From positions 4,448,001 through 4,512,000 of the forward strand of contig OZ253564.1 in the NCBI GenBank assembly GCA_965262915.1: a DNA stretch of 64,000 nucleotides, in the 5' to 3' direction. This document shows positions 1-64,000 of this stretch, one piece after another (position 1 is the first letter of the stretch; every line of letters starts with the position of its first letter). The notes under the pieces were generated by a model. It saw nothing but the letters and a program-made list of their open reading frames with translations, searched no databases and was not told the DNA's origin. Position numbers and translations under genes: made by a program. The stretch is from Candidatus Spongiisociaceae bacterium (GTDB lineage Bacteria > Actinomycetota > Acidimicrobiia > Spongiisociales > Spongiisociaceae).

Positions 1-2
1 TC

Positions 3-209
3 GAAAAGCTCGGCTACACCCAACGCGCTCCCCACCCGACCGACCGCAGGTCCACAAACCTCACCATCACACCAGAAGGGATAGCCTGCGCCCAGCGCAT
101 GGTCCTTGACCGCACCAAAGAAAGAGAACGACGCCTCGCCGTGCTCACCGACGACGAGCGTGCCGCTCTCACCACCACACTCGCAAAGCTCGCCGCAGCG
201 TGGACCTAA
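3..209 (+). CDS. MarR-family regulator, 3' part (runs off window start)
   Basis: Hand translation EKLGYTQRAPHPTDRRSTNLTITPEG...; wing motif PxDRR; paralog of 3535..4071. Confidence 0.8.
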   Translation, partial: EKLGYTQRAPHPTDRRSTNLTITPEGIACAQRMVLDRTKERERRLAVLTDDERAALTTTLAKLAAAWT

Positions 210-492
210 CAACAGGCAAAGCGGACACGAGCACCGCGTCGGCGCTCAGCGAGACAGACAGAACAAACCCCAACGGCCGTAACACTTCCACCAGCGTAAC
301 GCCCGGTAGCGTGGTCTCGCCTGGGACCGGTATTGCAGGTATCCGTCCCATACCTGCAGAAGCGGTCAGACCGCCTTGAGTGGGGTTACTGGATTCGTCT
401 AGAGAACTTCGGCGTTCGCGCTGGCCAACCACGCATCGCTAAACCTTGGTCGCCTCTGCGGGAAGGACAGCTAGACAGCGTGATGGGATCTC

Positions 493-790
493 TCACCACA
501 GCTGGACTCGGGTGACGTAGAGTGTCGCCAGCGTTACCGCGATGGCTGAGATGATTGCTGCCTCCGTCCGTCTCACGGTGATAGCCCGCCAGTAGATCCC
601 AACGTAGAGCAGGTAGACCGCCAGCATCGCTAAGGCCACCCAGACGAGCCGAACCCTGCCGACCTCAAATCCTCCTACCACCAGGGAGAGCAGAATTACG
701 GCTCGGCCCATCCAAATAAGGCAACCGACAGCTTCCTCCCTCGCCGTTTTGGGTTGCTCCCGACGGATCGTTATCTGAATGTCCGTATGC
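493..790 (-). CDS. Small membrane protein, divergent paralog of 2687..3025 (start uncertain)
   Basis: Frame extends upstream of 711 (DIQITIRREQPKTAREEAVGCLIWMGRAVIL), aligning with VSVSWKRRQKPPEEASERALAWLGRFVIL. Confidence 0.6.
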
Positions 791-809
791 CTGTCTTGGT
801 ACAGCTAGG

Positions 810-1724
810 TTGATGCTACCGCCAGCCGCTGGTCTACTCGACCCTAACTACCGATCCGGCCTTGCTAATCCAATGGGAGGAGACCGCACCTCCGCTATGG
901 TTCACCAGATGAGTGCCGGCGACCTTCGGCGGTGGCTCTCGCTGTGCTGGGGGGACATCCGCGATCAGGTCAGGGTCATCGAAGGTGCCCAGTCGGTTGA
1001 CGAGCGTCTCGTCGTTGACGCCCTCGTCGAGATCTCGTCCTCTCTCTATGACGTTCAGCATGTAGGGAGGGCCACGGCCAGTCCGGGGGACGTCCACGTC
1101 ATGGATCAGGTTCTTGCGGCTGTCAGAACATTCAGCGATGCGCTGGCCGAACGGTTTGCTCTGCCGGCGGTGCACATGGCCGCCACAAGCCCACCCTACG
1201 GTCGGCGAGAACCCAAGACGGCGGTGACAGCTCACCTTTGGAAGCCGGTGGGCAGGCTGTGGACGGCTCCGCTCGCTGAACCTGCCAGTGCATGGGCCTT
1301 CTGGGCGAAGGAGACCGGCAACGCCAGGACATGGGATCGTCAGCTCCGATACGAGAGTCCCCCCACAGCGTCGCGTGTCGTCGTCGACTCGCTCGAGAGC
1401 GCCGACGAACTCGTCGGCGCTACCACGTTCGTGGAGGTCGCCCACAATCTGGAAGGCGCTGGCATCGAACGGGTCGACTTCTCCTGGCGATGCGTACTCG
1501 AAGCCGAGTGCAGTGCCCTTCGGGGACAACGAGACGCGACCAGCTACCCGTGTGCGCTGGGAACCGAAAGCTCCATCTGGCTCACAACACCCGTACCGAC
1601 ATCCGAGCGTGAATACGACACCACACCCAACGACCCGCACCCGGAGCCCGACTGGTTCCTCTACCAGTGCCAAGCCCGACGGTTCGAGAACGTGGCCTCG
1701 TCGAACGTTGGTGGGGACGACTGA
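810..1724 (+). CDS. Hypothetical protein
   Basis: 304-aa ORF with protein-like composition; no family recognised. Confidence 0.55.
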   Translation: MMLPPAAGLLDPNYRSGLANPMGGDRTSAMVHQMSAGDLRRWLSLCWGDIRDQVRVIEGAQSVDERLVVDALVEISSSLYDVQHVGRATASPGDVHVMDQVLAAVRTFSDALAERFALPAVHMAATSPPYGRREPKTAVTAHLWKPVGRLWTAPLAEPASAWAFWAKETGNARTWDRQLRYESPPTASRVVVDSLESADELVGATTFVEVAHNLEGAGIERVDFSWRCVLEAECSALRGQRDATSYPCALGTESSIWLTTPVPTSEREYDTTPNDPHPEPDWFLYQCQARRFENVASSNVGGDD

Positions 1725-1812
1725 GTGAGGTACAGCTACGCTTCCATCAAGCGGCTGTCCGGCTCCGATTCATACGAGGCTCACGCTCTGCGACCCTCAT
1801 CGAGGGGGACTC

Positions 1813-1950
1813 TGGAGTTCCCCCCGTGTGCTGGACACTTGGTTTATGCGGCCGTGTGATGGTAGTAGTTGTCCTCCCATTCGTTTGGTGGCTGTTGTCC
1901 GATCGTGGAATGAAGCCGGCGGGGGTTATACCAGACTTCGATCCAGTACC
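1813..1950 (-). mobile_element. IS3-family right-end remnant
   Basis: Minus strand encodes WIEVWYNPRRLHSTIGQQPPNEWE..* (OrfB C-terminus), followed by IR ...GTGTCCAGCACACGGGGGGAACTCCA. Confidence 0.8.
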
Positions 1951-2117
1951 GGATCGATAGGCGGGCGTGGTGACCAGGTTCAAGGGGTGGTGGGGACGGC
2001 TGCCACTACTGGGTGCACGGTGGGCAGGTCTTCCCTGCCTAGAGCGTCATCGCTTGACCCGAGCCTCGGTAAGGGATAGGCTACCGCTTAGCAATCGTCT
2101 AGGGAGGGAGGGTGCGT

Positions 2118-2690
2118 ATGTTCGGGAATCGGCGACTACCAAAGGTATGGAGGGTCACCGCGACCGTGGCTGTCCTGGTCGCCCTCGTGGTGGTGTCTTC
2201 GCCGGCCGGGGCGGCGACACCCGGCACGGAGGTGCCTCTGTTCGAGGAGCTGGTGTTCGACCCGGTAGAGGCCCGCGTCACTGTGAGAGCACCGTCAGCA
2301 GCGGACGGTACGGCAGCGGACGGCGCCACCATCTGCAGCGAGGTACACGCCTGGGTGACAGCCAGGACGCCGTGGCCGTTGCACAACATCGTCTACCGGT
2401 ACAACCATGTGGTGGGTTGGTGCTGGGATGGCGAGACGGTCACCGACATCGAAGAAGACCGCGACTGGCTCAGCCACGTCGACTCCACGTACCGCTGGGA
2501 GGGAACGGAGGAGGAAGCCAAGCGTTACTACCGTTGGGGCGGCGTTTCGCGGGGACGGTACAGGTCGTATATGCAGGGCCTGGTCCAACAATGCATACAC
2601 AGCGATTGGGCCTGCCTCAACTTCTACCCGTGGATCACGATCAACGTGTACGCCGACGGAGACAGCGACTACGACGGAGACGCCGGATGA
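2118..2690 (+). CDS. Secreted protein with four Cys
   Basis: GGAGGG RBS; signal peptide ending SPAGA-A; WCWDG and CIHSDWACLNFYPWI motifs. Confidence 0.75.
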   Translation: MFGNRRLPKVWRVTATVAVLVALVVVSSPAGAATPGTEVPLFEELVFDPVEARVTVRAPSAADGTAADGATICSEVHAWVTARTPWPLHNIVYRYNHVVGWCWDGETVTDIEEDRDWLSHVDSTYRWEGTEEEAKRYYRWGGVSRGRYRSYMQGLVQQCIHSDWACLNFYPWITINVYADGDSDYDGDAG

Positions 2691-3025
2691 GCGCAAAGGT
2701 TTCGGTGAGCTGGAAACGGCGGCAGAAACCGCCCGAGGAGGCCAGCGAGCGGGCCCTGGCCTGGCTGGGCCGCTTCGTAATCCTCACCTCGTTCCCAGTC
2801 GCTGCCCTCGAGGAAACACTGTTCGGGTTCCCGGCGCTAGCCATCATGATGCTGGTGCTCTACGCCAGCTACGTGGTTTTCTGGTGGAAGGCTCTCGGCC
2901 CGCGGCGACCCGAGATGGCGGCCCTCGCCGTGATCGCTGTGGCGCTAACCGTCCTGTACGTCGCCGCCGTGGTGGGTTTGTGGGGAAACGGACCCGACAC
3001 CGGGTTCACCGTAGAACAGTGGTAG
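2687..3025 (+). CDS. Small membrane protein (about 3 TM)
   Basis: ATGA overlap with upstream gene; hydrophobic segments; paralogs nearby. Confidence 0.75.
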   Translation: MSAKVSVSWKRRQKPPEEASERALAWLGRFVILTSFPVAALEETLFGFPALAIMMLVLYASYVVFWWKALGPRRPEMAALAVIAVALTVLYVAAVVGLWGNGPDTGFTVEQW

Positions 3026-3204
3026 ACGAAACCAGGCCGAGTAGAACAGGCGGGGAGGCCCGCCTCTACGTAGGGCGCAGGATTCACGAGTGGGAACAAA
3101 TCCTCCCCGGATCCGGATTCGACCGGATCGAGGCGGCCGCGCTCGTCACCCAGACACGCCGGCTCGAATACTCCGGTACCGTCCGAGGGCCCTGCGATGT
3201 TTGA
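3019..3204 (+). pseudogene. Truncated MarR N-terminus
   Basis: RIHEWEQILPGSGFDRIEAAA matches KIRQWEQILPGAGFDRIEAAA of 3535..4071, then diverges and stops. Confidence 0.7.
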
Positions 3205-3241
3205 CAACGCAGGCGACCGATTAGGGACTGCTACCCACCCC

Positions 3242-3538
3242 ATGCATGTTTCGGTGAGTTGGAAACGTCGGCACAAACCCCCCGAAGAGGCCGTAGAGCG
3301 GGCCCTGGCCTGGCTGGGCCGGTTTGTCATCCTCGCCTCGTTCCCCGTCGCTGCTTTCGATAACACACTGTTCGGTTCACCGCTGCTAACGCTTGTGATG
3401 CTGGCGCTCTACGTCGGTTATGTGGTCGTCTGGTGGCCCGCCCTCACACGCCGTGCCGAGGTGGCCGCCCTGGCCGCCGGTGGCCTGGCGTTAGCCGCCC
3501 TGTATATGGGAGCAGCGATCCCGCTGTGGGGCGCTTGA
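3242..3538 (+). CDS. Small membrane protein, paralog of 2687..3025
   Basis: MHVSVSWKRRHKPPEEAVERALAWLGRFVIL nearly identical to the paralog N-terminus. Confidence 0.7.
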   Translation: MHVSVSWKRRHKPPEEAVERALAWLGRFVILASFPVAAFDNTLFGSPLLTLVMLALYVGYVVVWWPALTRRAEVAALAAGGLALAALYMGAAIPLWGA

Positions 3539-4071
3539 GCACAGGCGTGGGGGGATACCCGACGTCGGGTATCCCCCCACGCGACCCTACGAAGTGGAAG
3601 ATACGGCAATGGGAACAGATACTGCCCGGCGCCGGTTTCGACCGTATCGAAGCGGCAGCACGGATCCTCGACTGCGCCAGCGGCCTGGCCGCGGCGATGG
3701 ACCGGATCGCCCGAGCCGAAAACCTCGCCAACCAGGACGATTACCAGGTCCTCTCGCTCCTCCGGATCGCCCAGCACACCGGACAGCAGCTGACCGTTAC
3801 CAACATAGCAACCGCGCTCGAGACGACCACTGCTGCGACCGCACTGAGACTCAACCGGCTCGAAGCCCGAGGCTACGCACGGCGCAGCCAACACCCGACC
3901 GACCGCCGATCCGTCCACGTCACGATCACCGCAGACGGAGCCGCCAGCGTCGAACGCATAATCACGACCCGCACACACCAACGCGAACAGTGGCTCGCTG
4001 CCCTCACCCACCAGGAACGCAGCACCCTCACCGCGCTGCTAACCAAACTCGGGAGGCACTCACGTATATAA
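3535..4071 (+). CDS. MarR-family transcriptional regulator
   Basis: wHTH LTVTNIATAL...RLNRLEARGYARRSQHPTDRRSVHVTIT; TTGA overlap start inferred. Confidence 0.8.
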   Translation: MSTGVGGYPTSGIPPRDPTKWKIRQWEQILPGAGFDRIEAAARILDCASGLAAAMDRIARAENLANQDDYQVLSLLRIAQHTGQQLTVTNIATALETTTAATALRLNRLEARGYARRSQHPTDRRSVHVTITADGAASVERIITTRTHQREQWLAALTHQERSTLTALLTKLGRHSRI

Positions 4072-4110
4072 CCCCCAGATTAATGGCTCTCATTCGGCCG
4101 CTGAGCGTCC

Positions 4111-4456
4111 TCAGCGGCTATTCCTGGTGCGGTAGCCGTCCCAGTCGTCCGGGTCTCCCTCTGGGCAGAGGAATAGGTAGGCAGCCACCGCGACTTCAAA
4201 CAGAGAGCCTGAGAGGCCGTAATCGCCGAATGGGTCTAGAACACGATCCCACCCCGCCGCCATTGTCTCAGTAGTATTCCACTCCGGCCTATACGGGTTA
4301 GATACAAGGTTACTGGCCTCCACATAGGCGGCCAAACAGTAATCCCACCACACATTTACCGCCTCTCGTGCCCCGTCGTGGAGCTCCGAGTTAGCATGTA
4401 CCAGCTCGTTAGTGCGCTCGTCGGGTACGCCGAGGACGAGAGCCGCGGCGTTTAAG
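4111..4456 (-). pseudogene. 3' remnant of a hypothetical gene truncated by ISL3
   Basis: Protein-like frame begins exactly at the ISL3 left end (4457). Confidence 0.5.
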
Positions 4457-4907
4457 GGCTCTTCGGAAATGAGTGGGGAGTCGGGGATCTGCCAGGGGGA
4501 GTGGTAATCCACCAGAAGTGATGGGGGGTCCTCCATAATCGGGTGCTGAGAAAAGACATCCGAGGCAGGAGGACCCCTGTGGAAGCTGATCCCTGCGCGC
4601 ATGTGCGAGTTGTTGGTAGGCCTGGGCGACGTTGATCTGGTAGGGATCAACGACTCGGGCGATGGTGCACCGCTTGGGGTGGTGATCCGTTCCCGCAAGC
4701 CCCGCCCGTTGTGTGAGTCCTGTGGCGGCCCGGTGTGGTCCAAGGGTCACAGAACGGTTGTGTTGGTGGATCTACCGGCGTTCGGCCGTCCGGTTCGGCT
4801 GCGGTGGCGGAAACGCCGCTGGACGTGCCCGAACCCCGACTGTGAGATCAGATCGTTCATCGAACAAGACCCCACGATTGGTCCCCAACGGGCGTCGTTG
4901 ACATCGA
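4457..4907 (+). mobile_element. ISL3 copy 1, left end and 5' transposase, truncated by Tn3 end
   Basis: IRL GGCTCTTCGGAAATGAGTGGGGAGT; zinc-finger N-terminus near-identical to 7510..8808. Confidence 0.9.
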
Positions 4908-5475
4908 GGGGTTAGCGGAATATTTGGACGAGATGGTGCGGTTTCAGGGGGTTCTTAGGGGTCGTAGTTGGCCTGGGGGTGGTGGGGTTGGGTTGGTGAA
5001 GTCGTATCGTCCGTAGAAGTTGATGTGTTTGTGGATAGCTGGGGAGAGATGAGCTAGGTGCTGGTCGGGGATCTCGGTTCCTGTTTGGGTGAGGTATTGG
5101 ATGGCGGCTTCGGTGTAGACGGTGTTCCAGGTGATGATGGCGTTGGTGAGGAGGGTGATGCATTCGCCTTGGAGGTCTTGGTCTTCGGTACGTCGCCTTC
5201 GCAGTTCCCCCTGGTTAGCGAAGACGAGTTGCCGGCGGAGCGCGTGGAGGGTTTCGCCTTTGTTGAGCTGGCGGTGGATGCGTCTGCGGTGTTGCTCGTC
5301 GTGGAGGTAGCGAAGCAGGGAGATGGTTTTGATGATCCGCCCGTATTCTTGGATGGCTCGTGTGAGCTGGTTTTGGCGGGCGGCGGCTTGGAGGCGTGAG
5401 ACGAGCAGCGACGCTGGGAGGTGGCCGTGTCGGATGGTTGCGGCGACTCTGAGCATGGTGTCCCAGTGGTCTGTG
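4908..5475 (-). mobile_element. tnpA: Tn3-family transposase 3' fragment with terminal IR
   Basis: EYGRIIKT...QLNKGE..HALRR...NAIITWNTVY...SPAIHKHINFYGRY; GGGG-starting IR at 4908. Confidence 0.88.
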
Positions 5476-6759
<1,284 letters not shown>

Positions 6760-6763
<4 letters not shown>

Positions 6764-6987
6764 CTCGAGTAGCGTTCGGCGCGTACCGCGTCGGCTGCCG
6801 TCTCCTGCAGAGCGCGGCGTTCGAACGCCGCGACCCGCTCGACCAACTCCCGCCTGGTTGGCTGCCGCATCGCGCGGCGCAGTTCGCCCAGCGCGTATTC
6901 GGACAGCGATTTGCCCTCAAGCGCAGCTCGGGCCTTGATCCGGCGGTGTAATTCGTCGGGAATATCGCGGATTTGCAGTGTACGCAT
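6760..6987 (-). CDS. vapB: VapB/FitA-like RHH antitoxin
   Basis: MRTLQIRDIPDELHRRIKARAALEGKSLSEY; 4-bp overlap with vapC. Confidence 0.88.
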
Positions 6988-7509
6988 CGGTTTAGCATAG
7001 AGACGTGTGAAACACATGTCAATCGGCCACTACCCGGAGGGGCTACCAGGCCGTCGTTTGTGCAATCCGGCGGGTTCATGGCATTGGATACCGAAGCCCA
7101 TTTCGCTGGCCATTCTGGGCCAGCTCTTGTAATCCATGGTAGGGCGAATCGGGGCGACCACGGCTTAGAACGGAGAAGGAGCAGCCATAGCGGACAGCGG
7201 CGGCGACCGACGTAGCCAGCGCCACAGAGCCGAACACGATCGCCGTCGCCCACAACAGTTCGGCCTCCCGAAAATGGTCTCTCAGTTTCATCGCCGCCCC
7301 GGTGACGGCCGTTACGGACAGGAGATCTCGACTGTTACCCCCAGGGTCACACTGATCCCCACGACGGCGGCGGCTACGGCCTGAATCTGGCTCTTCGGAA
7401 ATGAGTGGGGAGTAGGGGATCTGCCAGGGGGAGTTGGAATCCACCAGAAGTGAGGAGGGGTCCTCCATAATCGGGTGTTGGTAATGACATCCGAGGCAGG
7501 AGGACCCCT

Positions 7510-8808
7510 GTGGAAGCTGATCCTACGCGCATGTGCGAGAAGTTGGTAGGCCTAGGTGAGGTTGATCTGGTAGGGATCAACGACCCGGGCGAGGAGGCAC
7601 CGTTGGAGGTGGTGATCCGGTCCCGCAAGCCCCGGCCGTTGTGTGAGTCCTGTGGCGGGTCGGTGTGGTCGAAGGGCTATCGGACGGTTGTGTTGGTGGA
7701 TTTACCGGCGTTCGGCCGGCCTGTGCGGCTGCGGTGGCGGAAACGGCGCTGGACATGTCCGAACCCCGACTGTGCGCTCAGATCGTTCATCGAACAAGAC
7801 CCCAAGATTGGTCCCCAACGGGCGTTGTTGACATCCCGAGCGGCCCGGTGGGTGACCATCCAGGTGGGTGGGCGGGGCCGTTCGGTCGACGAGGTCGCCG
7901 CAGAACTTGGTTGTGATTGGCATACGGTGAACAAAGAGGTTGGCCGCTGGGGCGAAGCGCTGCTGGAAGCAGACACCGATCGGGTCGGGACCGTCGAAGC
8001 TGTGGGAGTGGACGAGACGTTGTTCTGGCGTCGGGGCCGTTGGCGTACCAAAGTCTGGTGCACCTCTGTCGTCGACGTTGGCGGCCACCAGCTGATCGAC
8101 ATAGTCCCTGGTAGAACAGCAGAAAGCGCCGCAGCCTGGTTCCGGTCACAACCCACCGAATGGTGTGAGGCTATCCGCTGGGCGGTGTTGGACATGTCCG
8201 GTTCGTATCGGAAGGCGTATGACAGGGTGCTGCCGCACGCGCTGCAGGTAGCGGACCCGTTCCACGTCATCCGCCTCGCCAACCAGCGTCTCGACGAGGT
8301 ACGACGAAGAGTCCAAAACGAAACCCTCGGGCATCGAGGCCGCAAGGATGACCCGCTGTATCGGATACGGCGGCTCCTAACCGCTGCGCATGAGAGGATC
8401 AGCGACCGGGGTCAAATACGGCTGCGTGGTCTCCTCGATGCTGGTGACCCCTACGGGGAAGTGCGCACAGCCTGGCACGCGAAAGAGACGGTACGAGGCA
8501 TCTACGGGATCGAGAGTCCGGTCCTTGCTCTCCGATACACCCTCCAGCTCGCAGACGACCTCCAACACGAATCCTGCCCACCCGAGATCAACAAGCTGGG
8601 TCGTACCATCGCCCGCTGGACCCCCCAGATCACCAACTGGCACATCTCGAAGGTAACCAACGGACCCACCGAAGCCCTCAACAACCTCATCAAACGGATC
8701 AAACGAGCAGCGTTCGGGTTCCGCAACTTCGCGAACTACCGAATCCGCGCCCTTCTCTACGCGGGGAAACCCAACTGGGACCTACTCCCATCGGTCACTC
8801 CCCACTGA
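7510..8808 (+). CDS. ISL3-family transposase (intact ORF)
   Basis: Zn finger, GVDET, DMS, ADPFHVI, TNGPTEALNNLIKRIKRAAFGFRNF. Confidence 0.95.
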   Translation: MEADPTRMCEKLVGLGEVDLVGINDPGEEAPLEVVIRSRKPRPLCESCGGSVWSKGYRTVVLVDLPAFGRPVRLRWRKRRWTCPNPDCALRSFIEQDPKIGPQRALLTSRAARWVTIQVGGRGRSVDEVAAELGCDWHTVNKEVGRWGEALLEADTDRVGTVEAVGVDETLFWRRGRWRTKVWCTSVVDVGGHQLIDIVPGRTAESAAAWFRSQPTEWCEAIRWAVLDMSGSYRKAYDRVLPHALQVADPFHVIRLANQRLDEVRRRVQNETLGHRGRKDDPLYRIRRLLTAAHERISDRGQIRLRGLLDAGDPYGEVRTAWHAKETVRGIYGIESPVLALRYTLQLADDLQHESCPPEINKLGRTIARWTPQITNWHISKVTNGPTEALNNLIKRIKRAAFGFRNFANYRIRALLYAGKPNWDLLPSVTPH

Positions 8809-8824
8809 AATCCACTCATACTTA

Positions 8825-9005
8825 GAAGGTTCCTGGGCTAGGGCGGGTCTGACCCAACTGAAATCTGGCCTTGTGCCTTTTCATCGATCTGTCGGCCCGT
8901 TCCCGGCCTAGGGCGTAACCCCCTGACCCGGGGCGGATGTGACCTAATAGGAGCCTTCAACTTCTCCACCGTGAGTGGCCTGTCCAACCGCACACGGGTC
9001 CGGGA
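8825..9005 (+). ncRNA. Predicted bridge RNA of IS110-A (ends approximate)
   Basis: LTG ACTGAAATC 8857-65, RTG TCATCG 8881-86, LDG ATAGGAGC 8947-54, RDG TGAGTG 8972-77, within two stem-closed loops. Confidence 0.85.
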
Positions 9006-9042
9006 TCATAAGTGAGTCTATCCCCTAGAGGAGAAGAGCATC

Positions 9043-10272
9043 ATGGGAGAAGCAGACCAGATTATCTACGGTGGGGTTGACACCCATCGGGACGTCCACG
9101 TAGCAGCGGTGGTGGATGGCGTCGGGCGGGTACTGGGATCGGAGTCTTTCGCGGTGGAGGAATCCGGTTATCGGCGAATGGTCACCTGGTTCGAGTCGCG
9201 GGGACAGTTGGTTCGGGTTGGGGTGGAAGGAACGGGTAGTTACGGCGCCGGCCTGGCCCGTTACCTGACCGAGATGAACATCGAGGTGGTGGAGGTCAAC
9301 CGCCCCAACCGCCAACTACGCCGCCAGAAGGGCGGCAAGACCGACAGCGTCGACGCCGAGGCGGCAGCTCGGGCAGCTGCCTCGGGCGAAGCAACCGCGG
9401 TTCCCAAGTCCGGTGTGGGCCCGGTCGAGTGCATACGGATGCTGTGGGTGGTGCGCCGCTCCGCGGTCAAGGCCCGCACCCAGGCCGCTAACCAGATACA
9501 TGCGCTGGTCGTAACAGCTCCCGAGCCGCTAAAACACCAGCTAAAGGGCATGAATCTCAAAGCACGGGTCAAAACCTGTGCCCGGTTCCGACCCGGCACA
9601 GACCACACCACCACCGCGTATGCGAAGCGTGCCCTACAGCATTTGGCCCGCCGGTATCAGGCCCTCGACGTAGAGATCGCCCAACTCGAAGCCGAGATCC
9701 GGCGTCTCTGCGCCCAGGCCAACCCGGCCCTGCTGGCCACAGAAGGTGTCGGTCCTGACACAGCCGCCGCGTTGTTGGTCGCCGCCGGCGACAACCCCAA
9801 GCGAATGAAATCGGAACGGTCTTTCGCGGCGCTGTGCGGCGCCAGCCCCGTCCAGGCGTCATCAGGACGAACCCTTCGGCATCGTCTCAACCGGGGCGGC
9901 AACCGCCAAGCCAACAACGCGCTATGGCGGATCGCTACCACCCGGATGCGCACCGACGCCGCCACCAAAGCCTACGTGGCACGACGCAAGGCCGAGGGCA
10001 AGAAGAAAAAGGAGATCATCCGCTGCCTCAAGCGGCACATCGCCCGAGAAATCTACCGGCTCCTCACCAACCCGCACCCAACCCCGAACTGCGCCCGCCT
10101 ACGCACCCGACGCCAACAACGCGGCATCACCCTCACCCAGACCGCCCAAGCCGTCGGAACCCACCCCAATCGCATCTCAGCACTCGAACACGGCCGAGAC
10201 CACAACCACCACCTCGCCACCCGATACCAGAACTGGCTGCACACCCACCAAACCGCCCCATCATCGATTTGA
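9043..10272 (+). CDS. IS110 DEDD recombinase with C-terminal XRE-like HTH
   Basis: GGVDTH, VGVEGTG, GKTDSVDA, PVQASSG, HRLNRGGNRQAN; tail RLRTRRQQRGITLTQTAQAVGTHPNRISALEHG. Confidence 0.95.
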   Translation: MGEADQIIYGGVDTHRDVHVAAVVDGVGRVLGSESFAVEESGYRRMVTWFESRGQLVRVGVEGTGSYGAGLARYLTEMNIEVVEVNRPNRQLRRQKGGKTDSVDAEAAARAAASGEATAVPKSGVGPVECIRMLWVVRRSAVKARTQAANQIHALVVTAPEPLKHQLKGMNLKARVKTCARFRPGTDHTTTAYAKRALQHLARRYQALDVEIAQLEAEIRRLCAQANPALLATEGVGPDTAAALLVAAGDNPKRMKSERSFAALCGASPVQASSGRTLRHRLNRGGNRQANNALWRIATTRMRTDAATKAYVARRKAEGKKKKEIIRCLKRHIAREIYRLLTNPHPTPNCARLRTRRQQRGITLTQTAQAVGTHPNRISALEHGRDHNHHLATRYQNWLHTHQTAPSSI

Positions 10273-10739
10273 CAACCATAGGAGCATCGATGAGCCCTGA
10301 ATCTGCGTCCTCGTGGATCCCTCCGGGCGGTTCGCTGAGTAGGCCAACATACACAGCCCGCGCCAAGGCGCCACGCCACATGGGGAGACCTAGGCGAGGT
10401 GTTTTGGTACAGTGGGTGTCGTTGTGTTGTAGACAAGAAACTATGATACGGGATGGATACTCCGCTCGGGTCAGGGTTGCGAGCCTCTGCCTAAAGGACT
10501 ACTCTCCCGAAGATATAGGGCCACGGTGAGCCCGGCAGCCAGCCGAGGTACTCCCCCCAAACCCGGGTGTAGAAATCCGTCTGGCCCATCTGTCTTCTAA
10601 CCATCTTGGTTTCTATTTTTGGACCGGGAGACGTGGCCATGGCCGCCCTCCCGGTTTCTATTGTCCGGAGGGCGGTACCCCATCACGGACCGAGAGGGTG
10701 CCCGCGTGGTTGTTCGTGATCCCGGTAGGAGCCTCTCAG

Positions 10740-12523
10740 CCTGGATCCACCGATAGAGTATTTGGGGTTGGGGGTGGATAGACGCGGAAAGTGCCTCTGA
10801 TCTGGGACAATAGCCGTATCTGGAATGGTTATTGGCTCGGAGTCAGGAGGCACTTCCTGTGAGTGGAGTATTGCATAACATCAACCGTCTGGGGGTGGTT
10901 TTCGATGATGAGTCTTTGGTGGCCGACGCGGGGTTGTTAGCGGCCGGAACGTTGATGGACCGTCTCGGGTTGGAAGAGTTGGTGGACGGGACGGTGCGGT
11001 TGGGCGGCCGGGTGGGCGGCGCTCGGCCGGGTCGTAAGGTGTTGACGGTGGTGGCCGCAATGCTGGTGAGCGCTTCCCATATTGATCATGTGGATCGGCT
11101 ACGGGCGGGGTCAACGGGTCGGGTGTTGCCCCATGCGGTGATGGCTCCTTCCACGGTGGGGGTGTTTCTGCGTTCTTTCACCTGGGGTCACACACGCCAG
11201 TCGGGGGAAGGTGTTGACCTTGGCGCTGGGCCGGGCGTGGAGGACGGGTGCGGGTCCCGGGACCGGACCGGTGACGGTTGATCTGGACTCGACGATCTGT
11301 GCGGTGTCGGGCAAAGGGAAGCAGGGCGCCGCTTATGGTTATACCAAAGAGTTGGGTTATCACCCTCTTGTGGCGTTCCGGGCCAGCACGGGGGAGGTGG
11401 TCGGTGCCCGCCTGCGGGAAGGGTCGTCGCAGCGGGGTGTGGTCCATTTCGCGAAAGAAACTATTGGGCGGATAAGACGGGCCGGCGCTTCGGGCCGGGT
11501 GAGTGTGCGAGCCGATTCGGGGTTCTGGTCTTATGCCATGTTGGCTGCCCTAGACGATCTGGGGGTGGGCTGGTCGATCACCTCTCAGGCGAACAACAAG
11601 GTCAGGGCACTGATCGCCGACATCGGCGAAGACGCCTGGACCACTATCGGCTATCCCCCAGGGGGTGAAGCACAAGTGGGGGAAACGGTCATGGAGATGA
11701 CCAACCCCGGGAAGCGGTCGGAGCGACGCCAGGTTCGTTTGGTGATACGCCGCACCCGCCTGCTCGGTTCCCAAGCTCAGCTGTTCCCCGACTGGCGGTA
11801 CCACGCGTTCGTCACCAACCTCAACCTGCCGGCGGTCTCAGCCGACCGACACCACCAACCCCAGGTCGGGGAAGACACCGAACCGCCCAGGGTTGCCGAC
11901 ACCGGCCGCAACCCTGGGCGGGAACCTACCGAGGTATCGGCGGTCGAAGCCGACCGATACCACCGCCGCCACGCCACCTGCGAACTCGCCATCCGCGACC
12001 TGAAACACTCCGCAGGGCTCGCCCATCTCCCCTCCGCCAGCTTCGTCGCTAACGCCGCGTGGCTGATCTGCGCCGCCCTATCCCATAACCTCTACCGCCA
12101 GATCGCTCTCCTCGGACGAACCCAACCCAAGGGACGGCTCGTCTGTGGACGCACCATCCGCACCCGACTGTTCGGAATCCCCGGACGTGTGGTCAACCAC
12201 CGGGGCCGGCACATCCTGCGTCTACCCGCCCCATGGCCCTGGGAGCAGGTCTACCTAACCACCCTCGCTAACCTCCGCCGACTACCCCAGGTCTGCTGAC
12301 CGCACCCAACAGGCCCCCAACAACCAAAACCACCCAGCCAACCCCAGCCACACACGCCCCAATCCTCCGGAACCATCCCCCAAACACCACAAACGCATTC
12401 CACCATCCACCGACACACCCCTAACATCGCCCCAAACACCACACACCAAGCCCACCACCCCCAGCCACCGCCGCCAATCACCCACCGCCACGGTCAACCC
12501 CCCAATCCGTCGGTGGATTCAGG
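10740..12523 (+). mobile_element. IS1380-family element, transposase frameshifted near 11200
   Basis: IRs CCTGGATCCACCGA / TCGGTGGATTCAGG; TSD CTCAG 10735-39 and 12524-28; DLDST, GYHPL, RADSGF, ELAIRDLK. Confidence 0.92.
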
Positions 12524-13081
12524 CTCAGTTCGCAGAGGAACGGGTACCCCGAGTAGTCGGGTTCTACGGTGTCTGGTTTTGTTGCAGGTATGGGGGCATT
12601 ATCTGCCGTCGACCGACAGCCCGGCCGCTAAACAGCCTGCAAAACGTGGGTGCTCCCGACGGCTGGGAATGCACGAGGCGGGCGAACGCGGGGCCAGTCG
12701 TCCTCGTCCCGCATCCCGTGGACGCCGCCAACTGCAACAGCCCGGATGGTGCCCCAACCGACAGGGGTGCAGGGACCGTCCTACAATGCCCATTAGGGTC
12801 AGGCTGTGTCGGCGGGTTTCCGCCGGAAACCGGGTTAGCAACCTGGCGGTCTGAGTGGCCGAGGCTAGGGGGCGGGCGATTATCGAGGCGACCCGACGGG
12901 CGTCGTGACGGAGGAGTGCATCCATTAGGCAGCCACCGAGCGTTCAGTCGCCGCCACCGAGGAGCATGTAGAGGCTGTCTCGGAGGATCGGGACCACCAG
13001 CGGGAACAGCACCAGGGAGGCGCCGACCGTGGTGGCCGTGTCCCATCTAGGTCGTCGCCTGGGTGGGCGTGCGGGTAGGGC

Positions 13082-13316
13082 TGTTGACGTTTCGTTGCAA
13101 CTCACTCATAGTGGAGGGCGCCCCGTTTCTTAGGTGGCCCCTGTCACCGTGATGGCGTGGGGTGTGGTGCCTCCCGACATGGTTGGGTGCCTGCGACCTC
13201 TGGCAGGGACATGCACCGAAGTTCGGTGAACGCCCCGTTTTCCCCGGAGACTCTCCGGTAATCCCGGTGCGGTTCAGTCCACAAAAGTGGGGTAACTTCA
13301 CTCCCGTTCACTGACA
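13082..13316. mobile_element. Compound remnant: IS21-like end, IS110 left end (13104), 50-bp IS3 IR-IR unit (13227-13276), IS21-like end
   Basis: TGTTGACG...; C|ACTCATAGTGGA as in IS110-C; TGAACGCCCCG...CCGGTGCGGTTCA; ...GGGGTAACTTCACTCCCGTTCACTGACA. Confidence 0.7.
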
Positions 13317-13363
13317 CGGTGGGTGACTTGTGGCTACGGTTGGACCGATGCCGAGTTGGCACG

Positions 13364-13966
13364 CTATAGGTCGAGGTCATCCGCTGACGCAACACCGCAC
13401 CGGTCCAGCACGGCAACCAGAACGCTTCGGTCCGTACCCAGGTCGAACATCACACGATGGAAATAGACGGGCGGTGGATGCTCCCACTCGTCTTCCCCAA
13501 CCCAGCGCTCGCCTTTATTCGAGTACTCCCGCAAGGCACCCTCATACGGCGCCTTGTAGGCATCCATCTCGTACACCAGCAACTCAGAGCCGGCCAAGGC
13601 CTCATATACTTCAGTGGTCACAACCAGTGATCTGTCGCCGTACGGGCCTGCTTCGCCGTCCGTAAAGAACGCCCACCGCTGTGAATATGAGTATCCCAGG
13701 TTTTCGGACGGGAACGGGTCGTAGTGGACCTGGGCCTCAGTCGGGTAACGGCCATCGGTCTCACATCCGGCAGATAGCCCCGCGTTGCCTTCCGAAGAGA
13801 GAAGCCTTGCCTCCCACCGTTCGTCGTCTGAGTGATCCACCCAGCCCTGCGGTGGCTCTTCGACGACGACTGACGTGGCAACCGACGTTTCGACCGGGCC
13901 TGACACCACATCACACCCAGCCAGCAACAGCAGCGGAAGCGTTATCCGTACCGCAGCACTGCGCAT
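13364..13966 (-). CDS. Putative lipoprotein
   Basis: GGGAGA RBS; lipobox LLLAGC. Confidence 0.75.
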   Translation of the reverse strand: MRSAAVRITLPLLLLAGCDVVSGPVETSVATSVVVEEPPQGWVDHSDDERWEARLLSSEGNAGLSAGCETDGRYPTEAQVHYDPFPSENLGYSYSQRWAFFTDGEAGPYGDRSLVVTTEVYEALAGSELLVYEMDAYKAPYEGALREYSNKGERWVGEDEWEHPPPVYFHRVMFDLGTDRSVLVAVLDRCGVASADDLDL

Positions 13967-14003
13967 TTGGTCTCTCCCTTCGTGGTTCTCATAACGGTCG
14001 GGG

Positions 14004-14257
14004 TCACCCTTCGCAGTAGCCTCCCCGCCGGTCCGATGACTTCCTCCCAACGGAGAAGGTCCGTATCTGCCCGTCCTCCTGGCGGACCCGCACCTGCCCG
14101 CTCACTCTCGATTCCCACACCGAGTAGCCATCACTCGAACAGTACTCGTCCACAGGGGCGTAGACAGTCCGATAGCTGCTCCAGTCTTTTGCGTTCCTGT
14201 CCCACATTACCCAGAAGACGAGACCGTCACGTGCCCACAGTTGGCCTGGGCAACCTT
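14004..14257 (-). pseudogene. 3' remnant of a hypothetical gene cut by an IS3-type end
   Basis: Frame open to 14257, where the IS3 IR fragment TGAACCGTACCGGGTT (14258-73) begins. Confidence 0.45.
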
Positions 14258-14329
14258 TGAACCGTACCGGGTTTGTTGACGATCAGCGAAATTACCCAGT
14301 CTCGATCACCGAAAATCACTCATAGTGGA

Positions 14330-14560
14330 TGGTGCCCCGTTTCTTTGGGGGTCACTGCGATGATGCGGGTGGCCCCCCGGGACCGGGGGGCGGGTCTGAC
14401 CCAACTGAAATTTGGCGTGTGGATTGCCTTTGTGGGGATCTGTCGGCCTGTTCCCCCGGTCCCGGGGGCGGGGTTGTGGCTCGAAGCGGATGTGACCTTG
14501 TAGGAGCTTTAGCTTGCCAGCACCGTGAGTGTATTGTCCGCCGTTTTTGGCCGGAGCCCC
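14330..14560 (+). ncRNA. Predicted bridge RNA of IS110-C (ends approximate)
   Basis: LTG ACTGAAATT 14404-12, RTG GTGGGG 14432-37, LDG GTAGGAGC 14500-07, RDG TGAGTG 14526-31. Confidence 0.85.
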
Positions 14561-16064
14561 TTCTAGCAAGACGGTAGTCCACGGGGAGGTGGGTCGTGTC
14601 AGAGGATGGGGTTGGTGTTTTCGGGCTCTTCGGAAATGAGGGGGGAGTAGGGGGTCGGCTAGGTGGTGCCGTAATCCACCAGAAGTGATGGGGGGTCCTC
14701 CATAATCGGATGGTTGGTAACAGACATCCGAGGCAGGAGGACCCCTGTGGAAGCTGATCCTACGCGCATGTGCGAGAAGTTGGTAGGCCTGGGCGACGTT
14801 GATCTGGTAGGGATCAACGACTCGGGCGAGGGTGCACCGCTTGGGGTGGTGATCGGGTCCCGCAAGCCCCGCCCGTTGTGTGAGTCCTGTGGCGGCCCGG
14901 TGTGGTCCAAGGGTCACAGAACGGTTGTGTTGGTGGATTTACCGGCGTTCGGCCGTCCGGTTCGGCTGCGGTGGAGGAAACGCCGCTGGACGTGCCCGAA
15001 CCCCGACTGTGAGATCAGATCGTTCATCGAACAAGACCCCAAGATTGGTCCCCAACGGGCGTTGTTGACATCGAGAGCGGCTCGGTGGGTGACCGTCCAG
15101 GTGGGTGGGCGGGGCCGCCCGGTCGACGAGGTCGCCTCGGAGTTGGGTTGTGATTGGCATACGGTGAACAACGAGGTCGTCCGCTGGGGCGAAGCACTCC
15201 TGGGGGCCGACACCGATCGGATAGGCGAGGTCGGAGCTGTGGGCATCGACAAGAAGCGTTGTTCTGGCGGAAAGGCCGGTGGCGCACCAAGGTTTGGTGC
15301 ACTTCTGTCGTCGATGTGGGAGGCCGCCAGTTGATCGACATAGTCGGTGGTAGAACGGCAGAAAGCGCCGCAGCCTGGTTCCGATCCCAGCCCCCCGAGT
15401 GGCTCGACGGGATCCGCTGGGCGGTGCTGGACATGTCAGGGCCTTATCGGAAGGCGTACGACCGGGTGCTACCGCACGCGCTGCAGGTAGCGGACCCCTT
15501 CCACGTCATCCGCCTCGCCAACCAGCGACTCGACGAAGTACGACGAAGAGTCCAAAACGAAACCCTCGGGCATCGAGGACGCAAGGATGACCCGCTGTAT
15601 CGGATACGGCGGCTCCTCACCGCCGCCCATGAGAGGATCAGCGACCGCGGTCAAACACGGCTGCGTGGTCTCCTCGACGCTGGTGACCCCCATAGCGAAG
15701 TCCGCACCGCCTGGCACGCGAAAGAGACGGTCCGAGGCATCTACGGGGTCGACAGTCCCGCCCTCGCTCTCCGATACACCGTCGGGCTCGCGGACGACCT
15801 CCAGGACGAATCCTGCCCACCCGAGATCAACAAGTTGGGTCGCACCATCGCCCGCTGGACCCCCCAGATCACCAACTGGCACATCTCGAAGGTAACCAAC
15901 AGATGCCACCGAAGCCCTCAACAACCTCATCAAACGCATCAAACGAGCAGCGTTCGGGTTACCCAACTTCGCGAACTACCGAATCCGCGCCCTTCTCTAC
16001 GCGGGGAAACCCAACTGGGACCTACTCCCATCGGTCACTCCCCACTGAAATCCACTCATACTTA

Positions 16065-16245
16065 GAAGGTTCCTGGGCTGGGACGGGTCTGACCCAACTG
16101 AAATCTGGCTTTGTGCCTTTTCATCGATCTGTCGGCCTGTTCCCAGCTTGGGGGTGTAACCCCCTGACCCGGGGCGGATGTGACCTTATAGGAGCTTTGA
16201 TCTTCCACCACCGTGAGTGGTCTGTCCACCGCCTTCCGGGTCCGA
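16065..16245 (+). ncRNA. Predicted bridge RNA of IS110-B (ends approximate)
   Basis: LTG 16097-105, RTG TCATCG 16121-26, LDG ATAGGAGC 16188-95, RDG TGAGTG 16214-19. Confidence 0.85.
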
Positions 16246-16286
16246 GGATTAGGAAGTGATTCTATCCAGCAGAGGAGGAAGGTGTC

Positions 16287-17603
16287 ATGGGAGAAGATGG
16301 TCGGGTTGTGTTCGGTGGGGTTGATACCCATCGTGATACCCATGTGGCGGCGGTGGTTGATGGCGCCGGTCGGGTCCTGGGAACGGCACCGTTCGGAGCT
16401 GATCCGGTCGGCTATGAGCAACTGGAAGACTGGTTGCGGTTACAGGGTCGCGTTAGCCGGGTAGGAGTGGAGGGCACCGGCAGCTACGGCGCCGGCCTCG
16501 CCCGCTATCTGATGGCGGCGGGCATCGAGGTGGTAGAAGTGAACCGGCCGAACCGGCAGCTACGCCGCCAGCGGGGCGGCAAGACCGACAGTGTCGACGC
16601 CGAGGCGGCAGCTCGGGCAGCGGCCTCGGGGCAAGCTACCGCAGTTCCCAAATCTGGTGACGGACCGGTTGAGTGCATACGGATGCTGTTGGTGGCCCGC
16701 CGCTCGGCTACCAAGGCCCGCACCCAGGCCGCTAACCAGATACATTCTGTGACCGTTACTGCACCTGAGCCGCTAAAACGCCAGCTCAGAGGTCTCAAGC
16801 TCAAGGCTCGGGTTCGGGTCTGTGCCCGCTGGCGTCCCGGCCAAGCACAGACCACTGCGGCGTACGCGAAGATGGCTCTACGCTACCTGGCCCGCCGATA
16901 CCAATCCCTCGACGCAGAGATCCGCGAACTCGACGTCGAGATCCGTCGCCTCTGCGCCGAGGCTAACCCGGCTCCCTTAGCCGCCACCGGTGTGGGCCCT
17001 GACAGCGCTGCTGCGCTGCTAGTCGCTGCCGGCGACAACCCCGGACGGATGAAATCGGAACGGTCCTTCGCTGCGCTATGCGGCGCCAGCCCCGTCCAGG
17101 CATCATCGGGACAGACCATCCGGCATCGTCTCAACCGGGGCGGCAACCGCCAAGCCAACAACGCACTCTGGCGGATCGCTACCACCCGGATACGCCACGA
17201 CGCAGCCACCAACCAATACGTGGCACGGCGCCAGGGGGAAGGAAAGAACCGAAAAGAGATCATCCGCTGCCTCAAGCGGCACATCGCCCGAGAGGTCTAC
17301 CGACTGCTGACCAACCCGCCACCAACCCCGAACTGCGCCCGGCTCCGCCGCCGACGTCAACACGCCAACATCACCGTCACCCAGGCCGCCCAGCTGACCA
17401 ACCCGCCACCAACCCCGAACTGCGCCCGGCTCCGCCGCCGACGTCAACACGCCAACATCACCGTCACCCAGGCCGCCCAACAGCTCGGAACCCACCCCAG
17501 CCGCATCTCAGCACTCGAACACGGCCGAGACCACAACCACCAACTCGCCAGCCGATACCAGACCTGGCTCCTAACCCACCAACCGGCCCCATCACCGACT
17601 TGA
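16287..17603 (+). CDS. IS110 recombinase with XRE-like HTH and an internal 29-aa duplication
   Basis: DEDD and SSG motifs intact; 87-bp tandem repeat 17307-17480. Confidence 0.93.
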   Translation: MGEDGRVVFGGVDTHRDTHVAAVVDGAGRVLGTAPFGADPVGYEQLEDWLRLQGRVSRVGVEGTGSYGAGLARYLMAAGIEVVEVNRPNRQLRRQRGGKTDSVDAEAAARAAASGQATAVPKSGDGPVECIRMLLVARRSATKARTQAANQIHSVTVTAPEPLKRQLRGLKLKARVRVCARWRPGQAQTTAAYAKMALRYLARRYQSLDAEIRELDVEIRRLCAEANPAPLAATGVGPDSAAALLVAAGDNPGRMKSERSFAALCGASPVQASSGQTIRHRLNRGGNRQANNALWRIATTRIRHDAATNQYVARRQGEGKNRKEIIRCLKRHIAREVYRLLTNPPPTPNCARLRRRRQHANITVTQAAQLTNPPPTPNCARLRRRRQHANITVTQAAQQLGTHPSRISALEHGRDHNHQLASRYQTWLLTHQPAPSPT

Positions 17604-18949
17604 CAACCATAGGAGCATCGATGAGCCTGTTTTCGGTGGGGTTGATACCCATCGGGATGCCCATGTGGGGGCGGTGGTGGATAGCGCTGGTCGCCTGTTG
17701 GGTTCGGAGTCGTTCGCAGCGGAGAGAGCCGGGTATCGCCAGATGGTCGCCTGGTTCGGATCGCAGGGATGCCTGGTTCGGGTCGGGGTGGAAGGGACAG
17801 GCAGCTACGGCGCTGGGCTGGCTCGTTATCTGACCGCAGCCGACATCGATGTGGTGGAGGTGAACCGCCCCAACCGCCAACTACGCCGCCAAAAGGGCGG
17901 GAAGTCTGACAGCGTCGACGCCGAGGGAGCAGCTCGGGCGGCTGCTAGCGGGGAGGCGGCGGCGGTTCCTAAATCCGGTGATGGGCCGGTTGAGTGCCTC
18001 CGGATGCTGTTGGTGGCCCGCCGCTCCGCGACCAAGGCCCGCACCCAGGCCGCTAACCAGATCCATTCTGTGATCGTTGGTGCCCCAGAGCCGGTAAAAC
18101 ACCAGCTCAAGGGTATGAACCTCAGAGCACGGGTCCGGGTCTGTGCCCGCTGGCGTCCCGGTGAAGCACAGACCACAGCCGCGTACGCGAAGAAGGTTCT
18201 ACGCCACCTGGCCCGCCGATACCAAACCCTCGACGCAGAGATCACCGAACTTGAGGGAGACATCCGTCGTCTCTGCGCTAGGGCGAACCCGGCGTTGTTG
18301 GCCGCCAACGGTGTGGGCCCTGACACAGCCTCGGTGCTGCTGGTCGCAGCCGGCGACAACCCCGGGCGAATGAAATCGGAACGGTCCTTCGCGGCGCTGT
18401 GCGGCACCAGTCCTGTTCAGGCATCATCGGGACAGACCATACGGCATCGTCTCAACCGGGGCGGTAACCGCCAAGCCAACAGCGCGCTGTGGCGGATCGC
18501 TACCACCCGGATGCGCACCGACGCTGCCACCAAAGAATATGTGACCAGACGCCAGGGGGAAGGAAAGAACCGAAAAGAGATCATCCGCTGCCTCAAGCGG
18601 CACATCGCCCGAGAGATCTACCGACTACTCACCAACCCGCCCCCAACCCCGAACTGCGCCCGCCTACGCGACCAGCGTCAACATGCCGGTATCACCGTGA
18701 CCCAGGCCGCCCAAGCCCTCGGAACCCACACAGCCCGCATCTCAGAACTCGAACTCGGACGGAACCACAACCACCAGCTAGCGACCCGATACCAGAGGTG
18801 GCTCCGCACCCACGAGGCGGCCCCATCACCGATTTGACAACCGTAGGAGCATCCCCACCCTGTGACAGCAAATACCAGACGTTGAGTGGGGTCCTCTCCA
18901 AGCTGCTGACTGAGAGATCTGGCAGCGAGGAGAGGGAGCCCTGCCGCTG

Positions 18950-20254
18950 ATGTTGGCACAGGAGGAATCCGTGGAAGTACACGCGTTGAGGAAGCGAGGC
19001 TGGTCGATGTGGGCCATTGCCCGCCATGTGGGAAGAGACCGCAAAACAGTACGAGCTCACCTTTCTGGTGAGCGTATCCCCGGGCAGCGGAGGTCGGCGG
19101 AGCCGGATCCGTTCGATGTGGTCGAGGCTTATGTTGGGCAGCGGCTGGCCGAGGATCCCCATCTTTGGGCGACGGCACTGTTCGACGAAGCCAAGGGTCT
19201 GGGGTATGGGCAGAGCTATGTGACGTTTGCCCGTAAGATCCGAGTCCGGCGGCTGCGTCCGTCGTGTGCGGCGTGTGGGGGAACCCGAGGACAGCCGACC
19301 GTGGTGATCGATCATCCGGCGGGCGAAGAATGCCAGTGGGACTGGTTGGAGTTGCGGGACACCCCGTGGGGGTCGAAGGTTTTCGTGTTGGTGGGTGTGC
19401 TGTCACATTCGGGCAGGTTCCGGGCGTGGGTGAGCTCGAGCCAGGACCAGGCGCATCTGGTGGAGGGCATCGACGGGGTGCTGCGCCGCTTCGGGGGGAC
19501 TGCCCGGCGGTGGCGGGTGGATCGTATGGCGACGGTGGTGGTGCCGGGCACCGACCGGATACAGGCGTCGTTCGTGGGAGTGGCGAAGCATTACGGTGTC
19601 GGGGTTGATCCGTGTCCGCCGAGACGGCCGAACCGCAAAGGCGTGGTCGAGAAAGCGATCCATTACATAGCTCAGCGGTGGTGGCGCACCGCTGCGGTGG
19701 GAACACTGTCCGAGGCGCAGGACAGCCTCGACCACTTCTCCCAGACGGTTGGGGATGCCCGTCGGCGGGCTGGGGACACGGTTGGGGAACTCGCCGACGC
19801 AGAACCGTTACTTCCGCTTCCTGCGATGCCGTATCCCGCGGAGGGAGTCCTGGTCCGCAAAGTGGCTGCCAACGGGCTGGTGTCGGTGTGGGGCAACCAG
19901 TATTCGGTGCCACCAGGGGTTATAAGAACCGAAGTTAGCGTTCGTTGGCGGCTGGGTGACCCCAGCTTCGATGTAATCTCGGCTTCTGGGCGGCTGGTCG
20001 CCACCCACCGCAAGGTCCCCCGAGGCCAAGGCAGGGTGGTTCGCCTTCCCGAACATACCGCAGCCCTGGAGAAGGTCGTGCTCGGGGCGTTCACCACAGC
20101 CCGGCCCCCCAAACCCAAACCCAACCGGCCACCATCGGCAGCGGCTCGGGCGATCGCCGCCGACATTGGGGGCGGAGTGGAACACGACGAGCCGGTGATC
20201 GACCTCGCCGTCTACCAACGTCACATCGACCAACAGAACCGGGGCCGGCGATGA
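18950..20254 (+). CDS. istA: IS21 transposase IstA
   Basis: N-terminal HTH, PAGEECQWDW, DRM, KGVVEK, GNQYSVP. Confidence 0.93.
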   Translation: MLAQEESVEVHALRKRGWSMWAIARHVGRDRKTVRAHLSGERIPGQRRSAEPDPFDVVEAYVGQRLAEDPHLWATALFDEAKGLGYGQSYVTFARKIRVRRLRPSCAACGGTRGQPTVVIDHPAGEECQWDWLELRDTPWGSKVFVLVGVLSHSGRFRAWVSSSQDQAHLVEGIDGVLRRFGGTARRWRVDRMATVVVPGTDRIQASFVGVAKHYGVGVDPCPPRRPNRKGVVEKAIHYIAQRWWRTAAVGTLSEAQDSLDHFSQTVGDARRRAGDTVGELADAEPLLPLPAMPYPAEGVLVRKVAANGLVSVWGNQYSVPPGVIRTEVSVRWRLGDPSFDVISASGRLVATHRKVPRGQGRVVRLPEHTAALEKVVLGAFTTARPPKPKPNRPPSAAARAIAADIGGGVEHDEPVIDLAVYQRHIDQQNRGRR

Positions 20255-21034
20255 GCCGAGACACCATCTACCAACAGCTCCGTGGCCATCTCGCCTACCT
20301 CAAGCTGGCGGCAGCTGCCGAGGCGCTACCAGCCCACCTCGAAGCAGCCCGCCAGAGCCAGCTTGGCCACACCCAGTTCCTCGAGGAACTGCTTCGCGTC
20401 GAGGTCGAAGCCACCGAAACCCGCCGCTGGAACAGCCGGATGCGGTTCGCTAACTTCCCCACGGCCTGGCAACTCGACGACTTCGACTTCTCAGCCCAGC
20501 CCTCCATCGATGAGAAACTCGTGCGGGAACTCGCAGCAGGCGCCTACCTCGCCGACGCGACCAACGTGCTGTTCATCGGCCCGCCCGGAGTCGGCAAGAC
20601 CATGCTCGCGGTCATCTTGGGCCGCGCCGCGGTCGATGGTGGGCACAGGGTTTACTACACCACCGCCGCTGACCTAGCCGCCCGTTGCCCCAACAGCCGC
20701 CCTCGAAGGCCGCTGGGCCGCAACCATGCGGTTCTTCTCCGGCCCGGCAGTTCTCATAGTCGACGAACTGGGATATCTGCCCATGCCCGCCCAAGACGCC
20801 GCCTCCCTGTTCCAGGTCATCTCCCGCCGCTACCAGAAAGGATCGGTCATCCTGACCACCAACCGCAACGTCGCGTCGTGGGGAGACATCTTCTCCGACT
20901 CCACAATCGCTGCTGCCATGCTGGACCGGCTCCTGCACCGAAGTGTCGTGTTCACCATCTCAGGTGACAGCTACCGGCTACGCGCCTACCAAGCCCAAGC
21001 CCGCAAACACCGACCGAAAGGAGACAGAAACTAG
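20251..21034 (+). pseudogene. istB: IS21 helper ATPase IstB, frameshift near 20690
   Basis: Walker A GPPGVGKT; LIVDELGY, TTN and AMLDRLLH lie in another frame. Confidence 0.9.
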
Positions 21035-21102
21035 ACTCAGCAACACACCCAGGGTGGGGATTTTCACTGATCGACTCTGGGTAGTTTCAACGATCGCCAA
21101 CA

Positions 21103-21480
21103 TAGGCGACCCCGGCCAGTCCCGGCTAAGGACGATGACGTGGCAGGGCTCGGCCGTGTGAGCGTCCGGATCGAGGTCCCACAGTTGGCGCAGCGCCGTG
21201 TGGTCGGGGTCGGACCAGTACCGGCTGACGATGGCCGCTTTGTATCCCTCGGCTCGTATCTCGCTCACACGGGCTTCGAGTTCGTCCCTCGACTCGGCCT
21301 CTTTGAGCACCGTCTCGGTGGCGTGGACCGGCTTGGTGGCCAAGCTGGTCAGCTTGTGGGGTCCGACGTTGCGGTCGGCCAGGCGGCTGATCTGGTAGGC
21401 GTGGTCGACGGTGATGTCGCCTGCCCGTACCTTCTCCTGCACTTCGGCGGGTAAGGCCAGCTTGATGGCAAGCACTTCGA
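21103..21480 (-). pseudogene. ParB-like HTH fragment truncated by IS21
   Basis: LALPAEVQEKVRAGDITVDHAYQISRL. Confidence 0.6.
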
Positions 21481-21711
21481 AACAGCCGTGGATGTCACCT
21501 ACTAGCGCGAGCCTGGTTCCCATGACCCTCCCAGCCCAGGAGTACATCGCCACATACCTACCCCCAGCCATCCCGACAGCGACTCTGGTCTGGGTCGGGA
21601 GCCGTCAACCGCAAGCAACTCCGAACGAGCGTGGAGGTCTGCCGCTAGGACCCTGTGACAGCCCTGCGCCGAACATCCGCGTCGGAACCCGACACGCCAC
21701 TGCGAATGCGG

Positions 21712-22296
21712 CTAGTCACCCGCCCCCTCTGCGGGTTTCTGACCCGTGTTGTCGACTCGTGTGTTGTATAGCTCTCGGGCTGCGGCCAACTCGGCACCCA
21801 CGCGGGCCAGCACATCCCGTTTGTGCTCCAACAGGTCAGCCTCGTAATAGACACCGTGAATGTGACATGCAGGGGCGGCTCTAGCCTTGAGGATACGATC
21901 CAAGACGGTGTTGGACAGCCTCCGTCCCATGTAGCTGATCTCGGTCGGTGCCACAATGCCCTCCACCCACCCCGGCGTTGGATGGTCCCACCGTTCGCAC
22001 AGGCCCCTAACTACCGCAGCGACGGTGGCCACGTCGTAAGGGTCGCCAGCAGCAACGTCGGGTCCGGTGTCTACCATCCAGGCCCGCTCGGCGGGGTTGT
22101 TCCGCCACTCGACACAGAAACCCTTGATGACAGTATGAACCGCCGCTGTCACCGTTCCGGCCGCTTCCAGCTCACGGTAGGCGGCGAGCACCGCCGGCAG
22201 CTCCGGAACCCGGCGCGGCTTCCACCCGAGGCGGGAATCAACATTCCGCGATGTGACGATCCCCTGGTCACGTTCGCGGCTGGTGCTAGATGACAT
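21712..22296 (-). CDS. Hypothetical protein, probable partner of DUF6036-type nucleotidyltransferases
   Basis: AAVVRGLCERWDHPTPGWV...PACHIHGVYY; paralog of 28629..29005; role is inference. Confidence 0.6.
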   Translation of the reverse strand: MSSSTSRERDQGIVTSRNVDSRLGWKPRRVPELPAVLAAYRELEAAGTVTAAVHTVIKGFCVEWRNNPAERAWMVDTGPDVAAGDPYDVATVAAVVRGLCERWDHPTPGWVEGIVAPTEISYMGRRLSNTVLDRILKARAAPACHIHGVYYEADLLEHKRDVLARVGAELAAARELYNTRVDNTGQKPAEGAGD

Positions 22297-22572
22297 GGTG
22301 GTGCTCCTACAGGGGGCCCGCAGTATGGGAGGTTGCTGGTCCTGGTGTCAACAATGATCCCTCCACAGCTGCCGCTGGCCGTCGGAGACCACGCACAGAC
22401 TCGATGACGATACAGAACGTCGCGGCAGCCCCCGCCGGCAACGGTCAGACAAGAGGCGCAACACCGCCCGCGGGGACCCAGCCGACAATGCCCATTGGAA
22501 ACAGCAGAGGACGCCCCTGGCACCGGCCGGAGGTAACATTGGCATCGGCCGGACGTGGAAAGCGGAGCTCTC

Positions 22573-23238
22573 ATGGCGGGGATCGAGAAGGTGGCGACGA
22601 TCGTCCGGATGGGCGATCCTGACCCCGACGCCGGATTCTGGTTGTCTCGTCCTCCAACCGAGCGGGTCGCTCATCTTCGGGAGCTGCAAGCGTATTACTA
22701 CGGCCCTGACGCTGCGGACGGAGGGAATCACATGCCGCTCGGGAACGACTTGCAGGAGTTCGTCGAGTTGTGCCTTCAACGCGGGGTACGTTTTTTGGTC
22801 GTTGGCGGTTACGCTGTGGTCGCCCACGGCCACCCCCGCTTGACCAAGGACCTCGATATCTGGGTTTGGGTCGAGTCCGAGAACGCGACACGCGTAGCCG
22901 CAGTGCTCGACGAGTTCGGCTTTGGGTCAGTCGGGCTGTCAGCGGAGGACTTTGCTGTGGAGGGACCCGGTGTTCAGCTAGGTCGCCCGCCGAACCGGAT
23001 CGACATACTGACCAGCATCGACGGGGTGGACTTCGAGTCGTGCTGGCAGCGGCGAGAGGAGTTCCCGGTGGGCCCCCTGACGGTTCCCTTCATCGGCTTG
23101 GACGACCTGGAACACAACAAACTAGCCGCCGGTCGTCACCAAGACTTGGCCGACGTGGAAGCCCTGCGACGTAACCGTGCAGCGCGGTGGACTCCCGACC
23201 GCGACAACTCGGCGAACAGCCGCAGCCCGGAACTCTGA
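22573..23238 (+). CDS. Nucleotidyltransferase (DUF6036-like) fused to a small antitoxin-like peptide
   Basis: FWLSRPPTERV leader; MPLGNDLQEF..FLVVGGYAVVAHGHPRLTKDLDIWV..NKLAAGRHQDLAD. Confidence 0.8.
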   Translation: MAGIEKVATIVRMGDPDPDAGFWLSRPPTERVAHLRELQAYYYGPDAADGGNHMPLGNDLQEFVELCLQRGVRFLVVGGYAVVAHGHPRLTKDLDIWVWVESENATRVAAVLDEFGFGSVGLSAEDFAVEGPGVQLGRPPNRIDILTSIDGVDFESCWQRREEFPVGPLTVPFIGLDDLEHNKLAAGRHQDLADVEALRRNRAARWTPDRDNSANSRSPEL

Positions 23239-23288
23239 CCGCGGGTGGCGTAGCCCCCCGAAGGCCCATTAGCGGACCCGACGGGGTC

Positions 23289-24340
23289 TCAGAGACCGAA
23301 GGTCGGCCCCTGGTAGCCGTGCTGAGGGCCGCGGGCGTCAAGGCCCTTCGCCTCGTAGTGGCGGCAACCCACCGACTGGCAGTTACAGGCCTCGTCGAGC
23401 GTTACCCGCATCGCCCGCCGCCCTCGGGGATCACCTACCAGCCCGCTGAGCGCCTCAACGAAGGCCAGCGCGTTGTACGCGCCCACAGCGGTGTGCGGAT
23501 CCGACAAAGCCACCAACTCCCCATCGGGGGTGGCGGCCACCAGACTGTGCTCGTTTCCGGCTGCGGCGACACTGACTCTCACAGCGTCGCCGGGCCGGTC
23601 GGCGTGGATCTGGGGGGAGCCCGCGAAGCGGAGCGGGTAGTGAACATCGACGACATCGGCGTCCTCCTTCGTGTGGTACAGCCCCGAGCCGCGGAGCGCC
23701 AGACCCTGGGCAGCGCAGATCGTCATGTCCCATCCCGATGTCCGCTCGGTGGCGGACTGTACTGACAGGTACACGCGGTGGTCTCTCCGCTCGGTTCCCG
23801 CTTCTGGCATCAGCTCGGGATGGGCGGCGGCGTAGTCGTCCCACACGTCCTCGATGATGCGTCGGGAGGTGGCGGGCACAGGGTGGTGCGGGCATGCCTG
23901 CTCGAACAGGTCGTACAGATCGTCGCTGCTGCGGGGGCGGACAGCGCCTATGAGGGCCGGCATGTCCCCGATGTCGATGCCTCGACCGGAGCGCAACTTC
24001 ATGACCATCAACATGTGGGCGCTGGCACCGGACACCGCCAGGTTCGATCCCTGGTAGATGAGGCTGGGCGACCCGGGTACCGTCCCGGTGGGGACAGCAA
24101 CCTTGACAGCATCATTCAGCCAGTGAACACCGAGACCTCCCGCTTCGGCCACGGCCGCTACCGCATCCCAGAACATCTGGGGAATCCCCACGTTCACCAC
24201 GTCCACGTCGTAGGTGCTCCGTCGGGGGTTCCACTGCATCGCTACTGCTGCGCCGCCCACCACGAGGAGTTCGACAGGAACAGCCAGACCACCGAGGCGG
24301 GCATCCAACGCTGGGAACAGCTCACCGATCCGCTCGACGG
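23289..24340 (-). CDS. DUF6036-like nucleotidyltransferase with a C-terminal extension (start uncertain)
   Basis: ELLVVGGAAVAMQW..RRSTYDVD, WLNDAV, MKLRSGR.ID. Confidence 0.75.
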
Positions 24341-24387
24341 TCAGCTCCTCGGGCCTAGGACTGAGGTGACCCCGGCGCTGGCGGTGC

Positions 24388-26001
24388 TCTGGTGGGCAGC
24401 CGAGCTGATCAGGGCTCGTCGCAACACGTGGGCGGCCAACGACCAGGACCAGCCACAGCTCCAGATGCTGTCAGGGTCCGGTGGTACAGCCCGAACGCTG
24501 CTAGCTCCCCGCACAGCGCCTTCTGAAGGCGGGGACGCCAAGGCCCCGGTGGGAGACCCGCAGGGAACTGGGTGGGCCCTTTGCGGGGCCGTAGCGTTCG
24601 GGTTTGTTTTGGGGGTTGGTGTCATGCTGCGGGTCGGAGACCGTTGAGCCAGTCTTGCACTTCGTGGTGTAGCCAGCCCACAGCCCGGCTACCGGGAGGT
24701 CCCAGCCGCACGTGCCGGGGAAACGACCCGTCCCCGATTCGACGCCAGATCGTGGTTCTGCTCAAACCGGTCATCTCGGTCACTTCGCGCTGTCTCAGGA
24801 TTCGGATGTTGCGGCGGGGTGTTCGCTTACTCATCTCGGGGTTTCCTTTCCGATCGAATTCCTGTATTTGGTTGCTGCGGCCCTCCGATGGGGAAGGTCC
24901 GGGCTATTTGGTCGGCGAACGTAGCGGCCCGGACCGTGTGCGACCGTGCGACTAACCGTGCGTTTAGCCCCAAACCGTGCGACTAACCGTGCGTCTGTCT
25001 CTGACCTGGGGTTTCGCGGTACCACAGATACCGCCCTACCCCCCTCAGCACCCGACCCGGAACATGAGATTGCCCATCCGGGTACCGCTGTACCCACCAG
25101 GTGGGTGCCCGCGTCGTGGGACAAAGAGGGGTCGTGTTGTTGGTTTTTCATCTCGGGGTTTCCTTTCCGATTGGATTCTGTTTTTGGCTGCGGCCCGTCC
25201 TGCCGGTGGGGAGAGCCCAGCTGTTTGGTCGGCGACCGTAGCGGCACCAACAGCGCGCGACCGCTCGCTCAAAGGCGCGATCGCCGCCAAAAGGCTCGCT
25301 CGCGAGCGCGCTCGTCTCTGACCTGGGGTTTCGCGGCACCCGAGATACCGTCCTACCCCCCTTCAACACCCGACCCCCGACACCAGATCGCCCCACCTGG
25401 TATCCCTGTATCCCCGGTCCGTGCCCCCGAGAAACGGTCCCGGAGCGGCTACGAACAGGGCCGGGTACCGCTGTACACCCTGCATCCGATGGGGTGTTGC
25501 GAGCCTCGGAAAGGTGGGAGCCCTCAATGTCTGGAGGGGATCGCTGTCATCTCCCGCCTGCCCTGCAAACCCGGTGTCCCGACCCCGGGCGGGCCGGTTC
25601 CGCCGCCGGCCTGTTTCCCACAACTCCCTGCCGGACCAGGGGCAGGTTCTGTAGAACCCGGGGGGAGTCGCGTCGGTGGGGCTGTTGGACGGGTGTACGG
25701 GTGGTGTCGGATGGTCTCGGGATGGTCCGGGGGGATGTGGGCGTGGGGGGATGATTCGTGGGGCTGTTCGAGCCGGGGAGAGTAGATCGTGGCCGGTGTG
25801 GGGGGTAGTGGAGTATCCGGGGGGGGGGGGGGGGACCGGTGTATCCGATCGGGGGGGACCTGGGTATCTTGGGTGTGGCTTCTGACCGGGGTGAGAGGGT
25901 GTGTCAACCCGGGTTAAAACAGAGGCACGTTTGCATTAGAAATGCGGAAGCGTGGTACCCCCCTCTGGGTACTGCTGTATCCCACCCCGCGAGGCAGTGG
26001 T
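24388..26001. repeat. Left arm of ~1.6-kb inverted duplication
   Basis: Collinear reverse complement of 26459-28046. Confidence 0.9.
24622..24834 (-). CDS. alpA: AlpA-family regulator/excisionase
   Basis: ILRQREVTEMTGLSRTTIWRRIGDGSFP..VRLG..SRAVGW..EVQDWL; AAAGGA RBS. Confidence 0.92.
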   Translation of the reverse strand: MSKRTPRRNIRILRQREVTEMTGLSRTTIWRRIGDGSFPRHVRLGPPGSRAVGWLHHEVQDWLNGLRPAA

Positions 26002-26458
26002 GTTTCCCTGCGCTCGGTCCTTCGCGGACCCCAGCGCCCGATCACCAACCGGGAGGGCTGTTCGGTCGCCTGCTACGCGCCGCTAATCTGACACCGAAGC
26101 CGGCGTCGCAACAGTCCCAGGCTGGGGTCGTAGTGTCCTGATGGGTTGGACCGGCGGCTACGCCGACGATCGCATCAACGCTGCGGTAGTGCCGCTGGGA
26201 TACGGGTTCGCTGCCTTCTTACCGTCGATGGGTGCTCTTGGCCGTGGCGAGCGGTTCGGCACTCGGCGTGGGTGCAAGGACGCGCAGTCGTGAAGTTAGG
26301 TGGCTCCGCTCCGGCTTGCCCGAATCGTCGATGAACAGCACACGCCAACTCAAGAATCTCCTCCCGAGTGCTCCTTGGACAGCATCCTCGGATCCCCCGG
26401 ACGCCCCTCGCCCGTCGGCGCCTGTCACGCCCCGAGTTGGCCGCGCGGCGGACGAAGA

Positions 26459-28046
26459 TACCACCGTATCTCGGGGGTGGGGTACAGCGGTACTCACAGG
26501 GGGGTACCACGCTTCCGCATTTCTAATGCAAACGTGCCTCTGTTTTAACCCGGGTTGACACGCCCTCTCACCCCGGTCAGCACCCACACTCTAGATATCC
26601 AGGTACCCCCCGATCGGATACTCCGGTCCCCCCCGGGTACTCCACTACCGCCCCACACCGGCCACGATCACTCCCCGGCTCGAACAGGCCCATAAGACCT
26701 CCTTCCAGTCCCACACCCCGCACCGTCCCGAGACCATCCGACAAACACCCGTCCAGCAGCTCCACCTACGCGGCTCTCCCCCGGCATCACAGAACCTGGC
26801 ACTCGTCCGGCGGGCAACGGGGTTGGGGGCACCGGGTTTGCAGGGCAGCAGGCGGGAGGTGACAGCGATCACCTCCAGACATTGAGGGCTCCCACCGTGC
26901 CTAGGCCCGCAACACCCGATCCGATGCTGGGTGTACAGCGGTACCTGGCCGTGCCCGTAGCCGCTCCGGGACCGTTCTGGCGGGGCGCCGAGGCGGGGTA
27001 CAGCAGTCCGGCGGAGGGGAAATGGGTGCCGCCGGGTGGGGTGTTGAGGGGGGGGTAGGACGGTATCTGTGGTGTCGCGAAACGCCAGGTCAGAGACGAG
27101 CGCGCTCGCGAGCGAGCCTTTTTGGGGTGAGCGCGCCTTTGAGCGAGCGGTCGCGCGCTGTTGGTGCCGCTACGGTCGCCGACCAAATAGCTGGGCTCTC
27201 CCCACCGGCAGGACGGGCAGCAGCCAAAAACAGGAATTCGAATCGGAAAGGAAAATGCCGAGATGAGAAACCAACAACACGACCCTTCTTTGTCCCACGA
27301 CGCGGGCACCGACCTGGTGGGTACAGCGGTACCCGGATGGGCAATCTCATGTTGCGGGTCGGGTGCTGAGGGGGGTAGGGCGGTATCGCGGATGTCGCGA
27401 AACGCCAGGTCAGAGACAGACGCACGGTTAGTCGCACGGTTTGGGGCTAAACGCACGGTTAGTCGCACGGTCGCGCACGGTCCGGGCCGCTACGTTCGCG
27501 GACCAAATAGCTGGGCTCTCCCATCGGAGGGCCGCAGCAACCAAGTACAGGAATCCGAATCGGAAAGGAAACCTCGAGATGAGTAAGCGAACACCCCGCC
27601 GCAACATCCGAATCCTGAGACAGCCTGAAGTGACCGAGATGACCGGTTTGAGCAGAACCACGATCTGGCGTCGAGTCCGGGACGGGTCGTTCCCCCAGCC
27701 TGTGCGGCTGGGACCTCCCGGTAGCCGGGCTGTGGGTTGGCTACACCACGAAGTGCAAGACTGGCTCAACGGTCTCCGACCCGCAGCATGACACCAACCC
27801 CCAAAACAAGCCCGAACGCTACGGCCCCGCAAAGGACCCACCCAGTTCCCTGCGGGTCTTCCACCGGGGCCTTGGCGTCCCCGCCTTCAGAAGGCGCTGT
27901 GCGGGGAGCTGGCAGCGGTCGGGCTGCACGACCGGGCCGGCCGGCCGGTTCATCGGATCCCGACAGCATCTGGAGCTGTGGCCGGTCCTGGCCGGTCGTC
28001 TCCCACCTGTCACGGCCAGGCCTGATCAGCTCGGCTGCCCACCAGA
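26459..28046. repeat. Right arm of ~1.6-kb inverted duplication
   Basis: Reverse complement of 24388-26001. Confidence 0.9.
27579..27791 (+). CDS. alpA: AlpA-family regulator/excisionase, second copy
   Basis: 5 of 70 residues differ from the left copy. Confidence 0.92.
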   Translation: MSKRTPRRNIRILRQPEVTEMTGLSRTTIWRRVRDGSFPQPVRLGPPGSRAVGWLHHEVQDWLNGLRPAA

Positions 28047-28149
28047 AGTGGCCACTCCCCCGTCGCAGGACCCCCGGGCGGGTGGACCAACCCGGCGGGG
28101 CAAACAAATGTCAGTCACCTAACTGAAACATGAGAAAGGAAGCGAGACG

Positions 28150-28485
28150 ATGGCTAGACGACGCAGAAAGAGGCCACCACCCCGACGCCGCGCCGCCAGC
28201 ACCCACGACGCCAAACCGGCGAAGTCGCCAGACCTGTCGGCTCCTTACCATTCCCCGTGGGCACGCGCCCTCCAGATCGCCGAGCGGCGCCGCCAACAGC
28301 AGGCAGCCCTTGGGGACACAAACCGTGAACTACGAGCCGTGTGCACCGAACTCCACAAAACAGGCGCCACTCTGAGACAGATCGGGAACCTCATAGGGGT
28401 ATCAGCCCAAGCTGTCCACTCCTACTGGCTAACCCCCACACCCACCGAACCCCGGCGAACCCCGGCGATCGACATCTGCTCATAG
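28150..28485 (+). CDS. Small HTH DNA-binding protein
   Basis: AGAAAGGA RBS; GATLRQIGNLIGVSAQAVH. Confidence 0.65.
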   Translation: MARRRRKRPPPRRRAASTHDAKPAKSPDLSAPYHSPWARALQIAERRRQQQAALGDTNRELRAVCTELHKTGATLRQIGNLIGVSAQAVHSYWLTPTPTEPRRTPAIDICS

Positions 28486-28628
28486 GACGGTTGTGGGTAC
28501 GCCCGCGGCTGCGTTCATCTGCGGTTGTCGGCGTATGACACCCGCGGGGACGACAACGTTATCCGCCGCCGCGAACAGACCCCACAACCCCCTCCACGGT
28601 CAGGGCACCGCCAGCATCCGGGGTCACC

Positions 28629-29005
28629 TCAGTCCCAGGGCAGCCACCAGTCGGGGTTCCCTTGTCGAGCATTCAGGGGTGGAACCAGACCCGATGGTAG
28701 GTGCACACGGCCGGCGATCGCCGACGTACCCACCGGGCGTAGCCCCCGTCGAACGGCCACCCGAACAGCATCACGTCGGCAGGAGCGCGATAGCCGAGCA
28801 CTCAACCCGGCAGGGCCATCCCGGCACGGTCTGCCAATGCGTGGACAACCACGGCGACCGCCGGGAGCAACAGCCCATCGTCGCTGTGGTAGATGGGGGC
28901 CTCCGCTATCAGCGCCGGCCGGTCATCCGCAACGTTCCAATCCCAAATGAACTGCAACAACGGGAACCGGTACGGGCTGGTGTCGACACTGGGCGGGACC
29001 GACAT
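28629..29005 (-). pseudogene. Paralog of 21712..22296 with in-frame TGA stops
   Basis: AVVVHALADRAGMALPG*VLG...SPAVCTYHRVWFHP*MLD. Confidence 0.65.
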
Positions 29006-29345
29006 GAGCGGCGGCAGGTCCGCCACGGTCAGAGGCGCCCGCCTGCCAACGCGTCCGGGTAAGGTCTCGGGCTGTGCCCTGGCTGCCTCGGGTGGGGGAC
29101 GGCGACGCGCCGTCGCCACTCCCCGGCCCGCAACTGACCGATGCCACCAATAACACCTGCAGGGTTTCGGGCCCCGTTTGGGCCGTCCCCCTCGCGAAAC
29201 GGCGAATTCCGGGCTTCCCCCTGACCCCCGAACACCCGAAGCGCCGTTCCCAGGCGTCTGGAGGCCTCTCAGCAGTCTCTTGTGCCAATCTGTGCGGGGG
29301 GGTAACGTTCGTATCTGACAGGATAAGGGGTGAAAGGAACAACGC

Positions 29346-29624
29346 GTGGACACCGCCAAGACCTTTCAAGCGAAGCGGGTACGCAGCCTCGGAGACCAGG
29401 CTGTCACCTTCCGGTCGCCCGACCACCGCCACGGCGATCTGGTGACCCTCGATGTTTACGACCGTGGCCACTACGACCACACCGCCACCTACCGAGTGAG
29501 CCACCGGCCCAGCACCGCCGACGAGCGGCTGGTGTGGCCACCCGAGGTGCTCGCCTTCCCGGCCCGCGACCCGGAACCCGCTACGGTAGGGCCAACCCGT
29601 CGGAGAACCGCTAAAACCGGTTAG
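29346..29624 (+). CDS. Small hypothetical protein
   Basis: GAAAGGA RBS before GTG. Confidence 0.45.
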   Translation: MDTAKTFQAKRVRSLGDQAVTFRSPDHRHGDLVTLDVYDRGHYDHTATYRVSHRPSTADERLVWPPEVLAFPARDPEPATVGPTRRRTAKTG

Positions 29625-29684
29625 TCCCCAAAGCAACCGTCAAGTCCCCCTGCCGGTACCCATCCGGACTCCGCCAGCGGATCG

Positions 29685-30100
29685 TCAGAGACCACTGCCA
29701 CACACCGGGGAACGGATGCCCCACACACAGTTCGCCTCCGGCGTGTCCCCCACCTCACACCAACCGCCCAGCCACTTGTCGTGCTCGGGAGCGTGCAGCC
29801 CGACCCGTTTCAGCAGCCGCCCGTCGGCCGCCTCGACTTGGGCCCGCTGCTCCGACATAGCCAGCCACTGCGGTGCGCAACCCCAGGGCGACGTTGCGGA
29901 TCACACGCCCATGTCGTTGTCGTACCAGACGAACAGCGGATGCGCCGACGAGACGATCTCGGTCATCCGCCATTCACAGCCCCTAGTGTCCGCCAGGTCG
30001 TCGTCGGAAGCCCACCACAGCCAGATCCGCGGACTACCCCCACCTACCCCCGGATCGCCAATCGTGATCAGATAGTCCCCCTTTGCCTTGTTGGATGGCT
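29685..30100 (-). pseudogene. Probable decayed hypothetical gene
   Basis: Trp-rich frame continues past the TGA at 29901. Confidence 0.35.
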
Positions 30101-30654
30101 CTGATGTGTGAACATCGGGGTCGGCTACTCGCCGTGGACGGCGCTCTCGACTTCGTAGGGACGCCAACCGTGCTCACCAGCGACCCCACACAGACGGGAC
30201 GGGTGATCACCTCCACCACAGCCGACGACCAGGTATGCGCCAGCAGGTCGGTCGGGGCCGCGTGTCTCCACCTCGAGAGCGACGACGCCGACCATCGTGG
30301 ACCCGACCGCGACAACCGGGATCGTACCCCCGCCTCTGGCCGCCCCGAGAGCAGAACCACCCCGCGTCTAGCGTCGGGCATCGGGATCTGATCGGGCTAC
30401 AGGGTTGAAGCGGCTACGAGGCGCGGTTGACCTGCTCTAGCGGTCGCTTTGACGGCTGCTGTCGGTGATGGTGGGGTGTTCCGGATAGGGCAACACGCTG
30501 AGGCGCCCGGGACCATCGCGCTGTAGGCCTGCGACGAGTAGCACCATGACCTATGCGAGGGGGCGGTCGGTTGTGGGGAACCGATGGGGAATGTCACAGG
30601 TGTTTGATACGTTGTTGAAACGGATCGTCGTGGTAGGAGTATGGGAGGGCTGTC

Positions 30655-31656
30655 ATGGGTTATCGGCTAGTGGAGAACGCGTTAGGGCCTGTGGTTCCGT
30701 ACTCGGACGTGTACGACGACGGCGGCGACTGGATCGGTTCGGTAGCGCAGGAGAACAACCCGCCGGTGTGGGTTCCGGTGAACACCTGGGGCTACAACCT
30801 TTGTCTCGGAGGTGGTGGGAGTTATGAGACGGTACACGACGCGGTGGAGGCTCTCTACGCTGACTATCGGCAGGACCGTGGTGACTTGTGGCTGCTACAG
30901 ACGGTGCTCACATTCGGGCGGGTCGAGAAGCCGGAGGGTCCGGGGCTGACACAAACGGTATGGGCCCCGGCCCTGGGTTTCGAGGGGTGGCCGTTCGGGG
31001 ACCTGGGATATCTCGGACGGGTCGAGATGACCGGACCGGGCCAATTCCGTGCCTTGGGCGAAACTCCACCGGCTGTGCCTTACCGGTCGGGGGTGGAGGC
31101 CGCATCCCTCGAAGCTGTGTGCTGTGACCTGCTCCGGCTACGTCAGCTACGGGACGCCGGTCGCTGGGCTGCCCCATCCGGGTGGACCCCACCGGACTAC
31201 ACGTATCAGCCAGCCGATGTGCTAAACGCTCCCGGGTTCGACGTGTCCGACAGCGACCGGAAAGTCGGATACGGCTGGGAAGGTGGCGGTGAGTGGGAAG
31301 CATTCGGGTATTCCCGACAACTCGGCTGGGGAGCCTGCCAGTTCTTAGCGTCGAGCCGGGCCGCGCTCAGCCATGCGCTCAGCATGTACTCCCATTACGA
31401 GGAGTGGGTAGAAACAACCGGACTGGCCGCTCCCCTACGAGAGAAACACTACTGGGAGGACCGCGACTACTACACCGTCTTCCACGAAGACACCTTTGTG
31501 GGAACCCTCACCATGGACCCTGTTTCGGTCACCGTCGAAACAGCCGACGGGCGATGCTGGTCACTCACCAACGACCGCGGAGACGAGTCCGTACGGAACC
31601 TCCACGCGTTGCAGCAGCTAGCCGCACACCACGGCCGAGTCGACATCGCGGCCTAG
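30655..31656 (+). CDS. Hypothetical protein
   Basis: 333 aa; GGGAGG RBS; no family recognised. Confidence 0.7.
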   Translation: MGYRLVENALGPVVPYSDVYDDGGDWIGSVAQENNPPVWVPVNTWGYNLCLGGGGSYETVHDAVEALYADYRQDRGDLWLLQTVLTFGRVEKPEGPGLTQTVWAPALGFEGWPFGDLGYLGRVEMTGPGQFRALGETPPAVPYRSGVEAASLEAVCCDLLRLRQLRDAGRWAAPSGWTPPDYTYQPADVLNAPGFDVSDSDRKVGYGWEGGGEWEAFGYSRQLGWGACQFLASSRAALSHALSMYSHYEEWVETTGLAAPLREKHYWEDRDYYTVFHEDTFVGTLTMDPVSVTVETADGRCWSLTNDRGDESVRNLHALQQLAAHHGRVDIAA

Positions 31657-31814
31657 GCTGAAGTGTTTAAGAGAACCCGTCTCGTGACAATTGCTGACAT
31701 CCACGGCATGGCCGAGTCCCTAACCGAAGCGCTTGCCGTGGCCGCCACCGGTGGGGACGGTTCGATTTCGTGTTGGCTGCGGGTGATGTGGAACCTAACC
31801 GTGACGAGACCGAC

Positions 31815-31941
31815 CGGAGTTCCCCCCGGTGACCGGACACTTCCACAGTGAGCACGTCGCGTCCTGGAGAATGGACGTGTGCGCTTCGAAGGGGTCCAGA
31901 TGGGAGGGAAACGACCGAGAAGAAAGTTCTCGGATGAGTTC
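31815..31941 (+). mobile_element. IS3-family left-end remnant
   Basis: IR CGGAGTTCCCCCCGGTGACCGGACAC resembles 1813; orfA start MGGKRPRRKFSDEF. Confidence 0.7.
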
Positions 31942-32317
31942 AGACAGCCGCACATCCTCCCCACCGTCCTAAACCCCATCCCACGCGTCTCGAACGCCGT
32001 ATCGGGATCCGCGCTTCGTCCAACCCGTCGCGCAGTTCCGCGTCCCGCCAACGGTCCACAACCACCACGGACAGCCGTCCGAAACGGTCCAACGCCACCC
32101 GCAGCAGCAGCTCAACATCGACAGCTCGCCGACCCAACGTCAGCACTCCCCGATACAACCCGTCCACCCCGTCACGACGGCCCCGCTCATCAAGGCGCGG
32201 GAGATTCGGGAATGCTGACAGACACGCCCGAGCTCCGAACTTCAGCCAATCGGCTACCACCGCCGAATAAGCCGCTCTGGTGCCCAGATCAACGCCCCAC
32301 CCCACCGGGCCGACCAT
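31940..32317 (-). pseudogene. Phage terminase large subunit nuclease-domain remnant
   Basis: WGVDLG..AAYSAV and VVVDRWRDAELRDGL resemble RNase H-fold terminase motifs (from recall). Confidence 0.55.
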
Positions 32318-32404
32318 CGGCGCCTCCCCCTCGATTCAACACCCACAACCCCGCATCGAGTGGCTTGATAAGGATGCCCCCTCTAGTGGCCGTAGCACGC
32401 CGAT

Positions 32405-33565
32405 TTAGTAGGCGATGTATTCAGCCCAGGCTTCCATGAGTTCACGGCGGCGGGCTAAGTAGTCGGTTCGGGAGTAGCTAAGTTCGACTGGCCCGCCGGT
32501 CCGATGTCCGAGCACGGATTCACAAACCTCCCGCGGATAACCCTGGTCAGCCGCCCACGTGCGCAGACTGCTTCGCAATCCGTGAACGGTTCCCGGTATA
32601 GCCAGGTCACGGAACACCCGCGCCGGGGTACCGGCGCCGACCGGACGGTCCCCTGACCGCCCGGGGAAGATCAACCCATCCGGCCCTGAATACGTCCGCG
32701 CTTCGGCCAACACTTCAACCGCTCGGCTCGACAACGCGACCCTGTGCGGATCGCCGGTCTTTGTCTTGTCTCCCGGAATCGACCACACTGCGGCGGCCCT
32801 GTCGATCTCGAACCATTCGGCCATTCTTGTCTCAACAGTCCGAACGCCGGTGAGCGCCAGAAACTCGATCAGCAGCCGGACGGACAGAGACACGTCGGCC
32901 CCACGGACACGCCGTAACGCGTCGGCCACCTGATCGGCCCGTAGCGCCCGGAAGTGTTCACGCTTTCGGTTCCCGCCTTTCGGTAGCGCCGCGACCAACG
33001 GAGGTCCTGCCGGGTCGTCGTTACGCCAGCCTTCTGCAACCGCCAACGTGAACACGGCCGACAGCCGTTGCTGCAGCACCCGGCCGACGGACGGTTTGCT
33101 ATGCCAGACCGGGCCGATGATCGCCAACAGATCGCTGGTGGTGATCTTGTCAACCGACTTGCCCATGATCGGCCGGGCGTGGTTGCGGAACGTGTTCCGC
33201 CATGTCACTTCGGTTCGGGATGCCCGCCATCCGTCCCTGCGTAGTTCTATCAGCCGTTCCGCGGCCGCCTCGAACGTCGGTATGCCGCCGCCGCGTGGGT
33301 CGCGTCCGGCGTCGAGTTCCCGCCGGTTGTTTAACGCCATCTTGCGTGCTTGGGCCAGCGTGACCCGCGGGAACGAACCCAGCCCGATCGACGTTGGCCG
33401 CCCGTCGATGACGACCCGTTGCGACCAGGTTCGGGATACCCGACCGTTCGACATCGGTTTGACCAGTAACGAGAGGCCGAAGCCCCCTCTGCCGTCACCG
33501 TACCGACCCGGCCGGGTCACTGTCCGAACGAACGCAGCCGTTAACGGCTTGCCCTTGCGTCTCAC
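32405..33565 (-). CDS. int: P4-like tyrosine integrase
   Basis: Arm-binding N-terminus (PGRYGDG.GLSLLV, SIGLGSFPRVTLAQAR); TGVR, K, HGLRSS, LGH, Y. Confidence 0.95.
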   Translation of the reverse strand: MRRKGKPLTAAFVRTVTRPGRYGDGRGGFGLSLLVKPMSNGRVSRTWSQRVVIDGRPTSIGLGSFPRVTLAQARKMALNNRRELDAGRDPRGGGIPTFEAAAERLIELRRDGWRASRTEVTWRNTFRNHARPIMGKSVDKITTSDLLAIIGPVWHSKPSVGRVLQQRLSAVFTLAVAEGWRNDDPAGPPLVAALPKGGNRKREHFRALRADQVADALRRVRGADVSLSVRLLIEFLALTGVRTVETRMAEWFEIDRAAAVWSIPGDKTKTGDPHRVALSSRAVEVLAEARTYSGPDGLIFPGRSGDRPVGAGTPARVFRDLAIPGTVHGLRSSLRTWAADQGYPREVCESVLGHRTGGPVELSYSRTDYLARRRELMEAWAEYIAY

Positions 33566-33761
33566 CCATTCCCCTTACTTGTTCAGTTACTACATTATAG
33601 ATGATAACTGGGGGTACCTAACGAAACAACCTGAGACAAGCCCGGAAACGGAAACCGCTATCTACCAGGGCAGATGATCCATAACGAAACTTCCTGACAC
33701 TTCGCCGGTGAGTCCCACTCCATCTCGGTCATTCCCGGCGGGTGGGACAGGTCGCCGGAGC

Positions 33762-35030
33762 TCACCGTCCCGATCCTCCGACGGGAGCCGACCCTCCGTC
33801 GCCGGGCAGGGCGGCGGACAGATCGCTCTGCTCCCAGCGCACCACGAGGAGACCCGAGCGGGGTTTCGGTGTGAACCAGGTCGACTTGGGCGGCATCAGC
33901 CGACCCGCATCAGCGACGGCCATCATCTCTCCTATCGGAGCCGGGTACATGGCAAAGCCCACCGCGTCAGGATAAGCCGTCACGCGCCTCTCGAGGCGTG
34001 TGACGGCCCCGTCGCCCACCTCGTAGGAAAGCCGCGGGTCTTCGTAGGAGGACACGCTGAGCACCGGCCCCAGGATCATGTCATGAAGGAGACTCACATC
34101 AAGGCTTTCCACCGGATCGTCGGAGCGTGCGCCCCGGAAACTGAGACGGTACCAGACCCCGCCCAGTAACATCGACACCTCGCCCTTGGTCCGGGGTTGG
34201 GCGTCGGTGCCGCCTGCCGGACCGATCTCGGTCATCTCCCAATCCCTCGGCAGCGCCTGCCTGACATCGCCCGCATCGGGCGCCTCGCCAAGCCTGACGG
34301 AGCGGTTGTACTCGAGCGCCCTGAGGTGATCCGTGGGGAACAGGATGGCGAGGAACCATCCGGGGACCGCTTCCGCACGGCACGAGGCAGCTATGCGGTG
34401 ATGGCCGTCGGTGACGTACATGGTACCGATCCGGGCGGTGGCCTCTTCGATCTCGGCGATGCCGGCCGGGTCGGAGATCATCCAGAGTCTCTGGCGCACC
34501 CCATCCATACCCTCGAAGTCCCGGATCGGCGACCTCGACGCCAGGCGCTCCATGAGACTGCGCTGGCCTTCGTCCGCCCGGAATCCCAGCGCGACCGGGC
34601 TGGAGGCCAACCGCGCCATGTGGAAGAAAGCAGCCAGATCCTCCACCCGCTCCTCGATCGTTCCCTCGTGGCCGATGACCCGTCCCCCGGTGATGGCCGA
34701 AACAGGAATGCCGGCCACGATTCCCAACTGGCGATGGCGACCGGTGTCGAGTTCGTACAGGAAGAACGCCCGGGTGGGAAGGGCTTCGAACAACCCCCTA
34801 TCCAGCATCTGTGCGAAGTGATCGGCGGCCCGCTGCGCGATGATGGACCGATGGGGGACCGGTTCAGGAAAGTCAGCCGCCGACAGGGTGACGTTCACGA
34901 AGGAATCGGGCCGCTCGACCGCGTAGCGGTAGCGGCCTCCGCGAGGGATCGAATCGTATTGGGGAGCGACTATGTCGGCTACGCGTTCTGCCCGGGCGAC
35001 CAGCGCTCGGAGGGGGATGGCAGCGGTCAT
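33762..35030 (-). CDS. DUF1015 family protein
   Basis: APQYD, HEGT, DGHHR, MPPKSTWFTPKPRSGL. Confidence 0.9.
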   Translation of the reverse strand: MTAAIPLRALVARAERVADIVAPQYDSIPRGGRYRYAVERPDSFVNVTLSAADFPEPVPHRSIIAQRAADHFAQMLDRGLFEALPTRAFFLYELDTGRHRQLGIVAGIPVSAITGGRVIGHEGTIEERVEDLAAFFHMARLASSPVALGFRADEGQRSLMERLASRSPIRDFEGMDGVRQRLWMISDPAGIAEIEEATARIGTMYVTDGHHRIAASCRAEAVPGWFLAILFPTDHLRALEYNRSVRLGEAPDAGDVRQALPRDWEMTEIGPAGGTDAQPRTKGEVSMLLGGVWYRLSFRGARSDDPVESLDVSLLHDMILGPVLSVSSYEDPRLSYEVGDGAVTRLERRVTAYPDAVGFAMYPAPIGEMMAVADAGRLMPPKSTWFTPKPRSGLLVVRWEQSDLSAALPGDGGSAPVGGSGR

Positions 35031-35286
35031 CGGATAGGTACTCCGGTGGGTGGACTTGTGCTTGTCCCGCCCGGCTCGACGGGAGCCGCGCCAGCGGCCC
35101 GGACGTGACCCCGAGACTACCGTCCATGCTCGCAGTATCGGCGGGATACCGCCTCGGGCCCCGATCGCGGACCAACCGAGGAGAATTGGCGCGCCTGCCG
35201 TACATCGTGCTTGTTCGACATTCTCGGGGGACGCCGCCCCGGATCACCCATGATGTATGTCACACCCCCCTGATAACTTGAACAGC

Positions 35287-35430
35287 ATGATGAAACACGA
35301 CAGAGACGAACCAACCATCGAGGTCAATGCCTTCGCGGCGGCCGAGCGTGCCCTGCTCGAAGCAGGGATCGGGTTCACCGTGGTGGAAGGACCCACCCGC
35401 CAGACCGCCGAACCGTCCCTTGCCGCCTGA
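35287..35430 (+). CDS. Small 47-aa protein upstream of adnAB
   Basis: MMKHDRDEPTIEVNAFAAAERALLEAGIGFTVVEGPTRQTAEPSLAA; GC-rich third codon positions. Confidence 0.5.
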   Translation: MMKHDRDEPTIEVNAFAAAERALLEAGIGFTVVEGPTRQTAEPSLAA

Positions 35431-35505
35431 CCCGGAACGGGACCGAAACTCGGGACTCACGCCGGCGCCGGACGGGCACGGGCAGCGCAGCGCGGGGACG
35501 GTGGC

Positions 35506-38499
35506 GTGACCAAGTCGGCATGCGACTCGAAGCTCGACGAACGTCGCCTCGAACCGCCCGACTGGCCCGAAGCCATCTCCACAACGGAAGGACCCCAGCT
35601 GGTGGTGGCCGGTCCCGGCGCGGGCAAGACCGAGTTCCTGGTGCGCCGTGTGGCCCACCTGGTCGATGAATCCCGCGTACCGGGATCGGCCATCCTCGCC
35701 CTGACGTTCTCGAGACGTGCCGCCGCCGGTCTCGACAGACGTATCGGCGCGGCGACGCGCAGCCTCGCCGGCGGAGTGGGTGCTTCCACGTTCCACTCCT
35801 TCGCCTACCGGCTCCTGGAGTTGCACGCACCCGATGCGTTCGGCTGGAACGAGATGCCCGCCATCCTCACCGGTCCGGAACAGGTCGAGTTGGTCTCCGA
35901 ACTGCTTGCGGACGATCCGGTCGCGCCCTGGCCCACGGCCTTCAAGGACTTGCTCGCCACCAGGACCCTGGCCGAGGAGGTCACCGAGTTCATCCTGCGA
36001 GTCCGGGAACGCATGCTCGACTCGGGCGAGGTACGGCGCCGGTGCGCCGAGCGGGAAGACTGGCGAGCCCTTCCCCGGTTCGTCGCCCGCTACGACCGGG
36101 CGCTGCAGCACCTCAACCGCATCGACTACGGCACCCTGCTGAACAGGGCCGTCGAGGTCATGGAGGACCGGTCGGCGCGCGAGGAGATCGGCAGGCAGTA
36201 CAGGTACCTCCTGGTGGACGAGTACCAGGACACCACCCTGGCACAGGCCACGCTGCTGCGGGCTCTCACCGAACGCGACGGCAACCTCACGGCCGCCGCC
36301 GACCCGTACCAGTCGATATACGCGTTCCGGGGCGCCGAACTCTCCAACGTGACACGATTCGCCGAGGACTTCGGCCGACCCGGCGGTGACCGGGTGCGCA
36401 GGTGGGTGCTGGGTACCTCGTTCCGGGTCCCGGCCCGGATCCTCCGGGCCGCCGAACGCCTGACCGCAGGAGTCGAGCTGCCCGGAGTGGCCGGTCCGGT
36501 CGCTCCCGCTCCCCACCCGGGCCGGGTGGACCTCCACGTCTTCGACCAGGAGTCGGAGGAGTCGGAATGGATCGCCGCCGAAGCCGCCCGGCTCCACATC
36601 GAGCAGGAGGTTCCCTACCGCAGGATGGCGGTATTGGTACGTACCAAGCGCCGCCTCCTGAAAGAGCTTTCCCGCGCCCTGGAACGCCGTTCGATCCCCC
36701 ATGACCGTCCTGACATACGGCTGGTGGACCATCCCGCCGCCCGTATGATCTTCGACCTCGCCCGATCGGCTACCGCACCCGATCGTCACGCCGCCGCTCC
36801 CCCCCTGCGCCGGCTGCTGCTCGGGCCGCTGTTCGATCTCGGAATCGGTCGCCTGCGCCGGATCGAGCGCGGCCTCCTTTCCGCCGATACGACCTGGGCC
36901 GCGGTCATCGGACGGGAAGTGGAAGGGGGCCAGGCCCTGGGCCTGCTGCTCGAAGATCCCTCATGGACGCGCCGATCCGCCCTCGACGCCTTCTGGCACG
37001 TCTGGACCGGCCTTCCCCAGTTCGCTCCGCTGGTGACCGATCCCCGCCGGGGGGAGTTCCGGGCCGCGTGGGCCAGCCTCGCCCAGACCCTCGTCCGGGT
37101 AGCCGAGCGCAACCCGGCCACGACCCTGGTGGACTACATGAGGCTGGTCGAGTCCGACGACTTCGAGGCCAGCCCACTGCTCAGCCACCGGGACCCGGCC
37201 GAGGACCGGATGGTCCTTACCACCCTGCATCAGGCCAAGGGTCTCGAATTCGACGTCGTGTTCATCGCCGACGCCACCGAAGGGGTACTACCGGACCTCC
37301 GGCGGCACCAATCGCTGCTCCAGACCGAGCAACTCGATCCCGGCAGATCGCGGAACGGCAACGCCACGCGGCGCCGCATCCAGGAGGAGACCCGCTTGGT
37401 CTACACCGCGATGACCCGAGCCCGCCGCAGGGTCGTGGTGACTGCCACCAGCGCCGGGCCGGGCGAGGAACATCACCGTCCCAGCCGGTTCCTGGACGTG
37501 ATAGCGGGCGACGATCTGACCGTCGGCGTCGGCGATCGGAGAAAGGCACGGCCCCTCACCCCCAGGGAGGCAGAGACCTGGCTCCGTGCCATCCTCGCCG
37601 ATCCGGCCGAGCCCGGGCACCGCCGCCTGGGCGCGGCCCGGGTGCTGGCCATCAACATCCATCCCGGACTGCGGTCGCCACGAACGTACGCGGCGGTACG
37701 CCGCCTCGAGGCTGACACCGGCCTGCTGCCCGCGGGCCGGCGGCTCTCCCCGACCGACGCCGCTTCCTACGACACCTGCCCGAGGGAATTCGCGCTGATC
37801 CGCGTGCTGAAGGTGAGACCTCCCGGGGGCCCCCACCTCACATTCGGCAACCTGATCCACACCGTGCTCGAACGGGCCGAGATACAGGCGGCCGGCGAGG
37901 GCCGCACGTCCGGTCTCGATGAGGCCCTTGCCTACCTCGCCGAGGAGTTTCCCCATCATGACCTCGGCGCCGGCTCGATCCGGGAGGCATGGTGGCGGCG
38001 GGCCGTCCTGCTGCTGAGCCGCCTGTACGCCGGCTGGCCTCACCCCGAGGCCACCGCCGTGCTGCTGGAGCACGGTGTGGAGACGGAACTGGGGGGTTCG
38101 GTCTGGCGGGGACGTATCGACCGTATCGAGCAGGACCCCGACGGCACGCTTCGCATCGTCGACTACAAGACCGGCAAGACACCGCCGCCCATCCGGGAGG
38201 CGTCCGAGTCCCTACAACTCGGCTTCTACTCGTTGGCCGCCCGGGAGGACGACACCGTGGGAATCCACGGGCCGGTTCACCAAGCCGAGTTCTGGCACCC
38301 GCTGGCCACGTCTCCGCGGCGACGGGTCACATCGTTCGACCCGGCCCGACTCGAGGAAACCCGAGCCCGGTTGGTGGAGATCGCCGGGATGATCGCCCGT
38401 GAGGACTGGACTCCCAAGCCCGGGGACGCCTGCCGCCGGTGCGAGGTCAAGCCCGTCTGCCCGGCCTGGCCGGAGGGGCAGGAAGCCTACCGCCGATGA
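35506..38499 (+). CDS. adnA: UvrD-family helicase-nuclease, AdnA-like
   Basis: AGPGAGKT, VDEYQD, HQAKGLEF, GRIDR..IVDYKTG, Fe-S cysteines. Confidence 0.85.
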   Translation: MTKSACDSKLDERRLEPPDWPEAISTTEGPQLVVAGPGAGKTEFLVRRVAHLVDESRVPGSAILALTFSRRAAAGLDRRIGAATRSLAGGVGASTFHSFAYRLLELHAPDAFGWNEMPAILTGPEQVELVSELLADDPVAPWPTAFKDLLATRTLAEEVTEFILRVRERMLDSGEVRRRCAEREDWRALPRFVARYDRALQHLNRIDYGTLLNRAVEVMEDRSAREEIGRQYRYLLVDEYQDTTLAQATLLRALTERDGNLTAAADPYQSIYAFRGAELSNVTRFAEDFGRPGGDRVRRWVLGTSFRVPARILRAAERLTAGVELPGVAGPVAPAPHPGRVDLHVFDQESEESEWIAAEAARLHIEQEVPYRRMAVLVRTKRRLLKELSRALERRSIPHDRPDIRLVDHPAARMIFDLARSATAPDRHAAAPPLRRLLLGPLFDLGIGRLRRIERGLLSADTTWAAVIGREVEGGQALGLLLEDPSWTRRSALDAFWHVWTGLPQFAPLVTDPRRGEFRAAWASLAQTLVRVAERNPATTLVDYMRLVESDDFEASPLLSHRDPAEDRMVLTTLHQAKGLEFDVVFIADATEGVLPDLRRHQSLLQTEQLDPGRSRNGNATRRRIQEETRLVYTAMTRARRRVVVTATSAGPGEEHHRPSRFLDVIAGDDLTVGVGDRRKARPLTPREAETWLRAILADPAEPGHRRLGAARVLAINIHPGLRSPRTYAAVRRLEADTGLLPAGRRLSPTDAASYDTCPREFALIRVLKVRPPGGPHLTFGNLIHTVLERAEIQAAGEGRTSGLDEALAYLAEEFPHHDLGAGSIREAWWRRAVLLLSRLYAGWPHPEATAVLLEHGVETELGGSVWRGRIDRIEQDPDGTLRIVDYKTGKTPPPIREASESLQLGFYSLAAREDDTVGIHGPVHQAEFWHPLATSPRRRVTSFDPARLEETRARLVEIAGMIAREDWTPKPGDACRRCEVKPVCPAWPEGQEAYRR

Positions 38500-41400
38500 C
38501 CTTCGTCCCCTCTGCCGAGCAACGTGCTGTGATCGAGTACGGCTTGGAACCGCTGCGGGTAAGCGCCGGCGCGGGTACCGGCAAGACCTCCACGCTGGCG
38601 CATCGCATGGCCCGTCTGGTGGACCGCGGCGGCATCCTCCCGGAACAGGTCCTGGGCGTTACCTTCACCAACAAGGCCGCCGACGAGCTGGCGAGGCGGA
38701 TCCGCGAGGTCCGGGCAGGCGCCTCGGTGCCCGGCCATGAAGTGGACGTATTCACCTACCACGGCTTCGCCGCCCATCTCCTGCGGGCGTATGGGGTTCT
38801 GGTCGGGATGGAGCGCGACACCCGGATCATCACCCCTCCGCTCACCCGCCGGATCCTGCGCGAATGCGTGACCGCCACACCCTTCGAGGTGGTCGACACC
38901 ACCAACGTCCGCGGCGTCATCGACAGCCTGATCAAGCTCTCGGGCGAGCTGGCGGACAACCTGATCCACCCGGACGCGCTCCTCACCGGGACCCCGACCG
39001 ACGAGGTGGAGGCACGGAGGGCCGAGCTGGCCACCGCTCTGGTGGGATTCGAGGAGGCGAAGCGTCGGCTGGGTGTCTGTGACTACGGCGACCTGATGCG
39101 GCTGGCTGTCGACCTCGTCCGGGATCATCCCGTGGTGGCGGACCGGATCCGGGTCCGGTACAGGTGCGTGCTGCTCGACGAGTACCAGGACACCAACCCG
39201 GCCCAGCGGGAGCTCTTCGCGAGCCTCTTCGGGCGGGAAGTGCCGGTGACGGCCGTGGGCGACCTCGATCAGACCATCTACGAGTGGAGAGGCGCCAGCC
39301 CGGCCAACTTCGAGGGTTTCCCCGGCCGGTTCCGCCGCACGGACGGCTTGGCGGCCCGAACGCTGCGGCTGTCGTTCAACCGCCGCTCGGGACAGCGGAT
39401 CCTGGATCTGGCCAACCGTATCCGGACCCGGATCTCGGTGACCGATCCGGCCGGGGACCTGGTGGCCCTCGACGGTACCCCACCCGGCGAAGTACACGTC
39501 TCCTGGCACGACGACGCCCGGCGGGAAGCGGAGGAGATCGCCTACGAGACGCGGCGCCTGCACGAGGGAGGGGTTGCGTGGTCGGACATGGCGGTGCTGT
39601 TCCGTCGGAACCGGGACATCGAACCGGTCCGGCTCGCCTTGGAGGAGCACGACGTTCCACTCCAGGTCGCCGACCTCGGAGGGCTCCTCCAGGTTCCCGA
39701 GATAGTTGAGATCCACGCATGGTTGCGGCTCCTGGCCGATCCCGAGGACGGTCCGGCTCTGGTCCGTATCCTGGTGGGATCCCGGTTCAGGCTCGGCCTG
39801 TCGGACTTGGCGCCGCTGTCCAGATGGGTGGCGGAGCAGTCTCGCCGCACCGATGATCGATCCCTCGGGCACACCCTCGTCGAAGCCCTCGAACACCTCG
39901 ATGCCATCGGCGTGACGGGCGAGCGGCGGGAGTCCCTGGATGGGTTCCGGCAGCTCTACCGCACGCTGCTGGCCGAATCCCAGGGCACCAACCTCTCCGA
40001 CCTGGTCCGCCTGATCATGTCGAGAACCGGGGCCTGGCAGGAGATCGAGGCCATGCCCGCCCCTGCCGACCTCACAGCCCGGCTCAACGTGCATCGCTTC
40101 CTCGACTTCTCCGAGCATTGGAACCCGCTAGGAGGGTGGTCAAAATCCCCCCGCTGCCCGTCGGTTGATGACATAATCCCTGGTCAGCGGGCGACGGGCA
40201 CCAGCACCCGATCATTTTGCACCACCCTCCTCGAGGGAGGATCCTCGCTGGAAGCCTTCCTGGAGCAACTGGAGTCGATACGCGGCGATCCGGCCGAAGG
40301 GCTGGACACCGCCCGGATCGGCGGCGAGGACGCCGTGACCCTCATGACCGTCCACCGGGCCAAGGGGCTGGAGTGGCGAGCGGTGTTCCTCCCGGCGCTG
40401 TACCGTGGCAACTTCCCGGCCACCCCCCGCCAACTGCTCGATCCCGCCCGATGCGACTTCACCCTCCCGGCCCACCTGCGCATCGACACCGAGTTCAGGA
40501 CCCATCTCGATCCCTCCGCCGACCACAAGGAACGCCGGGAATGGCTCCGGTCCCGCCACTACGACCAGGAATGGCGCCTGGCCTACGTGGCCTCCACCCG
40601 CGCCAAGCAGTACCTGTACCTGAGCGGGGCCCACTGGTACGGGATCCCGCAACCCCACAAGAAGCCTTCCCGACCGAGCGACCTCATGGAGACCGCCCGC
40701 CGTCTCGACGGGGTGATGATCGACCGGTGGACCGCCCAACCGCCTCCCCGACCCGAGACGCTACGGTTCCCGGCTCTCCAACCGGGACCGGACCCGGTCC
40801 TCGGAGTGACCTGGGAGGAAGCCCTCCACAAGATTCTTGCGGATCCCGACTGGGCGGCCCACCGGGCCGGGCATCTGGGTGTCAGGGACCTCTACGATGA
40901 GTCCGTGGAGGAGTTCGAACAAACGCTTCTGGACCTCCCCGAGCCTGCTGAGTCCGAGCCCGCACCGAGCCGGACCACCGTGAGCGTTACGGGTCTGGTC
41001 ACCTATGCGGACTGCCCGAAGCGCTACTTCTGGTCGGAGGTCGACCGGCTTCCCCGTCGACCCGGCCCCGCAGCCCGGCGGGGCACCCAGTTACATCGGC
41101 GGATCGAACTCCACAACCGGGGCATGGTCCCTTTCGACGATCTCGAGGACGACCTCTACGACCGGTCGACCGACGAGGGCATCGTCGGAGCCAGGCGCCC
41201 CGGCAGCAGTTGGAGCGCCTTCCACGGATCGCGCTACGCGACCCTAACTCCCATCCATGTTGAGATCCCTTTCGAGCTCCGACTCTCCGATGACACGTGG
41301 ATACGGGGTCGGGTGGATGCGGTGTACCCGCACGGGGACCGCGGTTGGGAAATCGTCGACTTCAAGTCGGGACGCCGGTCCGATCGCGCTTCCCGCGACG

Positions 41401-41690
41401 TGCAGCTACAGGCCTACGCGGTGGCCGCCGACCACGAGAGCCTGGGCTCTCCCCGGCCCGAGTCGCTTCGAGTCTCGTTTGTGTACCTCGGCGACGGGTT
41501 GGAAGTCGTGGACCAGGAGGTCGACCAGACATGGCTGGCAGAGGCAAGAGAGCGCATCCTCCGGCTCGTCGAGGACATCCGCGCTGGGCGGTTCGAGCCC
41601 ACGCCTTCCACAGCATGCCGCACCTGCGACTTCCGCAACTTCTGCGAGGAAGGGAAGCAGTTCCTCTCGGCCGCGACCAGGGACCGGTAA
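38496..41690 (+). CDS. adnB: UvrD-family helicase-nuclease, AdnB-like
   Basis: AGAGTGKT, TFTNKAA, LDEYQD, HRAKGLEW, GRVD..IVDFKSG; ATGA overlap with adnA. Confidence 0.85.
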   Translation: MTFVPSAEQRAVIEYGLEPLRVSAGAGTGKTSTLAHRMARLVDRGGILPEQVLGVTFTNKAADELARRIREVRAGASVPGHEVDVFTYHGFAAHLLRAYGVLVGMERDTRIITPPLTRRILRECVTATPFEVVDTTNVRGVIDSLIKLSGELADNLIHPDALLTGTPTDEVEARRAELATALVGFEEAKRRLGVCDYGDLMRLAVDLVRDHPVVADRIRVRYRCVLLDEYQDTNPAQRELFASLFGREVPVTAVGDLDQTIYEWRGASPANFEGFPGRFRRTDGLAARTLRLSFNRRSGQRILDLANRIRTRISVTDPAGDLVALDGTPPGEVHVSWHDDARREAEEIAYETRRLHEGGVAWSDMAVLFRRNRDIEPVRLALEEHDVPLQVADLGGLLQVPEIVEIHAWLRLLADPEDGPALVRILVGSRFRLGLSDLAPLSRWVAEQSRRTDDRSLGHTLVEALEHLDAIGVTGERRESLDGFRQLYRTLLAESQGTNLSDLVRLIMSRTGAWQEIEAMPAPADLTARLNVHRFLDFSEHWNPLGGWSKSPRCPSVDDIIPGQRATGTSTRSFCTTLLEGGSSLEAFLEQLESIRGDPAEGLDTARIGGEDAVTLMTVHRAKGLEWRAVFLPALYRGNFPATPRQLLDPARCDFTLPAHLRIDTEFRTHLDPSADHKERREWLRSRHYDQEWRLAYVASTRAKQYLYLSGAHWYGIPQPHKKPSRPSDLMETARRLDGVMIDRWTAQPPPRPETLRFPALQPGPDPVLGVTWEEALHKILADPDWAAHRAGHLGVRDLYDESVEEFEQTLLDLPEPAESEPAPSRTTVSVTGLVTYADCPKRYFWSEVDRLPRRPGPAARRGTQLHRRIELHNRGMVPFDDLEDDLYDRSTDEGIVGARRPGSSWSAFHGSRYATLTPIHVEIPFELRLSDDTWIRGRVDAVYPHGDRGWEIVDFKSGRRSDRASRDVQLQAYAVAADHESLGSPRPESLRVSFVYLGDGLEVVDQEVDQTWLAEARERILRLVEDIRAGRFEPTPSTACRTCDFRNFCEEGKQFLSAATRDR
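40132..40229. mobile_element. MITE inserted in-frame in adnB
   Basis: TIRs GAGGGTGGTCAAAAT / ATTTTGCACCACCCTC; flanks CTAG and CTCG. Confidence 0.8.
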
Positions 41691-41768
41691 CCAGTGGTTA
41701 GTCGTGAATTACAAGTTATTAGATCTATTGTGATAGATTACTGACTACCGGCACCTGAGCCACCGGCT

Positions 41769-42224
41769 TCAGACGATCCGTCCGTCGACGGTCTCGACCA
41801 TGAGGGTGAACGGGCCGTTGTTGCGCAGATCGACCTCCATCATGGCCCCGAACCGGCCGCAGGCGACCTCGACTCCTTGCGAGGCGACGGCTCCGGCGAA
41901 GCAGTCGACCAGACGCTCGGCGTGATCGGCGCGGGCCGCCTCCGTGAAGCTGGGCCGGCGCCCTCGGCGCACATCGGCGAAGAGCGTGAACTGGCTCACC
42001 ACCAGCATCGCGCCGCCCACGTCCCGCACCGACAGGTTGAACCTGCCCTGGCGGTCGGGGAATATCCTCAGCCCGACCAGCTTGGCCGCCAAGGCCTTCG
42101 CGTCTGCGCTCGTGTCGGCCCGGCCCACACCCACCAGTGCCAGGAGGCCTATGCCCACGCGGCCGACCACCTCCCCCTCGACCGACACCGAAGCATGGTC
42201 CACGCGTTGGATGAGTGCCCGCAT
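41769..42224 (-). CDS. dtd: D-aminoacyl-tRNA deacylase
   Basis: MRALIQRV, VSQFTL, GRRPSF, FGAMM, NNGPFT. Confidence 0.96.
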   Translation of the reverse strand: MRALIQRVDHASVSVEGEVVGRVGIGLLALVGVGRADTSADAKALAAKLVGLRIFPDRQGRFNLSVRDVGGAMLVVSQFTLFADVRRGRRPSFTEAARADHAERLVDCFAGAVASQGVEVACGRFGAMMEVDLRNNGPFTLMVETVDGRIV

Positions 42225-42293
42225 ACGACGAATCTAGTGGTCTGTCGATCTCCCCGGGACGCCGGACCGACCACCCGCGGTGCAGAGGCCGAG

Positions 42294-44249
42294 GTGACCC
42301 AAACCTTCCGTGACCGCGACCACCGACGTAATATCGGCGCGGTGTCAGCTTCACGGTTCCGACCAAGCGCGCGGTCGAACGGCGGATCGGCGCGCCCGCC
42401 GCACCGCGGCCGCTCCGGGATCTCCCGACTCGTCCGGGAGGACGTTCTGTCGGACCCGGATTTGCTCAGCGCCCTGAGGCGGGTCGCCGACGGGCTGGGT
42501 CAATCCATGGAGCAGGTCTCCCGGAGGGCGGAGCGTCACCTCGACGAGATCGCCGCCTCGCCGTCACGGCTCATGGTCGTCCTCGCCGCCGGCCTCGGGC
42601 GGCTCCTCTACCGGCGCGCCTACGGGGCGATTCACTACAACCGCGAGGGACTGGAGGAAGCGCTGCGGCTGGGCGCCGGAGCGCCGATCGTGTTCCTGCC
42701 CTGTCACAGGTCGAACCTGGATCGCCCCATCATGCACTACCTGCTGTGGAAGAACGGTCACGCCCCCAACTACACGGCCGGGGGTATCAACATGAACTTC
42801 TTCCCCGTGGGTCCCATCTCCCGGCGGGCCGGAGTGTTCTTCATCCGCCGGACCTTCGCTGCCAACCCGGTCTACAAACTCGTCCTGCAGACATACTTCT
42901 CGTATCTGATCGAGCAACGTCGGCCCCTCGAGTGGTATATCGAAGGGGGCCGGAGCCGGACCGGCAAGCTCCGCTCGCCCCGCTACGGCTTGCTGGGATA
43001 CGCAGCTGCCGCCCTGATGGCGGGAAAGAGCGAGGACGTGTACCTCATCCCGACTTCGATCAACTACGACCATGTCCTGGAGGTCGACGCGTACACCGCC
43101 GAGCAGAGCGGCATCGCAAAGGAGCAGGAGACGTTCGGCTGGATGGTCAAGAGCATCCGCTCCCTCCCGAAGCGCAATGGCAATGTCCACGTGCGGTTCG
43201 GTGAACCGCTGTCGATGCGCGGCATGATCGGTCCGGGCAGCTCCGACCGCGATCGGAGGCACGACCTTCGCAACATGGCCTCCGAGGTTTGCATGCGGAT
43301 CAACCGGGTCACACCGATCACCCCCACCGCGCTGGTGGTGACAGCCCTCCTGTCCGACCGGGAGCAGGCACTGACCGGCCGGCGACTGGAGGCGACGCTG
43401 GCTGAACTGGTCGATCACGCCGAGTCTTGCGGTCTACCGTCCACCGAACCGCTGTCCGTGTTGGGCAGCGAACGGGTCCTCCGCGATGTGATCCGCGATC
43501 TGGCGGACCGCGGGATCGTCACGGTCGACGACCGGGACGCTGAACCCGGGGGATCGGAACCCGCCTACCGGATCGAGCCGGGCAGGCGTCTGGCCGCCTC
43601 CTACTACCGCAACACCATCGTCCATTTCTTCGTGGGCCCGGCTGTGGGCGAGCTGGCTCTGGCTGCAGCTGCCTCGGAGGACACCCTCGACCGGCCCTCG
43701 GAGAGGTTCCGCGACCATGTAGAGACGATCCGCGACCTGGTCGCATTCGAGTTCTTCCTCCCTGATCCCCCCTCGTTCATCGACGATGTCACCGCAGAAC
43801 TGACCCGGCGCCATCCCGGATGGCAGGAAATGCTGGAGGAGGGGTCCGGAGAGGCGGTGTTGGAACGGCTCCGCCCCCACCGCGCCTCGTGGGTACTCCG
43901 GTCCATCTTCGAGTCCTACCTGGTGGTGGCCGAGCAGTTGGCGCAGCGCCCGGTGGACCAGCCCTGGGACCGGTCCCCCTTCTCGAAGGCCTGTCTCGAA
44001 CGCAGCAAGGGGTATGTGCAGGAGGGACGGATCGGGGCCGAAGCGGCATCCCTGAGCTTGTTCGCCAACGCACTGCGGGTAGCCGCCCGCCGTGACCTGC
44101 TAGGACCGGGACCGGATGATCTCGCCACGCGCCGTAACTCGTTCGCCGCCGAACTGAGGCGGATCCTGGCGCTGGTGGACTCCCTCGATGTGCGACCACC
44201 CGCCGCGACTGACACCCTTTCGGATCCCACACGTAGGATCCGTCCATGA
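42294..44249 (+). CDS. plsB: Glycerol-3-phosphate acyltransferase (PlsB-like)
   Basis: HRSNLD, FFIRR, YIEGGRSRTGK; GTG start inferred. Confidence 0.88.
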   Translation: MTQTFRDRDHRRNIGAVSASRFRPSARSNGGSARPPHRGRSGISRLVREDVLSDPDLLSALRRVADGLGQSMEQVSRRAERHLDEIAASPSRLMVVLAAGLGRLLYRRAYGAIHYNREGLEEALRLGAGAPIVFLPCHRSNLDRPIMHYLLWKNGHAPNYTAGGINMNFFPVGPISRRAGVFFIRRTFAANPVYKLVLQTYFSYLIEQRRPLEWYIEGGRSRTGKLRSPRYGLLGYAAAALMAGKSEDVYLIPTSINYDHVLEVDAYTAEQSGIAKEQETFGWMVKSIRSLPKRNGNVHVRFGEPLSMRGMIGPGSSDRDRRHDLRNMASEVCMRINRVTPITPTALVVTALLSDREQALTGRRLEATLAELVDHAESCGLPSTEPLSVLGSERVLRDVIRDLADRGIVTVDDRDAEPGGSEPAYRIEPGRRLAASYYRNTIVHFFVGPAVGELALAAAASEDTLDRPSERFRDHVETIRDLVAFEFFLPDPPSFIDDVTAELTRRHPGWQEMLEEGSGEAVLERLRPHRASWVLRSIFESYLVVAEQLAQRPVDQPWDRSPFSKACLERSKGYVQEGRIGAEAASLSLFANALRVAARRDLLGPGPDDLATRRNSFAAELRRILALVDSLDVRPPAATDTLSDPTRRIRP

Positions 44250-45214
44250 CCCCCTTGCCGGACGGGTTGTGTCGCGATCTGCATTACTGGATGCGGCTCA
44301 CCCGCACGATGGACAACCGGCTGGTGAAGCTGTGGAAGCAGGGGCGAGGGTTGGGCGCCACGTTCAACCAGCGAGGGCACGAGGCGATCAGCGTGGGCGC
44401 CGGCGCCGCCCTCCGACCCGAGGACGTGGTGGCGCCGATGCATCGCGATCTGGGTTGTTACCTGATTCGCGGTATGACACCCCGGCGCATCATGGCCAAC
44501 CAGCTGGGTCGATCCACCGGCGTCACCGGCGGGCGCGATGCGAACCTCCACGGTTGCGGCGACCTGTCGCTCAACATTATCGGCTTCATCAGCCACCTGC
44601 CCCAGTCCATGCCGGTCGCTCTGGGTGCGGCCATGTCCTTCACCTACCGGAATGAGCCTCGCGTGGCGATGACGTTCGCGGGAGACGGCTCATCCTGCAC
44701 CGGCGTCTTCCACGAGACCCTCAACCTGGCGGCAGTCCAGGGAGCACCCTTCGTCGTGATCGTCGAGAACAACCAGTACGCGTTCTCGACCCCCCTCGAC
44801 CAGCAGATGGCCATCGAGGACATCGCCGTGCGCGGGACCGCCCACGGGGTGGCATCCGAGACCGTCGACGGCAACGACGTGGAGGCGGTCTACCGCGCCG
44901 TCGAGGTCGCCACGAACCGGGCGAGGGAAGGGGGCGGCCCGACCCTGATCGAGGCCAGGACCATGCGGATGCTGGGCCATGCCATCCACGACGGCGCCGA
45001 ATATGTGCCCCGCACGCTCCTGGAGGAGTGGAAGTCCCGCGATCCGATCACCCGCTACGAGGAAACCTTGCTGGCCCGCCGGATGGTGGACCGGGATCAC
45101 CTCGAGCGGGTGGCGGACGAGTGCCGGGGGATCGTGGCCGATGCGGTCCGGTTCGCCGAATCGAGCGCCTGGCCCGATCCCGCCACGGTCACCGCCGGGG
45201 TGTACGCATCATGA
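44246..45214 (+). CDS. 2-oxoacid dehydrogenase E1 alpha
   Basis: TPP motif GDG...ENNQY; GHEA; RMLGH. Confidence 0.93.
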   Translation: MTPLPDGLCRDLHYWMRLTRTMDNRLVKLWKQGRGLGATFNQRGHEAISVGAGAALRPEDVVAPMHRDLGCYLIRGMTPRRIMANQLGRSTGVTGGRDANLHGCGDLSLNIIGFISHLPQSMPVALGAAMSFTYRNEPRVAMTFAGDGSSCTGVFHETLNLAAVQGAPFVVIVENNQYAFSTPLDQQMAIEDIAVRGTAHGVASETVDGNDVEAVYRAVEVATNRAREGGGPTLIEARTMRMLGHAIHDGAEYVPRTLLEEWKSRDPITRYEETLLARRMVDRDHLERVADECRGIVADAVRFAESSAWPDPATVTAGVYAS

Positions 45215-45257
45215 ACCCGTCGGGGTGCGGCAGGTCCCTTCCGAGGGATGTAGAGGC

Positions 45258-46271
45258 ATGACACATGGCGTAGCGTCGCCGGCCCGACCGTCCGGCGCCC
45301 GCACGATGACCTACATCGAGGCGATCAGCGACGGCCTGCGCACCGAGATGCGGCGCGATCCCAGGGTGCTGGTGATGGGCGAGGACATCGGCGGCGAGTT
45401 CGGCGGGGCCTTCAAGGTGACCAAGGGGTTCGAGGCCGAGTTCGGCGCCGGTCGCGTGATCAACACTCCGATGACCGAACTCGGTTTCATCGGTGCTGCC
45501 ACCGGGATGGCTCTGATGGGTCTGCGGCCCGTGATAGAAGTGCAGTTCGCCGACTTCATCTCGACCGGGTTCGACGCCATCGTGCAATACGCCGCCACCA
45601 CCCACTACCGGTGGAAGGCGGCTGTCCCGTGGGTGATCCGGGCCCCTGCCGACGGAGGGATCCGTTCCGGTCCCTTCCACAGCCAGAATCCCGAGGCCTG
45701 GTTCGTGCACACTCCCGGCCTCAAGGTGGTGGCGCCTGCCACGCCCGCCGATGCCAAGGGCCTGCTGCTGGGGGCGATACGCGACAACAACCCGGTCATC
45801 TACTTCGAGTCCAAACCCCTCTACCGGAGCCTTCGAGGCGAGGTTCCCGATGGGGACGAGGCTGTGCCGATCGGAAAGGCACGGGTAGCGCGCGCCGGCC
45901 GGAACGTCACCGTGATCACCTACGGCGAGATGCTCCGCCAGGCTCTCGAGGCCGCCGAAGGGGTGGATCCGGAGATCTCGGCGGAGGTGATCGACCTGCG
46001 CACGCTCAAGCCCCTCGACCGCGAGACGATCCTGTCATCGGTTCGCAAGACCGGAAGGGTAGTGGTGGTTCACGCCGCCAACCGCATGGCGGGGATCGGG
46101 GCCGAGATCGCCGCCGACATCGGTGAGGTCGCCTTCGAGTATCTGGACGCCCCGGTCACCCGGCTGGGCGGCCTCGACATCCCGGTACCGTTCAGCCCCC
46201 CGCTGGAGGACGCCTACCGCCCGGCCGCAGCCGGTATAGCCGCGGCGATACGCGAGACGGCCGCATTCTGA
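45258..46271 (+). CDS. 2-oxoacid dehydrogenase E1 beta
   Basis: MGEDIG, NTP..E, EVQFADF, HSQ, IDLRTL.PLD. Confidence 0.93.
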   Translation: MTHGVASPARPSGARTMTYIEAISDGLRTEMRRDPRVLVMGEDIGGEFGGAFKVTKGFEAEFGAGRVINTPMTELGFIGAATGMALMGLRPVIEVQFADFISTGFDAIVQYAATTHYRWKAAVPWVIRAPADGGIRSGPFHSQNPEAWFVHTPGLKVVAPATPADAKGLLLGAIRDNNPVIYFESKPLYRSLRGEVPDGDEAVPIGKARVARAGRNVTVITYGEMLRQALEAAEGVDPEISAEVIDLRTLKPLDRETILSSVRKTGRVVVVHAANRMAGIGAEIAADIGEVAFEYLDAPVTRLGGLDIPVPFSPPLEDAYRPAAAGIAAAIRETAAF

Positions 46272-46498
46272 ACCGGGAGCGCTCCGGGTAGGAAGGATGG
46301 CGTCGGCGTTGCGATGGCGATCCCCCAGCCGGTGCTCAGCGGCTCCAGGAACACATGTTCACGCTGTGGGTCGATATCGGTGGTCCGTCTGTGAAATGGC
46401 GGTGTGGCATGCGCCGGCAGCGGCGTTCTTCCCTAGGCCTGCCGACGCCAAGCTGGGCACGCCGGACCATCTCGCGGGCAGACCACTAATCTGAGCCC

Positions 46499-47419
46499 AT
46501 GCGCCGGTTCACCATCGACCTGCAGGGTCCGCTACACGGAATCGAGTACGGAGGCAGGGGCCGGCTGATCCTGCTGGTCCACGGTTTGAGCGGATCGGCG
46601 GTCAACTGGGTGGAGGTGGGCGAACCGCTGACCGCCTACGGGAGGGTGATGGCGCCGGAGCTGCCCGGATTCGGGCGCACGCCCCCGGCCGGACGCCGCG
46701 TCTCGGTGGAACAGCAGGCCGGATTGCTGGCCGCCTTGATCGAGCGGGAGTCCGTCGACCCGGCCCTCGTGATCGGCAACTCGATGGGGGCGATGACCGC
46801 CATGCTGCTCGCCGGCCGGTATCCCGAGTTGGTCGACCGGCTGGTGCTCATAGACTCCCCCTCCCCCGCGCCCTCGGTCCACGGCATCGCGCCGGTCTGG
46901 GGTGCGGTCATGATCGCCTACCTGGTACCGGGAATCAACAAGGCCCTGCTGACCTGGCTCCACAGCCAGGGAACACCCGCGCAGCTCACCGATGCCGGCA
47001 TAGACCTGATCACCGGAGTGCCCGACCGGATATCGCGGGCCACCAGGCGGTTGCACGCCGGGGTCACTAGCGAACGCCACCTGATGCCGTGGATGCACGA
47101 CGCACACCTGGCGGCATACCGATCGGTCATGCGCAACCTGGTTCCCTTCTCTCGCTTCGACCGCATGGTGCGGAGGGTCAGGGCGCCGACCCTTCTCATC
47201 CACGGGGCCGAGGACCCGGTGGTACCGCTCGGATCCGCAGAGCGGCTCGCCTCGGTCCGCCCTGATTGGTCCTACCAACCGTTGGTGGGCGTCGGTCACA
47301 TAGCCATGATGGAGGTGCCCGAGTTGTTTCTGGAGTTGGTCGCGGAGTTCCTCGCGACCTACGAGGGTGCTGAAAAACACTCAGAGGAGCATCCCCGTGC
47401 AAAGGGGTTCGCACGCTAG
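46499..47419 (+). CDS. Alpha/beta hydrolase
   Basis: HGL, GNSMG, HGAEDPVVP, GH; C-terminus supplied by a MITE. Confidence 0.9.
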   Translation: MRRFTIDLQGPLHGIEYGGRGRLILLVHGLSGSAVNWVEVGEPLTAYGRVMAPELPGFGRTPPAGRRVSVEQQAGLLAALIERESVDPALVIGNSMGAMTAMLLAGRYPELVDRLVLIDSPSPAPSVHGIAPVWGAVMIAYLVPGINKALLTWLHSQGTPAQLTDAGIDLITGVPDRISRATRRLHAGVTSERHLMPWMHDAHLAAYRSVMRNLVPFSRFDRMVRRVRAPTLLIHGAEDPVVPLGSAERLASVRPDWSYQPLVGVGHIAMMEVPELFLELVAEFLATYEGAEKHSEEHPRAKGFAR

Positions 47420-47487
47420 CCCGCAACGCTCAGACCAGGTAGTTTGCCAACCAGCGAACCCCGCAAGATTCGTTTTTCGGCACCCTC
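47363..47487. mobile_element. MITE
   Basis: TIRs GAGGGTGCTGAAAAAC / GTTTTTCGGCACCCTC. Confidence 0.75.
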
Positions 47488-47496
47488 CCAGCCGCT

Positions 47497-49239
47497 CTAC
47501 CGACCGTGCCGACGCTCCCGGGCCCAGGCCAGGAACCGCCGGGCCGGCCAGGTGTTGGCGATCATGTCCGGGTCCACCCATCCGCGCTGCGCCTGCCGGA
47601 TGCCCCATCTCGACTGCGCCAGTTCCCCCACACGATGAGCATCGGTGGAGATAACGAAGTGGACCTCGCGACCCCTGGCCTGGAGTAGGGCCTCCACCGG
47701 AGCGTCGAGCCGGTCGAGGTGCGAGTTGATCTCGATGGCGGTGCCGGTGATCTCGGCGGCGTCGAGCACGGCGCCTATGTCGAGGTCGATACCCGGGCGC
47801 CGCCCCACCCGCCGTCCTTGCAGGTGACCGATCACGTCGACCGCGGGGTGGCCCATCGCCGTGATGAGCCGGGCGGTCTGATGCTCCCGGGAGAGGTCGA
47901 AATAGCTGTGGACGGACGCGACACACCAGTCGTAGTCCATCAGGAAGGCGCGGTCGTAGTCCAGCGATCCGTCCCGCCCGATATTGAGCTCCACCCCGTG
48001 CAGGATGCGCATGTCCGGATACCTTCCCCGGAGTTCGCCGATCCGGCGTCGTTGGGCCAGCATCTCGGGCCGGCCCACCCCGTTGATGGTCAGATTCTCG
48101 GCGTGGTCGGTGACGGCTACGTACTCCAGGCCCATCCCGGCGGCCGCATCCAGCATCGCTTCGAGCGAATCGTCGCCATCACCGGACATGTCGGTATGGA
48201 CATGGAGATCGCCCCGCAGGTCCCCGTCGACCACCAGGTCGGGCAACCCGTCGGTCCTGGCCGCCTCGATCTCGCCCTGGTCCTCCCGAATGGTCGGTGG
48301 GATCCACGGGAGCCCCAGCGCCTTGTAGATCGCCTCCTCCGTCTCCTCGGCCACCACCACCCCGGTTTCCGCCTCGTACAGGGCGTACTCGCTGAGTACC
48401 CACCCCCGCTCGATCGCCAAACGGCGCAGCCGGATGTTGTGCTCTTTCGACCCGGTGAGGTAGAGGATGGCCGCCCCCCATTGGTGCCGGGGAACCATCC
48501 GGACATCAACCTGGAGGCCCGAGTGGATCACCACCGAGGTCTTCGTGCCCCCCGAAGCGATAACCTGGCGGATCCAGCCCGAGCCGAGCACACGCCCGGA
48601 CACCGAGGCCGGGTCGGAGGTCGCCACCAGGATGTCCAGATCGGCCACGGTGTCCCGGAAACGCCGCAGGCTCCCGCAGTAGGCGGCGTCCTCCACACCG
48701 GGCAGGGTCCGGAGTTCGCCCACCAGCCGCCGCGCCTCCCGCATGGCCGCAAGGATCGGGGTCCTGCGATCCTTGCCCGACCACCCGAGCCGGTCGATCG
48801 CCCGCCGCAGGTTCTCCTCCGTCTTGGCGCCGAATCCCGGCAACTCCCGGATCGCCTCCGCCTTCAAGGCCGCTATCAGGCTCGTCACCGAGTCGACCCC
48901 CAGAGATCTCCGCAGCAGGGCGGCCCTCTTGGGCCCCAGACCCGGAACACGCACCAGTTCCCGGAACTCGAGCGGGAACTCTTCGCGCAGCTCCTCCAGC
49001 CTGGCGACCCTCCCTGTTTCGACATACTCCCGAATACTGGAAGCCGAGGACTTGCCGATCCCGGAGACCCTTCTCAACTCGGCGTCCGACAATACCGCCG
49101 CCGATTGGGGCAACCCCTCGATGGTCTTGACCGCCGCCTCGTAGGCCCTGGCCCGGAAGGACTGAGAACTACCGTCGGCAATCCGGGTCAGCACAGCCAA
49201 CTCGTCGAAGAGGGCGGCCACTTCCGCGTTGGTCACCAC
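47497..49239 (-). CDS. polX: DNA polymerase X with PHP exonuclease
   Basis: GSLRR, DLD, TGSKEHN, DLHVHT, TDAH. Confidence 0.95.
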   Translation of the reverse strand: MVTNAEVAALFDELAVLTRIADGSSQSFRARAYEAAVKTIEGLPQSAAVLSDAELRRVSGIGKSSASSIREYVETGRVARLEELREEFPLEFRELVRVPGLGPKRAALLRRSLGVDSVTSLIAALKAEAIRELPGFGAKTEENLRRAIDRLGWSGKDRRTPILAAMREARRLVGELRTLPGVEDAAYCGSLRRFRDTVADLDILVATSDPASVSGRVLGSGWIRQVIASGGTKTSVVIHSGLQVDVRMVPRHQWGAAILYLTGSKEHNIRLRRLAIERGWVLSEYALYEAETGVVVAEETEEAIYKALGLPWIPPTIREDQGEIEAARTDGLPDLVVDGDLRGDLHVHTDMSGDGDDSLEAMLDAAAGMGLEYVAVTDHAENLTINGVGRPEMLAQRRRIGELRGRYPDMRILHGVELNIGRDGSLDYDRAFLMDYDWCVASVHSYFDLSREHQTARLITAMGHPAVDVIGHLQGRRVGRRPGIDLDIGAVLDAAEITGTAIEINSHLDRLDAPVEALLQARGREVHFVISTDAHRVGELAQSRWGIRQAQRGWVDPDMIANTWPARRFLAWARERRHGR

Positions 49240-49385
49240 AGGCCCCTCCTAATGCCTCCTCCCGACCTGGTCCGGAACGGGATGGAGTGAGGGTATCGCA
49301 CTGCCGCCGACCGCCGGGTGGGGATCGGGCGAGATCGGATGTCAGGTAACCTCTCGCGGCGCCGTACCGTCAGAAGGACTCGAAC

Positions 49386-50771
<1,386 letters not shown>

Positions 50772-50871
50772 GACAAGGCCGAGAGCGAGGATCGCGGGAG
50801 GCCCACCACTCGCGGACCGGGCATTGTCGGGTCGAGTGGCAGACCGTCGGCGAATTGCTCTTGGCACTCTC
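50772..50871. mobile_element. Degenerate MITE at malic enzyme stop
   Basis: GACAAGGCCGAGAGC / GCTCTTGGCACTCTC; flanks GTAG and CCAG. Confidence 0.55.
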
Positions 50872-50890
50872 CCAGGGGGGTGCGAACCGC

Positions 50891-52146
50891 TCAAGGAGTC
50901 GGGTCCGTGGGAAGGCACGGCACGCGGATCCGGAACGTGGAACCCTCGCCCAAGCGGCTCTGCACCTCAACCCGTCCCTTGTGCAACTCGGCCACATGCT
51001 TGACGATCGCCAGGCCCAGCCCCGTACCTCCGGTAGCCCTGGAACGGGCTGCGTCCACCCGGTAGAACCGTTCGAAGATGCGGGGGATATCGGCCACCGG
51101 GATGCCCGAGCCGCTGTCCGCCACCACCACCGTCGCCTCACCGTTCTCCGATCCCACCGATACCCGCACCCATCCATCGTCGGGCGTATGGCGGACCGCG
51201 TTCTCGACCAGGTTCCGGAACGCGAGGGCCAGATCGGACGGGTTCCCGACAATCGGTGTGGGGACCGCCTCGAACTCGACGGCCGGGAGTGACGAGATGA
51301 ACCGCCGGACCTCCTCGGCGAGTAGATCGGCCAAGTCGAAAGGCTCCACCGGCGGGGCATACGATTCGAGGCGCGACAGGTCCAGCAGGTCGGCCACGAT
51401 CCTCGACATGCGGATGGCGTTGTCCAGGATCCGTCCGGAGAACTCCAGTACTGCGTCGGGATCATCGTCCAAAGCGACCAGGACGGTCTCCGCAGCGGCT
51501 TGGATGGCCGCCACCGGGGTCTTGAGTTCGTGGGAGGCCGCCATCACGAAGTCTTGGCGCATCCGGTCTGCGTGCCAACGTTCGGTCACATCGATCAGAT
51601 GCACCACGACGAGGCCATCGTCTCCGGGAGGGCGGGCCGAGACCTCCATCACCCGGCGCGGGAATCCCTGGGTGAAACGCCTGGAGGAGGCCCGTCCCCC
51701 GCTCGCTTCCTCGATCACCTGGCGGACCGCGGTAGGCATCGGGGCCCCTACTTCGGTTACCCGCTCTCCGAGCAGCGCCACGGCAGCCCGGTTGGCATAC
51801 ACCGGACGGCCCGAACGCACGGCGACGACCCCCACCGGGAGGGAGGCGAGAAGGACAGTATGGAGTTCTCCCCGGCGGAGCAGGCCGGCTCTCTCCACTG
51901 CCAGATCGTGGAGTCGGAGACTCTCCTCGAGTTCTTTGCGGCGGCGGTATCGCTCGGCCCACGACAGCCACGCGATACCCGTCAGGGCTGCCAGGCACCC
52001 CACCCACGGCCAAGGTAGCGGCGCTCGAAGCGACGCTACGCCGGCCACCATCAAGGCTGACAGTACGACCCACCTGAGCGCCAGGATCCCCAGCCGGCCT
52101 CCACGGGAACCGGGTACAGCTTCGGTCAGCCGGCCTTCTCTCACCA
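50891..52146 (-). CDS. senX3: Sensor histidine kinase, SenX3/PhoR-like
   Basis: SHELKTP, NLVENA, DSGSG, FERFYR, GGTGLGL; start uncertain. Confidence 0.88.
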
Positions 52147-52267
52147 TTTCGAACGGGAAGGATCGGGTGGCGGCGGTTGACACTCGATGGGCCGGTTCGT
52201 TCGACGGACTCGTGACGTGAGGATCATGTGAACGCCGTGTGGAATGCTCATCCAGCAGGGCGTTCTC

Positions 52268-52963
52268 TCAATCATCTTCGACGAACTTGTAGCCGAGGCC
52301 TCTGACCGTCACGATCCACTTCGGCGAACGAGGCGTCGGTTCCACCTTCTCTCTCAGACGGCGAATATGGACATCCAGCGTCTTGGGATCGCCGAAGAAC
52401 GGCACCCCCCATATCTCCTCCAGGAGGATCTGACGCAGGACCAACCTACCCTTGCGAACCAGAAGCGCCTCCAGGAGATCGAACTCCTTGGGACGGAAGT
52501 CGACCAACTCGCCATCGATCCGGACCTCGTGCCGGTCCACGTCGAGCGAGACGGGTCCGCCTTCGAGTACCAGCGAGTCCATGGTGCGAGGAACGCGGGC
52601 AGCGCGGCGCAGGACTCCCCTGATCCGTGACACCAACTCTCGCATCGAGAAGGGCTTGGTGACATAGTCGTCGGCTCCCAACTCCAAGCCGGCCACCACA
52701 TCGGCTTCCGCATCCTTGGCCGTGACCACGACCACCGGCACCTCGGACGTCGCGCGGATCTGGCGGAGCACGTCGAGCCCTCCCAGACCCGGCAGCATGA
52801 GGTCCAGCACCACGAGATCGACCGCCCTGCGGCGGTACGACTCTATGGCTACCCGGCCGTCCCCGACAACGGTAACCTCGTACCCTTCGCGGGCCAGGTT
52901 GTAGCGAAGAGACTCGGCGAGGGTCTCCTCGTCCTCGACCACCAGGATCGACGGCATGGTCAT
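52268..52963 (-). CDS. regX3: OmpR-family response regulator, RegX3/PhoP-like
   Basis: VVEDE, LDLMLPG, DYVTKPF, VRGLGYKF. Confidence 0.9.
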   Translation of the reverse strand: MTMPSILVVEDEETLAESLRYNLAREGYEVTVVGDGRVAIESYRRRAVDLVVLDLMLPGLGGLDVLRQIRATSEVPVVVVTAKDAEADVVAGLELGADDYVTKPFSMRELVSRIRGVLRRAARVPRTMDSLVLEGGPVSLDVDRHEVRIDGELVDFRPKEFDLLEALLVRKGRLVLRQILLEEIWGVPFFGDPKTLDVHIRRLREKVEPTPRSPKWIVTVRGLGYKFVEDD

Positions 52964-53649
52964 CTGGTGCCTTGCGCCAGAGTCCAACCCTCCGGGAACT
53001 CACGGGACTCCCCGGTCAGCAGGAAGGCGACCTGCTCACCGATGTCGACCGCCCGGTCACCGACCCGCTCCAGCGCCCGGGAAACCAGCATCATGTGCAC
53101 CGCCCATTCGAGGAGGTCGGGGTTCGGGCCGCAGGCCGCGACCTCCTTCCACATATTGCGGTTGAGCCAATCGGCCGGGTCGTCCAACTCGGGCAACCGC
53201 AGGGCCAGGTTCAGATCCCGTTTGATCAACGCCTCCATAGCGGTCTGGAGCATGGGTACCACGATGGATCGCATCTCCCGGATGTGTAACAGGATGGTCT
53301 CGTTCCGCGGCAGCCCGGCGGTTATCTCGACGATGGCGGCGATGTTGCCCGCCTGGTCACCCATCCTCTCCAGACTGTGCCCGGCTTGGAGGACCAGCGA
53401 CATGAGACGAAGATCGGAGGCCACCGGCGTCTGGCGGGCCATGACCTCGTGCCAGCGCCGTTCCACATCGAAGTACAAGTGGTCGATCATCTGGTCGTCG
53501 ACCAGCACTTTGTGCGCGAGGTCGGCATCCCCTGTCAACAGAGCCTCGACCGCGTCGTTTATCTGACGCTCGGCCATCTCGGCCATGTCCAACAGCAGCA
53601 CCTCGAGCTGGTTGAGCTCGGCGTGGAACTGGCTGCGGACTTCGGTCAT
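52960..53649 (-). CDS. phoU: Phosphate signalling protein PhoU
   Basis: [21 protein letters not shown]. Confidence 0.95.
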
Positions 53650-54497
53650 CCGAACCGACCCGTGATGTAGTCTTCGGTCTCGACCTTGGCAGGCCTGGTG
53701 AACAGAGTCCCCGTCGTGCCCGTTTCAACGACATAACCGGCCCGGTCACCGTCCATATTCAGGAACACCGTGTGATCGGAGGCTCGAGCGGCCTGTTGCA
53801 TGTTGTGGGTGACGATGATGATGGTGTAGTTGACCTTGAGTTCCTGGATCAACTCCTCGATCCGCAGCGTGGCTACCGGGTCGAGCGCCGAGGTCGGCTC
53901 GTCCATGAGGATGATCTCTGGCTTGACGGCGATCGCCCGGGCGATACAGAGCCGCTGCTGCTGGCCACCCGAGAGCGAGTTGCCGCTCTCGTCCAGCTTG
54001 TGCTTCACCTCGTCCCAGAGGGCTGCCTGGCGCAGGGATTGTTCGACCAGCGCATCCAAGTCGTCCTTCTTCCACCCGTTGATCCTGGCGCCCCAGGCAA
54101 CGTTCTGGTAGATACTCTTGGGAAACGGGTTGGGCTTCTGGAACACCATGCCCACCCGACGGCGCAACTCCACCGGGTCGACCGACTCGTCGTAGATGTT
54201 CTGGCCGTGGAACCGCACCTCCCCCTCGACGCGGGCGGACGGGACGAGGTCGTTCATACGATTGAGGGCTCTGAGCAGGGTGCTCTTGCCGCAACCCGAT
54301 GGGCCTATCAAGGCGGTGATCTGGCGGTCTCGGAACGCCAGGCTCACCTCCTTGATCGCTCGGAATTTGCCGTAGAACGCGCTCATGTTCTCGGTCTCCA
54401 TAGCGACACTGTCGGGCACATTGGGCGTCTTGGCTTGAGTCGGAACGGTCAAGTCGGTCATCACCCTTTCGGTCCATAGGACTTCGTCTATCGTCAT
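53646..54497 (-). CDS. pstB: Phosphate ABC ATPase
   Basis: [36 protein letters not shown]. Confidence 0.97.
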
Positions 54498-55858
54498 CCT
54501 GCCCTCCGAGAATATCGGTTTCTGAGCATCACCGCTGCGGTGTTGAGCGTCAACAGTAAGACCAGCAACACCAGGATCGCGGCCGCGGCGATGTTCCGGA
54601 ATTCATCCTGGGGGCGGCTGGTCCACTGGAATATCTGGATCGGGAGGACCGTGAACTTCGAGAACGGTCCGGTCGGATCACTGGTGATGAACGTCGAGGC
54701 GCCCACTACCACCAGCGGCGCCGTCTCCCCGAGAGCCCTGGCCACCGCCAGGATCGTGCCCGTGAGGATCCCCGGTAGCGCGTTGGGGAGCACATGCGCC
54801 CGCACCGTCTGCCACTTCGTGGAACCCAGAGCCATGCCCGCCTGCCTCAACGAACCGGGAACCGCCCGGATGGCCTCCTGCGCATTGATGATGATCAGCG
54901 GCAGGATGAGCAGTCCGAGCGTCATACCGGCCGAGACTATGGTGCGGCCGCCGGCGGTCGCCTCCCCGCCGCCCCCCAGGAACGATCCGCTGGTGAACGT
55001 CTCTATCGTCCGGACGAAGATAGCCAGACCGAGCATTCCGTAGATGATGGACGGGACACCGGCCAGGTTGTTGATGTTGGTCTGGATGATGGCGTTGAGA
55101 CGATTCTCCCTGGCGTATTCCTCCAGGTAGATGGCTGCCCCTACCCCGATCGGGAAGGAGAACAGCAGGGTTATCAGGACCACCCAGAGCGAACCGAACA
55201 GCGCCGTCCGGATCCCCGCAATGGCCGGCTCCGGCGATTGCGGGCTCCGGACGAAGTTCCAGGACAACCAGGACCGGAAGATCAGTTCCGCCTCCGGATA
55301 GTCCGCGGCCGCCCTCGCCTCTATCTCGTCCCGGTCGAACGTGGAGTCCAGGAACGACCAGGTACCGACGATGGTGGGCTCCACCACCCGCTCCACCACC
55401 AGCGCCTCCACGTCGTCGTGGCTCCGGGCCGGTAACCAGCACGCAGACGGGGGATCGTCCGACATGCAGAGATCGTTGAGCAGGTACTTGTCCTCGAAAA
55501 CGAGGCGGTCGTCGAAGAACCGCTGGTCGCGTTCGAACCGGCGCCCGAGGTTGGTGGAGATCTCCTGCCCCAGCAGCAGAACCAGTTCCTGCTTGGTCAG
55601 ATCCCCGAGTTCGGTGTCCTTGGGGTACCCCAGACTCGCCACCAACTCCGACGGTGACCTGACGTCCTCGACGGCCACCAGCCCGAACGAGGAGTTGAGA
55701 ATGGTGATGATGAGCGTCACCAAGGCCGCAACCGCCACCATCAGGGCAGCCAGTAGGCCGAACTTGACGATGACGCCCCGACGGCGCCTCCGCCTCATCT
55801 GAGGGGAGGTCACCAACAGATCCGTCGTCCTTACCTCGGCTTCTCGAGAGGCGGCCAC
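54494..55858 (-). CDS. pstA: Phosphate ABC permease
   Basis: YLEEY, LAGVPSI.YG, GETAPL. Confidence 0.95.
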
Positions 55859-56847
55859 TATTCGTACACCTCACGGAACCGGGCCACGAACCGGCGGCTG
55901 AGGATATTGAGCGTCAGGGTGATGACGAACAGCGCCAGACCGATGGCGAAGATGGAGTTGTAGTCGATCGAGTCGTAGCTGAGGTCCCCCCCACTGATCC
56001 GCACGATATGTCCGGTCATGGTCTCCCCCGCCACGAAGGGGTTCAGGATGTAACCGAAGAAGCTGTCCTCCCCGAACGTGAAGTTCTTGGGTCCCGCACC
56101 GGCGGCGATCGCCACCACCATGGTCTCCCCGATCGCCCTGGAGATCGACACCACGAACGCGGCCGTGATCCCCGACAGCGCGGCGGGCAGGACTATGCGG
56201 AGCGAGGTCTCAAGCTTGGTGGCCCCCACTCCGTAGGAGGCCTCCCGCAGCGATAGGGGTACGGCGTGCAGGGCATCCTCGGACATGGAACTGACCAGCG
56301 GGATGATCAGGATGCCAACCACGATTCCTGCGGAGGCGGTGTTGAATATCTCCACCACGCTCACTCCGAGAATCGACCGGAGCAGCGGAGTCATGAACGT
56401 CAGGGCGAAATAGCCGTAGACAACCGTCGGGATTCCGGCCAGCACCTCGAGGACCGGCTTCATGAACCCCCGAACACGCGGCGAGGCGTACTCGCTGAGG
56501 AAGATTGCCGTGGCCAGACCGATGGGCAGAGCGACGATCATGGCCGTGATGGATGTCGTCAACGTCGCCAGGACCAGGGGCCATATGCCGAAGTCGAGAA
56601 TGGCCGGCTGCCACTGTGTCGAGGAGAGGAACTCGGCTATCGACGCTTCCTGGGACCGGAAGAAGAGCAATGCCTCCTTACCCAACTCGAAAACGATGCC
56701 CACCGTGGTGAGAATCGATAGGGCGGCCGCCAGAAAGAGCAAGCCTCGGATCACCGCCTCGCCCGGGCGCCGCTTCTTGCGAAGCGACACCGATGCCAGC
56801 GGGGGATCGCTGGTCACATGCGTTGCGATTCTCTCATCTCCTCCCAT
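55858..56847 (-). CDS. pstC: Phosphate ABC permease
   Basis: LAGIPTVVYG, SRAIGETM. Confidence 0.95.
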   Translation of the reverse strand: MGGDERIATHVTSDPPLASVSLRKKRRPGEAVIRGLLFLAAALSILTTVGIVFELGKEALLFFRSQEASIAEFLSSTQWQPAILDFGIWPLVLATLTTSITAMIVALPIGLATAIFLSEYASPRVRGFMKPVLEVLAGIPTVVYGYFALTFMTPLLRSILGVSVVEIFNTASAGIVVGILIIPLVSSMSEDALHAVPLSLREASYGVGATKLETSLRIVLPAALSGITAAFVVSISRAIGETMVVAIAAGAGPKNFTFGEDSFFGYILNPFVAGETMTGHIVRISGGDLSYDSIDYNSIFAIGLALFVITLTLNILSRRFVARFREVYE

Positions 56848-56856
56848 CTGTGAACC

Positions 56857-57951
56857 TCAACCTCCGAGAGCTGAGCTCAGTTCGTGGGCCACCGCTCGGA
56901 GGACGGCGTCGGGAGCGGGGAAGTAGCCCACCTCGCTGATCTCCTCGTTCACGAACTGCAACACGAAGCTCAGGAACTGGCCGACCTGGGGCTTCTCAGC
57001 AATGATCGAAGCCGTCGAGTACATGAACAACGGACGGGCCAACGGATACGTGTTGGCATTCACCGAATCGGCGGTCGGCTCCACACCCTCGATGTTCATC
57101 ACGCTCAACCGGTCACTGTTCTCCGCGAAATACCCATACCCGAAGAAACCCACCGCACACGTCGTCGAGGTATTCGAAGGATCACACCCATCACCGGAAA
57201 TCCCCTGCACCAGCACGTTGTCGTCCTCCGACAACTGGGTATTACCCGCCGCCAGGATCGGAACCTCCTCCTCGTCGAACACCTCCTCCACGAAATAGTC
57301 GAACGTGCCCGAGTCCGTACCCGGAATGAACCGCTGGATCGGGTTGGCCGGGAACTCCGCCCGAACATCGGCCCAAGTCGTCGCCGTCGAGAACAGCACC
57401 CCCAACTCCTCGATCGTCAGATCAGCAGCGAACGTGTTCCCCGGCGACACCGTCACCGCCAGAGCATCGGTACCCACCCGGAACTCGATCGGCACCCGAC
57501 CGATCGACCGGCAGGACTCCACCTCTGCGTCCTTGATCGGACGCGACGCATTCGAGATATCGGACTCGCCGGCCACACAGAACCGCTCGAAGCCGGCACC
57601 CGAACCGATCGAGTCGATCGTGATCAAACCCGAATAGCCCTCATCCTCGAACCGGGCCGCCATCGCCTCCGCCAACGGGAACACCGTCGACGAACCAGCC
57701 ACCGCAATATCACCCGACACCGCCAACGGATCCACCGGATCCAACCCGAGAGCGCCGGAACCCGAGGTACCCGGCCCCGCGGCCTCGGTGGTTTCGGTGG
57801 CAGCACCCGACGACTCCTCTGCCAGCGCTTGAGTCGGCGCGGTGGTTGCAATAGTGGTCACCTCGCTCGCTCCGTCACCTCCGCACGCGGCGGTCACGAG
57901 TGCCAGGGCTGCGAGGAGGATGAGGGCGCGGCACATCCTGCCGTATGTCAT
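56857..57951 (-). CDS. pstS: Phosphate-binding lipoprotein
   Basis: Lipobox TAACG; GSSTVFP, SGTFDYF, YPLARPLF. Confidence 0.95.
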   Translation of the reverse strand: MTYGRMCRALILLAALALVTAACGGDGASEVTTIATTAPTQALAEESSGAATETTEAAGPGTSGSGALGLDPVDPLAVSGDIAVAGSSTVFPLAEAMAARFEDEGYSGLITIDSIGSGAGFERFCVAGESDISNASRPIKDAEVESCRSIGRVPIEFRVGTDALAVTVSPGNTFAADLTIEELGVLFSTATTWADVRAEFPANPIQRFIPGTDSGTFDYFVEEVFDEEEVPILAAGNTQLSEDDNVLVQGISGDGCDPSNTSTTCAVGFFGYGYFAENSDRLSVMNIEGVEPTADSVNANTYPLARPLFMYSTASIIAEKPQVGQFLSFVLQFVNEEISEVGYFPAPDAVLRAVAHELSSALGG

Positions 57952-58015
57952 GAACCATCTCCTCGTTCGAATCTCGCCCGGCACGCTATGCGGCCCGTGT
58001 TACAGACCATCCCCC

Positions 58016-58037
58016 GCCAGGTGAACGAGAGGTAAAA
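58016..58037 (-). promoter_or_regulatory. Putative PHO box upstream of pstS
   Basis: 11-nt direct repeats TTTTACCTCTC GTTCACCTGGC match the actinobacterial GTTCACC unit. Confidence 0.6.
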
Positions 58038-58114
58038 CTTGGGAAGCAAGACGAGTGAGTCCGGGTTGGGCGTCTTGACGACAACTCTTGGGGCCCGCCT
58101 ACCGGCGGCCGTGA

Positions 58115-60265
58115 TCAGAGGTCGGGCAGGTTGACGACGTGGGTGAGCACTGCCTGGTCGGGCCCTACGGACCGGACGGTGTAGGGTGCCATCAGCCGTA
58201 CCTGTTCGAACAGGCAGATCTGCTCGGTTTCGGCCTCGCAGTAGACAACGGAGATGTCCCCGGTCAGGACGCCCTCTCCCTGGGTCAGATGCACCTCGAA
58301 GCTACGCGGGAAGCTGGGGTCGATCACCGAACCCGACGCGTCGGGCGCCACCGTCATGCCTTCGCCCTCCACCATCCACACGAAGCGGCTGGGCGCATCC
58401 GGGTTGACCTTGTACCCATCGGGAAGCACCACCTCCAGGCTGATGGCGCCCTGGCCCTCACCGAGCATCAGCGGCTCGTGCTCCACCACGGTCCCCGCGT
58501 AACCGTCACTGTCCGGACCCGGCATGAACGCCTCAATGCCGGCCGGTACCAGCGTGGCCACCTCCCCCGAGTCGAGATCGATGACCCGTATCGAATGGTT
58601 GTTGGTATCCGCCACGTACAGCATCGACCCCGCCACGTCGATCCCGCCCGGTTCGTAGAACAGCGGCGCCTCCCCGTCCCGCCACCCGGGCGTGTCACCC
58701 CACCGAGTCGACACCACCCCGGTCTCGAGATCGACCACCTTGATCTTCGAGTTGTACGTGTCGGCCACATAGAGGGTCCCGCCCACCGCCACCACCCCGA
58801 GCGGGTGCTGCAGGCGAGCCTCGGTACCGACCCCGTCCACGTCGCCGAACGAGAACAGATCAGCGTCGCTACCCGCGATGATCCCCACCGTCCGCTCAGG
58901 CGACCCGGTATCGACCCACCGGACGGCGCTGCTCTCCGAATCGGCGAAGAACAGGCGCCCGTCGGAGGCCAAGGTCAGACCGCTCGGCTGGGCGAGGGTC
59001 GCCTCGGCTCCCGCACCGTTGACGGTCCCCTCCCCTCCACTACCGGCATACGGCCCAACCCGTCCCGCATCCACATCCAAAGACCAGATCTGATGCGTGC
59101 CGGCCATGGCGATGTACAGGAGACCGGTCTGCGGATCCAGTTCCAGATCCCACGGCGAGGCCAACGGATTGGACAGGGCCGGTCCCGAGCGGGGCGGCCA
59201 GGTTCGTTTCCCGGTGCCGGCCACCGTGGTGACATCGCCGGTCGAGAGGTCCACCGCCCGCACGGCGTGGTTGCCCGTATCCGCCACGTAAAGCAGCCGA
59301 CCGTCCGCCGAGAGGGCGGTGCCTTGGGGATCGCGGAAGGTGGCCTCTGGGGAGGCACCGTCGTCGAACCCCTCCTCCCCGGCGCCGTAGATCGCCTGGA
59401 CCCGGCCGTCGAAGTCGGTCTGGACGATGCGGTGGTGGTTGGTATCGGATATGAACAGCCTTCCGGCAGGATCGGCCGTCACCTTCCCGGGGAAGGAGAA
59501 CACCGTCTCCGGAAGTCCCTGACGTTCGAGCCGCAGGCCCAGCGGGGTACGGTCCAGAGTGCCGGCGAACTCCTCGATCAGAGCTTCGATCACCGGCTTC
59601 ACCACGTCGTAGACACCTTCACCGCTGTGATACCCCACAACGCCACCGGCGGGATCGATCAGGTAGGTGGTGGGCCAGGCGCGAACCTGGAAGGAACGCC
59701 AGATCTCGAAACCGGCGTCGTTGACCACCGGGTGTGCCACGCCGTAGCGCAACACCACCCGGCGAATGTTCTCGGTAGCCGACTCCTGGTCGAACTTGGC
59801 GGAGTGAACGCCGATGACCACCAGTTCGTCGGCGAACTCCTCCTCCAGGCGCTCGAGGTCGGGTATCACGTGGATGCAGTTGATGCAGCCGTAGGTCCAG
59901 AAGTCGAGCAGCACGATCTTGCCCCGGAGCCCTTCGAGCGAGAGGGGATACTCCGTGTTCAGCCAGTCGAGCCCGGGCGGGAACTCGGGGGCCGGGGAGC
60001 GGAAGCTCACGGGCACCGGCGCGGCGTCGCCGGAGCCGGGCTCCGCCTGGCCGCCGTAATCGTCGGGAGGATCCTCGGTGGACGGGGAGGCCGGTTCGGC
60101 GGGAGGATCCTCGGTTTCGGCAACCGTGCTCCCGGGAGACGTGACCACCGGATCGACATCATCGGGGGTGTCGGTGTCCGATGGCCCGCAGGCGGCGCCC
60201 GCAAGCCCCACCAGCACCAGGAGCACACCGACCCTCATTCGCACCGAACCACTCATCCGGGGCAT
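58115..60265 (-). CDS. Thioredoxin-like plus NHL-repeat lipoprotein (NHLRC2/SOQ1-like)
   Basis: Lipobox GAAC; DFWTYGCINC; multiple YVADT.N repeats. Confidence 0.9.
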   Translation of the reverse strand: MPRMSGSVRMRVGVLLVLVGLAGAACGPSDTDTPDDVDPVVTSPGSTVAETEDPPAEPASPSTEDPPDDYGGQAEPGSGDAAPVPVSFRSPAPEFPPGLDWLNTEYPLSLEGLRGKIVLLDFWTYGCINCIHVIPDLERLEEEFADELVVIGVHSAKFDQESATENIRRVVLRYGVAHPVVNDAGFEIWRSFQVRAWPTTYLIDPAGGVVGYHSGEGVYDVVKPVIEALIEEFAGTLDRTPLGLRLERQGLPETVFSFPGKVTADPAGRLFISDTNHHRIVQTDFDGRVQAIYGAGEEGFDDGASPEATFRDPQGTALSADGRLLYVADTGNHAVRAVDLSTGDVTTVAGTGKRTWPPRSGPALSNPLASPWDLELDPQTGLLYIAMAGTHQIWSLDVDAGRVGPYAGSGGEGTVNGAGAEATLAQPSGLTLASDGRLFFADSESSAVRWVDTGSPERTVGIIAGSDADLFSFGDVDGVGTEARLQHPLGVVAVGGTLYVADTYNSKIKVVDLETGVVSTRWGDTPGWRDGEAPLFYEPGGIDVAGSMLYVADTNNHSIRVIDLDSGEVATLVPAGIEAFMPGPDSDGYAGTVVEHEPLMLGEGQGAISLEVVLPDGYKVNPDAPSRFVWMVEGEGMTVAPDASGSVIDPSFPRSFEVHLTQGEGVLTGDISVVYCEAETEQICLFEQVRLMAPYTVRSVGPDQAVLTHVVNLPDL

Positions 60266-60336
60266 TGTGCCACGTAGGGCTGTCGATGGATCGGGGAAGG
60301 CTCAATCACCGGTGGGGCGACGGGCTCTACCGGTAG

Positions 60337-60435
60337 GGGAGTGCTCAAGAAACGGGTCAAACGGTTGGCCCACCGTACGCTGACCTGGCATTTTGTCAAC
60401 GACCGTCGGGTCAACGGAGGGTTTTGACCACCCTC
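60337..60435. mobile_element. MITE
   Basis: GGGAGTGCTCAAGA / TTTTGACCACCCTC; flanks GTAG and CTAG. Confidence 0.7.
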
Positions 60436-60445
60436 CTAGACCCTC

Positions 60446-61093
60446 TCAGCCCTTCTTCGAGGGGGCGTAATAGGGATTGTCACCCCCTTGATGATCGGTG
60501 ACGTCCACGATCTCGACTATCTCGGGGATGCTGTCCCGCAGGATCCGCTCGATCCCCTGCCGCAGCGTCACGGCCGCCATCCCGCAACCCTGGCAGCCAC
60601 CGCCCAATTGCAGGTAGACCACCCCGTTCTCCTCGCTCACCAGACTGGCATGACCCCCGTGGGCTGCGATAGCGGGGTTCACCTGATGATCGAGCACCTG
60701 GGCGATCCGTTCGGCCATCGGACCGGTCAGATTGCCGGCCGGCGCGTCGGGGATCCGGGGGGACGGGTTGTTCGGGTTGTCGATAGCCAACCCCGGCGCC
60801 ATCGGGTCGGAGGACATCGCGAGCCGGGCGCCCGCCATGTTTGACGTGTCGACCGAGGGGATGATGACTGTGAGGTTCCCGTGACGCTCCATGTGATCGG
60901 TGGCGCCTGCTTCCCCGAGCGGGACGAAGGACAGCGAGTAGCCGAACTGATCGCCTTGCAGTCCCGTGATCTCGATGAGCAGACCGTACTCGTCATCACC
61001 GGGCTCCTGATCACGGATCTCGATGATGCGATCGAGGGCCTCCCCGCTGAAGCTCATGGTCGTTTCAGTGCTCATGGTCGTTTCAGTGCTCAT
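60446..61093 (-). CDS. nfuA: Fe-S biogenesis protein NfuA
   Basis: Degenerate ATC domain plus NifU domain HGG...GGCQGC; NPYY. Confidence 0.9.
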   Translation of the reverse strand: MSTETTMSTETTMSFSGEALDRIIEIRDQEPGDDEYGLLIEITGLQGDQFGYSLSFVPLGEAGATDHMERHGNLTVIIPSVDTSNMAGARLAMSSDPMAPGLAIDNPNNPSPRIPDAPAGNLTGPMAERIAQVLDHQVNPAIAAHGGHASLVSEENGVVYLQLGGGCQGCGMAAVTLRQGIERILRDSIPEIVEIVDVTDHQGGDNPYYAPSKKG

Positions 61094-61154
61094 AGTTCAA
61101 GGAATCGTAGTCGGCCGGATCACCAAATAGGAACCGTTCGACCATGATTGGGGC

Positions 61155-62369
61155 ATGGAAAGCCGACCGCTCGTCAACCTGATCGTCCCGTCGGGGGCCT
61201 TCCGGATCGATGACTGGATGCAGGCCGCCACGAGGCTAGGTGTGCGGATCGCGGTGGCTACCGAGGCTCACCACTCGCTGGCCGAGGACATGGGAGCAGA
61301 GCTGATCCCGATCGACTTCGACGATCCGGAGGACGCTGCCGTGCGCATCGCCGCCTCGAACCTGCCGATCGAGGCGATCATCCCGATCGACGACCACGGC
61401 GTGACGGTGGCCGCCCGGGCTGCCGCGCTGCGGGGGCTGGCCCACAACGCGGTGGAGACGGCCGAGGCCACCCGGGACAAGGGAGAGTTGAGACGGCGCC
61501 TGGCCGGCGTCGTCCCTCAACCATCGTTCGTCGTCCTGGCGGCCGGGCAACCGGGAAGCTCGGCCCGCTCCGTAGGAATGCCCGCGGTGGTCAAACCGGT
61601 CGGCCTGGCAGGATCGGTAGGGGTGGTACGAATCGACGAACGGGAGCGGCTGGATACGACCGTCGAGCGGGTCAGGAGGATCGCGGAGGCGCGCGGGGCC
61701 GCCTACGAAGATCCGGTGCTCGTGGAGCGCTACATCCCCGGCGACGAGGTGGCCGTCGAGGCCATGGTGACCGACGGGCACTGGGAGACGTTGGCCGTGT
61801 TCGACAAACCCGACCCGCTGGAAGGTCCCTACTTCCCCGAGACTCATTACATCACTCCCTCCCGCCACACGCCGGACGTGATGGACGAGATCGAAGCGAT
61901 CGGGCGGCGGGCGGTCGCCGCGCTCGGGATCCTACGAGGCCCGGTACACGCTGAACTGCGGGTCGGCGACCGGATCATGTTGCTGGAACTCGCCTCACGC
62001 CCCATCGGGGGATTGTGCGGCCGCTCCCTGCGGTTCGGCCTCTCGGACACTCCGCTGGAGGAGCTGCTCATCCGCAACGCCCTCGGAATACGGGTCCGGG
62101 GTACGCGCCTGGCGCCCGGCGCCTCTGGAGTGTCGATGATCCCAGTACCGGCCCGGGGAGTGTTCACCGGGATCGACGGCGTGAGCGCCGCTCTGGAAGT
62201 CGATCACGTAACCGGCATAGAGGTGAGCCGGATAGCCGGCCACGAAGTGGCTCCCCTCCCGGAGGAGTCGACCTACCTGGGATTCGTGTTCGCCAGAGCC
62301 CCGAAACCCCAGCAGGTGGAGACCGCCTTGCGGCAGGCCTGCGGCCGGTTGGAGGTGAGAATCGACTGA
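61155..62369 (+). CDS. ATP-grasp domain protein
   Basis: TRDK, PAVVKP, LVERYIPG.E, HAE, E.ASRPIGG. Confidence 0.88.
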   Translation: MESRPLVNLIVPSGAFRIDDWMQAATRLGVRIAVATEAHHSLAEDMGAELIPIDFDDPEDAAVRIAASNLPIEAIIPIDDHGVTVAARAAALRGLAHNAVETAEATRDKGELRRRLAGVVPQPSFVVLAAGQPGSSARSVGMPAVVKPVGLAGSVGVVRIDERERLDTTVERVRRIAEARGAAYEDPVLVERYIPGDEVAVEAMVTDGHWETLAVFDKPDPLEGPYFPETHYITPSRHTPDVMDEIEAIGRRAVAALGILRGPVHAELRVGDRIMLLELASRPIGGLCGRSLRFGLSDTPLEELLIRNALGIRVRGTRLAPGASGVSMIPVPARGVFTGIDGVSAALEVDHVTGIEVSRIAGHEVAPLPEESTYLGFVFARAPKPQQVETALRQACGRLEVRID

Positions 62370-62414
62370 AAGGGTGGGCCGGCCGGCAGATCAGCATGGT
62401 GCGCGGCGTCCCAG

Positions 62415-62510
62415 GAGGGTGACGCAAGACCCCTTTGTGGTCCGTCGACCGATGACCAATGCCACGTCAGCAGACGACAGGCCAACCACTCAACCGTCTT
62501 GGGCACCCTC
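62415..62510. mobile_element. MITE
   Basis: GAGGGTGACGCAAGAC / GTCTTGGGCACCCTC. Confidence 0.7.
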
Positions 62511-62583
62511 ATACCGAACCGCTCGGCGCTCGAAAGGTCGGTGCATGTCGGCGTGAATCGGAGTAGCGCGTTACAGTCCGAGC

Positions 62584-63978
62584 ATGAAGCTCCGCGCGGT
62601 CGGTACCCGCCTCATCGGATCCGCAACCGTCGTGTTGCCCGCCGTCGCCGTACTTCTCACCGCCTCGTGCTCATCACCCGACGAAATCGTCTTCGACGGC
62701 GCCGCACCCGAGGAGACGGTCATCTCCGTCACGGCAGCGCCCACCACGACGGGTCCTGCCGCCGTCTCAACCCCGCCCGAGACCACCCCGGCGGCCATGC
62801 CGGGAACCACCACGGCGGCGGCCCCGACGGCGACAACCAGCCCGCCCACGCTGGCGCTTACGGATCGGGGCACCGTCGAACTCCCGGGACAGGTCGTGGT
62901 CAACGACATTCGCACCGGATCGGTTACGATCCTCGGTCCCCGAGCCGAACAGTTCGAGCCGTTCGCGGCTCCCGGTGAGGAGTTGCACCAACCCACGTGG
63001 TCGCCGGACGGAGCCCTCGTGGCTTGGTCACGCGCCACCAACGACGGGTTCTCGGTGGTCGTCACCTCGAACGCAGGAGGCGACGCTACCCCCTACGAGA
63101 CGCCGTTCGGGGTCTTCTACATGCAGTGGCGGCCCGACGGTAGAGCAATCGGGCTTCTGGGAGCATCCGAACCGGGCCGGGTAGGCCTGGCGATCCTCGA
63201 TCTCGACAGTGAAACGGTCACCCCGCTCAACTCGTCCTCGTCCTACTACTTCCACTGGTCGCCGCAGGGAGACGAGATGATCACCCACCTCGATGGCACT
63301 CGCGTCGAGCAACTGGACCCGTCCACCGGCGCCACCTCCCTGCTCGAGAGCCTCAACCCTGTGAATTCCGTCTTCCAGGCGGCCGCATGGACACCCGACG
63401 GCGGATCCGTCTTGTATATCCGGCCCGCCGCCCCGGCCTCGGTGGGAACCGAAGACGAGTTGGTGATCCACGATCTCGGCACGGGGGAGATCGGCGTAGT
63501 CGGCGAGGGCGCCGGGTTCTTCAACTTCGCGATGTCACCCGACGGGGAGGCGATCGCGTACTCGATCCGCGATCCGGAAGGTATGACATCCATGCAGATA
63601 GTCGACCTGGCAACCGGTCGCACCGAGGAGGTCGACGCGCCCTTCACCCTGGCCTGGCAGTGGAGCCCCGACAGCCGCAAGATCCTGTTGCTGGGCGTCG
63701 GCGATCGTGCCATAACCGTGAGCGTGTACGAATCGGGGACCATCACCCGGTACCAGGACATCATCCCCACCGCCACCTTCGTGCAGAACTATCTCTTGTT
63801 CTGGAGCCAGTACGACCTGAGCCACAGCCTCTGGGCGCCGGATAGTTCCGCCTTCCTGTTCCCGGCGTTCGACCGCAACGCCGACCTCGTGTTTCTCCAA
63901 TTCCTCGACGACGAGCTACCCATACTGCTCGGCCCCGGATCCATGGCGGTATTCTCACCCGCAACCCCCAACCCGTAA
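62584..63978 (+). CDS. TolB-like beta-propeller lipoprotein
   Basis: Lipobox LTASC; Thr/Pro linker; repeated WSPDG. Confidence 0.8.
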   Translation: MKLRAVGTRLIGSATVVLPAVAVLLTASCSSPDEIVFDGAAPEETVISVTAAPTTTGPAAVSTPPETTPAAMPGTTTAAAPTATTSPPTLALTDRGTVELPGQVVVNDIRTGSVTILGPRAEQFEPFAAPGEELHQPTWSPDGALVAWSRATNDGFSVVVTSNAGGDATPYETPFGVFYMQWRPDGRAIGLLGASEPGRVGLAILDLDSETVTPLNSSSSYYFHWSPQGDEMITHLDGTRVEQLDPSTGATSLLESLNPVNSVFQAAAWTPDGGSVLYIRPAAPASVGTEDELVIHDLGTGEIGVVGEGAGFFNFAMSPDGEAIAYSIRDPEGMTSMQIVDLATGRTEEVDAPFTLAWQWSPDSRKILLLGVGDRAITVSVYESGTITRYQDIIPTATFVQNYLLFWSQYDLSHSLWAPDSSAFLFPAFDRNADLVFLQFLDDELPILLGPGSMAVFSPATPNP

Positions 63979-64000
63979 CCGGTCCCGATGGCGACCCGAT

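Follow-up and report, generated by a model that had tools for sequence, protein, structure and literature searches.

IS110 elements nested in ISL3 and IS21 hosts

This locus raises the question of what brings IS110-family elements to one particular base in the ends of other insertion sequences (IS). The window, by which we mean the whole stretch of 64,000 nucleotides that was analysed (contig OZ253564.1, forward strand, positions 4,448,001-4,512,000, assembly GCA_965262915.1), contains three such elements, named IS110-A, IS110-B and IS110-C, among the following features.

7381-7388 and 10297-10304: 8-bp target duplication of ISL3-A, CTGAATCT
7389-10296, + strand: ISL3-A, a host IS (from sequence, Pfam DDE_Tnp_ISL3 at 1.1e-57 and empty IRRs elsewhere in the genome); its IRL, GGCTCTTCGG, starts at 7389 and its IRR tip, GATGAGCC, ends at 10296
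7510-8808: transposase of ISL3-A
8813-10288, + strand: IS110-A, in the IRR of ISL3-A, with a common C at both junctions (8813 and 10288)
9043-10272, + strand: recombinase A, 409 aa
13104-13148, + strand: orphan piece of a C-like left end (CACTCATAGTGGAGGGCGCCCCGTTTCTT...), without the guide scaffold after it
14274-21102, + strand, tips approximate: IS21-family host element (Pfam rve/Mu-transpos_C_2 and IstB_IS21); its IRL reads TGTTGACGATCAGCGAAATTACCCAGTCTCGATCACCGAAAAT followed by CCCCACCC and is mirrored by its IRR
14317-18853, + strand: IS110-C, inserted within the inner repeat of the IS21 IRL and itself made up of 14317-14623 plus 17628-18853
14616-14623 and 17628-17635: 8-bp duplication made by ISL3-B, TGTTTTCG
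14624-17627, + strand: ISL3-B, inside IS110-C
14714-15334 and 15154-16065: the two ORFs into which the transposase frame of ISL3-B is split
16053-17619, + strand: IS110-B, inserted into the IRR of ISL3-B at the base that IS110-A occupies in ISL3-A
16287-17603: recombinase B, 438 aa, with an in-frame 87-bp tandem duplication at 17306-17479
18950-20254 and 20251-20967: IstA and IstB of the IS21-family element
21054-21068, - strand: unoccupied C-type target in the IS21 IRR, with left half AGTGAAAAT (7/9) and right half CCCCAC (6/6)

An earlier note on this DNA had placed A and B at the identical base of two ISL3 IRRs and C in the left end of an IS21 element. These positions were confirmed directly in the sequence, and all guide and flank strings quoted in that note are present. 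The elements from IS21 inwards form a four-level nest (IS21 > IS110-C > ISL3-B > IS110-B), in which the recombinase gene of IS110-C is interrupted near its start by ISL3-B; both C-type copies in the genome have disrupted recombinase genes. We consider it highly probable (about 0.9) that the three elements are IS110-group (IS621-like) insertion sequences in which the left end encodes a bridge RNA that picks the insertion site, and that their guides have diversified onto other IS.

The recombinases resemble that of IS621

The N-terminal DEDD RuvC-like domain (DEDD_Tnp_IS110, PF01548) was recognized with E values of 1.2e-23 (A), 1.3e-24 (B) and 4.7e-20 (C), and the C-terminal Tnp domain (Transposase_20, PF02371) with an E value of 1.7e-19. 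Recombinase A aligns to IS621 chain 8wt6 (phmmer E 9.5e-12), with the residues D, E, D and D of the two proteins aligned in the motifs GvDTh, vEgTGsY and KTDsvDA. The Tnp domain carries a conserved G--P----SG serine motif, as given in PMC11187229, and GASPVQASSG of recombinase A is aligned here to GLTPRRYESG of IS621. Pfam also finds a C-terminal XRE-type helix-turn-helix (HTH) domain, which is absent from IS621. The recombinases are 100% or near-identical within a guide type and 70-80% identical between types.

A conserved scaffold in the left end

The left end upstream of the recombinase gene measures 230 nt in IS110-A, compared with about 310 nt in IS110-C. Its non-coding region holds the guide slots listed below; that of IS110-A is supported by alignment, consensus fold, pair counts and the table of guides and flanks.

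8840-8999, + strand: bridge-RNA-like non-coding region of IS110-A
8857-8865 and 8881-8886: target loop of IS110-A, left target guide (LTG) ACTGAAATC and right target guide (RTG) TCATCG
8947-8954 and 8972-8977: donor loop of IS110-A, left donor guide (LDG) ATAGGAGC and right donor guide (RDG) TGAGTG
16097-16105, 16121-16126, 16188-16195 and 16214-16219: LTG, RTG, LDG and RDG of IS110-B, with the same strings as in A
14404-14412 and 14432-14437: target guides of IS110-C, LTG ACTGAAATT and RTG GTGGGG
14500-14507 and 14526-14531: donor guides of IS110-C, LDG GTAGGAGC and RDG TGAGTG

The bridge RNA of the IS110 group is located in the left end with its guides in the order LTG, RTG, LDG, RDG, according to PMC11208160. 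The earlier note had proposed this layout for the present elements, and alignment with a consensus fold bears it out: the fold of the scaffold shows two internal loops, which follow this order and hold the guide slots. Pairing was found in 93.8% of cells, compared with 42-57% when the partners were slid. At 8 of the 26 stem pairs both sides had changed in a compensatory manner, and the observed covariation score was reached by none of 500 shuffles. Folding of the single sequence of A was no better than that of shuffled sequences (z 0.44), a measure that is uninformative in the case of this GC-rich RNA. An Rfam scan of positions 8000-20000 with E values up to 1 gave no match to a bridge-RNA family, and such a family may not be in the library. 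RNA-library contigs covered 8853-8954 in 3/3 metatranscriptome runs, which is weak evidence since DNA carry-over is possible and the contigs do not define RNA ends. In the same runs the contigs left stretches of the recombinase gene uncovered, which is uninformative.

Flanking sequences follow the guides

The left junction of IS110-A consists of the flank ACTGAAATC (8804-8812), the common C (8813) and then ACTCATAC; at the right junction CCATAGGAGCAT (10276-10287) is followed by C (10288) and the ISL3 IRR tip. The final base of the LTG-matched flank lies 5 bases past the stop codon of the ISL3 transposase. The junctions of IS110-B, at 16044-16053 and 17610-17627, are identical to these. IS110-C has the flank ACCGAAAAT (14308-14316) and C (14317) on its left, and CCGTAGGAGCAT, C (18853) and CCCAC on its right. 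Read from these sequences, the target loop of the predicted bridge RNA carries a 9-nt left guide in the sense of the left half-site and a 6-nt right guide whose reverse complement is the right half-site.

In the whole genome we found 30 IS110 elements whose 5' non-coding regions share one conserved scaffold and which carry seven guide pairs between them; the guides occupy fixed slots in all 30. The left guide matches the left flank at 9/9 positions in 24 elements, 8/9 in three, 7/9 in two and 5/9 in one. For the right guide the match is 6/6 in 22 elements, 5/6 in seven and 2/6 in one; the value for window copy C was corrected by hand, here and in the pooled test below. Each of the seven guide pairs goes with its own flanks. 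Relatives in other genomes add further pairs (e.g., CCTTGTAAC/GGTTAG in genome G021), and these also track their flanks. Distant homologues (49-54% identity, loci L011-L016) gave no matching scaffold with the sequence patterns used.

Cognate and non-cognate pairings were compared in a pooled set of 21 non-redundant guide/flank combinations with 12 guide pairs, taken from this genome and its relatives. Cognate guides matched at 8.0/9 left and 5.5/6 right positions, and non-cognate guides (231 pairings) at 5.1/9 and 2.7/6. The summed score out of 15 was 13.5 for cognate and 7.9 for non-cognate guides, a covariation of guide and flank beyond chance, which the earlier note had proposed to test among homologs. 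At 15/21 sites the own guide type was the unique best, and five of the six exceptions were among closely related IS21-targeting variants.

The element at genome position 3665110 carries ISL3-type guides in a site that matches only at 5/9 and 2/6 positions. Conversion of an N-type element was considered and rejected; over its full length the element shares 97-100% identity with a B-type copy, which makes an off-target insertion the simpler reading.

A scarcely credible alternative is that the protein chooses the site, for example that the C-terminal HTH reads the IS ends, and that the RNA-like matches are by-products such as captured target sequence. Besides the HTH tail, all left half-sites have an A-rich run at a distance of 3-4 bases from the crossover, which could reflect a protein preference. 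However, recombinases that are 70-80% identical between types have wholly different targets, which track the guide slots. The combination of a reverse-complementary right guide with a left guide in sense is the known bridge-RNA pattern and not that of a copied target, and the location of the slots in the loops of a conserved fold likewise argues for selection of the site by RNA.

The A and C guides differ at 1/9 bases on the left and at 5/6 on the right. A second C-type copy in the genome occupies an IS21 end whose sequence, ACTGAAATT, agrees with the LTG at 9/9 positions, and this fits a common left half-site in the ISL3 and IS21 targets. The proposal that retargeting occurred mainly by exchange of a 6-nt guide needs qualifying, since this exchange is accompanied by other differences: the A and C lineages are about 80% identical, and the left end of C has about 70 nt extra. 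Other types changed both guides.

A single C is common to element and target

Comparison of occupied with empty sites indicated simple insertion in which the duplication is one C only; terminal inverted repeats and a target-site duplication are absent. The target of A and B had been given earlier as ACTGAAATC-C-GATGA. The 12 empty ISL3 IRRs in the genome read CCCCACTGAAATCCGATGAGCC, which shows that this target with its single common C is correct. A longer core of ATC or TC was rejected: the empty ISL3 sites read ...AAATCCGATG..., and thus only one C can be common. The empty IS21 ends read AATGAAATT or ACTGAAAAT, each followed by CCCCAC.

In IS621 the core CT is covered by all four pairings, as stated in PMC11208160. 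The common base here is one C rather than a dinucleotide covered by all four guides. The right guides cover it in all types; the left guide includes it in types N, P, R and S and leaves it out in types A, C and Q. The left guide register is accordingly -8..0 in the former and -9..-1 in the latter, and the same Q guide is used in one register in this genome and in the other in genome G002. The one-base core is a variant geometry and not a failure of the mechanism.

The right end of the elements is 16 nt long (15 nt after the stop codon plus the common C), and the stop codon of recombinase A lies inside its TTGACA. The left donor guide, (A/G)TAGGAGC, matches the right end of the element with a mismatch two bases from the crossover, and TGAGTG is the reverse complement of CACTCA in the left end. 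The variable base of the donor guide tracks the right end across the genome: types C and R have G, and every other type has A. The guide-donor covariation noticed earlier in the window extends across types. By analogy with IS621, the DEDD/Ser recombinase would join an excised circle (...GGAGCAT-C-ACTCATA...) to the target at the single common C. The right end has TTGACA (TTGCAA in types P and Q) 13 nt from its terminus, and the left end has CATACT, CATAAT or CATAGT 4 nt in. The circle junction could assemble a promoter for the RNA from these boxes with a spacing of 17 nt, with which the sequence is compatible.

Targets of the seven guide types

Other IS are the targets of six of the seven guide types. 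Four of these types are directed to ISL3-family ends, one to IS21 repeats and one to a site within the transposase gene of another IS110-family element. Insertions are accordingly found in the ISL3 IRR, 9-10 bp from its tip, at three sites of a second ISL3-family element, in the terminal repeats of IS21 and in the IS110-family transposase gene. The description of the targets as terminal inverted repeats holds for the ISL3 IRR and the IS21 repeats but is too narrow, since one guide type is directed to the region around the stop codon of an ISL3-family gene and another to the transposase coding region of a different IS110-family element.

ISL3 IRRs that read ACTGAAATC-C (one of them is ACTGAGATC) were occupied in 16 of 32 cases and those that read ACT(G/A)AAACG-C in none of eight, in a sample of related and hence not independent copies. 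Such sites, changed next to the crossover and still empty, provide natural data on mismatch tolerance. A twin of IS110-A, 100% identical, is present at genome position 3995416 in an ISL3 host that is 93.7% identical to ISL3-A. More generally, IS110 copies that are 99.5-100% identical are found in ISL3 hosts that are only 82-96% identical to each other, which indicates that the IS110 elements move on their own. A search of the genome for a copied ISL3::IS110 composite found none.

Insertion parts the tip of the host element from the remainder and probably disables that copy as a by-product; immobilisation of the host IS is plausible. It is very unlikely that the clade is kept for the benefit of the host cell, acting as an RNA-guided defence against transposons by inactivating ISL3, IS21 and IS110 copies that are still active. 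The predominance of IS among the targets would agree with such a role, as would insertions in functionally critical ends, one ISL3-family copy with both IRs hit, the lack of copied composites and the occupation of only one of the 11 ISL3 copies that are 100% identical to ISL3-A. Selfish targeting of safe sites fits equally well, however, and is the accepted reading for IS4321/IS5075 and for REP-targeting relatives. Half of the perfect ISL3 targets are still empty, ISL3 itself has inserted into IS110-C, and the IS110 elements retain their own mobility apparatus and have multiplied to about 30 copies. We also regard it as unlikely that the clade is a hyperparasite of transposons whose spread is promoted by the loss of an active IS copy at each insertion. 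If true, this would amount to RNA-guided, self-propagating transposon control in IS-laden symbiont genomes, with guides evolving against the mobilome as spacers do against phages. Under the preferred reading of RNA-guided elements with diversified guides, the guides of the clade have spread onto conserved IS sequences, which are multi-copy, mobile and harmless landing places.

Comparison with known IS110-family elements

The elements share with IS621 of E. coli (Durrant et al. 2024, PMC11208160; Hiraizumi et al. 2024, PMC11208158) a DEDD RuvC-like domain and a Tnp domain with a catalytic Ser, a left end that precedes the gene and encodes a non-coding RNA (putative in the present elements), the absence of TIRs and of a target duplication, and two loops in the order LTG, RTG, LDG, RDG with left guides in sense and right guides as reverse complement. 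A -35-like box in the right end would in both cases join a -10-like box in the left end on circularisation. They differ in their low protein identity to IS621, in length (409 aa including the C-terminal HTH, compared with 326-328 aa), and in a single-C core with two left-guide registers.

Their targets are other IS, whereas IS621 targets REP sequences. IS4321 and IS5075 reportedly target the terminal IRs of Tn21-family transposons and resemble the present elements as IS110-family members that enter the terminal inverted repeat of another transposon always at one position and in a single orientation. As members of the IS1111 group, however, they have subterminal IRs of 11-13 bp and carry the guide RNA in the right end, and their hosts are Tn3-family transposons of Proteobacteria; the present elements are of the IS110 group, have a long left end and use ISL3 and IS21 hosts in Acidimicrobiia. 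IS1383 is said to target the IRs of IS1384 in Pseudomonas putida, and likewise has the inverted repeats of another IS as its specific target. It differs in host IS family and phylum, and a single pairing is described for it instead of a series of re-aimed guides in one genome; we know of no guide analysis for IS1383.

In the IS1111 group the guide RNA is in a long right end and subterminal inverted repeats of 7-17 bp are present, according to PMC11208160. The 16-nt right end and the scaffold in the left end place the present elements outside that group.

The novelty suggested earlier was overstated, since RNA guidance and targeting of transposon IRs by the IS110 family are published. For ISL3 or IS21 as targets no description was found in the literature searched, although the supplementary IS110 target tables of Durrant et al. 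could already list such elements. The mechanism and the targeting of transposon ends are already known; the C-terminal HTH tail and the one-base core set these elements apart. The seven guide pairs on one scaffold, each with occupied and empty targets, represent a natural reprogramming series in one genome, and the nest together with the reciprocal hits of ISL3 and IS110 shows that IS have repeatedly inserted into one another in sponge-associated Acidimicrobiia. With its 9+6 nt target loop and extra HTH domain, this orthologue could add to the bridge recombinases that are available for use.

Guide pairs of the IS110 elements match their own flanks

The three IS110-family elements of the window (IS110-A, -B and -C) lie in ends of other insertion sequences, as listed below. 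Reading of the sequence, combined with ORF, repeat and Pfam results, resolved a four-level nest in which an IS21-family element holds IS110-C, IS110-C holds ISL3-B, and ISL3-B holds IS110-B. The sequence strings quoted in the earlier note were all found, by direct reading, where it had placed them.

Insertion sequences in the window (window positions)
7389-10296: ISL3-A, with the 8-bp duplication CTGAATCT on each flank
8813-10288: IS110-A, within the right inverted repeat (IRR) of ISL3-A, 9-10 bp from the tip
about 14274-21102: IS21-family element, with IstA at 18950-20254 and IstB at 20251-20967
14317-18853: IS110-C, in the inner one of two direct repeats at the left end of the IS21-family element
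14624-17627: ISL3-B, interrupting IS110-C near the start of its recombinase gene, with duplication TGTTTTCG
16053-17619: IS110-B, in the IRR of ISL3-B, at a base identical to the site of IS110-A in ISL3-A

The source genome (5.06 Mb, single contig, 64% G+C) contains 30 left ends with the conserved scaffold, which together carry seven pairs of target guides.

Target guide pairs in the genome
Type A/B: left guide ACTGAAATC, right guide TCATCG, 17 copies
Type C: left guide ACTGAAATT, right guide GTGGGG, 2 copies
Type N: left guide AAAGAACAC, right guide GCGTTG, 3 copies
Type P: left guide CGCGAAAAC, right guide CCCACG, 4 copies
Type Q: left guide CCGGGAAAC, right guide CCCCGG, 1 copy
Type R: left guide GGTGAAATC, right guide CCAAGG, 2 copies
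Type S: left guide CCTCGTAAC, right guide GTCATG, 1 copy

The left guide is identical to the left flank at 9/9 positions in 24 of the 30 elements, at 8/9 in three, at 7/9 in two and at 5/9 in one. The right flank equals the reverse complement of the right guide at 6/6 positions in 22 elements, at 5/6 in seven and at 2/6 in one, the window copy of IS110-C being scored by hand against its true right end. When 21 non-redundant guide/flank combinations from this genome and from relatives in other genomes were pooled, flanks matched their own guides at 13.5/15 positions and the guides of other types at 7.9/15 (231 pairings). The second C-type copy (genome position 642018) lies in an IS21 end that reads ACTGAAATT and matches the left guide 9/9, indicating that the 7/9 match of IS110-C in the window is a tolerated mismatch and not part of the design. 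In both C-type copies the recombinase gene is disrupted, in one by the insertion of ISL3-B and in the other by a frameshift.

On the donor side, the TGAGTG guide and the CACTCA left end are both invariant. The donor left guide GTAGGAGC occurs only in the types with right end GTAGGAGC (C and R), and all others have ATAGGAGC.

The guides are directed at resident insertion sequences

Targets were assigned by Pfam analysis of flanking ORFs and BLAST searches with the flanks. Other insertion sequences are the target of six of the seven guide types. Types A and B are aimed at the IRR of a 432-aa ISL3 clade and type C at IS21 terminal repeats; the IS21 element that hosts IS110-C also has a vacant type C motif in its IRR (21054-21068). 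Three types are aimed at another ISL3-family element, whose transposase has 398 aa: type P at both inverted repeats (GGCCCTGCGCGAAAA/CGTGGGTT), type R at the left end, about 21 bp farther in than type P (GGGGTGAAAT/CCTTGG), and type S in the stop-codon region of the gene (CCTCGTAA/CATGAC), a site of which eight empty copies exist. The type N site is in coding sequence and not in an inverted repeat; it directly follows the Transposase_20 domain in another IS110-family gene. Type Q has one copy here, and three occurrences of its guide pair lie in a repeated sequence of the related genome G002. The earlier note had named terminal inverted repeats as the targets, which is somewhat too narrow in view of the stop-codon region of type S and the coding region of type N.

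One B-type element (genome 3663632-3665110) lies in an IS1182-like end, about 100 bp inside, where its guides match 5/9 and 2/6. It is 97-100% identical over its whole length to another B-type copy, and we read this insertion as an apparent natural off-target event. In one copy (genome 541942-546194) of the ISL3-family element with the 398-aa transposase, both inverted repeats carry a P-type IS110, with the right ends inward.

Insertion adds the element at a single shared C

With the final 100 bases of the ISL3 gene as an anchor, 48 ISL3 3' ends were located in the genome. Sixteen carry an IS110 at the identical base. The empty ends read ACTGAAATCCGATGAGCC (12/48), ACTGAAATCCGAAGAGC (4/48) or ACT(G/A)AAACGCGATGAGCC (8/48), and the remaining eight are other variants or degenerate. 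Occupied sites have gained the element and nothing more, with a single C shared by both junctions, so the donor junction must be ...GGAGCAT-C-ACTCATA.... Type C shows the same one-C insertion pattern from empty IS21 ends. IRRs with a matching left half are occupied in 16/32 cases and those with two changed bases adjacent to the crossover in 0/8, a contrast that is suggestive only, the copies being kin. From these occupancy data, the ACTGAAACG variant site is predicted to be a poor target. One empty ISL3 IRR (genome 306087) reads ACTGAAATCGATGAGCC, with one C in place of two; this is the sequence that both A-type guides would cover, overlapping at the C.

Mechanistically, these elements belong with the IS621-type bridge recombinases. 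Guide order and the sense/antisense pattern agree with the published description of IS621, in which left-end bridge RNAs are predicted for 85.7% of ISfinder IS110-group elements (PMC11208160). Unlike in IS621, donor and target share one base only. The left guide pairs in two registers, at positions -9 to -1 (types A, C and Q) or -8 to 0 (types N, P, R and S); in G002, the Q guide is in the register that it does not have here. Pairing of the right guide begins at the shared C in every case. The eight-base match of the donor left guide to the right end is followed by a mismatch two bases before the crossover. The one-base core, the two left registers and the donor mismatch together suggest a crossover set by the right guides, with a slip of one base tolerated in the left pairing.

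The recombinases of IS110-A, -B and -C all consist of DEDD_Tnp_IS110, Transposase_20 and a C-terminal XRE-type HTH (Pfam). The 409-aa recombinase A (9043-10272) aligns with the IS621 transposase structure 8wt6 (E 9.5e-12), including the four DEDD residues and the SG serine motif, but its last ~70 residues (~340-409) form an HTH (Pfam HTH_31/HTH_3) that IS621 lacks. Alignments to remoter homologues in related genomes mostly stop at residue ~345; as a lead, the ESM Atlas holds small Actinomycetota clusters joining Transposase_20 and HTH_3. The IS110-B gene contains a perfect 87-bp tandem duplication (window 17306-17479), which adds 29 in-frame residues right before the C-terminal HTH (438 aa vs 409 aa).

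Structure and possible expression of the putative bridge RNA

Thirteen scaffold sequences from seven genomes were aligned. In the consensus fold, a basal stem is followed by an internal loop that holds the left guide in its 5' strand and the right guide in its 3' strand, the two flanking a small invariant hairpin; the donor guides lie in a second stem-loop and are arranged like the target guides. In the curated 26-pair structure 93.8% of cells pair, compared to 42-57% with partners slid by 1-3 columns, eight of the 26 pairs are changed on both sides, and none of 500 shuffles reached the observed covariation score, figures that overstate independence as the sequences are related. The single-sequence fold of the IS110-A RNA was not better than shuffles.

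Contigs with at least 90% identity to the non-coding region of IS110-A came from each of the three true metatranscriptome runs and from a further, probable RNA run, with DNA as a possible source.

RNA-library contigs (window positions)
8853-8995: X2 contig
8755-8957: X5 contig, spanning the ISL3-IS110 junction
8692-8954: X7 contig
8815-8976: X1 contig

Such contigs do not reveal transcript ends, and their coverage lends weak support to expression of the putative bridge RNA. The left end of IS110-A has the same orientation as the ISL3 gene and begins 5 bases past its stop codon, so that transcription running on from the ISL3 gene could provide RNA in the integrated state.

Mobility and distribution

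IS110 copies that share 99.5-100% identity occur in ISL3 hosts with just 82-96% identity to each other, indicating that IS110 moved recently and independently. Among the compared ISL3/IS110 copies there was no pair in which host and guest were both near-identical and no sign that an IS110-carrying ISL3 had been copied, which is consistent with disabling of the host copy. An Acidimicrobiia metagenome-assembled genome (L001) has a 100% identical recombinase at the same ISL3 site, and a recombinase match at E 1e-40 or better was obtained in 27 of 61 related genomes, counting one unpublished genome (G032) that none of the statements made here depends on. Relatives in G001, G002, G007, G021, G025 and G026 have the same scaffold, with guides that fit their own flanks. 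The relatives' sites include IS21 ends, IstB adjoining the elements at loci L006 and L031.

IS4321/IS5075 and IS1383 are reported to insert into terminal repeats of other transposons. In the main texts of the literature searched and in a 2026 preprint on IS110 loci, neither an IS110 aimed at ISL3 or IS21 ends nor this Acidimicrobiia clade was described. The distinctive features here are an HTH-tailed recombinase, a core of one base and a natural series of seven guide pairs directed at the resident mobilome.

A possible decayed guide type and minor observations

Orphan left-end fragments that start with CACTCATA and have no guide scaffold occur at window 13104-13148 and at genome positions 161508, 3355588, 3624725 and 3765783; four are preceded by one common flank, CTAGCCCTGATT. 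The same flank is found at the G001 relative (L007), whose right guide is ATGAAG, and CTTCAT comes directly after a remnant of a right end (genome position 1369614). Together, these suggest that there was an eighth guide type, now decayed.

The reverse complement of the ISL3 left inverted repeat (window 7389-7410) holds CACTCAT, with which the IS110 left end also opens (CACTCATA, 8813-8820), perhaps by coincidence. Window 10741-10902 matches Rfam Ms_IGR-7 (an Actinobacteria sRNA) on both strands (44.9 bits, gathering score 45), and the overlap of the two matches indicates that the sequence is palindromic. This sequence, a candidate insertion-sequence end, is located directly upstream of an ORF for a truncated DDE_Tnp_1_4 transposase (11211-12299).
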